Translations under genes and position numbers: made by a program
Notes under the pieces: model-generated
Told to the model about the DNA's origin: nothing
The model's input: only the letters and a program-made list of their open reading frames with translations
Database searches by the model: none
From: a virus
Taxonomy: Duplodnaviria > Caudoviricetes
Virus record (IMG/VR): IMGVR_UViG_3300009472_000010
Span: 1-42,881 of that record
Direction: 5' to 3' (one strand)
DNA length: 42,881 nucleotides
In this document: positions 1 to 42,881 of the stretch, in pieces
Layout of the letters: every line of letters starts with the position of its first letter
How positions within the stretch are numbered: position 1 is the stretch's first letter

Positions 1-1749
1 ATGATAATTTGATATAATTGTATCTGTGTCAAGGTTTGCTCCATTTTGGATTAATGAATATAAAATATTTTTAGTATCTCTTTTATTTGTTCCCCAAGTT
101 TTAGAATAGTCTTTAACATCTTTTTTACTTGCTTTATCTCCACCCAATGACATATTGCTAAGTATGTTATGTTGTGCTTCTGGTGGCAATGCTTGAAATC
201 CTGGGTTATTAACACCCCCACCTTTTTTCATTTTACCTGTTGTTTTCTTCCACAAGTTTTGTAATAAGTTAACAGCATTTTCAGACATCTTATTAATATC
301 ATGTCCAGCGTCTTGTGCCCATTCTGAAAATGTTCTTTTATCTTCTTCAATTGGTACACCTGAAACATCTGAAATAACTTCAGCTTGTTCGTCAAGTTGT
401 CTTTGCTTGTCCATATCCCATTCCTTAGCTTGCTGTACTGCCCAGTCAACATATGCTTGCTGGTTTTCTGGAGATGACATTTTTGAAGTATCTACATCAA
501 CATTATAATATAAAGGTTTTAAAGCCTTATGCATTTCCATTTTAGACATGCCGGAACCTGCATCTGGATCTGGATTACCTTTAGTAAGTTGAATCTTTTC
601 ACCTTTCTTAAAAGGATTATTAATACTTATACCTTCTCCTCTTTTATTTATATCAAGAAAAGCACCTTTACGGTTACCATAGTCATCTACCTCATTGGAA
701 AATAATTCATTGTTTATTGTAGAAGCTGTATTTATAAAGTCAGCTAAAATATTTGTAGATGGTGGTGGCATAAGTGGTGCAACAGAATAATTTTGATTAG
801 ACATGTATTCATTCTTAGGCCTTTTCAAATTATTTGCTAATGTGGTTTTATCCATATTAGATTCATCAGGAATAAAGACACCATTAATGTACTGTCCTGT
901 CTCTGTTCCATTTTGTGCTTTAGGAGCATCATGGCCATACCCTGCATCTTTAAGTCTAAGATGAGTAGCCATATCATTAGCTTTTATTTTTCTATCTCCT
1001 TTATACATGAAGTGTGGTTTAAATTCACCACCTTCTTTTCTAAATCTTGGATCTAAAGTGTACTTTCTATTAGGAGGATTATAAGAACCTTCTCTTTGTC
1101 TTACTCCTTCTGTATAGTTAGATGATTCCCCACCCTCTTGTTTTTTCCACTTAGCTGCATTACGTGCAAAATTAGCCATCTTAACTACAGATGGAGGATA
1201 CTTACCTTTATTAGCTAAAACCTTTCTAGCAGCTTCCTGTACACCCATACCACGTTTCTTTGCCCACGCAGTAAACTTGCCTTCATTTTCTGGTTTAATT
1301 TCTATACCAGATTTAGCTATTGTCCTTACCTGCTCTGAAATGTCCACTTCTTGTTCTTGAGATTGTGCATTTGCTGCAGCCTCTCTTTCTCTTTTAGCTA
1401 TATCTTTATTTCTAGCTAAGAGTTGTGGATCTCTATCAACTTCTTGAGGTGAAGATGGTTCAGGCGGAGCATTTACTGTTTCAAATATTGTTACAATATC
1501 TTCTTGCTCCATACCACCTACCATAAGTGCTTGACCAATAAGTTCTTGCTCAAGTTCTTGTGACATTAAATCTTTAATAATCATAACAAGATCTTTACCT
1601 TCATCAACTCCTTGTTTAATCAATTGAGTAATTTGCATTACTTTAGGATCAACCTGAGGTTGTTGAGGTGTATTTATCATACCAGGACCATCTTCAATCA
1701 TTGATCCTCCCACTTGTTTTAAACTTATTTTGTTTGCTTTCACACTCAT
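1..1749 (-). CDS. Putative virion cargo/ejected protein, runs off the left window edge (>=583 aa; absent from ORF track)
   Basis: Manual translation from ATG at 1749 (MSVKANKISLKQVGGSMIEDGPG...) is stop-free to position 1. Contains IEIKPENEGKFTAWAKKRGMGVQEAARKVLANKGKYPPSVVKMANFARNAAKWKK, a small module I recall from crAss-like virion proteins, and several KxxGG linkers. Lies downstream of the tail stabilisation gene, where crAss-like cargo genes sit. Confidence 0.85.
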   Translation of the reverse strand, partial: MSVKANKISLKQVGGSMIEDGPGMINTPQQPQVDPKVMQITQLIKQGVDEGKDLVMIIKDLMSQELEQELIGQALMVGGMEQEDIVTIFETVNAPPEPSSPQEVDRDPQLLARNKDIAKREREAAANAQSQEQEVDISEQVRTIAKSGIEIKPENEGKFTAWAKKRGMGVQEAARKVLANKGKYPPSVVKMANFARNAAKWKKQEGGESSNYTEGVRQREGSYNPPNRKYTLDPRFRKEGGEFKPHFMYKGDRKIKANDMATHLRLKDAGYGHDAPKAQNGTETGQYINGVFIPDESNMDKTTLANNLKRPKNEYMSNQNYSVAPLMPPPSTNILADFINTASTINNELFSNEVDDYGNRKGAFLDINKRGEGISINNPFKKGEKIQLTKGNPDPDAGSGMSKMEMHKALKPLYYNVDVDTSKMSSPENQQAYVDWAVQQAKEWDMDKQRQLDEQAEVISDVSGVPIEEDKRTFSEWAQDAGHDINKMSENAVNLLQNLWKKTTGKMKKGGGVNNPGFQALPPEAQHNILSNMSLGGDKASKKDVKDYSKTWGTNKRDTKNILYSLIQNGANLDTDTIISNYH

Positions 1750-1762
1750 AATATTATAATAT

Positions 1763-1773
1763 TAATATACAAA
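1763..1773 (-). promoter_or_regulatory. Promoter-like motif TTTGTATATTA
   Basis: Identical 11-mer at 18410-18420 and 28014-28024, each intergenic and upstream of a minus-strand gene. Confidence 0.55.
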
Positions 1774-1803
1774 TAATTACTCAGAATCACTAATTTATTA
1801 GGT

Positions 1804-4800
1804 TTAAGAATTGCCTAGCAGGTTAGTCATTATGTAATTCTGCGGTGACAATCCTCTTTGTTTTGCATCTCTATAGTGTATTCTATTTAATTTATCATAA
1901 ATTTTTTCTGCTTCTATTTTATCATTACCTGTATAACCACCATTCATAAACTTTTTGTAAGTAAGGTATTTATTAATTGAACCACCAAATTCTTTTTTGC
2001 CTATAAATTCATTATAACCTTTTAAAAATCTATCATAATGATTCTTATCTGTTCTATTATATGTATCCATGTAGTAATTATACAATGCTTTAGGATCTTT
2101 ACTAGATGGCAATGGATTTTTATTTGTTCCATATTGATATCTTGATGCAGCAACATTTGCTTTTATATCATTACGTAGATGTTCATCCATATGCTCTAGA
2201 TCATAACCCATACTGTCAAACCAATCTATATATTTTTTTTGACTTGCAGTATAATCATTTGCACCTTTTCTCATTTCAAACATATGCTTATAAGCTATAT
2301 CATCTATTGACATAGGACCCCTTGTATAATCTCTACCATAAGCATCTGCATTAGCCCCATAAGAATTTTCCATAAAAGCAGTCATAATTAACAAATCTCT
2401 TAAGTTTTCATCTCCTCCTTGATCATTTACTATAAAATTAATTGCATCAGTAAGTTCAGTTCTTCTTGTTTGAGATTCTTCATCTATATCTCTATATGGG
2501 TTATATGTCTTTTTAGCCAACTGTTTGTTTATAGCATCTAGATTTTTCTCTACTTCTCCTTTGTCTTGGTATTCTTCTAAAGACTCACCGCCTTTCTGTT
2601 TGTATATATTAGGATCAGTCATATCAAACATACCATTATTACCTATTGATGATTTCATTTGATTATTAAAAGGAGTTACTCCTTCTTGTAAAGGGCTGTC
2701 TATAGCTCTTAAAAAATCTCCACCTTGATCAATAAAACTTTCTTTTACTGGATTTCTAGGAAAATTCATTTTTATAAAACTAATGATGTCGTCATCTGTT
2801 TTAAGCCATTGATTTTGTTTAATCAACCTTTTTCCTAGATCACTAGCTTTCCAATCAGCTAATGAAGGTAAGTTATCCATAATTTTACCAAAGTTTCTAT
2901 AATCTAAAATATCATCAGTAGTGAGTGGATTTTTAGCATTAATATAAAGCTCATATAAATTTGCTGTAGGTTTATCAGTCCCACTCTTACCAGCTATCTT
3001 TTTGGTTCTATTTTTATTTGGATTAGCATAAGATTTGAGTATAGCTTCTTTATCAGTGCTTGTATAAACACCCTTTCCATATTCACCACTATAAAATTTA
3101 CTTTCATCAAAGATATCAAACTTACTACCACTGCCATGATAGTTTATTAAAGGAGACCCACTATCATCTAAAAGGGCATTTGGAAAAGCTTTTTTATAAT
3201 TACTACTTCTTATCTGTACCCATTGCTCAGGTGTGCCTTTAAACATAGAGCCATCTGGATTCTTCATCCATGTACCATCTGCTTTTCCAATTTTTTCAAT
3301 AGCATTATACTCTTCCATGAGAGATTTATTATTTGGTATTTCTTTATTCCATTTACTCCAATTTGGTCTTACTGATGGAATTCTACCCTTAACATTTGCA
3401 TTAGCATTGCTCATTGACCTACTTGTATTTGCTGCAATCTTTTGTAAAGGTGTCTTAAGATTTTTTGCAGCTACTAAAGATGCTGGTATAAAGGGTAAAG
3501 CACCCAAGGTGTTAAAGGTTGCATTTAAATACTCTTCTTCTTTAAAATCTTGAGCAGCATTTTCTCCATACTGATACCATGCAAAAGGATTTAAAATATC
3601 AACAACCATGTCAAAGTTATTTCTATTAGGATTATTAACATCTAATCCATCAGGAATATCTTCACCTCTTACACTATAACCAAAAGAAGTAAAAGGATTT
3701 GCTAAATAGTCTGCTGCTTTTTCATACCAAGCTGGTTCTTTATACTGTGATATGGTAGCTCCTTTTTGAGCTTTAGGTAATGCACCACCATATTGAGCCA
3801 TTTCAGGTTGATCAGAATTATTTACAGCTATTTCATTAAAATACATTTTCATTTTAGGCAATACTTCTTTTTTCTTTTCATCAAAAGTATTTTGAAGGTT
3901 TATCTTTTTTTCAGTATATCCCTCATTTAATTTATTTTTTACCCCACTATATATTACATCTAAAACTTTAGTGGCTATTTTCTTTTTACGTTTGTTTTTT
4001 CCATTGTAATCTTCTAATAAAGAATTATAATCAGAATACTTTTGTTTATCTTTTAAATCATTTTGACTACTATTAAATATAGTATTAAAAGTATCCATAT
4101 CCATAGACGGTTCATATTCTGAATTTATTATATTGTTTATTATAAAATCATTATTACGTGAACCAGGTCTTGCCTCAGCTATTTCATCGTTAAGATCCCC
4201 TTGCTCTATTTTAAGTCTTTTGATACCATATTGTATTCTTTCCAACTCTGAATAACCTAGCTTATCTAAATGCATTCTTGCTGCACTTTCAGGGTTAAAT
4301 CTTCTACTGCTTAACATTTTATTTAAATTACCTTCACCAAACTCACCCTTAGTGTTATCCCAAATATTGGCATTTTTAAGACTTTGTTCATTCTCAGATC
4401 GTACAGAACTTATCTCCCAAGGTTTCATAGCCCAACTACCATATTTTTGTCCTTCTTGAGTAAAATAATCCTCACCAAATAAATTAGACAACCAATTTTT
4501 ATATCTTTTACCAGGTATTCTTTCCCAAGTATTTCCTTTATCTACTACTGTAAAGTCTTCTCCTTCTGGTTCAAACAATGGTGAATTCTCTGTATTATAT
4601 GAATGTGCATATTCATGAACTATAGTACCCTTTTCTTTATCAAAAGGTACTACATCACGGTCACCCATAATATAAGGATCTCTCTTGTCTGCTAACTGAA
4701 TTAAATATGAGTACTGATCAAACTCAGGAAAATCTGGAGTGGAACCATCTGGATAATCAATATTAAAATTTTTCTGATACAAACCTCTAGCATTTCTATA

Positions 4801-5457
4801 GTCAAGTTCTTGACTACTAGAAAAAGGATAGATAAAAGGGGTTATGCCTCTCTTATAACCTTTGTTTGAACTGTGTGTAACAAAAGGCATCTTTACAGCA
4901 AAGTCTGGACCAGCTGCCGTAAAGTCAATTTGTGAATTTATTCTAGATGTTAATTCTTCATCAGATAAATTTTCTCCACTTATATTAAATATATTTTTTT
5001 TATATCTTTCTCTAAAAGCTGGTGTTGACAATTTATATAGAAGATCATCTTTTTGCTTTTGAGTATCTATCTTTTCATATTTGTCTTTAGCAAATTCAAA
5101 AAGCTTACCTTCATCATAACCCTTCCTGGTATTTATTTTACCTGTTCTATCATCTATTTCAAACTCTTCCTGAACTGTCTCATCACCATATTGAGCTTTA
5201 GGTACTTCAAACACTTGATCACCTGGAAACTGATAGTTCATACCTGGCTGCATCATTTGACTATTACCTAAGTTATCTATACCTATAACTGGAAAGTCTA
5301 CATCCTCCATAGTTATATTGCCTGAGTCAATTATATTAAATGGATTATTTAAATCATCACTATAACGTTTATAACCTTCTACTGATATATATTGTGTTAT
5401 ATCTTGTAAAAACTCATTTGGTCCACCCGGCAATCCTATGCTTTTTTTCTTTCCCAT
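1804..5457 (-). CDS. Polyvalent virion cargo protein: zincin metallopeptidase + ADP-ribosyltransferase-like + lysozyme-like modules
   Basis: HEYAH (HExxH, 4603-4617) followed by PWE. WMKNPDG...EQWVQIRS...PLINYHGS...GKGVYTS...LYINAKNPL...QMKSSIGNNGMFD resembles ART domains of polyvalent phage proteins. LLIMTAFMENSYG...GPMSID...LP...YYMDTYN resembles a transglycosylase/lysozyme-like fold. Confidence 0.7.
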   Translation of the reverse strand: MGKKKSIGLPGGPNEFLQDITQYISVEGYKRYSDDLNNPFNIIDSGNITMEDVDFPVIGIDNLGNSQMMQPGMNYQFPGDQVFEVPKAQYGDETVQEEFEIDDRTGKINTRKGYDEGKLFEFAKDKYEKIDTQKQKDDLLYKLSTPAFRERYKKNIFNISGENLSDEELTSRINSQIDFTAAGPDFAVKMPFVTHSSNKGYKRGITPFIYPFSSSQELDYRNARGLYQKNFNIDYPDGSTPDFPEFDQYSYLIQLADKRDPYIMGDRDVVPFDKEKGTIVHEYAHSYNTENSPLFEPEGEDFTVVDKGNTWERIPGKRYKNWLSNLFGEDYFTQEGQKYGSWAMKPWEISSVRSENEQSLKNANIWDNTKGEFGEGNLNKMLSSRRFNPESAARMHLDKLGYSELERIQYGIKRLKIEQGDLNDEIAEARPGSRNNDFIINNIINSEYEPSMDMDTFNTIFNSSQNDLKDKQKYSDYNSLLEDYNGKNKRKKKIATKVLDVIYSGVKNKLNEGYTEKKINLQNTFDEKKKEVLPKMKMYFNEIAVNNSDQPEMAQYGGALPKAQKGATISQYKEPAWYEKAADYLANPFTSFGYSVRGEDIPDGLDVNNPNRNNFDMVVDILNPFAWYQYGENAAQDFKEEEYLNATFNTLGALPFIPASLVAAKNLKTPLQKIAANTSRSMSNANANVKGRIPSVRPNWSKWNKEIPNNKSLMEEYNAIEKIGKADGTWMKNPDGSMFKGTPEQWVQIRSSNYKKAFPNALLDDSGSPLINYHGSGSKFDIFDESKFYSGEYGKGVYTSTDKEAILKSYANPNKNRTKKIAGKSGTDKPTANLYELYINAKNPLTTDDILDYRNFGKIMDNLPSLADWKASDLGKRLIKQNQWLKTDDDIISFIKMNFPRNPVKESFIDQGGDFLRAIDSPLQEGVTPFNNQMKSSIGNNGMFDMTDPNIYKQKGGESLEEYQDKGEVEKNLDAINKQLAKKTYNPYRDIDEESQTRRTELTDAINFIVNDQGGDENLRDLLIMTAFMENSYGANADAYGRDYTRGPMSIDDIAYKHMFEMRKGANDYTASQKKYIDWFDSMGYDLEHMDEHLRNDIKANVAASRYQYGTNKNPLPSSKDPKALYNYYMDTYNRTDKNHYDRFLKGYNEFIGKKEFGGSINKYLTYKKFMNGGYTGNDKIEAEKIYDKLNRIHYRDAKQRGLSPQNYIMTNLLGNS

Positions 5458-5458
5458 G

Positions 5459-8400
5459 TTATCTCTGTGATAATAATAATTTAGTATTCTCTAATCTTAA
5501 TAGCATTTTTTTATTTCCTGATACTTGTCTTCTAAGTAAAACATGATTAGAATAATGTCTAAACTTTTTTCTTTGAGTTTCAGGTTTAAAGTAATTAAGA
5601 TTTGTTTGGTTTAGTGGTCTAGTATACCCATTGCATTGAGTGTTAAAGACAGATTGCTCTGCATTAGTAAACTCACCTCTATCATTAGTAATATCCCAGA
5701 ATTGGTTTATTCTAAATTTATGTTCTACTTTAGATGCTAACACTGTCATATCATTAGCAGTTACTATGGGGTATGTTAATTCACCCCATGGATTATTAAA
5801 TGGCTGTGAAGTAATATTTAATAAACCTGATACCTGATCATTATTATAAATAATAGCTTTATCAAAGTTAAATAGTAAATCTTCATATTTATCACCACCA
5901 CACATATTATACTCTGGCTCACCTTTGTATATATATGTTTCTAATTGATATTCTATACTTCTTATAGTATTTACTTGCTGACCAGTGTTGTTAATTAATT
6001 CTACTTCCCAAGCATAATTATCACCATAATAATTTGCAAATAAATCACATCTAACATTATGTCTCCAAAATGACCCTACTTTATAGTTAGCTTGTACAAA
6101 ATCAGCATAGTAGTAATTACATTCTGGCGGAGTTGGATCAACCCAATTAGGATCACCTATTAAACCTAATTCAGGAAATGTATCTGGACAAGTTCCAAGT
6201 GTAGTTGTTGTTGTGCCTACGGGTCCTGGAGGACAATCCTCACACTCTACCTTTCTACAAACAGGTGGATTTATATCATCACATGTTCCTGTAGCATCCG
6301 TATAGAATCCATTAGTAGCATTAGGATATACTAGTGTATAGCCTGCTGGGCAATCACAACTAAATGGAATAGTACAAACTTGATTTGCTATTTGTTGTGC
6401 TGTAGCCTGCAATGATGCTGGAACACTTGCATTCATTATAAATTGATTTGGTCCAGGTGTTATTGGAGGACCTGGATTATAGTATGCATTAGCAGGACCT
6501 GCACCAGCACCAACTGTTATTTGATCAATAATAGTTGCATTACCTGGACCATTTGCATTTGGACTTACAAACACAGACATCAACTCTTGGTTAACTGGGC
6601 CACCTGCTCCAGGTATAACATTTGCACTTTGCAAAGAATTAAAACTTTGTGGAGTTAATATGTTGTTACCCGAAGTAATTGCATTACCATCTGTTACTAC
6701 AATTAAAATTTGTCTAAAGAAAGGATCAGCACTTCTTGCTGGATAATTAGCAGCATAAGCTGATCCAGCTTTATTATTAAGCTGTGTTAATCCATTGTTT
6801 CTTGCAAGTTGTGCATTGGTCTGACCACCTATACCATTTTGACTTGTCCAGTTATTTTGAAACCATGTTCTTGCTTGAGCTCCAGTAACAGCTCCTAACA
6901 TAGACTCTCCTGTACCAGTTGGATTTGCTTGAGCTGAACCAGTTGCCCAAGCTAAAAACCCTATCTGCATAGTATTTGCAGTTAATGCTGCTTGTATAGC
7001 AGGATCATCTATAAAAGCCACCAACCATGTTAATTCTCCATCTGCTAAACTGTTTTGACCAGGGTTTGGATTACCTGTACTACCAGATGCATCTATAGCA
7101 ATTACAATATCTAATAAACAATTTTGTGGACCACCTGTAACTGTTGCAGGTATATCTTCTACTGTCACTGTTTGTGGCTCAGTAATATTTATAATGTTTT
7201 CACATTGACCTGTTGTAGAATTAAATGTATATCCTGGAGGGCAAATAGGTACTTCACTATCAATTGTTTTAGTAGTAAAGAAATGATTAATACTTGGTAA
7301 TGCAAACTCAGGATGCCAGTCGTGGAATGATATCCATGCGTTAGCTTTAATGTCATAACTTATAGTCCAAGAACAATCATTAAAATAAATTGGATCACCT
7401 ATAGCTACAGGTATATCCTTTACTTGCCAAGGTACATCAATCCTTACTGGTAAACTTAAATCATCAGAAAATGTTGCTTTATTAGCCCACTCAGATTTTA
7501 ATGAAAAATCTTTCTTCATAAAATAGACTATATCATCATTAGGATCATACATAACTTGACAACCTACTCCTACTACAGGATTGTCAACCCATTCTGTACC
7601 TTCTGATTGTGGAAATTGTTTTATAAACCTTGATGGTAAATATTTATTAAACCACCATTTCATACCTTGATTAGATATAGCATTTAATCCTTTACCAGGT
7701 GTAAATTGGAATATCTTACCTTGAGCTTGAGAAATATAAAATAATCCAGCTGGTGTATTTATAATACCTCTCTGACTTTCCAATGATCCATATTCATTGC
7801 TTAAATCAGAATTAACTATATTCATTAACTTCTGTTTAAACAATGCCCCGTCTCCTACTGATACTAATGTATTTACATCTGTTTTTAATTGGAAAGATCC
7901 ATCAAACATTTGAGGTGATTGATATGGAAAAAATATTACTGCCCCATTTTTATTAAATGGTTTTATAACTGAAACTATATTTTTAAAATCTTTATAGTTA
8001 GCAAATAAATATTGTCTCCAATAATCTTTTCTATCTTCTTCATTAGCTTGTAAAGAATAGATTAATCTCTTTGGGTAAGCTGTATAACAAGTTTCTGCAA
8101 CCAAAGGGTTATAGTCTCTTGGTTGTATCTCAGCAAAGTTTGTGTTTTGTGTTATAAACTTTGATGGGCTAAGTGATTCATCATACTTATAAAAATTATC
8201 AAACTTCTGTATCTCAGCATGAAATAAATCTCCTAAATCATTATATTCATATGTATCATAAAACCTTCTTTCTTTAGGTTCTTCCCAATCTCTATAAGCT
8301 ATATTAATTTCTGTCTCAACATAAAAATCATTTATACCATTCACATGAGTATACATGTATGCATGATTCATTGCAAAAGTATAATTTAAATTATCCGTAT

Positions 8401-11400
8401 TAAAAAGAGTTAAAGGAAAAAAGTCCCATCCACAAGTAGCACCTCTATCTAAATAGTAATAGTCATTTGGTAAATCATTACTATTTGGATTAAATATACC
8501 ACTTAAACCAAATGTAGATACCAACTCTGCTAATGATCCTAAATCATACTTTCTACTATTAACCCAATATCTTGGATAAGGAATATTATATCTTAAAAAA
8601 TAATCAAATGGATAACCATCATATTGCCCTATTAAAAAATCTGTAAATAAAGGCATTATACATTTCTCAGTATATCTACCAATAAATACATCACCACTAA
8701 ATACAGGTGAGCTGGTATACTTAAAGTCTACAGGATTTGTTTGATCAAGATTATTAACACAACCTCTCATTTGAACTTGCTTAATACCATCAAGTTGACC
8801 ATATTGATTATCCATATTAAATTTAAGTGCACCGTAAAGTGCAGATATATTTGATCCCCATGGACCTTCTGGATTTAATAATCTGTTTTCTACATCTAGC
8901 CAATTGACTCCTGAAGCAGCATTTGTGTTAGATGGACAATATCCACCTAATGTAAATCTTGAATTATCTTGAACTGCATAAAGGCTAGAATCAATAGGAT
9001 CTACTGTAGATACTGCAACTGTGTTTGGTCTAAATAAATTATTTATTTTATATTGATTTTGATCAAATGTTTGAAATGATGAACCAATATAGTTTGCAGC
9101 TTCATTTAAAGTTCTATATGTGGTATTTATTGAACCAGCACTAAAGTTACTATAAAATCCATGTGAGTTGTATTTTAAAGTGTGTTCTTCAAAACTAGTT
9201 AAATTATAAATAAGATCAATAATTTCTTGTCCTCCAACAGCAATGTTTTTCTGTAGCATTGTAGTAGACATTGCTATTCTAAATACTCTTGATAAGTTTG
9301 ACTCTGAGCTGTCTAAAGTAACACCTTGCTGAGCACCACCACCCATAAGACCCATACCATTCTGTGGCCCTTGTGTAGTTGCTTCAATATTGTCTATTGC
9401 TTGTTCTTCTAATCTATCTTTTAATGTATTATCAACACCTAGACCTTGTAATAAGTTATCTACTCCATCACCAAATAATTCTCCAAGAAAATTTAATATA
9501 TTAAATGGTCCTCCACCAGAAGTTTGTGTATTAACATAATTATTAATTGCATCATGTGCACCAGTTTCTGCATCAGGACCTTTTTGATTATTAGTATTAT
9601 TTTGCCCAGTATTATCTGTACCACCACCACTAGCATTAAAACTATCTGTTGAAGTACCACCACCACCTGGTGTAACTACTGTTGCAGTTAAAAATTCAGT
9701 GATGTTAAGATTTTTAAATTTAAGCAACCATTCAGGAAATGCATTATTAATAGCCTGAGTAGGTAAAGCTTTAGTATCTGGTGTACCATTAATATTTCTA
9801 AAGGCATAACCAATACCTATAATAGCAGATAAATATGATGTAATATTTCTAAGTAGTTTTTGCTGTGGATGTTTTTCAGAAGGTATAAAACCACCTTGTG
9901 CTTTACCATTTATCTGACCATAGAATACAGTTTCATATGCATTTAAATATGGTTTAGTAAACATTAAATCAGGTGAGTGGAATGTAAATACATCTTCAGT
10001 AAAACCACATAATGCATTGTACTCTTGAACTGATGCTTGTACACCAGGATCACATCCTTCTGTTCTTCTATGTGTAGTATGATATACATCACACCTTAAA
10101 TCATTATATGGGTAATTAGGATACAAACCTTGTGCATTACCTAATAAATTTTGATCAGCTGGTACATCATACTTACGCATGTTTTTAAACATACCTTTTG
10201 CAAGAACAGTTTTGTTTCCTAACCTTGAACCTCTTAATACTTCATAACCCTGAATATTTAAAATTGGTGTGCCATCATTATATAATGGTCTTTTTATATT
10301 TGAAAACTCCACCCCTAAAATACGTATACCACTATCATTATTATCAGATATAGTTAATAGAGGATCTATCATTTCACTAGGCATTTTGTGATGCCTAATA
10401 AACTCACCACATAATTCAGCACTAGGATCAAACTCATTTGACCAAGTGTGTGAACTTGAATTCCAAATTTCTGGAGTTTTATCAGGATATCTTTCTGTTG
10501 ATTCCCAATAACCCATTTGACCCCTAGCTATAATATTACTACCATCAGGCTGAGGTTCTATTGGTACAGCACCACCTGAAGCTGTATTATAAACTTTAAA
10601 TACTGGGTCACCTGCTGGATCTAATACATTAGTACCATATATAATTTCTCTTTCATTTTCATCTACCCCATTAGGCAAAGTATAATCCTGAGGACCTCTG
10701 CCTGGTATGTGATAGGATGAAGATCTTTCTCCAGTATTATATATCCATCTTATAAAAAAGGCATATTGCTCATCACGCATAAACCCAATCTTGTTGCCGG
10801 CATTTATATAATAATCTTGAGTAACTTCATTTATAACCCAGTTTGTTCTAATGTTATTAGCCAAAGGCTGATAATTAAAATCAAACTGCTCAGTTGGTCC
10901 TTGTCTAATTAAATAATCATTTACCACATACATGGCTTCTGATTTTTCATACAAAGGAGATTGTCTAAATAAATCTTCAAATGAAATAGATATTAATGCT
11001 TGATCAATATAATCTATATTAATACTAGCAACTTCAGTACTGTAGTTACCTATTCTTTTTGTATATATTTGACCTTGTTGTCTTATCAAAAGAACTAAAT
11101 CAAAATAAAAATAATCTTTGTCTAAATTGCTTAATGCAATATCTAATGAACCACCACTACCTCTATGTGACCATAAAGTCTGGATATTAGATATACCTAT
11201 ATAGTCTGATATAACCTGATCATTTTCTGTATAAGCTATATAAGCTTGATATGCTCCATTTAATAAAGTACCTCCATCAGTAGCTTTTGTAAGTTGTAGA
11301 CATGGAGTATCAACTAAAGGATGTAACCTTATCTTTTCACAATCTAAAAAAGTTGTGTCCTCATATATAACACAAGGTTCACCATCAAGATCAGGTCCTG

Positions 11401-11917
11401 AAACAAGTTCTTGAATATAAGGTACATTGTCAATATTCATTGAGCGTGATGGATTAAGACCATCATCCCAATATACTTGCCAGGTACAATCAAAATTTTC
11501 TTTTGCTGCCCCTGTAATTAAATGTTTCTTTTTAAAATTTAAACATGGGTCATTTACTATAACTTCATATTTACATTCACTATCATCAAATCTTCCTATC
11601 TCACTACTAATACCATCAGTTGAATATACAACCCATTCATCTGCATATCTATGTATTGCACCTATAATTGTATAAGGTATTACTCCGCATTGTAAATTAG
11701 CTGGCTCATTACCAATAACACCTATGTCACCATCACTACTATTATTTGCAGCATTTATTGCATGATACCAAGAATTATTAGGCTCAAATGAGGGCGTAAT
11801 ATCCTTGTTCATTCCTTTTGAGAATGTGTTTGTTGAAACAGAGGAGCTATTTTTCCTTTGAGGTGCTTTCCTTTGTGTTGGTGCTTTTGATTTAGATGTT
11901 GCCTTCTTTTTTGCCAT
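5459..11917 (-). CDS. Tail stabilisation protein (P22 gp10-like / crAss muzzle-like) with vWA-domain insertion
   Basis: N-terminal FSKGMNKD, GDIGVIGNEPAN, YWDDGLNPSR; late W-T-I-S-Y...WISFHDWHP; size and position directly after the tail tubular gene match crAss-like phages. Likely ATG at 11917 (track starts at TTG 11923). Confidence 0.8.
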   Translation of the reverse strand: MAKKKATSKSKAPTQRKAPQRKNSSSVSTNTFSKGMNKDITPSFEPNNSWYHAINAANNSSDGDIGVIGNEPANLQCGVIPYTIIGAIHRYADEWVVYSTDGISSEIGRFDDSECKYEVIVNDPCLNFKKKHLITGAAKENFDCTWQVYWDDGLNPSRSMNIDNVPYIQELVSGPDLDGEPCVIYEDTTFLDCEKIRLHPLVDTPCLQLTKATDGGTLLNGAYQAYIAYTENDQVISDYIGISNIQTLWSHRGSGGSLDIALSNLDKDYFYFDLVLLIRQQGQIYTKRIGNYSTEVASINIDYIDQALISISFEDLFRQSPLYEKSEAMYVVNDYLIRQGPTEQFDFNYQPLANNIRTNWVINEVTQDYYINAGNKIGFMRDEQYAFFIRWIYNTGERSSSYHIPGRGPQDYTLPNGVDENEREIIYGTNVLDPAGDPVFKVYNTASGGAVPIEPQPDGSNIIARGQMGYWESTERYPDKTPEIWNSSSHTWSNEFDPSAELCGEFIRHHKMPSEMIDPLLTISDNNDSGIRILGVEFSNIKRPLYNDGTPILNIQGYEVLRGSRLGNKTVLAKGMFKNMRKYDVPADQNLLGNAQGLYPNYPYNDLRCDVYHTTHRRTEGCDPGVQASVQEYNALCGFTEDVFTFHSPDLMFTKPYLNAYETVFYGQINGKAQGGFIPSEKHPQQKLLRNITSYLSAIIGIGYAFRNINGTPDTKALPTQAINNAFPEWLLKFKNLNITEFLTATVVTPGGGGTSTDSFNASGGGTDNTGQNNTNNQKGPDAETGAHDAINNYVNTQTSGGGPFNILNFLGELFGDGVDNLLQGLGVDNTLKDRLEEQAIDNIEATTQGPQNGMGLMGGGAQQGVTLDSSESNLSRVFRIAMSTTMLQKNIAVGGQEIIDLIYNLTSFEEHTLKYNSHGFYSNFSAGSINTTYRTLNEAANYIGSSFQTFDQNQYKINNLFRPNTVAVSTVDPIDSSLYAVQDNSRFTLGGYCPSNTNAASGVNWLDVENRLLNPEGPWGSNISALYGALKFNMDNQYGQLDGIKQVQMRGCVNNLDQTNPVDFKYTSSPVFSGDVFIGRYTEKCIMPLFTDFLIGQYDGYPFDYFLRYNIPYPRYWVNSRKYDLGSLAELVSTFGLSGIFNPNSNDLPNDYYYLDRGATCGWDFFPLTLFNTDNLNYTFAMNHAYMYTHVNGINDFYVETEINIAYRDWEEPKERRFYDTYEYNDLGDLFHAEIQKFDNFYKYDESLSPSKFITQNTNFAEIQPRDYNPLVAETCYTAYPKRLIYSLQANEEDRKDYWRQYLFANYKDFKNIVSVIKPFNKNGAVIFFPYQSPQMFDGSFQLKTDVNTLVSVGDGALFKQKLMNIVNSDLSNEYGSLESQRGIINTPAGLFYISQAQGKIFQFTPGKGLNAISNQGMKWWFNKYLPSRFIKQFPQSEGTEWVDNPVVGVGCQVMYDPNDDIVYFMKKDFSLKSEWANKATFSDDLSLPVRIDVPWQVKDIPVAIGDPIYFNDCSWTISYDIKANAWISFHDWHPEFALPSINHFFTTKTIDSEVPICPPGYTFNSTTGQCENIINITEPQTVTVEDIPATVTGGPQNCLLDIVIAIDASGSTGNPNPGQNSLADGELTWLVAFIDDPAIQAALTANTMQIGFLAWATGSAQANPTGTGESMLGAVTGAQARTWFQNNWTSQNGIGGQTNAQLARNNGLTQLNNKAGSAYAANYPARSADPFFRQILIVVTDGNAITSGNNILTPQSFNSLQSANVIPGAGGPVNQELMSVFVSPNANGPGNATIIDQITVGAGAGPANAYYNPGPPITPGPNQFIMNASVPASLQATAQQIANQVCTIPFSCDCPAGYTLVYPNATNGFYTDATGTCDDINPPVCRKVECEDCPPGPVGTTTTTLGTCPDTFPELGLIGDPNWVDPTPPECNYYYADFVQANYKVGSFWRHNVRCDLFANYYGDNYAWEVELINNTGQQVNTIRSIEYQLETYIYKGEPEYNMCGGDKYEDLLFNFDKAIIYNNDQVSGLLNITSQPFNNPWGELTYPIVTANDMTVLASKVEHKFRINQFWDITNDRGEFTNAEQSVFNTQCNGYTRPLNQTNLNYFKPETQRKKFRHYSNHVLLRRQVSGNKKMLLRLENTKLLLSQR

Positions 11918-11936
11918 TACCAATAAATGTTGTTAA

Positions 11937-12896
11937 TTAATTACAAGTTGATGTAGAAGTAGTTGATGAAGTACCATCACTACTAACAACAGCTGGACCG
12001 GCTAACCTTGGATTAACAGGAGCATAGCTTAAGAACATATTATAATAATTATGATATTGTGCTCTTCTATTAACCTCCCACATTTTTCTCATCTCTCTAA
12101 AGTCTGGTGTATTAACAAAACTCAAAGCATTATTTCTAGCAGCTCTTAATCTTTGTTCTACTAAACCTAATTGCTGAGAAACATTTTCTCCTTGCCAAAC
12201 CATATTTTCTAATATTCTTTGTTTTAAAGCATATTCATAATATTCATTACAATATGGTTGATCCAATACTAATAAATCTCCATCAGCATTTTCCATAGAG
12301 CCCTGGTAACTTATATATACTTTCCCAGTTTTAAATGTAGTTATCAAAAATCCGTCTTTTATTTCTGCTATGTCTAATGCTTGAGCACCTAGACCAGGAC
12401 AAAAACATGTTGGATCATTTACATTACTTATCCTCAATTGTGTCCAACTACTAAACTGTCTGTATTGACTAGGACCAACTCTTTGTACTAATTGATAGCT
12501 ATCAGTATCATTACATGTTTTAATAACACAAACATCTTTACATGTGTCGTCTGTACTACATGGTGCTTTCTCTGAAGGTGCTGGTACATAAGGCACATCA
12601 TTAAATGTTTCTACATGTGTTCCAGATGGCATAGAATTATTTACTGTATATGATCCACATCTAAATGCATAATTTATATATGCAAAATCCATAGGTAATT
12701 GTGCTTTACCATGTTCTACATCTATGACTGTTTGCTTTGTTCTATGTATTTTTAATCCTAAATCATAATTAACCCGTGTTGCAACTTTAATGAGTTGTTG
12801 AGGTTCTATCATGCCTTCTAATGCATAATTAGAAAAATCAATGGAAACATCTTCCATCAATTGACTGAATGTTCTATATTTATTTGATACTCCCAT
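11937..12896 (-). CDS. Tail tubular / ring protein (P22 gp4-like, crAss ring-1-like)
   Basis: GKAQLPMDF, GKVYISYQG...DGDLLVLD..Y..EYYEY motifs; immediately upstream of the stabilisation gene. Confidence 0.7.
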   Translation of the reverse strand: MGVSNKYRTFSQLMEDVSIDFSNYALEGMIEPQQLIKVATRVNYDLGLKIHRTKQTVIDVEHGKAQLPMDFAYINYAFRCGSYTVNNSMPSGTHVETFNDVPYVPAPSEKAPCSTDDTCKDVCVIKTCNDTDSYQLVQRVGPSQYRQFSSWTQLRISNVNDPTCFCPGLGAQALDIAEIKDGFLITTFKTGKVYISYQGSMENADGDLLVLDQPYCNEYYEYALKQRILENMVWQGENVSQQLGLVEQRLRAARNNALSFVNTPDFREMRKMWEVNRRAQYHNYYNMFLSYAPVNPRLAGPAVVSSDGTSSTTSTSTCN

Positions 12897-13570
12897 TATT
12901 GTCTATTTATATTACGTTTGTTGTCTGAATCCTCAGAAGGGATTTGCATTGTGCCCATCATAGTTTGAATAACTGATGCTTCTATTTCAGCAAATAATGC
13001 TTCTGGAATATAAATAGGTTGTTCATATCTTGGCGTACAGTCATCTTCAGTATCACAGTTCCATCTGGTTATATCAGAATTAAAAACTCCTTCTACTTTT
13101 AATGCATCCCATGCAATATTAGGAGAATATATATAACCATCTAACCACCAGAAATATAATGTCTTATTATATCTAAAGCTTGTTGTCTTTGTCATTGATG
13201 TGTATGTTCCAGGCTGAGTTGCCTGTAACTCTTGTGATCCATCTATAGAACTAATAGTACGGATCAATGGACCCCAGTAACCTTCTATCATATCAGGAAG
13301 TCTATGTTTTGTACGTTTTATAGTACATCCACTTTGAATTCCACTACATCCTGCTTCAACTTTATCTACTTCTATTAATTCTACATAAGGTAATGTTTTC
13401 CAAACAGAATTAAACTTCATTAGCTTGTTTGCATAGTCTTGCCTTCTCATTAAAACTTGAGCAAACTTTTCAACCAAACTATAAATATATCTATCTGTAA
13501 TAAATGCATCCTGTACCTCGGCTTTAACCTGACCTCTTATTCTTGATACTACTTCTGCTATTGTTGACAT
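12896..13570 (-). CDS. Tail ring protein (crAss structural family)
   Basis: ITDRYIYS, ELIEVDKVEAGC..C.IKRTK..LP, YFWWLDGYIY; between IHF-like and tubular genes; TAATG overlap with the next gene. Confidence 0.6.
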   Translation of the reverse strand: MSTIAEVVSRIRGQVKAEVQDAFITDRYIYSLVEKFAQVLMRRQDYANKLMKFNSVWKTLPYVELIEVDKVEAGCSGIQSGCTIKRTKHRLPDMIEGYWGPLIRTISSIDGSQELQATQPGTYTSMTKTTSFRYNKTLYFWWLDGYIYSPNIAWDALKVEGVFNSDITRWNCDTEDDCTPRYEQPIYIPEALFAEIEASVIQTMMGTMQIPSEDSDNKRNINRQ

Positions 13571-13575
13571 GTTAT

Positions 13576-14142
13576 TTATATTTCAAATTCATTATACTTT
13601 TTTAGAGCATGTTTGGTTTTTTCTGCTTGCTCATCATAAAGATGTGCTACTCTATATTTATTTTTCATAACCACATACTTTGTCCAATTTAAAGGGTAAT
13701 GTTTAGCAACTGATCTTTTAAAATTTCTACAAGCTTTAAATCTCCATAAATCTCTATTCTTAAATCTATATTTTGCAGACCAGTTTGTATAAAATATTTT
13801 ACCTATATTACCATCCGTTTCCCAATTTTTATTCTGTAAGACCTTGCCATATTTTTTTGACAGAGCATAATCAGTATTAACAGATTGTGAATTAGGACAT
13901 GTTCCAATAAACAAATACCCCAATGAATCTGGTAATTCTACTCCGTCTCTATTAGATATTGCTGCCTTCCATAAATTTTCATTATATGTTTTAATTATTA
14001 ACTTTAATTTCTTATTATCTATCTCAGAGTATAAAGGTTTCTTATCTTTAAACTCTCTATATGTTTCTTCATTTAATATACCTAATCTTTTTTGCCTATA
14101 TCTTGGAGCATTTAAATTAGGTTTTTTAAAATTATTTATCAT
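13576..14142 (-). CDS. IHF/HU-like DNA-binding protein (crAss IHF-like gene)
   Basis: Basic protein with GVELPDSLGYLFI and W.F...R.FKR; conserved position before the tail tubular genes. Confidence 0.6.
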   Translation of the reverse strand: MINNFKKPNLNAPRYRQKRLGILNEETYREFKDKKPLYSEIDNKKLKLIIKTYNENLWKAAISNRDGVELPDSLGYLFIGTCPNSQSVNTDYALSKKYGKVLQNKNWETDGNIGKIFYTNWSAKYRFKNRDLWRFKACRNFKRSVAKHYPLNWTKYVVMKNKYRVAHLYDEQAEKTKHALKKYNEFEI

Positions 14143-14155
14143 ACGGTTACATTTA

Positions 14156-14166
14156 TAATTTACAAA
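14156..14166 (-). promoter_or_regulatory. Promoter-like motif variant TTTGTAAATTA overlapping terminator U-tract
   Basis: One mismatch to TTTGTATATTA; 13 nt upstream of the IHF-like ATG. Confidence 0.4.
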
Positions 14167-14200
14167 AAAAACCCCACTTAATGAAATTAAAAGTGGAGTC
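14164..14200 (-). terminator. Intrinsic terminator
   Basis: GACTCCACTT...AAGTGGGGTT stem followed by a T tract, right after the 14202 stop. Confidence 0.75.
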
Positions 14201-14201
14201 T

Positions 14202-15425
14202 TTACAAAGCTTGGTAGGTTAATTCACATATATTTCCCATTGTAGGATGTTGAATCTCTAATTTACCTGATCTCCTATTACCTACATATTTATTACTATA
14301 GTGATAATAATCAGTCTTACCTAAACTAGGAAGAGTCTTTTCTATGAACCCGGCTGTCTCATTAGAAGTCATATATTCCACCTTCCTATCTGTATGTATA
14401 TGACCTTTAAACAGTGTTCTATTAATAGTAGTACCCCATTCTCTTGGATACTCTGTAGCATATATTAGAGGATTGTTTTTACTTCTTTTATCTCCATGCT
14501 CAAATGCATTAAAATTATTATGCCATACATGAACTTTTCTTTCTTCATACTTAGTATCCCAAGTTATTTCATCACTATCAATTGATTTAGATAGTGCATG
14601 AACTAAATGAAAAGATGATAACCTATCATGATTACCTGGTACATATACTACTACTAAATCTTTACAAAATGCTTTTATATAATTGATAGCCCAATGCATA
14701 GCATCAAATGCTTGCACATAAGCCTCTGTAGCTGTCATACAGTTGTCTAAACCTGTTCCGCTAGTAGTAGTGCCCTCAAAGGTATCCATGTTGATTAAAT
14801 CACCTCCTACAACAAAGTACATTCTTTCCATATAATGCACTGGTGCAGCCTTACCTATCAAATATTTAATGGTATCTTCAAAATCTTTATCTATTGTATC
14901 ATTACCTTCTTTACCAAAATGTATATCCTGTAATGATATAACACCACATACAGGATCCAAATTATTACGTGATTTTAAATTAAACTTTGGAAGCTTGTGT
15001 TTTTTAGGTTCCCAAACATCCAATAAATTTTTAAAAAGATTTTCTTCTTGATCTTTTAGTTTAGTAACCAATGCAGATACTCTCCAGTGATCACCCATTT
15101 GTTTATTCCAATACTGTGATAACTTCCACTTATCTGTATCAATTTTAAGTAGTTGTATAATTTCTTCTGCACTTTTAGGTTCATGATCAAATGTACCTGA
15201 TATCTTTCCTTCTCCTTTATCTAAATCTATTGATTCTACAAGCTGTGAGTTATCAGCAGCTTTATGAAAGAACTTACTTCTTTTTCTATCTTTTTTTCTT
15301 TCATGTAATACTTCCTTTTTAATTCTTATATAATCATCTTCATCCATGTCACAACGTTCAGCAGATATACTACTATTCTTTTTCCATTTCAGTGAGTTGA
15401 TTACTTTCTGTTTTAGAATGTCCAT
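14202..15425 (-). CDS. Calcineurin-like metallophosphoesterase
   Basis: Ordered motifs DIHFG, GGDLIN, PGNHD, HGD, GHIH. Confidence 0.85.
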   Translation of the reverse strand: MDILKQKVINSLKWKKNSSISAERCDMDEDDYIRIKKEVLHERKKDRKRSKFFHKAADNSQLVESIDLDKGEGKISGTFDHEPKSAEEIIQLLKIDTDKWKLSQYWNKQMGDHWRVSALVTKLKDQEENLFKNLLDVWEPKKHKLPKFNLKSRNNLDPVCGVISLQDIHFGKEGNDTIDKDFEDTIKYLIGKAAPVHYMERMYFVVGGDLINMDTFEGTTTSGTGLDNCMTATEAYVQAFDAMHWAINYIKAFCKDLVVVYVPGNHDRLSSFHLVHALSKSIDSDEITWDTKYEERKVHVWHNNFNAFEHGDKRSKNNPLIYATEYPREWGTTINRTLFKGHIHTDRKVEYMTSNETAGFIEKTLPSLGKTDYYHYSNKYVGNRRSGKLEIQHPTMGNICELTYQAL

Positions 15426-15453
15426 ATGCTAATTTATTTTTGTATAAAGATAT

Positions 15454-15489
15454 AAAAAAAAAAGAGACTGGGGTAATACCCAGCCTCTC
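15454..15489 (-). terminator. Intrinsic terminator
   Basis: AGAGGCTGGG-TATTAC-CCCAGTCTCT followed by about 10 T. Confidence 0.85.
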
Positions 15490-15490
15490 C

Positions 15491-15529
15491 CAACGTTTGC
15501 AGTAGAAAACCAACAAACCACTACAGTTG
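15491..15529 (-). ncRNA. Candidate structured RNA hairpin with 12-nt loop UUUGUUGGUUUU
   Basis: CAAC-UGUAGUGG / CUACUGCA-(AAC)-GUUG stem, which needs G-U pairs and so forms only on the minus strand; directly 5' of the terminator. Confidence 0.4.
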
Positions 15530-15537
15530 TTTTTTTG

Positions 15538-16098
15538 TTATACAGCCAGTGTAGAAAATAATATTTCTATTGGTTTACATCCTGACCCTATGCTACTATC
15601 TACTACTTTAACTTTATAAGCAGTACTAGCTACTAAATTTGTTATAGTGTAATTTGTAATTGTTGTTACAATAGGTGTGCTATTTGCTAATGTCCATCCT
15701 GTTGGAGCAACCTGAGTATCATAATAAATATTAATACCCGTGCTGTTAGCCCATATACCGTTCCATAATATGTTAGCTGTTGAACTTGTAACTTCACCAG
15801 CAAATACATTATATGGATCATGTGCCACATCTTCTGAAGTACAAGTACCTAATCCGTTTGCAAATATTAATGCAAACTTTTGAATTATAGCATCAAGTCT
15901 ATCACCAGATTTAATCATTATTTGTGCACTTGGATCACCTATCTGAAAAGTAGTACCACAATAACTTACACATGCTGCACACTGAATGTCATCACATCTT
16001 TCACTTCCTATACTACAATCAGTGTAAGAACATGGATTAGTTAATGCTGTGTCAGCACAGCTACATTTACTACTACATTTTGTACAATTACATGCCAT
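15538..16098 (-). CDS. Cys-rich virion protein with C-terminal FN3-like domain
   Basis: 11 Cys in the first 47 aa; VTSSTANILW...YTITNLVASTAYKVKV is an FN3 signature. Confidence 0.7.
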   Translation of the reverse strand: MACNCTKCSSKCSCADTALTNPCSYTDCSIGSERCDDIQCAACVSYCGTTFQIGDPSAQIMIKSGDRLDAIIQKFALIFANGLGTCTSEDVAHDPYNVFAGEVTSSTANILWNGIWANSTGINIYYDTQVAPTGWTLANSTPIVTTITNYTITNLVASTAYKVKVVDSSIGSGCKPIEILFSTLAV

Positions 16099-16113
16099 TT
16101 CTTTTATTTTTTA

Positions 16114-18357
16114 TTATGAACAACCTGCTATTATCTCAGAAGAAATCACTGATGGATCAGAACTTAAATTCCAATTTCCTCCAGTCTGTATTGATAATTC
16201 TTTCCAAGGGAATATTTGTGTCCCATTTATGTTTCCGCTCATACCAGCTCCTGATCCGCAAACAAAGTATTTTACTCCATTAGTATTTGCATCAGCAATC
16301 ATTTGTTGTATTCCTGACCATACAGGTGGTACAAAGCTATCATATTGACCTCCTGGTAAATTATCAGTTATTATAATCACATATTTAGCAACATTAGCTC
16401 TAAGTACTCCAGATAAATTTGAAGATCCAACTATCAATTGAGCTGCATAATCTGTTGGCTCAGGAACGTTCATACCTTGTCCAAGATTTACACATGTTCC
16501 ATCTACACCACCATCAAGTTTATTTAATTGAGTAGTAAAGCTTGTTCCATTATTTGTAGCAAACTGTTGCCAAGAAGTAATATATTGATATGTTCCTGAT
16601 GGACTAGCAGATATTACTTTTTGTGCAGAAGGTAAACCTGAATAATCTGCACATCCACTATATACTGGTTGTGGTTGTAGATACTCATCTGCAGTAACTA
16701 ACGCTAATCTATAATCATTTGCACCTGATGCGGTATCTATAGTATTTACTAAACTTGAAACACCAGCTTTAATAGCACTAATTTGACCGCCCATAGAGCT
16801 TGTGTAGTCTATTATAAATGCTACATCCATCCCATCTGTACATGGAGCACTTGCAGTAGTAGTAGTAAATAATGTGTCAATACAATTTGTATTAGTTTGA
16901 CCATCTATTTCTATATCTATTTCTACTTTGTATTCTGTGCTTGCAGCTAATCCAGTTACTGGCTGCGTTATTGAAACTCCAGGATTATTAACTGTATAAG
17001 TTTGTGTTGTAACGCCAGTTGAAACATTTACTACTCTTATTGTATAAGTAGCTGTTGTTCCTAATGCGTTTGAAATATTTATTGATGCTTCTGTTTGTGT
17101 CACTGCCGTTATTAATACTGAAGTTGGACAAGGAATAATCCCTGTTATTGTTGAACCAATTCTATCCTCACATGTGTTAGTACCATCTGTTACTGAAAAA
17201 TCAATTAAAATAGATAAATCTCCAAATGTATTTAATGTTGGAATAGCAAAGTTAAATCCTCCTGGAGAACTTTGTAATGCAGGTACATCTACTGTAGCAG
17301 TAACTGATACATTATCATCATCAGTAATAGTGATCACACTAGCACCCACTGAACTGTTAAAAGTTCCTGGAATACTTGAAGCATTAAAGTCAAAATTAAT
17401 TGATGCAATTATGCCTGCTGCATTTAACGTAGAAGTTGCTGTATATGCAAAAGTTACTGAATCACATCCTGAAGGACAACAGTTATCTTGTATTGCTGAA
17501 ATAGCACTATACATATCATCTATTACTACCCAAGCATTTTGCATGGATTGTGCTAATGTAGATGGAGCATTATTCCAACCTGTAAAACTTCCATAAGAAG
17601 TATTAGGTAAAGTTAATGATGCTGACGTTCCTTGTATTGTTGTTTGTGATATTGCTGAATTAATAGCAGCTGGTAATCCTACTGCTGTCTCTAAAGCACA
17701 AAATCTAGCTTCAAGGGCTAGAAGTAATACAGAAACATCTGTCAAGTTTCCTACATTAATTATACAAGTTGGTATAACTTGTTTCTCTGCAACTACACCA
17801 GAACATGGTAAAACACATGCTTCTAAAGTAGATATTCTAGTATCATAACTAGTAAGAGTTGTATTTATAAGTTGAATACTTTGTAGGTTAGTACATACCT
17901 GTTGAGCTATTAGAGTAGCAAACTCATCCAAACGTAGTTCAGTAACAGGATTTCCATTAGCATCATTGTATTGTAAACAAGCAGGTAACACCATCATTGG
18001 TAGATTACTTTCTACTTGTGATTCTGAACTCAACCTAGATGTTGGTTGAGGCACTTGACCTGTACCAGTATTATCACATATTTGAGTAACCATTGCCTGT
18101 AAAACAGGAACTAATGTAGTAGGTGTAGTACCTTGTATATTAAGACATGTCAAATCTAATCCTGATAAATTTGGATTAGCATCAACACCATTGGTAATCA
18201 TATCACATACCTTTGTAGCTAATTTTGCTGTTACGTCACTAATAGAATCACCATTGCATAAATCTATGCAGCTGATATCTGGCCCTTGCCATATAACGCA
18301 ATTAGATGATATATTATTACATCCGTTTGTTGTGGCACTTGAATTTGTTGGAATCAT
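16114..18357 (-). CDS. Cys-rich virion protein with coiled coil, FN3-like and C-terminal vWA domain
   Basis: N-terminal CVIWQGPDISC; VTGLAASTEYKVEI (FN3); MDVAFIIDYTSSMGG (MIDAS-like DxTxS) ... VIIITDN. Confidence 0.75.
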   Translation of the reverse strand: MIPTNSSATTNGCNNISSNCVIWQGPDISCIDLCNGDSISDVTAKLATKVCDMITNGVDANPNLSGLDLTCLNIQGTTPTTLVPVLQAMVTQICDNTGTGQVPQPTSRLSSESQVESNLPMMVLPACLQYNDANGNPVTELRLDEFATLIAQQVCTNLQSIQLINTTLTSYDTRISTLEACVLPCSGVVAEKQVIPTCIINVGNLTDVSVLLLALEARFCALETAVGLPAAINSAISQTTIQGTSASLTLPNTSYGSFTGWNNAPSTLAQSMQNAWVVIDDMYSAISAIQDNCCPSGCDSVTFAYTATSTLNAAGIIASINFDFNASSIPGTFNSSVGASVITITDDDNVSVTATVDVPALQSSPGGFNFAIPTLNTFGDLSILIDFSVTDGTNTCEDRIGSTITGIIPCPTSVLITAVTQTEASINISNALGTTATYTIRVVNVSTGVTTQTYTVNNPGVSITQPVTGLAASTEYKVEIDIEIDGQTNTNCIDTLFTTTTASAPCTDGMDVAFIIDYTSSMGGQISAIKAGVSSLVNTIDTASGANDYRLALVTADEYLQPQPVYSGCADYSGLPSAQKVISASPSGTYQYITSWQQFATNNGTSFTTQLNKLDGGVDGTCVNLGQGMNVPEPTDYAAQLIVGSSNLSGVLRANVAKYVIIITDNLPGGQYDSFVPPVWSGIQQMIADANTNGVKYFVCGSGAGMSGNINGTQIFPWKELSIQTGGNWNLSSDPSVISSEIIAGCS

Positions 18358-18398
18358 AGATACTTATTTTTTACTCTAATGCAATGTCTGGTTATAAA

Positions 18399-18420
18399 CT
18401 ATACATTAATAATATACAAA
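18399..18420 (-). promoter_or_regulatory. Promoter-like motif TTTGTATATTATTAATGTATAG
   Basis: Matches 28005-28024 and 34820-34840, including the downstream TATAG. Confidence 0.6.
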
Positions 18421-18463
18421 AAATTTTAAAACCAAACAAACAATGCTCGGTTTTAAAATTTTT
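18418..18463 (-). terminator. Long AT-rich hairpin, probable terminator
   Basis: AAAAATTTTAAAACCGAGCA / TGTTTGGTTTTAAAATTTTT inverted repeat downstream of the 18489 stop. Confidence 0.55.
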
Positions 18464-18488
18464 AAATAAGTAAATATGTAAGGAAGTA

Positions 18489-18749
18489 TTAGGCTACTAC
18501 TTCTGCATTTTCTTCTACTTCAGATAATGTACCGTCTTCTAAACTAATATTAACAGATCCATATTTATCCTCCAATGCAGTTGTAGTATCTTTCCATTCT
18601 GCTTGAAGCTCAGTATGTCTTGCACACAATGTATTTTTTACTAATTCAGCATTACCTATATTCATCAACAACGTGTTGATTTTTTGTTGAAGATCTTTTA
18701 CATCTTCTAGCTCTTTCTTAGTGAGCTTTTTTGCTTTTGATTTTGCCAT
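18489..18749 (-). CDS. Small coiled-coil protein, possible fibre assembly chaperone
   Basis: Heptad pattern ending LEDKYGSVNISLEDG; adjacent to fibre genes. Confidence 0.55.
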   Translation of the reverse strand: MAKSKAKKLTKKELEDVKDLQQKINTLLMNIGNAELVKNTLCARHTELQAEWKDTTTALEDKYGSVNISLEDGTLSEVEENAEVVA

Positions 18750-18781
18750 TTGACTTTGGTTTTAAATATATTAATATAATT

Positions 18782-18789
18782 CAAAGATA
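18782..18789 (-). promoter_or_regulatory. Bacteroidota primary-sigma -7 element (TAnnTTTG)
   Basis: TATCTTTG 32 nt upstream of the ATG at 18749; near matches TATCTTTA (15445-15452) and TATCTTAG (24121-24128). Confidence 0.4.
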
Positions 18790-18801
18790 ATTAAATTTTA
18801 T

Positions 18802-19323
18802 TTATTTCCAAGGAAGATCTTCAATTATTTTTACATCAGGAAATAATTCATCCTCAATCATTTGTGAAAGGTGCTTTAAATAACCCTCTCTTATATTCTT
18901 TTTCAAAAAAGCAATTACTTCTGATTTAGTTAATTGATTATAGTCTTTTAATAAAATTGGATCTTCAACATCTTTAGGTATGATAAATGATCCACTAACA
19001 ATGTAATTTCCAGGCTTAATATCTTTCTTTAAACTTTTTGGAATAACTAATGTACCCTTGTAATCAAAGAACACTTCCAATAATATATTATTTTTATTAG
19101 CAATAAACTTTGTTATCTCAATACTATATCTAATAAATGGCTTTTCAATTTTTTTAGCAAAAGGTTTTTCAATAACTTTAGTAACTTTAGGTTTTCTCTT
19201 AATTGCTTTCTTTAACACAGGTTTCTTTACTTCAGGTTTCTTTGCCACAAGTTTTTTAACAGCTGGTTTTTTACTAACCACTTTTTTCTTAACCACTTTG
19301 TTTTTTACCTTTTTCTTTGCCAT
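18802..19323 (-). CDS. Lys-rich (histone H1-like) N-terminus fused to a fibre-associated domain
   Basis: KKP.VKK repeats in the first ~60 aa; C-terminal YNQLTKSEVIAFLK...LPW resembles small proteins encoded next to phage fibres. Confidence 0.55.
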   Translation of the reverse strand: MAKKKVKNKVVKKKVVSKKPAVKKLVAKKPEVKKPVLKKAIKRKPKVTKVIEKPFAKKIEKPFIRYSIEITKFIANKNNILLEVFFDYKGTLVIPKSLKKDIKPGNYIVSGSFIIPKDVEDPILLKDYNQLTKSEVIAFLKKNIREGYLKHLSQMIEDELFPDVKIIEDLPWK

Positions 19324-19342
19324 TGTTTATTGATTTAATCTA

Positions 19343-19768
19343 TTATTTCCTACATAGAGCCGTAGCAGATACTTGACTTGAACTATCTATTTGTATCCAG
19401 TACCCATTACCTATTTTACAATATCCCTCAGATAAACCTGTTGAACAACCTGAATTACTATATACATAATCTCCTGTAGTTGGAAAAGCACTACTACCAT
19501 CATGATAGTATGTTTGATTTACTGTTCCAGAACATGCAAGAGCTTCAGTACTTGCTACTGCAGTACTACTATACATCGTACATGTACCTGCAGATGCCCC
19601 ATAAAAATCACTCATCTGAATAGCACCAGATGCAACACCTGCTAAATTTCTAAAACTAGTTTGACCTAAACTAGAATTAGCATTCTGTGCTAAACCAAGT
19701 TCTACGTTAATAGATCTGTTAGTAGATGTACCACCTATAGACATTGTTCCACTACTTGCTAAGGCCAT
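19343..19768 (-). CDS. Putative fibre-tip adhesin
   Basis: MALASSG...INVELG...IQMSDFYG N-terminus typical of adhesins following S74 fibres; Cys-containing C-terminal domain; overlaps the fibre stop. Confidence 0.6.
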   Translation of the reverse strand: MALASSGTMSIGGTSTNRSINVELGLAQNANSSLGQTSFRNLAGVASGAIQMSDFYGASAGTCTMYSSTAVASTEALACSGTVNQTYYHDGSSAFPTTGDYVYSNSGCSTGLSEGYCKIGNGYWIQIDSSSQVSATALCRK

Positions 19769-22700
19769 CTAATTGTAATTTAAGTTCATCTATTTGTTTC
19801 TGTTGGTCTTTTACTGCTTCTATAAGATACCCTACTAGGTTACCGTATGCTACAGATTTCATGCCATCCTCTTTCTCATTAGTCATTACTAATTCAGGTG
19901 CAACTTTTTCTATTTCTTGTGCAATAACACCAGAACCAGCCTTACCATCTTTAGTGTATGAGACACCTCTCATATCTAAAACTTTAGAACCATCTAAAGT
20001 TTCTATATTATCTTTTAATCTTTCATCAGAGAATGCAGTAATATTACCAGTAGCAGTAAAGTTTCCATTATCCGCATCAAAAGTAAATCTTGTTGCATTA
20101 CCACTATTCCCATCTCTTATCTTAAAGTCTTCACCATTGTTTATATCCATAAACATATCAGTGCCACTAAAGAACATTTCTACATCATCACCAGTTCCAA
20201 AACGTAATATATCATTATCAGCTAAATCAATGACTCCTCTAACATTCAGTGTACTGAGAACAGTCCAGTTTGTAACTGAGGTATTATCCCTATTCATAAA
20301 TGGCAAATCTGCCAATGCAAAAGCTCTTGTTTCACCACTACCAGAAGAATCTAAACCAATCATTACTAAATCATCAATTTCTGCTTCTCCACTACCACCA
20401 GGACAATCTGCTATAATACCACTACTACCATAGTCTACATTTAAAGTAACTCCTCCACTACTTCCACCACCTGCTAATCCACTACCGGCAGTTACTCCTG
20501 TAATGTCTCCTACATTAGTTGTATAACCAGCTCCGTTAGTTAATTGATTATTATTAGTAATAGTACAGTTCAATGTTACAGTACCGCTTGTACCACCCCC
20601 ACTCATTCCTGTTCCTGCAGTTACTCCTGTAATATCTCCTAAATTATTAGTAAAAGGAAGATTACTCATAGTTGTTTCAAACACATTACCAACAGAATTT
20701 GCAATAAGTAAAAAATCTCCTGTTCCAACTGGACCAGAAGCAGTTGGTGCTGCTTTTATTATACTATCACTTCCTAAATAATCAACACTAAGAGTAGGTG
20801 TACCTGATGTACCTCCCCCTGATAAACCTGCTCCTGCACTAACACCGACTATATCTCCAGTAGCTCCTAAATTAACAGCTGTTACTCTACCATAATCATC
20901 AAGAGTGATTGTATCAATTTTAGTACTGTTAGATGTAGAGCCGTAACTTCCAGCTCCTGCTCCCCCAGTAGCCATGTTTAACGTAACACTTCCAGATGTC
21001 CCACCACCAGATAAATTTGTACCAGCTACAACAGCTGTAATATCACCTTGTGGAATATTTGGAAAAGAAGCTAAGTTTCCGTCACCTCTTACATACTGTG
21101 CAGAATCTCCTGCCATTGTAATAGCAAGAGTACCTGATGAAGTTACTGCTGAACCTACTTCAAACGCATTTCCTCCATGAGATATACCTACGCTTGTAAC
21201 TGTACCTGTTGTTGAACTTGTACCTGCTCCTATAAAGGCTCTAATAGCAGAAGGACTACTACAGTATCTTGTATAATTGTCTGTACTGTTATTAACCCTA
21301 AAAGCAATTGCTCCAGATATAGTACTTTGATTTGTATAATTAGCTCTAAGCAATCTAACATTAAGATCTGCAGATGAATCTCTATAAGCAATAGTAGAAG
21401 CTGTTGCAGCAGTTGTTGCGTTAGATGTTACTGTAAATGTACTATTGCCACTTTGATTTGCAGTTGCACTCATTGAACCGCTTAATCCATTACCACTTGT
21501 AGCACCATTAATTTGACCATTACCAACAGATGGTATAGAAGATGATGTTATAAATCCAGCATCATTGCTAAATATACTTAACCCTATTTCGTTAGCTGCT
21601 TTTCTACGTTCTGCACCAGAATCTAAAACTATAAATTCATCAGTTCCAACCATAGTTTGAGTCATGTCAACAAGCTCTGATAAATCTAAAGTAATTGTAC
21701 CTGATGTTGTAAATGAACCATCTAATCCAGTTCCAGTTCCTACAGATGTTACAGTTCCTTGTGGATTACTAAATGATGTAGTTAAAGTACCACCATCTTG
21801 TTGTGTAAGTGTTAGTGTTATTGTAGAAGAACCTGAATCACTAAATTCAGTAATCATGTTATCATATGCAGAATTAGATTCCGCAGAACCACCACCACTC
21901 CAAGTAACTGCACCACTAACAGTTAAAGCATTTGATGATGTATTAAATGTCAGACCACTATCACTTGTAATATTTGATGCACTGTTCCATACTGCAATTC
22001 TACCAGATGAACCACTACCTGTTACATTACCAACTTGGGTATTGTCTATCTTTTGCCAAGCATCTGTTACTTGATCAGAGAATACTGCCCAATCTCCAAC
22101 TTTCCAGTCTGTGATGCCATCTAAATTTGTATTACCAGCAACTGAAACTATGTAGTATTCTCCTACTGTTCCTGATCCACCTGTTAATGTTGGTGTGTTT
22201 GTATTTGCGTTCCATACTCCATCATACTTTAAAACTCCTGTTACAGCTGTATCAATAGCTGTTTGAATTTGTGCCCCAGTTGCTAATTTAGTTGATGAAG
22301 AACTTACCGTCCCTGTGTTTGGTGTTAATTGTACAGATGTAGTACCACTCGTAGTTAGTGTGTTTGTATTACCTGAACTAATTAAATTTACTTGTCCTGT
22401 TGCACCTGTTGTTACTGCTGTTACTCTTCCATATGCATCTACTGTAATATTATCTATCTTATTGCTATTTGATGTAGAACCGTAAGTTCCAGAGCCTATA
22501 CCACCAGTTGCCATGTTGATAGTAATTGTTTCATCAATACCTTGATTAGTTGTAAAAGTACCACCAGTAGTTAAATTTGTACCTGCTTCTATAGTTATAG
22601 CTGCATTGTTTACTGTAGGTAAAGATGCAGAAGTTATATAATTAGCAGTGTTAGAAAATATACTGTTACCTATTTCACCTGCAGCTTTTCTACGTTCTGC

Positions 22701-24107
22701 CCCTGAATCTAATACTATAAACTCGTCTGTAGGAGTCATACCCGCTGTCATGTCTGTAAATTCAGATAAATCTAAACTAAGTGAAGTAGCTCCTGCATCT
22801 AAACCAGCACTTAATGTAATTTCAGTTAGATCTAATGAAACAGTAAACGTTGAAGTTCCAGATTGATTAGCTGTAAATGAAGCACTGCCGTCAAGACCTG
22901 TGCTTGTTCCCATGTTAAGTGTTCCATTATTAACTGTAGGTATAGTTGGAAAAGTAGTTAATATACCTTCTCCGTTTATATAATCTGTAGAAGCACCTGT
23001 AAATTCTAAATCAAATGTTCCGCTTGTTGTAATTGTTTGTGTAGATCCTTCACTTATTGTAATAGCATCACCATCAATCATTGTAGTTACACTTGTAACA
23101 GTACCTTGCGGTACACCTGCAACAGCAGTATCAACATATGTTTTTGTAGCTGCATCTTGAGCAGAGGTAGGATTTACTACATCTGTTATTTTACAGTTTA
23201 CATCTAAAGCACTTGCGTTGTTGATTCTTAATATACTATCTGTTGCGTCATCAACTGTAAATAAACTAACATTTGTAGTTCCTTGAAAAACAATCCCTTC
23301 TCCTGGGTCATTAATATTAAGTTGATTAACCCCTGTTATATTATAATTACTACCTGTAATACCGCCATTAGCATTTGTTAATCCATCTATACCTGCATCT
23401 GCACCTATTTTACCACTAAAACTTTTAACTCCAGCTATACTTTGATTACCTGTAGTTCTTACAACTGTACTATCTACTTGAATAGTTCCTGTTGCTGTTA
23501 TTGTACCACCTGTAATACCGTTTGAAGTAGCTATAGAAGTAACACCTGAGCTTGTAACATATCTACCATCTAAATCCACAGTTAAAGATGATAGTCCTCC
23601 ATTTCTAGTTGCTGTTAAAATACCATTATTAGTAGTATTGAAACTTAATCCTGTAACATAATAGTTATCATTATTATCTGTAGAATTTATAGTAATTGTA
23701 TCACCACTTCTAGATGTAGTAGTTCCACCTGTTCCAGTAATAGTTAATGTATCATTATTACTATTTGCTGTAGCTGTACCACTTTGTGTAGCAATATTTT
23801 TATATATAGCTTGGCTTGAACCTTTATCAGAGTTTGTTAAAGTAATAGTACCAGAAGAAGTAACTGTACCACTACCACTTAGTCCTGATGAACCTTGTAC
23901 TGTAACTGAAGTTACTGTACCAAGATTACCTGTAGCACCAATATCATTAAGTATCTGAGCTTTTGTTCTATATTTAAGAACTCCACCATCCCATACCATA
24001 ATACCTGTATAAGTACTATTATCAGCTGTAATACTACTAACTGATAATGTACCAGTTATTTCACTGTTTCCTGTTACAGATAAGCCTGATATAAATTGTA
24101 TAGCCAT
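19752..24107 (-). CDS. Long tail fibre with C-terminal peptidase S74 intramolecular chaperone
   Basis: Gly/Thr/Ser-rich repeats (GTVTSV, GDITGVTAG); FSDERLKDNI...GVIAQE...VAYGNLVGYLIEAVK + coiled coil. Confidence 0.9.
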   Translation of the reverse strand: MAIQFISGLSVTGNSEITGTLSVSSITADNSTYTGIMVWDGGVLKYRTKAQILNDIGATGNLGTVTSVTVQGSSGLSGSGTVTSSGTITLTNSDKGSSQAIYKNIATQSGTATANSNNDTLTITGTGGTTTSRSGDTITINSTDNNDNYYVTGLSFNTTNNGILTATRNGGLSSLTVDLDGRYVTSSGVTSIATSNGITGGTITATGTIQVDSTVVRTTGNQSIAGVKSFSGKIGADAGIDGLTNANGGITGSNYNITGVNQLNINDPGEGIVFQGTTNVSLFTVDDATDSILRINNASALDVNCKITDVVNPTSAQDAATKTYVDTAVAGVPQGTVTSVTTMIDGDAITISEGSTQTITTSGTFDLEFTGASTDYINGEGILTTFPTIPTVNNGTLNMGTSTGLDGSASFTANQSGTSTFTVSLDLTEITLSAGLDAGATSLSLDLSEFTDMTAGMTPTDEFIVLDSGAERRKAAGEIGNSIFSNTANYITSASLPTVNNAAITIEAGTNLTTGGTFTTNQGIDETITINMATGGIGSGTYGSTSNSNKIDNITVDAYGRVTAVTTGATGQVNLISSGNTNTLTTSGTTSVQLTPNTGTVSSSSTKLATGAQIQTAIDTAVTGVLKYDGVWNANTNTPTLTGGSGTVGEYYIVSVAGNTNLDGITDWKVGDWAVFSDQVTDAWQKIDNTQVGNVTGSGSSGRIAVWNSASNITSDSGLTFNTSSNALTVSGAVTWSGGGSAESNSAYDNMITEFSDSGSSTITLTLTQQDGGTLTTSFSNPQGTVTSVGTGTGLDGSFTTSGTITLDLSELVDMTQTMVGTDEFIVLDSGAERRKAANEIGLSIFSNDAGFITSSSIPSVGNGQINGATSGNGLSGSMSATANQSGNSTFTVTSNATTAATASTIAYRDSSADLNVRLLRANYTNQSTISGAIAFRVNNSTDNYTRYCSSPSAIRAFIGAGTSSTTGTVTSVGISHGGNAFEVGSAVTSSGTLAITMAGDSAQYVRGDGNLASFPNIPQGDITAVVAGTNLSGGGTSGSVTLNMATGGAGAGSYGSTSNSTKIDTITLDDYGRVTAVNLGATGDIVGVSAGAGLSGGGTSGTPTLSVDYLGSDSIIKAAPTASGPVGTGDFLLIANSVGNVFETTMSNLPFTNNLGDITGVTAGTGMSGGGTSGTVTLNCTITNNNQLTNGAGYTTNVGDITGVTAGSGLAGGGSSGGVTLNVDYGSSGIIADCPGGSGEAEIDDLVMIGLDSSGSGETRAFALADLPFMNRDNTSVTNWTVLSTLNVRGVIDLADNDILRFGTGDDVEMFFSGTDMFMDINNGEDFKIRDGNSGNATRFTFDADNGNFTATGNITAFSDERLKDNIETLDGSKVLDMRGVSYTKDGKAGSGVIAQEIEKVAPELVMTNEKEDGMKSVAYGNLVGYLIEAVKDQQKQIDELKLQLDGLSK
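21560..22780 (-). repeat. Internal duplication in fibre (LDLSE..DMT...TDEFIVLDSGAERRKAA.EIG.SIFSN), copies at ~21560-21690 and ~22645-22780
   Basis: Near-identical peptide with detectable DNA similarity (ctacgttctgc.cc.gaatctaa.actataaa). Confidence 0.85.
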
Positions 24108-24136
24108 GTTCTTTTTTTTGCTAAGATACTAAATTT

Positions 24137-24180
24137 AAAAAAAAGGGAAAAGCTTAAATTGATATATCTAAGCTTTCCCC
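24137..24180 (-). terminator. Intrinsic terminator between the two fibre genes
   Basis: GGGGAAAGCTTAGAT / ATTTAAGCTTTTCCC stem + T8. Confidence 0.85.
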
Positions 24181-24196
24181 AATTTAATAATTGTTA

Positions 24197-26620
24197 TTAT
24201 ACTACCTTCATTATTATAAATTTCAGGCTATTTGCAGTAATATTATTTGTCCAACTAAAATCAACATTACCACTAGTAGTGTTATATTCTGTTTGAACTT
24301 TTACTTCAAAACCACCTGCATTGTATACTTGCGTAATAAATGGTCCTGTACCCAACCCGTGTGTTCCTGCTGTTACTGTAAAAGAACTAGTTGCCGTTGC
24401 TGGTCCACTAGCCACATAAGTTCTTTTTTCAAGATGAACTTTTAAAGTAGCTGGTGATACAAACAACTGTTGTCCTGCTGTACCCGCATCTACTTCTGAT
24501 TGAGTTGCTGTTTCAGCTACACCTCGTGCACCATAAGTTGAATCAGGTAACGTTCTTGTAGAATTAGCTGTAATAACACCATCAGTCATTGTTAATGTAT
24601 CAATTACATCAACACCTGAAGTATCTATATCTGAGTCAGTACCAATAATTTTATTAAATGTACTTGCTAACTGAGCATCACTAATACCACCTGCTTTAAT
24701 TGTAATAAAACCATTAACTGTTCCAGCAAAAGAAGCATTACTAAATCCAGCAACACCTTTTTCAGTTGCCCCATCTGTTGCACCTACACCAGCAATATTT
24801 TGATCTTGAATTACTACCGTATAGTCACTTAATGAAGGTGAAGAACTTCCTGCTATATCTGAATTTGCAAATATTAAGTCTCCTACTTCAAGTGATTCTG
24901 TAAAGAAGGTTCCGTCTTGTGTTACAACATAAAAGTCACCTTGTGTTAATGCCACATTGTTTGCTCCTGTTAATACAGGATTGTTTGTTGATGCATTATA
25001 TCCACCTTGGAATACACCTACTCCAGCTACTGCAGATTGCATTTGTGCTAAATTAACAGCATCTGTTCCAGCTGTACCAGTTGCAAGGCCAGTAATTTTA
25101 TTATTTCCTAACGCTATATTATTATTTGGTACACCTAATACGTCAAGTGGTATATCAACTATAGCAGCCTTTTTAACAGCTCCTGCTGCACTATCATCAC
25201 CAATTAAAATTAGATCATCTGCCTCTGCAAAGCCTGACATTCCACCAGCATCACCAATAATACCTGTTGCAGAATAATCTACTGCAAGTGATCCTGTACT
25301 TGTTATAGTACCACCTGTAAGACCTAAACCACTTCCTACACTTGTTACACCATCTACTGGTAAAGTAGCAAGTGTTAAGTTACCTAAGATTACTTGTGAG
25401 GCAGTACCTGCTCCAGCAATGTTTATATTTCCATCTGCTATAAGAGGTGAATTTGTAATTGTAAGAGCATTACCAGTTTCTGTAATACCAACACTTGTTA
25501 ATCCTGTGTTTGTATCTGTAGCCCATGCTGGAAGACCATTACTATCTACTTTTAATACTTTACCTGTTGATCCTATAGCTATTTTAGCTAATGTTGATGT
25601 ACCAGAAGCATATAGTAAGTCTCCTGCTGTATAACTAGTTAATCCAGTACCACCATTATCTACGTCTAATGTACCTGACATTGTCATAGTACCACTAGAA
25701 GTAATTGGAGAGTTATTAAAGGACATTCCAGTACTACCACCACTTACACCTACTGAAGTTACAGAACCTGCACCCGCATTAATATAAGTTGCTACTTGAG
25801 ATAAGTTTGCAAATTTAGCATTGCTATCTGAAGCATCAGAAAATATTACTTTATCAGTTCCTGCTAATGTAACAGATGTTCCATCTGCTGCCGCTAATAC
25901 AACGTTATCTGTACCTGCATAATCTACTGCTAATGTTCCTGAAGAAACAATTGTACCACCTGTTAAACCAGCTCCAGTTCCTATAGAAGTAACTGTACCG
26001 TCTTTACCAAAACCAGGCATATTAGAAATAAGTGATTTTCTTAATGTATTACTATCACTTACATCTGAGAACCAAACATAATCAGTTCCTACTGGATCTG
26101 CAGCAGTTAATACTTCAATTGCATTATCTGTACCTACAGTATCAATATTAACTGTTGGTGTTGTAGAAGGAGAACCTGTAATTGTTATACCAGTTCCTCC
26201 TGTTAAAGAAGTAACTGTACCAACATTATTTGTAGCATTTGTTGTAACTGTAAGAGTATTTGATGATCTGGTTACGGTTAAGGATGCTGATGCTGTACCA
26301 TTACCTTGTATTATTACATTATCAGCTACACCATCGTTATCTATTAATTGGATGCCTGCTGTTCCATTAGCACCACCTACACCAAATAGTTCATAAGTTG
26401 TATTAGAATCTGATCCAGTTGTAAAATCTACCCATGCTCCATTTGCACGGAGTCTCATTTTGTCTGTGCTAGAATTGTAATAAATCTGACCATCTCCTAG
26501 CAAGCTAGCACCAGTTGGATCTGCAGTTTCATTTTGAATTCTGGCGTTCTTGAACGTACCCTGGTTGATAAGCGTGATATGCCCATCAACTTGAATACCT
26601 GCTAAAAATTGTATTGCCAT
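24197..26620 (-). CDS. Tail fibre protein, paralogous to 19752..24107
   Basis: Same MAIQF N-terminus, GTVTS/TLAVDY repeats, GTDAVNLAQ motif, C-terminal THGLG domain. Confidence 0.8.
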   Translation of the reverse strand: MAIQFLAGIQVDGHITLINQGTFKNARIQNETADPTGASLLGDGQIYYNSSTDKMRLRANGAWVDFTTGSDSNTTYELFGVGGANGTAGIQLIDNDGVADNVIIQGNGTASASLTVTRSSNTLTVTTNATNNVGTVTSLTGGTGITITGSPSTTPTVNIDTVGTDNAIEVLTAADPVGTDYVWFSDVSDSNTLRKSLISNMPGFGKDGTVTSIGTGAGLTGGTIVSSGTLAVDYAGTDNVVLAAADGTSVTLAGTDKVIFSDASDSNAKFANLSQVATYINAGAGSVTSVGVSGGSTGMSFNNSPITSSGTMTMSGTLDVDNGGTGLTSYTAGDLLYASGTSTLAKIAIGSTGKVLKVDSNGLPAWATDTNTGLTSVGITETGNALTITNSPLIADGNINIAGAGTASQVILGNLTLATLPVDGVTSVGSGLGLTGGTITSTGSLAVDYSATGIIGDAGGMSGFAEADDLILIGDDSAAGAVKKAAIVDIPLDVLGVPNNNIALGNNKITGLATGTAGTDAVNLAQMQSAVAGVGVFQGGYNASTNNPVLTGANNVALTQGDFYVVTQDGTFFTESLEVGDLIFANSDIAGSSSPSLSDYTVVIQDQNIAGVGATDGATEKGVAGFSNASFAGTVNGFITIKAGGISDAQLASTFNKIIGTDSDIDTSGVDVIDTLTMTDGVITANSTRTLPDSTYGARGVAETATQSEVDAGTAGQQLFVSPATLKVHLEKRTYVASGPATATSSFTVTAGTHGLGTGPFITQVYNAGGFEVKVQTEYNTTSGNVDFSWTNNITANSLKFIIMKVV

Positions 26621-26665
26621 TTTATTTATTTTTAATTGTTATTATTATTGTTTAATTGTTATTTT

Positions 26666-27205
26666 TTAATTTAAAAAAGCACACCCTGCAAATGAATTAC
26701 TAAATGATACTCTTATTTGGTTAGTAGATAAATAATCTATATCACCTATCACTACATTATTATCTAAGTCAGCTATTGTTACTGATGGATACTCCCCTAA
26801 ATTATGTGTTATTGTCCATACCGCAGCAGCTATCTCAAAACACTGTACAAACGTTGCTTCATTTGCAAGTATATCTGCTAAATCTAATACTGTACATACA
26901 TTAGTAGGAACAGCCGGACAAGATACACTTGCCTTTACATTTATTTTTGCCAATGGCTCAACAAATACACCTTTATCTTCTGTTGCAACAACAACCTTAT
27001 CTGATTTTTTATCTAACCAATCACATAATTCTTTTTGTAATACTGCATTAGCAAAATCAGTATAACAACATGCTTCAATACCAAACTTAACTTCTTTAAA
27101 GTTTGCATATGCTTGGTTAGCAAAAGTCTGTTCTACTCTTATTCTTTTTTCAAGAGCCACATGCTTTACTTGATTTGCATTTGATATTTCTCTAGGTTTA
27201 CCCAT
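26666..27205 (-). CDS. Virion protein, possible fibre hub/connector with C-terminal WTITHNLG domain
   Basis: WTITHNLGEYPSVTI...GDIDY...FAGCAFLN is a common fibre-associated module. Confidence 0.55.
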   Translation of the reverse strand: MGKPREISNANQVKHVALEKRIRVEQTFANQAYANFKEVKFGIEACCYTDFANAVLQKELCDWLDKKSDKVVVATEDKGVFVEPLAKINVKASVSCPAVPTNVCTVLDLADILANEATFVQCFEIAAAVWTITHNLGEYPSVTIADLDNNVVIGDIDYLSTNQIRVSFSNSFAGCAFLN

Positions 27206-27386
27206 TTTTTAAATTCACTATTTGTTGTTTAGCAAGTTCTAAAGATAAATTTCTACTACCCTCTGTAGCTTGTTGTTTAGCTTTAGATGAGTTTTTACAT
27301 CCTTTGCAAATTACATTTCCATTTTCATCATGTGTCTTTTGACATCCACACGTAAATTTTTTTCCACATACTGAACAGTTATTCAT
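27198..27386 (-). CDS. Small Cys-rich, probably Zn-binding protein
   Basis: CSVC...CGC...CKGC; AAAACCAA leader; overlaps the next gene start. Confidence 0.6.
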   Translation of the reverse strand: MNNCSVCGKKFTCGCQKTHDENGNVICKGCKNSSKAKQQATEGSRNLSLELAKQQIVNLKNG

Positions 27387-27398
27387 AATTCTTTGGTT

Positions 27399-27980
27399 TT
27401 ATACGTAATACATTCCTCTCTTTGCTGATCCACAATTTCCAGTTGGACAAGTAATCTTATTTAATCTGGCTTTTGCATAATTATATATTTGCATAGCTTG
27501 AGTTGTAGATTGACAATATTCTGCATTTGAAACGGCAGCATCAATCATTGTTTTTATATAACTCATTTCAGCTAATAATTCTTGTTTCTCAGAATCAGGT
27601 TGACAGGGTTGTACATCTAGATCACACAATACTTCATAGTATTGTCCAAGTAATTGTGTAACTCTTAGATGATTGTATTCTACGTATACCTTTGAATTAG
27701 GTGATACACTGTATCTTATGATATATATACCATCAGGTATATTTTCTTGTTTTGTACCACAATCCGTGGTTTGCAAAGCAAGTGTACATGCCGTTAAACA
27801 CATGTCAAAATCTTTATCAACCTTAATTAAAACAGGTACAGAATAGCCAGGTAAAGTAATTAATAACTCTTCACAATCAACTGCTAAATCCTTTGAATAT
27901 TGACTTGTATCTTTTATGCAAAGTAAATTACAGTTAGATACTGTAGGTATTTCTAAACTTAATATATGTCTGTCTGCCAT
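27399..27980 (-). CDS. Putative tail hub protein
   Basis: IKDTSQY...L.ITLPG...IPDGIYIIRYSVSP; position after the gene-73-like gene as in crAss-like phages. Confidence 0.55.
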   Translation of the reverse strand: MADRHILSLEIPTVSNCNLLCIKDTSQYSKDLAVDCEELLITLPGYSVPVLIKVDKDFDMCLTACTLALQTTDCGTKQENIPDGIYIIRYSVSPNSKVYVEYNHLRVTQLLGQYYEVLCDLDVQPCQPDSEKQELLAEMSYIKTMIDAAVSNAEYCQSTTQAMQIYNYAKARLNKITCPTGNCGSAKRGMYYV

Positions 27981-28004
27981 TTTGTATTCTATTAATAAAT
28001 GATA

Positions 28005-28024
28005 CTATATAGATAATATACAAA
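28005..28024 (-). promoter_or_regulatory. Promoter-like motif TTTGTATATTATCTATATAG
   Basis: Recurring motif, just downstream of a terminator. Confidence 0.6.
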
Positions 28025-28039
28025 AAAAATAGAACATAT

Positions 28040-28075
28040 AAAAAATAAAAGAGCAGGAGATTTCTCCCCTGCTCT
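28040..28075 (-). terminator. Intrinsic terminator
   Basis: AGAGCAGGGGA-GAAA-TCTCCTGCTCT + TTTATTTTTT. Confidence 0.85.
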
Positions 28076-28101
28076 AATATCTTGGTTGATAATTTTAATT
28101 A

Positions 28102-29574
28102 TTACCAAACAGCATTTTGCTCAATAGGTAAGTTATTCCCATTGTCTTTAGCCCATGCTTGTAATCCTTCAAGGAAATCCTCCATAGCATTTTGTGCTGC
28201 TGTATCACTACATTTAACATAGATCTTATACTGATACTGGTCATTATCAAACACTCCTGATGGATTGTTGAATCTTGGCACAGAATGTTGTACGTAATAA
28301 GCTCTGTATGTTGATGTTCTATCAACTGCAGCTAAAAGCTCATCAGATAATTCAATCTCTCTGATTCTAGCACTATCAGCATTTCCTTGGTTATAAGGAG
28401 ACTGACGGTATCTCTCAGACATAATTAATTCTCTAATTACTTCTTCACCTTGTGTTTGTTGCATTGAACCTGGTGTAGCTGAAGCAACACCACAGTCATT
28501 ACATGGATTACCTGTTTCATCTAATAAAGATACAATGATCTCTACAGGCTCAGCATTGAAATGATCTCTAGTGTCAAAAGAACAGTTACCAAATACAGTG
28601 TCAACGTATGCACCTTTGAATTCTACACATGCAGAAACCTTAGTAGCTCCGTTTGGATCTGTTGAAGCAACATATGTTCCATCAACTACTTCAGCAATAC
28701 TATAAACTGCTTGAGTAGATACGCCACCTGTAGTAGTTGTTACAATAACACCACCTTCAGAAACTGAATCTACTAAAATAGCACCATCTGTACCACCAGC
28801 TACAACTAATACATCTCCAACTGCATAACCTGATCCTGCAGTAGCAATAGAGTAAGTAGCAATAGCATCACTAACACCTAAACTTACAATGTTAATAGTT
28901 GCACCTGAACCTGTAGAACTACCAGAAGTAGCTTGAGTTGATACTGTATAACCATTACCACCAGCTGATAATGTACTAGCATCAACACCGTCTACATCAG
29001 CTTCAGCAACAAATGGTTTGATAAGTGGATCACCTAAAGCCATTTTAGCCATATTAGCAATGATTAAAGCCGGGTCAATATATTCTTGCCCTTCAACACA
29101 ACATACATTTGCTGAGTCAGCAATTGCATATGCATTGTGATTTAAAAATCTAAGTGCAGGAGAACCTTTTACATCAATTCTCATAAACTGTGTTTTACCA
29201 CAAGGAGCACAATCAGATGCTAAACATAATTTAGCAGTTGCTTGTGATGCAGTAAGACAGTTTGCTGCCCACATTCTAGTAAGATATCTTGGGTTAATCC
29301 CTTTAGATTTTACTGATTCTTTGTAACCCCCATGTCCTGGGTTGTTACCAATTGTATCTTTAGTATAAAATGAACCTTGTACAATGTACGCTAGTTCACC
29401 AGCAGTTAATGCAGCTGGAGCAGCAGCACCACCTGGGATAGCAACTGACTTCCAGTCACTTCCACCAACTAATGCTAATTCACCAGCAGCTAAAGCACTA
29501 GTAGCAGTACCTGCTGTTTGCTCTACTGAAGACACAACAAACGTTTTATTAAACGCATGATTAAAATAAGCCAT
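28102..29574 (-). CDS. Conserved crAss structural protein (gene 73-like; possible auxiliary capsid protein) with Gly/Thr-rich insertion
   Basis: KSKGINP, C.PCG.T..MRIDVKGSPALRFLNH; position after MCP, gene 75-like and gene 74-like; own promoter-like motif and terminator suggest high expression. Confidence 0.6.
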   Translation of the reverse strand: MAYFNHAFNKTFVVSSVEQTAGTATSALAAGELALVGGSDWKSVAIPGGAAAPAALTAGELAYIVQGSFYTKDTIGNNPGHGGYKESVKSKGINPRYLTRMWAANCLTASQATAKLCLASDCAPCGKTQFMRIDVKGSPALRFLNHNAYAIADSANVCCVEGQEYIDPALIIANMAKMALGDPLIKPFVAEADVDGVDASTLSAGGNGYTVSTQATSGSSTGSGATINIVSLGVSDAIATYSIATAGSGYAVGDVLVVAGGTDGAILVDSVSEGGVIVTTTTGGVSTQAVYSIAEVVDGTYVASTDPNGATKVSACVEFKGAYVDTVFGNCSFDTRDHFNAEPVEIIVSLLDETGNPCNDCGVASATPGSMQQTQGEEVIRELIMSERYRQSPYNQGNADSARIREIELSDELLAAVDRTSTYRAYYVQHSVPRFNNPSGVFDNDQYQYKIYVKCSDTAAQNAMEDFLEGLQAWAKDNGNNLPIEQNAVW

Positions 29575-29589
29575 AATTTGTTGTTTTGT

Positions 29590-29674
29590 GTGAGGACCAT
29601 TACCCTCACTGGTTATAAAAAAAGATTTAAACAGTTTACTCTGCTTGTAACATCAGTGTTACTATAATAATATA
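29590..29674 (-). promoter_or_regulatory. TATATTA motif followed by a three-hairpin 5' leader
   Basis: TATATTA at 29668-29674; hairpins GTAACA/TGTTAC (29647-29662), AAGCAG/CTGTTT (29629-29646), GTGAGG/CCTCAC (29590-29609). Confidence 0.5.
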
Positions 29675-29701
29675 ATGATTTTCTATCAGATAAACAATAT
29701 A

Positions 29702-30403
29702 TTAATTATTTCTTTCAGCAGCCTGCAATCCTCTTTGTTGCTGATACATATTTTCTATATCACCTGCAATCAATGCTGCAGTATCATCAAGGATTACTTC
29801 TACTAAATCATCTTTAAACTCACATATAACATTATTCAAGCTAATATTACCAGTGTATGGATCTGTACAGCCTTGTACTTGTATCAATGTAGGTTGTCTA
29901 TAATAAGTTAATACAGGATTTACTATATCAAAATTTCTTTTGTATATTCTTATCTTGTTATCAAGCATAGTACAAAAAGTTTCTCCCCATTCAAAATCTG
30001 GATTCTTTAGGGGATCTCTCATAATTAAATTAACATTAGCTTCTTCAGCTAAATATACAGTCATTGATCTTGGAGTACAACAGTCATCTTTTGCCTGTGT
30101 AGTAACTTTCTTAAATTCTAAATAAGTTTCCTCAGGAAAATTGTCTGTCTCAAAATAATCTGGAAAAACATTACCTGTAAGGGATAATTCAATTAGGAGA
30201 GGTTGCAAGTCATCCACTCTTCTTTTGGATAACTCATCACCTTCCTGATACATATTTCCCCCATGTAAGTTTCTTCTACACCACTCAACTTGTGATTTGT
30301 TAAAAGCCTCAACAAACTGCCAACATTCTATATTATCATAGTCTTGGCTATCAAGCTTATTCAGCCTTTGCTTAAGTTTTATAAGTAATGTATTATTTTC
30401 CAT
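29702..30403 (-). CDS. crAss gene 74-like tail ring protein
   Basis: LNKLDSQDY...FNKSQ...RRVDDLQPLL...P.FEWGET...LTYYRQP...CEF; synteny. Confidence 0.65.
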   Translation of the reverse strand: MENNTLLIKLKQRLNKLDSQDYDNIECWQFVEAFNKSQVEWCRRNLHGGNMYQEGDELSKRRVDDLQPLLIELSLTGNVFPDYFETDNFPEETYLEFKKVTTQAKDDCCTPRSMTVYLAEEANVNLIMRDPLKNPDFEWGETFCTMLDNKIRIYKRNFDIVNPVLTYYRQPTLIQVQGCTDPYTGNISLNNVICEFKDDLVEVILDDTAALIAGDIENMYQQQRGLQAAERNN

Positions 30404-30415
30404 TTTTAATTATTT

Positions 30416-31432
30416 TTAAGCATTCCAATATGGTTCAACTTTATCCATTAGAGATAATAAACTTTCTTCATTTTTAGGATCCATTAAAAAATCTAAACAT
30501 TCAGACGGTCTTTTACCCATTCTAATACCACTATCCATTGGCTCAATCCATCCCCCTGCTTTAGTCAGTAAGAATCTATAAAATAAACAGTCTTTAACAA
30601 GTGCTCTTATTTTTATTTCCTCCATACTTAATGTAGAAACATCTAAAAAGTTTTGTGCTGCTTTTTTCTTATTACCTTCAGATCCATGACCTTGAATATA
30701 GTCATCCATATTTTCATACATAACATCATTAGGAGTAGACTTACTATACTGTGTGCTATTTGAATCACAGATTTTAGCTACATACATAAGCTTTGTTGCA
30801 TTGCCATCATACATTTTTTGTAATTCTACTAATGCTCTATTTCTTATTTTACTAAGTTCAGTTCTAGTAGTTAACGTTTCTTCTAACGTATCTAAATAAA
30901 ACTTAACTCCTTTAGAGTTTACTTTAGCATCTTTTAATGACTTTGCTACTATAGAAAAGCCACCTGCTTTAATGGCATATAGTTTAATTCTATCATATGG
31001 ATCTAATTCTGGATCTAAGAATACTGGATCATTACCACATCTTAAACTAATCTTGTCCCAAAATTTATCATTATTAGGACTCATAATAGTTAAGTTGTTC
31101 CAAAAATCTTTGTCTTCTGGATCAACTACATTAGCTGCAAGAGATGCTTCTAATTCTGCAACTACAGTTCTAATTTCTTTAATCTTTGCTTTTTTCTCCT
31201 TAGGTGCTAACATTTTTACTTCAGGTGCAAATTCATTTAAACCAGTAACATATCTTTTTACTCCATTCATCTCTAGACATGCTAATGATTCTTCATGGTA
31301 TACTCCATCATGTAATGCCAATCCATATTGTTCCAATCCCATATTTTCTTTATTAGGATTAAAAAATGGACGCACTGCAACAGATTGTTTTTTTTCCTGC
31401 TGATACTTTTCTACAATAGTGTACTCACTCAT
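30416..31432 (-). CDS. crAss gene 75-like conserved protein
   Basis: YVTGL, FW..ISL.....FLDP..DPYD motifs; follows MCP. Confidence 0.6.
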   Translation of the reverse strand: MSEYTIVEKYQQEKKQSVAVRPFFNPNKENMGLEQYGLALHDGVYHEESLACLEMNGVKRYVTGLNEFAPEVKMLAPKEKKAKIKEIRTVVAELEASLAANVVDPEDKDFWNNLTIMSPNNDKFWDKISLRCGNDPVFLDPELDPYDRIKLYAIKAGGFSIVAKSLKDAKVNSKGVKFYLDTLEETLTTRTELSKIRNRALVELQKMYDGNATKLMYVAKICDSNSTQYSKSTPNDVMYENMDDYIQGHGSEGNKKKAAQNFLDVSTLSMEEIKIRALVKDCLFYRFLLTKAGGWIEPMDSGIRMGKRPSECLDFLMDPKNEESLLSLMDKVEPYWNA

Positions 31433-31466
31433 TTTTTTTGGTTTTAAATTAATAATTATTATTCAC

Positions 31467-31546
31467 AGTCAAAAGTACATAATTATGTACATTTATTATT
31501 ACTAATTTCTAAAGCAAGGTTTTACCCTTGCTAAAGTTTTTTGACT
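31467..31546. promoter_or_regulatory. Nested inverted repeats including 16-bp perfect palindrome GTACATAATTATGTAC
   Basis: Outer AGTCAAAA (31467-31474) / TTTTGACT (31539-31546) enclosing the palindrome (31475-31490) and hairpin AGCAAGG/CCTTGCT (31513-31532). Confidence 0.5.
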
Positions 31547-31547
31547 T

Positions 31548-31742
31548 TTAAACAACTATTTTCAAAGCTCCTGTAGTGTGATATATATCACCTTTTGCTA
31601 AACCTGCAGCTATTGCTGCTGCATTATCTGCATGGTCTCTAGCTAAGATGTCTTTACCAACAGCTTTAGAAGCAAGTATTTTTGAAACACTTGAATTTGA
31701 AAACTCATATGTTTTATTTTGTCTTTTAATATCTAGTGCCAT
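31548..31742 (-). CDS. Small putative head fibre/decoration protein
   Basis: C-terminal HADNAAAIAAGLAKGDIYHTTGALKIVV resembles phage fibre termini; directly after MCP. Confidence 0.55.
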   Translation of the reverse strand: MALDIKRQNKTYEFSNSSVSKILASKAVGKDILARDHADNAAAIAAGLAKGDIYHTTGALKIVV

Positions 31743-31764
31743 GATTAGTTATATTTTAAAGGTT

Positions 31765-31802
31765 AAAAATAAAAAGGGAGGAGGTATTAGCCCCTCCCCT
31801 TT
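31765..31802 (-). terminator. Intrinsic terminator after major capsid gene
   Basis: AAAGGGGAGGGG / CCTCCTCCCTTT stem + TTATTTTT. Confidence 0.85.
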
Positions 31803-31813
31803 AATTATAGTTC

Positions 31814-33433
31814 TTAGAATGAGCCTCCTGTTACAGGGTTTCTCATTACAATTTTAAGAACTTTGGTTGGATCCTTAACCCATATAGCCGGCATGGTCTG
31901 AGTCATATATACTCTATATCCATTAAACTGACCAGTAGAAGCAAATCCTTGAGTTCTTCCCATGTAGTCCATAGTACCATTTTGGTAGAACCACTTAAGT
32001 TGATTATCCCAAGAAAGTTTCAACAAGTGAATGTTGTCATTTCCTTCATCAGTTACATCAAAGATAATAAAGCTGTATGAACTTAGAGGTCTACCATCAA
32101 TTAATGGATTCTCTATATCATTTGTGTTTAAGTTATCAAATGCTGGATTCAATACAAACTTAACGTTAGCTAAGAATGGAATAGTAAAGCTTGTGTAAGC
32201 AAAACCATAATCTAAATCCATACCAGAACCTTTAACAGCTCCAATATCAGTTGCATTTTGTACTAAACCTGAACCATACACTTCATCAGCAATTGCTTTG
32301 TTGATTAGTTGCATACCACCAATACCTGTTTGTACAACAAGTGATCTTTGTGGGTCTGGCCCTTTAAATTCAACTTTACCTTGGTAGAAGTTATAAAGTT
32401 CAGACTTAAACATGTCAAGAGTAAATGATGACTTGTTATATACTCTTTTGAAAGAGTTATCTAACTGTGACCATAAACCTACAGATAATCTAATATCATC
32501 CGGTCCGTCTTGCTTAATTCTACCACCTTTACCCCACATTAGGTAAGTTTCAATATCCGTAGCAATTTTAGATAAATGTGCTGCTTCCATATTTGTAATG
32601 AAAGTTCTTGTTAGAGTTCCATTCTCAAATGCTTCTCTAGCACCTGCTTTACCCATATTTGCTACAAGTCCTTCAATACTAGGTACTGATGGATTGTTTG
32701 GATCATTGTCAAAGTTTCTCCAAATCTCAGTTACTGGTACAGTACCATCAGCATTCAAACCACCTTTGATCATAAGATCAGCACGGCTTGAAATAGAATA
32801 GTGTACGTGTGCTTCTGCTCCTCCTACAAAGTTGTAGAATTCACGGAATCCAGATCCTGTTTCAATGTCAGAAAATCTTTCACCATATTCACCTCTTGCA
32901 GAACCTTTTCTAAAGAATTTTGTTCCTTTAGCTAGATACTTATTATCTAAGACTGCTGCATTGTTGTTGTTAACTAATTGAACAGTGTAAACATATCCAT
33001 CACCTGCAGGGATAATATCATCTGCTGTAATGTAAAGTTCAAGTCCATTATACTTATCATAAGTAATAATGTCACCATGTCCAAAAGTTCTTTTGTTGAT
33101 CTTGATCTTAAATAGAGTTCCATCTACACCTTTAGCATCATTTGCTGGTTCAATGTCTGCCACTATGTAAGGAAGATCTTGTGCAATAGGAGTTTGCCAC
33201 TTGTACTCACCTCTAGCATTATCCACCATGATTGTATTCTTTCCACCAAAAGAAGCCATTTGATATAAAGGCATTTCTACCTTTTGGGTCATTGCCCATA
33301 AATCAATTGGTCCCATATCCATAGGCTCGGAGTTACCAAGCATTTGGGTAAGGTGATAAGAATCAACATGAGAACTAGCTTTGTAGCTTGTATCACGTAG
33401 GAAAATCCCATTATTTAAAACTGGAGTTGCCAT
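31814..33433 (-). CDS. Major capsid protein (crAss-like HK97 fold)
   Basis: 539 aa after portal and scaffold; EYKW, E.YLMWG, QTGIGGM, G..F.SF.IP...V.F..NPAFD, IWVKDPTK; followed by a strong terminator. Confidence 0.85.
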   Translation of the reverse strand: MATPVLNNGIFLRDTSYKASSHVDSYHLTQMLGNSEPMDMGPIDLWAMTQKVEMPLYQMASFGGKNTIMVDNARGEYKWQTPIAQDLPYIVADIEPANDAKGVDGTLFKIKINKRTFGHGDIITYDKYNGLELYITADDIIPAGDGYVYTVQLVNNNNAAVLDNKYLAKGTKFFRKGSARGEYGERFSDIETGSGFREFYNFVGGAEAHVHYSISSRADLMIKGGLNADGTVPVTEIWRNFDNDPNNPSVPSIEGLVANMGKAGAREAFENGTLTRTFITNMEAAHLSKIATDIETYLMWGKGGRIKQDGPDDIRLSVGLWSQLDNSFKRVYNKSSFTLDMFKSELYNFYQGKVEFKGPDPQRSLVVQTGIGGMQLINKAIADEVYGSGLVQNATDIGAVKGSGMDLDYGFAYTSFTIPFLANVKFVLNPAFDNLNTNDIENPLIDGRPLSSYSFIIFDVTDEGNDNIHLLKLSWDNQLKWFYQNGTMDYMGRTQGFASTGQFNGYRVYMTQTMPAIWVKDPTKVLKIVMRNPVTGGSF

Positions 33434-33484
33434 AATTTTGATTGTTTTTGATTAATAATTATTGTTTATATATTTAATACTTGA

Positions 33485-34789
33485 TTAAATTCTTTTAAAA
33501 ATGTTGTTAGCTCTTGGTATTTTTCTTTTAGCAGTTCTTTTAGCAGTTGGTTCTTTATCCTTAACTCCTAAAGATGTAGACCCTCCACTATTAGATTGTT
33601 CTGTTTTAAGTTTTCTTACCGTTTTCTCTATAGTTTTTTGAGCACCCTTATCCATTATTTTTGCTTTGTATCCTTCTGGATCTTGTAGCAACCATAATGC
33701 TTCAGATATCAAACCATAGTTTGGCTCAACAAATTGATACTTTTCAAGGAGATGTCCAAGTAAGTTAGTATTCTTACCACTAACTGATGGATAAGCGGGT
33801 TGTACCAAACCATTATAAAGCATAGCTTGTGTCTTCTTATCTATCTTAACATCATTTATAGAACCCCCTTTCAAAGTCTCATATACGTTTTTCATATATT
33901 GCTGTGATGCTTGTTCTTGTTGTTTCTTTTTAAGCTCTTGTTCTTCTAGCTTTCTTGCAACAACCTTTTCTTGCATCTTATCTAATTTTGGTTTAAACTT
34001 CATTGCTTGTTGTTCAAGCTTACCTAAGTCTTTCCAAATTTCTATTTCCTCAGCAATTTCTTCAGTAGTACCATATCCTGTTGCAGATAAATACTCTGTG
34101 ATAATTCTTTCTTGATCATTTGACTTCTTAACATCTAATGATCTATTTTCTTCTACTTGTGATAACGTAGCAAACATTCCTTTTAAATCTTGACCACCAT
34201 CTGCTACATAACGTGCAGCAATTTGTAATTCTTGTGGTAAGCTTTCAAAAAACTTTTTAGGAGTTTCTCTTCTTACTTCATTAGCTTTTTCTTCTAAGTT
34301 AGCTTGAATTAATTCTTCCCAGTCTTTAGCAGAATAATCTTCTAATTCTTTGTCATCATCAAAAGGAACAATCTTATCTTCTTTAATAAGCTTACTAAAT
34401 ACATCACTTATTCCAGAAATCTTTTTCCTTCCTCTTTTTTCTATTTTCTCTTCTTCAGAGTCTTCTTCATCAATACTGCTGATTACATCATCAATATTAA
34501 CTTCTTCTTTAACTTCCTCAGCTTTTACTTCTGGTTCAGCTACTTCTTTTTCTGTGCTAGATTCTTCTTTAGAATCAGCTTTTACATTTAAATCATCTTT
34601 GTCATCTACATCTGGATCAGCAAAAGACATGTCTGTTTTTGACCCTGTACCTGAAAAAATGTTCTTGTTTGGTTTTTCTTCCTGTGGCAAAGTAACATCA
34701 GCTGCACTAGGTGCTGCATCAAAGATCTCATCTAAGTTTATGTCTAATGTTTCTACTTTACTATTCACAGATTCAGTTTTAGTACTCAT
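33485..34789 (-). CDS. Acidic scaffold-like protein (crAss gene 77-like)
   Basis: Glu/Asp-rich N-terminus, coiled coil, basic tail; between portal and MCP. Confidence 0.65.
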   Translation of the reverse strand: MSTKTESVNSKVETLDINLDEIFDAAPSAADVTLPQEEKPNKNIFSGTGSKTDMSFADPDVDDKDDLNVKADSKEESSTEKEVAEPEVKAEEVKEEVNIDDVISSIDEEDSEEEKIEKRGRKKISGISDVFSKLIKEDKIVPFDDDKELEDYSAKDWEELIQANLEEKANEVRRETPKKFFESLPQELQIAARYVADGGQDLKGMFATLSQVEENRSLDVKKSNDQERIITEYLSATGYGTTEEIAEEIEIWKDLGKLEQQAMKFKPKLDKMQEKVVARKLEEQELKKKQQEQASQQYMKNVYETLKGGSINDVKIDKKTQAMLYNGLVQPAYPSVSGKNTNLLGHLLEKYQFVEPNYGLISEALWLLQDPEGYKAKIMDKGAQKTIEKTVRKLKTEQSNSGGSTSLGVKDKEPTAKRTAKRKIPRANNIFKRI

Positions 34790-34819
34790 AATATTTGTTG
34801 GTTTTAATATTAGTAATCT

Positions 34820-34840
34820 CTATACATATATAATATAAGA
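34820..34840 (-). promoter_or_regulatory. Promoter-like motif TCTTATATTATATATGTATAG
   Basis: Variant of the recurring motif, upstream of the scaffold-MCP unit. Confidence 0.55.
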
Positions 34841-34909
34841 ATAATCTTTCTAATTAAACTTATATAATTTGAAATAAATTAAAAGTTTTTAGCAGTATAT
34901 AGCTAACAC

Positions 34910-37669
34910 TTATTTTTTATCTTTATTTTCTTTGGATTTAGGAGCATCATACTTGTTTTTATTTTCTCTAGCTATGTCCAATTTTGTCTGTGCAATCTCT
35001 TTCTGAGCATTTATTTTTTGTCTTTCAACATCTAATCTACTATTCTCCATAGTCATCTTAGTAGTGTTTTTCTCTCTCTCCATGCTAAGTTGTTGATTGT
35101 ATCTTGTAGACTCTTTAATTTCTTCCATAGCATCCTGATAATCAGACTGTTTGTTTTCATTAATGTCTACCATTGAACCGTATCCAGCAGATTTTATTTC
35201 AGCTAACAGTATATTGTTTTGTCTGTCTTTCTCATTTTCATCTATTTCAACTTGAAGTTTCATTTGTTCTTCTTGTTGCTTAGCTTGAATTTGTTGCTGT
35301 TGCATTTGCTGTTGTTGTTGCATATCTTGCTGACGTTGCATTTGTTGTCTGTTTTCAGAATCTTTTAAGATATCTGTTACTTCAGCAATTGAATCTGCTT
35401 TTACAATGTTACCTAATTCAAAGATACTTGCACCTGTAGTATTATTTGTAAGAGCCATCTGCTTAAGATTTTCTAGAATAGCTCTGTGATTTGTTTTTGT
35501 TGTAGCAAAAATATTAAAATCTCTTAGTAATAAATCTGTACCATTAATTGTAAAATTAACCTTTTCTGCTTCAGAAGATATATATGATAGTCTAACACTT
35601 GGGTTAGTACTATAGTAGTATTGTGCTAAATCAGTTCTCATCTGATGTACTCTTGGCATCAACTGGTCTGAATGCTGTACAAAATACATCTCTGTTTGAG
35701 CGTAAGACTGTTGCATAGCTTGTACTACCCCTGTTGCCGTTTGAGCTGATACAGCCCCTCCTAGACGTTGTGGATTAACCCCTATTGCATCAAAGCATTG
35801 TTGCTTAAAATAATTAGCAAGTTGAATTCTAGACATTAATCTACTAGTCTGCTCCATGTTTAGAGTTTGATAGTGATTAAAGTTAGTAGCATTCTCAGTA
35901 TTAGTAATAGATGTATCAAGAGGTAACATTTGAAAATCTTTCATTGCTACCCATGCTTTTGAATAATTATTTTTTCCCCAATCCTCACCCATTGAGTGAC
36001 GTGGTAAAGCATTTTGATCAAACATAATTACTGTTCCTAATTCATCTATTAGAATGTCAGCAATTTGGTTATTAACCATATTGTATCCAACTTGATATGC
36101 TTTCATTAAATCTACCAATGAAGTAGATCTAGTATTTCTATCAGAAAATACTCTCCCTTCTACAGGAAGTTTACATCCATAAAGTGTATTGTTACCTTTA
36201 AATTGAAAAGGTAATCTTCCAGGTTTAGTTCTATTAATACCTACATATATTGGGTTTATATTATCTCCCATTGTAGATCTCCACATTGCTGGTAAGTTTG
36301 GTCCTACTTTAACACCACCCCATACTTCATTGATCCATATCCAATCTATATGTTCTCCTTGTAATAAATTTTCTTTTGTTCTGTTCTTAAATATAGAGGT
36401 ATCATATACAGCTTTTTCTGTAATTTTAAAAGTCTCATCAATGATCTCTTGAGTTACACTACCATTTAATTCTATCTTAGTTAAATGACCAACTCTCCTC
36501 TGCGTCTTCCAATAAATTGTAGATACTCTCATTAAGTTACCTTCATCTAAAGGTGTCATGTCTTCTGAGTTATCTAATATCTCACTTAAAATATCACCAC
36601 CTACTCCAGGATTATTCCAATAGTTACTTGTATATTGTCTATACGCTAAACCTGGCATATTAGTATTCCACTCATGTGATCTAGTTGCATCATAGTATGC
36701 ACCATCATTTTGATAGCCATTTACTTGATACTGTGCAGATCTTGCAGGATATATTTTTTGTAAAGATTTTAATTGCTTCTCATCCATTAAATAACCGTAT
36801 CTGTCAATAACATCTGACACAGTCATTAAGTCCATCTTACCTACATAGTTAGAATCAGAAATGTATCTCTGATCTGGAGATTTTTGATAGAAAGTTAAAA
36901 CTGGATTCCATAGCTCTACATCATAATCATCTTCCAACATTCTAAAATGCCAAAATTCTCTATCTGATATAAGCATATCACGGAAGCCTCTTTCTTCAAG
37001 TTCTTGCATATGAAATCTTTCTTCATCTACTGCAAGTTGGTGTGATGCCCATTCTTCAACCATACTTCTATAATCCTTAGAAAAGAAGTCTTCTATTTCT
37101 GGTAAAGATTTTAATCCCTCTGGTGATAATTGTTGTTGTGCTTCTTCAGATCCTGGGTCCATACCCATCTCAATCATTTTCATTACTAGATTTGCCTCAG
37201 CCTCTGCTAATAATGATTCTTCAATCTGTAATCTTTTTTGCTCTAACATCTCATTATAAGATGTATCATCAACAGCTCTAAATTGCACTTTAGAATATCT
37301 CTTTGCAAATTCACCTGTCAATACATTAATTACATTAGGTATGATAGGATAAAATTTTAATTCAAGTGCTGAATCATTCTCAGCTGTAAGAGTATCCATT
37401 AAGTCTTTGTAGTCATTATCTGGTTCAACTATGTAATCAGATTTATCTATAACTCCTTTTGCTAACTTATAATTCTTTAATAATCTTCTTGAATTAATAC
37501 GTAAAAATTCTATACCTTGTAACTCTAACCAATCTAGATTCCAAGCCGCCCAATCATCAGTCTTTTTTGAGTAAGGTAAAAACTGTGTTGGTTGTGTTAA
37601 GCTAGAAAATGTTGGCCCGCTTTCAGCTTTGGCCCCATTTTTCATTTGCATTGCATTTAATACTCTCAT
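34910..37669 (-). CDS. Portal protein
   Basis: NYKLAKG, YPIIPNVINVLTGE, W.W.NEVW.G, SLVDLMK.YQ..YN, G...QRLG, Gln-rich coiled-coil tail; follows the terminase. Confidence 0.9.
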   Translation of the reverse strand: MRVLNAMQMKNGAKAESGPTFSSLTQPTQFLPYSKKTDDWAAWNLDWLELQGIEFLRINSRRLLKNYKLAKGVIDKSDYIVEPDNDYKDLMDTLTAENDSALELKFYPIIPNVINVLTGEFAKRYSKVQFRAVDDTSYNEMLEQKRLQIEESLLAEAEANLVMKMIEMGMDPGSEEAQQQLSPEGLKSLPEIEDFFSKDYRSMVEEWASHQLAVDEERFHMQELEERGFRDMLISDREFWHFRMLEDDYDVELWNPVLTFYQKSPDQRYISDSNYVGKMDLMTVSDVIDRYGYLMDEKQLKSLQKIYPARSAQYQVNGYQNDGAYYDATRSHEWNTNMPGLAYRQYTSNYWNNPGVGGDILSEILDNSEDMTPLDEGNLMRVSTIYWKTQRRVGHLTKIELNGSVTQEIIDETFKITEKAVYDTSIFKNRTKENLLQGEHIDWIWINEVWGGVKVGPNLPAMWRSTMGDNINPIYVGINRTKPGRLPFQFKGNNTLYGCKLPVEGRVFSDRNTRSTSLVDLMKAYQVGYNMVNNQIADILIDELGTVIMFDQNALPRHSMGEDWGKNNYSKAWVAMKDFQMLPLDTSITNTENATNFNHYQTLNMEQTSRLMSRIQLANYFKQQCFDAIGVNPQRLGGAVSAQTATGVVQAMQQSYAQTEMYFVQHSDQLMPRVHQMRTDLAQYYYSTNPSVRLSYISSEAEKVNFTINGTDLLLRDFNIFATTKTNHRAILENLKQMALTNNTTGASIFELGNIVKADSIAEVTDILKDSENRQQMQRQQDMQQQQQMQQQQIQAKQQEEQMKLQVEIDENEKDRQNNILLAEIKSAGYGSMVDINENKQSDYQDAMEEIKESTRYNQQLSMEREKNTTKMTMENSRLDVERQKINAQKEIAQTKLDIARENKNKYDAPKSKENKDKK

Positions 37670-37684
37670 CTAGATTATTTTTGG

Positions 37685-39877
37685 CTATTTAATATTTTTA
37701 AAACCAGACCTTCTTATTTTCTGACCACCTAATGTTCTCCTACGGCCTATATTTTTAAACGCACTGGTATACTTTAATTTACTTATTTTTTCTGAATTTA
37801 CCAAAGAATCACCTTCTGATTCACGCCTTTTGGCATAACCTCTATTAGATTGTTGTATTTTGACAAAAGCAACCAACGCTCCAAACGTAACTAACCTATC
37901 CACGTTAAGACCTGGATAATATGCTAACATTTCTTTTATAAGCATTGGATCTGGTATTCTTTCAACACCTAATGTTTGTGACATAACATTACCTTCATCA
38001 TCTAATTTTTCATCTATTGCTTCTCTTATAAATTCTATAGCATAAGAAATTAAATGGCTCTTAAATAACGTTCCTGTATTTTTCCAACCGTATTCTTGAT
38101 ATACTGTTCTGTTAGATCCTAAATCTTTTAAGAAAAGTATTTGTTGCTTTGGCACTAAATATCTTTGTTTTTTTCTTGCTATCATATGTTGAATAAATAA
38201 TGATATATTATTCTCAACAATAGTCCAAGCATTATACCACTCTATAATTAATTCAAGTCTTTCATGTGTTTTATTAATATCATCAAACCTTCCACACCAA
38301 GCAGCTACTATCTTATCTCCTTCTACAAATACCTCAGTATCACCTGATACGGTTGTTCTAGTTACCTCAGTAGCATTTTTATATATGAATATACTACACA
38401 AAGAATCAGATGTAGTTGTTTTACCTTCTGATACAGGGTCAATAGAACCATAGTATTGGCCAAATTCCGGACGTTTACTAGCAGGTCTTTCCCACACTAC
38501 TATAGTTCCAGTTTTATCTGTCATTTTTTTATTTACGGGGAATTCAGTAATTGGTGCCTTGTTAGTTCTTTTAGCCACTATACCTTCTTGATCTCTATCT
38601 AATTCAATTAGCTCATATGCATATTCTTTTTCTTCTATCTTTTTCATTTGTTTAGATAAAATACCTTGTGGAAATACAGAAGCTTTTCTATATGCAAATG
38701 CTTCTGCTATGTTTAAAGGTTTCTGAGATATTCTTAATTGATATTGTTCAGGTCCTAATTCTGCTTTCCATCTTTCTCTTTCTCTTACAATAGCCTCTAT
38801 AGCTTCCTCAATTTGTGAATTACCCCAGCTATCAATGTATGGTGGCATTGACCATTGCTCAGGAATAAATAATCCAGCCATTCCTATAGTGCCTTCTGCA
38901 TCTATAAGGTTAGTTTCTACTGCATATATATCATTGGCAGTAGGATTCATTATCATTTCTTTTAATGGGTTACATTGTTCTAAATCACCCACAGATCCTG
39001 CAGCAATAAACATACCTGTTGTCATCATACCTGAAGACATTGCAGGACGCAAGTACTCATACGTTTGCATCATCTTAGGGGCAATACCTGCTTCCTCATG
39101 AAAGAAATAAGTAGTAGGTCCACCTACACCAGATGTAGCATTCTTTTCAAATGATGCACCTTGTATCTTTGACTTTAATCCTCTAGATGTTTTTCTATTA
39201 CCTACTTTAACTTCTATTTGCTGTTGCCATAAAAGAACTTTCTCAGGATTACTTGGCCTATACCAAGCTGTATGTTCATTAAGAAAAGTTTTATATTCAT
39301 CTAAAAACTTCCAAGAACCTTTATCATTTATATAATCTTTTAATGATGCACCAATCTTACATGTACTACCTTCTTCAAACCAATAGGTATTTATAATCTT
39401 TCCCATATGAAAATATGAAGAAGCTATCTGACGTTTTTTAAGTATAGCTGAATGCTGATTGTTTAACTCTGCAAGTATTTCATACAATGCCATGTGATAT
39501 TGTGCATCACGTACTTTGGCAAACCCATATTTTTTTTCTTCTTTATCAAAGATTGGTAAAAAATTTAACCACATATAATAGTCTCTGGTAAGATACCAAA
39601 TCTTATTATTATTTTTATATATTACCCCTTCTCTACATTTATTTTTTTGGTCATCCCAGTATGCCATAAAATCCTTTGATCTAAAAGGAGAACTACAATA
39701 CAAACCTTCTTTATTAAATCTCCTTGCTTCAGCATTAAATATTAAACTTGTTTCATCAAATTCATACTTGCCAGGTTCTTTAAATATCTCAAAAATAAAC
39801 TCATGAAAATCTTCATCATTAGAAAATTCTGTAGATGTCCAATTATCATTTTCATATGTAGGTATAATCCTACTCAT
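37685..39877 (-). CDS. terL: Terminase large subunit
   Basis: KKRQIASS (Walker A variant), FFHEEAG (Walker B), YYGSIDP, VENN and NVDR nuclease motifs. Confidence 0.93.
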   Translation of the reverse strand: MSRIIPTYENDNWTSTEFSNDEDFHEFIFEIFKEPGKYEFDETSLIFNAEARRFNKEGLYCSSPFRSKDFMAYWDDQKNKCREGVIYKNNNKIWYLTRDYYMWLNFLPIFDKEEKKYGFAKVRDAQYHMALYEILAELNNQHSAILKKRQIASSYFHMGKIINTYWFEEGSTCKIGASLKDYINDKGSWKFLDEYKTFLNEHTAWYRPSNPEKVLLWQQQIEVKVGNRKTSRGLKSKIQGASFEKNATSGVGGPTTYFFHEEAGIAPKMMQTYEYLRPAMSSGMMTTGMFIAAGSVGDLEQCNPLKEMIMNPTANDIYAVETNLIDAEGTIGMAGLFIPEQWSMPPYIDSWGNSQIEEAIEAIVRERERWKAELGPEQYQLRISQKPLNIAEAFAYRKASVFPQGILSKQMKKIEEKEYAYELIELDRDQEGIVAKRTNKAPITEFPVNKKMTDKTGTIVVWERPASKRPEFGQYYGSIDPVSEGKTTTSDSLCSIFIYKNATEVTRTTVSGDTEVFVEGDKIVAAWCGRFDDINKTHERLELIIEWYNAWTIVENNISLFIQHMIARKKQRYLVPKQQILFLKDLGSNRTVYQEYGWKNTGTLFKSHLISYAIEFIREAIDEKLDDEGNVMSQTLGVERIPDPMLIKEMLAYYPGLNVDRLVTFGALVAFVKIQQSNRGYAKRRESEGDSLVNSEKISKLKYTSAFKNIGRRRTLGGQKIRRSGFKNIK

Positions 39878-40148
39878 CTCTTATGATGGCATATACATCA
39901 CCAAACTGTAACAACAAATGCTCTTCACCATTATGAGGCATTGGTGTTGGCATAGCATGATCTGCATAATGCACTACATCTCCTATTTGTATTTCTTCTA
40001 CTTGATCTCCTTTACCTACAACAACCCCTTGAAATGTCTTTTTCTGAGCCATTTCTGGTAAATATAATCCTGATGCTGTCTTAGTCTCAGGTTTAATTTC
40101 TTTAATTAACAGTTTTTTTCCAACTGGTATAATTACTTTGTTTTTCAT
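39870..40148 (-). CDS. groES: Co-chaperonin GroES (Cpn10)
   Basis: IPVGKKLLIK...KTASGLYLP...GVVVGKG...IQIGDVV...LLL...DVYAII. Confidence 0.92.
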   Translation of the reverse strand: MKNKVIIPVGKKLLIKEIKPETKTASGLYLPEMAQKKTFQGVVVGKGDQVEEIQIGDVVHYADHAMPTPMPHNGEEHLLLQFGDVYAIIRDE

Positions 40149-40167
40149 TTAATTAAATTTTATTGAT

Positions 40168-40686
40168 TTATAATTGATCATATGCCAATCCTGCACCACC
40201 ACGCACAGAACTCTCTTGTTCTTGTTGCATGTCTGTATATGCACCTTTGTATGATTGTCTAATTTGTTCAAACTTTGCAGCAGCATTTATCATAGAGTTC
40301 ATATTACCGTCTCTACCATGCTCAATAGGGGTTACCTCCATATACTGTGCTAATCTGTCTAACATGGCTTTAATGCCTACGTATGCCCTATATGTAGGAG
40401 TTTCATACATCTTCTTGCACATATCTAATGCATATCTTATTTTACCATCTTCAGGAGATTCTTCTAATCCTATTTCTTCTATTATAATATCTTCCTTCTC
40501 ATGTTCAGGCAAATTAAAAAACGGATTTAAATCAGGGTTAGGGCAAGACATATAAAAAATATATTGATATACCTGCATATTAGTATCAGGATATTCCGTC
40601 ATTATATTTTTTAAAAATGGTAATGAGTAACAATGTTCTGTTAATACTAATTTACTATTCTGTATATCAAATAATTTTACTATCAT
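40168..40686 (-). CDS. Conserved helical protein upstream of terminase (small-terminase candidate)
   Basis: YIFYM...NPF, YETPT.R, C-terminal VRGG; position near terL. Function is inferred. Confidence 0.45.
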   Translation of the reverse strand: MIVKLFDIQNSKLVLTEHCYSLPFLKNIMTEYPDTNMQVYQYIFYMSCPNPDLNPFFNLPEHEKEDIIIEEIGLEESPEDGKIRYALDMCKKMYETPTYRAYVGIKAMLDRLAQYMEVTPIEHGRDGNMNSMINAAAKFEQIRQSYKGAYTDMQQEQESSVRGGAGLAYDQL

Positions 40687-40937
40687 GCTTTTTTAGGTTT
40701 AGTTATTTCTTTCTTTAATTGATCATATGCCACTACAAGTATAATTGGTTTGCTTTGTCCAAACAATAATACTTCAGTATGTGTATTTTGAAACTTATCT
40801 GTTGCTACATGAAAGTATTCTTTAAACCATACTACTTTATCTAGATCTATACATATTTTTGTTTCTTCAAATCTAAAGTCTGTAGGTACTTTTGACTTTA
40901 ATGATTGTATTTCTACTGCTGCTATATATTCTTTCAT
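40683..40937 (-). CDS. Hypothetical protein
   Basis: Translationally coupled on both sides (ATGA and TAATG overlaps). Confidence 0.7.
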   Translation of the reverse strand: MKEYIAAVEIQSLKSKVPTDFRFEETKICIDLDKVVWFKEYFHVATDKFQNTHTEVLLFGQSKPIILVVAYDQLKKEITKPKKA

Positions 40938-41749
40938 TATTGATTATCTTTTAGCCACATTATTAAAGATCTAACTTCATCTTTTAAATATGGTAATTCA
41001 TACATTTTTATTGTATCTAATACTGGTTCACCATCAACATGTTCATTGATTGGATATCCATTTTTATCCTCACCTACTTGTTTAAACTTAACATGTTGTA
41101 TAATTAGTTTTCCAATCTTTAATTTAGGGTTATGCTTCTTAATAATATACGCATAAATACTCAATTGTAAGTTATAATGATTAAGGTTACAATCATCTAA
41201 ATGATTTACAGGCCTAAACATTTTATTAGTTATTCCTTCCCAATTAGTGAATCCTTTATCTTTAATTTCTTTATTTGTTTTGTAATCAGTTATGTTTATA
41301 TAACCATTTACAACTTCCACTAAATCAGCTTGACCACAAATAGCAGCAGACTTAAGATATACTAAATGTTCTGGATATACTCCTTCTTCTAATTTCTGCT
41401 CTGGTGCAATTTTTACTCCAGAGGTATCTACCAATGGTTTTATAATAGGCACTTCTGTTCCATACTTTTGAATTGTTTCAAACTCAAGTATATCTGCTTC
41501 TCTTTGATTATGATAAAAATTACCTAGCTTGATTGCTCTATCTGTCTCCCCATCCCATGCAGCTATTATTTCTTTGGGTGTCATACCATACCATTTTGAT
41601 CTTTTGTTCTTAGATGATTTAACTGCCTGACCATCTCTGTCAAACTTGGGTTTAAATTTTCCAACTAAAGAAGTAACACTTAACCAATCTATTTTATCTT
41701 GATCAATGCTTTCATATACGTGTCCTTCTTCTTTAAATAATATTGCCAT
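40937..41749 (-). CDS. PD-(D/E)XK (RecB/Cas4-like) nuclease
   Basis: H.Y...SVT, G..H, E, GQADLV, DYKT, YNLQLSIY. Confidence 0.85.
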   Translation of the reverse strand: MAILFKEEGHVYESIDQDKIDWLSVTSLVGKFKPKFDRDGQAVKSSKNKRSKWYGMTPKEIIAAWDGETDRAIKLGNFYHNQREADILEFETIQKYGTEVPIIKPLVDTSGVKIAPEQKLEEGVYPEHLVYLKSAAICGQADLVEVVNGYINITDYKTNKEIKDKGFTNWEGITNKMFRPVNHLDDCNLNHYNLQLSIYAYIIKKHNPKLKIGKLIIQHVKFKQVGEDKNGYPINEHVDGEPVLDTIKMYELPYLKDEVRSLIMWLKDNQ

Positions 41750-41931
41750 TAGTCTGTAATATTAGTAGTCCACATATTCCCATAAGGCATAGGTGTATGC
41801 ACTTCCTGTTCAGGTACATGAACGTTATAGATTATTGTTTTAGCAGGCTCCAACAATGTTATTGCTTCTTCTGCAGTTATTTGTTCTTCAGCTAGTAGTT
41901 CACCTACTATTTGAGCTTTAGTTAGTTTGTC
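41749..41931 (-). CDS. Small hypothetical protein
   Basis: MDKLTKAQIV..LL....ITAEEA..LL; fills the gap and is coupled to neighbours; exact start uncertain. Confidence 0.6.
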   Translation of the reverse strand, partial: DKLTKAQIVGELLAEEQITAEEAITLLEPAKTIIYNVHVPEQEVHTPMPYGNMWTTNITD

Positions 41932-42247
41932 CATTTTCAATTTGTTTATTAATTAATTCTTCTTGCTCTTCTGATGTTATTGCATGCCATTTTCCCTTTG
42001 GACAATCAGAAGATAATGATCTTACTTTAAATGCTAAACTACACCCACAATCTGAACAACAAGGTTGTGTTCCAGGTGCCATACATTTATCACCTCCTGC
42101 GTCAAATAAAATACAATTTAAACATGTCTGGAATCTTTTATCAGCTATTGCTTCAATATGCTCTTTCTTAAATATATTGTTTTTAATACCTTCTGCAATT
42201 TTATCTGCATTTTTAAAAACATCTAAATACTTTTTCCAGTTAGCCAT
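41918..42247 (-). CDS. Cys-rich, probably Zn-binding protein
   Basis: R...C..C...C......CC..CGC.L..K.R.....CP.GKW. Confidence 0.7.
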   Translation of the reverse strand: MANWKKYLDVFKNADKIAEGIKNNIFKKEHIEAIADKRFQTCLNCILFDAGGDKCMAPGTQPCCSDCGCSLAFKVRSLSSDCPKGKWHAITSEEQEELINKQIENGQTN

Positions 42248-42596
42248 TTTTTTTAAAATTTTCTTTTTTTAGCATATCATCATGGATTTGTTTCATTGCA
42301 CTTTCCATCTGCTCAATATTGGTTTTTATATCCTCACTTTTTGCATAACCATTGTAAGTTCTTTTAGCAATATTACCTAATAGACTTTTATTCTTTTTTA
42401 TTGCCTTGTTTAACTTAGATTTTCTTAACTCAAATGTTCCTAATCCCTCTACATAAACTCTTGGGAAACTTAAATCAGAAAGTTTTCTTCTTAACTTTGC
42501 ATAATAAAAAGTTATAAAATCTTCTACTACTTGAGGATGTACTTCAACTTCCTCAGCTATATTCTTTCTAAACTCCTTGTGTGACTTGGGATGCAT
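42240..42596 (-). CDS. HU/IHF-like DNA-binding protein
   Basis: IAEEVEV...VEDFI...RVYVEGLGTFEL resembles the HU fold. Confidence 0.65.
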   Translation of the reverse strand: MHPKSHKEFRKNIAEEVEVHPQVVEDFITFYYAKLRRKLSDLSFPRVYVEGLGTFELRKSKLNKAIKKNKSLLGNIAKRTYNGYAKSEDIKTNIEQMESAMKQIHDDMLKKENFKKNG

Positions 42597-42881
42597 TGCC
42601 TAAAATTTTATAATCAAGTAATACTAATCCTTCTGTCTGAATATTAATAGCTGGTTTAATGGTAATTGTTTTTTTATTATTCCCTTTTTTACTAAGCAAA
42701 CCTTTTCTTTCTGCCTTTGTTATTGCATTTCTAGCAGACTGAGGACTCTTAAAAATATTCATATTAACTAATGTTAAACAAAACTTAGTTAATTCAATAC
42801 TTGGAGTTTTAGATAGTTCACATAAAAACTTTAAATCAGAATTAGTTACTAATATATCATTAAAGAAACAATAAGTAAGTA
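42568..42881 (-). CDS. Putative winged-helix protein, start lies beyond the right edge
   Basis: The frame of the 64-aa track ORF stays open to the edge (LTYCFFNDILVTNSDLKFLCELSK...FKSPQSARNAITKAERKGLL); helix-turn-helix-wing pattern. Confidence 0.6.
   Translation of the reverse strand, partial: LTYCFFNDILVTNSDLKFLCELSKTPSIELTKFCLTLVNMNIFKSPQSARNAITKAERKGLLSKKGNNKKTITIKPAINIQTEGLVLLDYKILGNASQVTQGV

Follow-up and report, generated by a model that had tools for sequence, protein, structure and literature searches.

Several described systems come close to the locus considered here, each being summarised from the available part of its source. In Vibrio cholerae, OppZ and CarZ are RNAs located at the 3′ end of operons, a layout shared by the present element and in which pairing is predicted to inhibit translation (PMC7398697). 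The C4 RNA of phages P1 and P7 is, like the present element, a structured RNA encoded by a phage; C4 is processed, and its loops pair with phage mRNA (PMC5320573). In Bacteroides thetaiotaomicron, GibS relies on seed pairing at initiation regions devoid of a Shine-Dalgarno sequence, as is predicted here (PMC7366714). Finally, Cluster K mycobacteriophages carry start-associated sequences (SAS), a phage-private oriented motif found a few bases before the starts of a subset of genes, as is the leader motif described below; the partner of SAS is left open in the part of the paper at hand (PMC3203893).

The present locus lies in a 42.9-kb virus record, the whole of which (42,881 nucleotides) is hereafter called the window. 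The minus strand carries all the large genes, i.e., those for the terminase, the portal, a 434-aa protein, the major capsid protein and virion/tail proteins. By capsid and portal comparison, the nearest named relatives are Lbo-JY46 (29–31%), Cellulophaga phages phi17:2 and phi4:1 (25–26%) and csAssE-Sib. Crassvirales portals are 21–24% identical to that of the window, with Lbo-JY46 (31%) and Lightbulbvirus (26%) being closer in percentage identity. The named relatives and the A-rich leaders point to a Bacteroidota host, and Bacteroidota largely do without Shine-Dalgarno pairing. The GTDB matches are eight MAG contigs carrying eight unrelated labels and are therefore uninformative on the host. 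Lbo-JY46 (L300, PP438436.1), the closest named relative, has a recorded cyanobacterial host, yet its leaders are A-rich and lack Shine-Dalgarno motifs, and the label may be wrong. Another record, the 246-kb G056 (L456, L463), contains two capsid genes and two different elements and is probably the product of two genomes joined during assembly.

Structure and conservation of the hairpin-terminator element

The element occupies the intergenic region between g186 and a nuclease gene, and its parts and neighbours in the window are the following.

14202–15425, minus strand: metallophosphoesterase/nuclease gene downstream of the terminator, used as a synteny marker (gene calls, synteny)
15452–15491, minus strand: intrinsic terminator hairpin and U tract (terminator scan; double changes in 9 of 11 pairs)
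15491–15529, minus strand: lower 4-bp helix CAAC/GUUG below the bulge (98.2% of cells paired; double change in 1 of 4 pairs)
15498–15525, minus strand: upper helix bearing the loop, 8 bp in the window vs. 7 bp in the consensus (100% of cells paired; double changes in 4 of 7 pairs)
15506–15517, minus strand: 12-nt U/G loop, predicted seed, with core UUGGUUU (conservation; predicted unpaired probability 0.84)
15538–16098, minus strand: g186, an fn3-like protein gene whose stop codon directly precedes the element (synteny)
16114–18357, minus strand: g747, a VWA-domain protein gene, first of the unit that ends in the element

The minus-strand RNA of 15454–15537 folds at −30 kcal/mol (z −4.07), and 0 of 200 shuffles are as stable. 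An earlier reading of the sequence alone (the sequence-only reading) had described a 12-bp stem closed by a 12-nt loop and directly followed by a strong terminator. The hairpin and its loop are as described, the terminator was recovered by the terminator scan at 15491–15460, and the stem is made of 8 bp, a 3-nt bulge and 4 bp rather than of 12 continuous pairs. The element begins within ~10 nt of the g186 stop codon and finishes in the terminator, which corresponds to a 3′-UTR layout sharing the intrinsic terminator of the operon, and the loop is predicted to be open in this context (median unpaired probability 0.81). Rfam 15 gives no match at the gathering threshold in the window, relaxed matches falling far below (e.g., 25.5 vs. 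59 bits), and C4 is absent among the matches, relaxed ones included. RNA data consist of three runs with 6–8% of words present, used as contigs only and at a depth below 8; one contig from a relative spans the element with both ends loose and does not reveal RNA ends or strand. Just past the terminator, at 15426–15451 on the minus strand, lies a TATMTTTR-type motif resembling the Bacteroidota −7 box, which is found before 78 of 125 nuclease starts and suggests that the nuclease gene is driven by its own promoter.

Relatives provide most of the information on the element. Exactly one copy of the 12-nt loop is found just upstream of the nuclease gene in 80 of 80 loci (the best 80 of 119 relatives); these loci were fetched via the downstream nuclease, and four of them, identical to the window in that gene, are hence not independent. 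The sets of relatives used were the best 80 of 119, the best 80 of 308, the best 80 of 318 and the best 80 of 184. The loop does not vary across 56 distinct copies, except that three of them have one U more, and its core TTGGTTT is present in 65 of 67 diverse copies. In the stems, 97.9% of cells are paired and 14 of 22 pairs are changed on both sides, with 0 of 500 shuffles as high, and slid-structure controls pair at 42–61%. The upper helix is paired in every copy, the lower helix has other arm sequences in distant copies (by eye), and G-U pairs make the minus (sense) strand the better-folding one in 59 of 67 copies. All 105 pattern matches in IMG/VR adjoin g186 or the nuclease gene, and a terminator-like hairpin comes next in 118 of the 119 evaluable metagenome matches. 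A distant search places a core-matching element at the same position in 78 of 80 loci among the matches listed (68 of 80 by the scanner, plus 10 of the 12 misses by an anchor search, the remaining two having short flanks).

Altogether, the conserved loop and covarying stems, which the sequence-only reading had proposed to look for in related phages, were found there, and across its homologues the element is a conserved structured RNA. It is a genuine and deeply conserved phage RNA family, apparently undescribed, of widespread uncultured aquatic phages. No description of it was found in the literature within reach, which mostly leaves out subscription journals, and the terms "small RNA" and "non-coding" are absent from the available part of a Crassvirales review (PMC10136315).

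The element extends to cultured phages. In phi17:2, an 11-bp stem of unrelated sequence carries a U-rich loop with the UUGGUUU core and is followed by a terminator, right after the gp047 stop codon; phi4:1 is identical to phi17:2 at the element, and Lbo-JY46 has a variant element upstream of its nuclease homologue. In the window and in the Lbo-JY46 and phi17:2 stretches alike, a generic scanner finds one and only one such element. The covariance model scores three members of the Lbo-like branch at 36–37 bits, and phi17:2 (24.5 bits) and Lbo-JY46 (25 bits) at the level of an ordinary terminator, so that homology for these two rests on layout, core and position and not on score.

A complementary tag in the leaders of probable assembly genes

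The sequence-only reading had noticed that the loop is complementary to leaders of the phage's own genes. The exact 12-nt complement, AAAACCAACAAA, does occur once on the minus strand, at 34805–34794, 4 nt before the scaffold ATG at 34789, and AAAACCAA does stand before the starts at 18749, 27386 and 31432. The near-match AAAACAACAAA before 29574 is also present in the sequence, but is conserved in 0 of 19 distinct leaders, and the 29574 gene was dropped as a target. The sites kept are listed below.

34794–34805, minus strand: predicted main target, a 12/12 complement at −16 to −5 of the scaffold-position gene (33485–34789), duplex −13.0 kcal/mol
31438–31445, minus strand: predicted target, AAAACCAA before g338 (30416–31432), a conserved post-capsid gene
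27393–27400, minus strand: predicted target, AAAACCAA before g62 (27198–27386), encoding a small Cys-rich protein
18756–18763, minus strand: weaker predicted target, AAAACCAA before g86 (18489–18749)

Among distinct leaders, AAAACCAA is found in 21/21 at the scaffold position, 19/20 for g338, 21/44 for g86 and 0/21 for the capsid gene, and AAACCAA in 21/22 for g62. The full 12-mer is present in 11 of 21 distinct scaffold leaders and, judging from these sequences, the functional seed would be the 7-nt core, not all 12 nt. Across 67 diverse genomes, AACCA precedes the scaffold gene in 64 of 67, the post-capsid gene in 41 of 58 and the capsid gene in 2 of 67, with its first C at −12 to −9 in 51 of 64 cases; the scaffold leaders of G006 and Lbo-JY46 lack AAACCAA. 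The motif is therefore oriented and lies a few bases before the start codons of a fixed subset of genes, AAACCAA being found near the start of 3–5 of 103–135 ORFs in five close genomes and of 0–10 ORFs in ten genomes overall. The target leaders are predicted to be mostly open (unpaired 0.68–0.80). Duplexes at the secondary targets are predicted at about −7 kcal/mol, near the value of the unconserved 29574 site (−6.7). Two further tagged genes were seen in relatives: a relative matching the window's genes has a fifth one, of 97 aa, further upstream on the same strand (G001:C1:40170-40463, L269), and the leader of the phage GroES gene (39870–40148, minus strand, in the window) carries AAACCAA in 8 of 27 distinct relatives and not in the window, so that this gene may join the target set in some lineages.

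The tag is absent from the operon that encodes the element, AAAACCAA being found in 0 of 45 g747 and 0 of 57 g186 distinct leaders. Nor is a conserved partner in cis seen: of 67 copies, 4 have an AAACCAA in the 220 nt upstream and 1 in the 200 nt downstream, and the AAACCAA inside g186 is not conserved. As features kept across relatives, both a cis partner and an antiterminator were rejected. An accessible loop complementary to conserved sites in the start regions of target genes is what would be expected of a trans-acting seed, and the loop is predicted to be one.

Low complexity had been recognised from the outset as making chance a real alternative. Within the window alone this caveat keeps its force: three matches at ≤1 mismatch compare with 0.82 expected, 7 of 100 shuffles reach three, and the case for complementarity beyond chance is weak. 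For the hairpin itself, chance is excluded by its conservation in relatives. Ranking of leaders in ten genomes and shuffling of the loop both indicate that equally good matches are rare in composition-matched controls. When the leaders of ten genomes (93–166 ORFs) are scored against the cognate loop, that of the scaffold gene comes at rank 1, 1, 2, 1, 1, 2, 1, 2, 1 and 6, and so is first or second among 93–159 ORFs in nine of the ten; shuffled loops attain these ranks in 0–6 of 60 cases. Among 5000 loop shuffles, a set that included the true order (expected ~23 times), 59 give a 12/12 leader match, 18 of which also match four leaders by 8 nt; only the real loop order appears to give both.

The predicted targets seem to serve head assembly. 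The 434-aa gene sits between the portal and capsid genes, and its model is helical with a disordered N-terminus. This model fold-matches proteins whose length fits the gene at the same position in phi17:2 and phi14:2, and matches named scaffolds at an E-value of about 0.03 only; position and modelled fold make it a probable capsid scaffold. Scaffold proteins are required in many copies. In phi14:2, the folds of the scaffold and g338 models are matched by proteins with the lengths of g092 and g090, respectively; these two genes flank the capsid gene, and neither bears the virion MS/MS note present on its neighbours. From these annotation notes on their counterparts, the targets look like assembly helpers that would not stay in the virion. 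BLAST gave no link of g338 or the scaffold to named phages, the links coming from the fold search against viral models, and PDB and Atlas searches gave no name for g338. The scaffold model also matches, with an E-value of 1e-6, a ProJPt-Bp1 gene annotated as a VIP2-family toxin (L575:12765-13919) and located just before the probable capsid gene, an annotation that is probably mistaken. Several relatives (L382, L386, L543-L553) have 300–1100 extra bases between the scaffold and capsid genes, an insert that holds an ORF of ~225 aa in G007 and G011.

Seven outgroup phages, few of them independent lineages, were read in part (crAss001, ~98 of 103 kb; csAssE-Sib, 90 of 151; phi14:2, 33 of 100; Fpv20, 29 of 90; IAS, 32 of 100; ProJPt-Bp1, 42 of 100; cr60_1, 42 of 100), and the stretches read contain neither the element nor the tag on scaffold and post-capsid genes. 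One of them, phi14:2, and phi17:2 infect a common host species. A design of this kind built on a different loop was sought in crAss001 and csAssE-Sib, and nothing was found in the stretches covered. The scaffold-position and post-capsid genes of crAss001 have GGAG-containing, Shine-Dalgarno-like leaders (L398:22062-22101, 24850-24891); the post-capsid leader can fold a small hairpin around GGAG, and that of IAS virus is similar (L574:29784-29818). In crAss001, another code may mark these two genes.

Proposed mechanism and alternative explanations

Two further features connect the unit that ends in the element to its predicted main target.

18402–18416, minus strand: promoter-like motif before g747, common to the scaffold gene (putative function)
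34823–34837, minus strand: promoter-like motif before the scaffold gene (putative function)

These are the only two minus-strand occurrences of the motif in the window, and a looser version precedes 44 of 80 g747 and 51 of 91 scaffold starts. A second TTTGGTTTT is found in an A/U hairpin (18419–18463, minus strand) just upstream of the g747 promoter-like motif; it recurs in several relatives and may be an upstream promoter box.

The reading that we favour, with a probability of about 0.55, is a delayed repression of the scaffold and helper genes by a co-transcribed 3′-end RNA whose loop pairs in trans with the AAACCAA leaders. We infer co-transcription, release of a discrete RNA, pairing and the regulatory sign in the following form. 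The g747-g186 unit and the scaffold-capsid unit would be transcribed together from the same promoter-like motif, and the 3′ end of the former would accumulate as a stable fragment of ~80–90 nt or act while still on the mRNA. The exposed loop would then pair with the tag and mask positions of about −16 to −5, a region in which upstream adenines would be read by Bacteroidia ribosomes. Adenines at −3, −6, −12 and −13 matter for initiation in Flavobacterium, according to the available part of PMC13000457, and GibS, in the portion of PMC7366714 at hand, acts as a repressor in a Bacteroides host through pairing at the start regions of its targets. Since the duplex would cover adenine positions and GibS-type pairing at starts represses, repression is favoured by analogy over activation. 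The resulting circuit would be an incoherent feed-forward loop in which the scaffold and non-virion helpers are throttled while the untagged downstream capsid gene is still translated, the throttling setting the scaffold-to-capsid ratio or its timing. The earlier proposal that a 3′-UTR-derived RNA could regulate a gene set through a shared leader motif is supported in part, the motif being conserved on a fixed set of genes, from which 29574 falls out.

Whether loop and leader pair at all can be approached through their co-evolution, which the sequence-only reading had suggested following. Element/capsid pairs numbered 72 at first, to which the window and two named phages were added; dropping duplicates and L427 (no scaffold start) left 67. 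The capsid tree omits L051 and L457, and L401 and L402 have no capsid region. The 7-nt core is nearly invariant on both sides, so compensatory change cannot test it. At the flanking position, a loop G faces a leader C in 27 cases and another base in 26, and a non-G loop base faces a C in 1 case and another base in 13. On the capsid tree this trend amounts to four independent pairs with none opposite (p 0.5). Predictions were fixed before the leaders were examined: in the clade with an A in the loop, 6 of the 10 distinct genomes bore them out at the proximal site, and those for L418, L426, L431 and L440 failed. Single cases that fit loop-leader pairing well are L317, L311, L412 and L405. Compared with the window loop, a variant loop does better on its own leader in 5 of 20 cases, worse in 10 and equally in 5. 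Co-evolution is thus found as a trend at the flanking position, with p 0.5 and four failed predictions against it, and the compensatory evidence for pairing is weak.

These data leave some room for an explanation without RNA-RNA pairing, in which the loop serves protein binding or stability at the 3′ end of the mRNA, AAACCAA is an independent leader signal, and their complementarity is a coincidence of low complexity. The four failures speak for it, as does L431, in which the U run of the loop is changed and the leaders are not. So does a mild excess of both motifs in host-type DNA: of 78 host terminators, 4 are separated from the stop codon by a stretch containing TTGGTT vs. ~0.45 expected, which keeps a protein-binding explanation alive, and AACCAA is mildly enriched in host leaders (13 of 344 vs. 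3.8 expected). Against it, a leader C stands opposite a non-G loop base in only 1 of 14 cases, and the cognate duplex is stronger than expected, with a residual of −0.61 kcal/mol that lies beyond all 5000 permutations (kinship uncorrected). Moreover, element and tag are jointly absent from the outgroup stretches read, and the host U/G stretches seen are not set in such a hairpin. Of these host TTGGTT stretches (L747 of G114; L579 and L586 of G083), two follow neighbouring small proteins with signal-peptide-like N-termini. The covariance model found the full element in none of 61 host genomes of one family, in which it gave one strong match on a 2.7-kb phage-like contig and two weak matches without the hairpin. 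On balance, an explanation without pairing appears unlikely.

Pairing may also be real and have the opposite sign, the RNA acting as a trans-acting initiation guide or leader shield that boosts scaffold and helper synthesis in a host with ribosomes indifferent to Shine-Dalgarno pairing. The conservation data are the same for activation as for repression, the tag keeps a narrow Shine-Dalgarno-like spacing (the −12 to −9 placement in 51 of 64 leaders), RNA and target seem to share a promoter-like motif, and a scaffold is needed in many copies. However, the target leaders are already predicted to be mostly open (0.68–0.80), so that hardly any unfolding would be required, the upstream adenine positions would be masked by the duplex, and the Bacteroidetes precedent, GibS, is one of repression in the available text (PMC7366714). 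Activation is accordingly rated as quite unlikely. A bolder form, in which assembly-helper leaders are tagged by a phage-private translation code and one RNA loop serves as an initiation guide replacing the Shine-Dalgarno pairing lost by host ribosomes, kept across capsids only 25% identical, is very doubtful.

It is highly improbable that the RNA chiefly targets host mRNAs with AAACCAA leaders, phage leaders being secondary. Among sampled host-type ORFs, the motif precedes 2 of 168, 4 of 158 and 8 of 344 (1.2–2.5%, Flavobacteria-type), a rarity that argues against a general ribosome signal, and phage small RNAs acting on host genes are known (available part of PMC12197685). Yet no set is apparent among the host genes sampled (in ~0.77 Mb of host-type DNA), and the near-fixed tag on the phage scaffold gene would be left unexplained. 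That the two motifs are one double-stranded DNA site, bound by a protein in either orientation, is scarcely credible: as duplex DNA the two motifs have the same sequence, another inverted copy is found at 18428, immediately before the promoter-like motif of g747, and in crAss001 the positional counterpart of g338 bears a DNA-binding annotation, but G-U pairs and compensatory changes mark a single-stranded minus-strand RNA fold and the tag keeps its orientation and spacing to start codons.

Significance and comparison with known systems

Should repression by the 3′-end RNA be confirmed, head assembly in a large lineage of mostly uncultured aquatic phages would turn out to be controlled at the RNA level as well, one 3′-end RNA setting the amounts of scaffold and helpers apart from that of the capsid protein encoded just downstream. 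The element bears on RNA control of translation in Bacteroidota and offers a candidate partner for a start-associated phage motif. The layout is carried by the cultured phages phi17:2 and phi4:1 and is therefore directly testable.

The differences from the described systems, stated within the available part of each source, are the following. OppZ and CarZ are released by RNase E and autoregulate their own operon (PMC7398697), whereas the parent genes of the phage element are untagged (0/45 and 0/57) and those it is predicted to target are different genes of the phage. C4, a three-stem-loop RNA matured by RNase P, controls lysogeny and immunity (PMC5320573), in contrast to one interrupted hairpin with a terminator and a complementarity to assembly-gene leaders. 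GibS is a host intergenic small RNA with a 5′ single-stranded seed and metabolic targets (PMC7366714), whereas the present seed would be the loop of a hairpin in the 3′ UTR of a phage transcript. The SAS motif is G/C-rich and spans 13 bp (PMC3203893); it is unrelated to the 7–8-nt A/C tag found on ~3–5 genes in the closest genomes and, unlike SAS, this tag has a complementary RNA loop encoded in the same genome. From its sequence relationships, the element likely works as a trans-acting antisense RNA, whose nearest counterparts are the 3′-UTR small RNAs by layout, C4 by origin and SAS by target tag.
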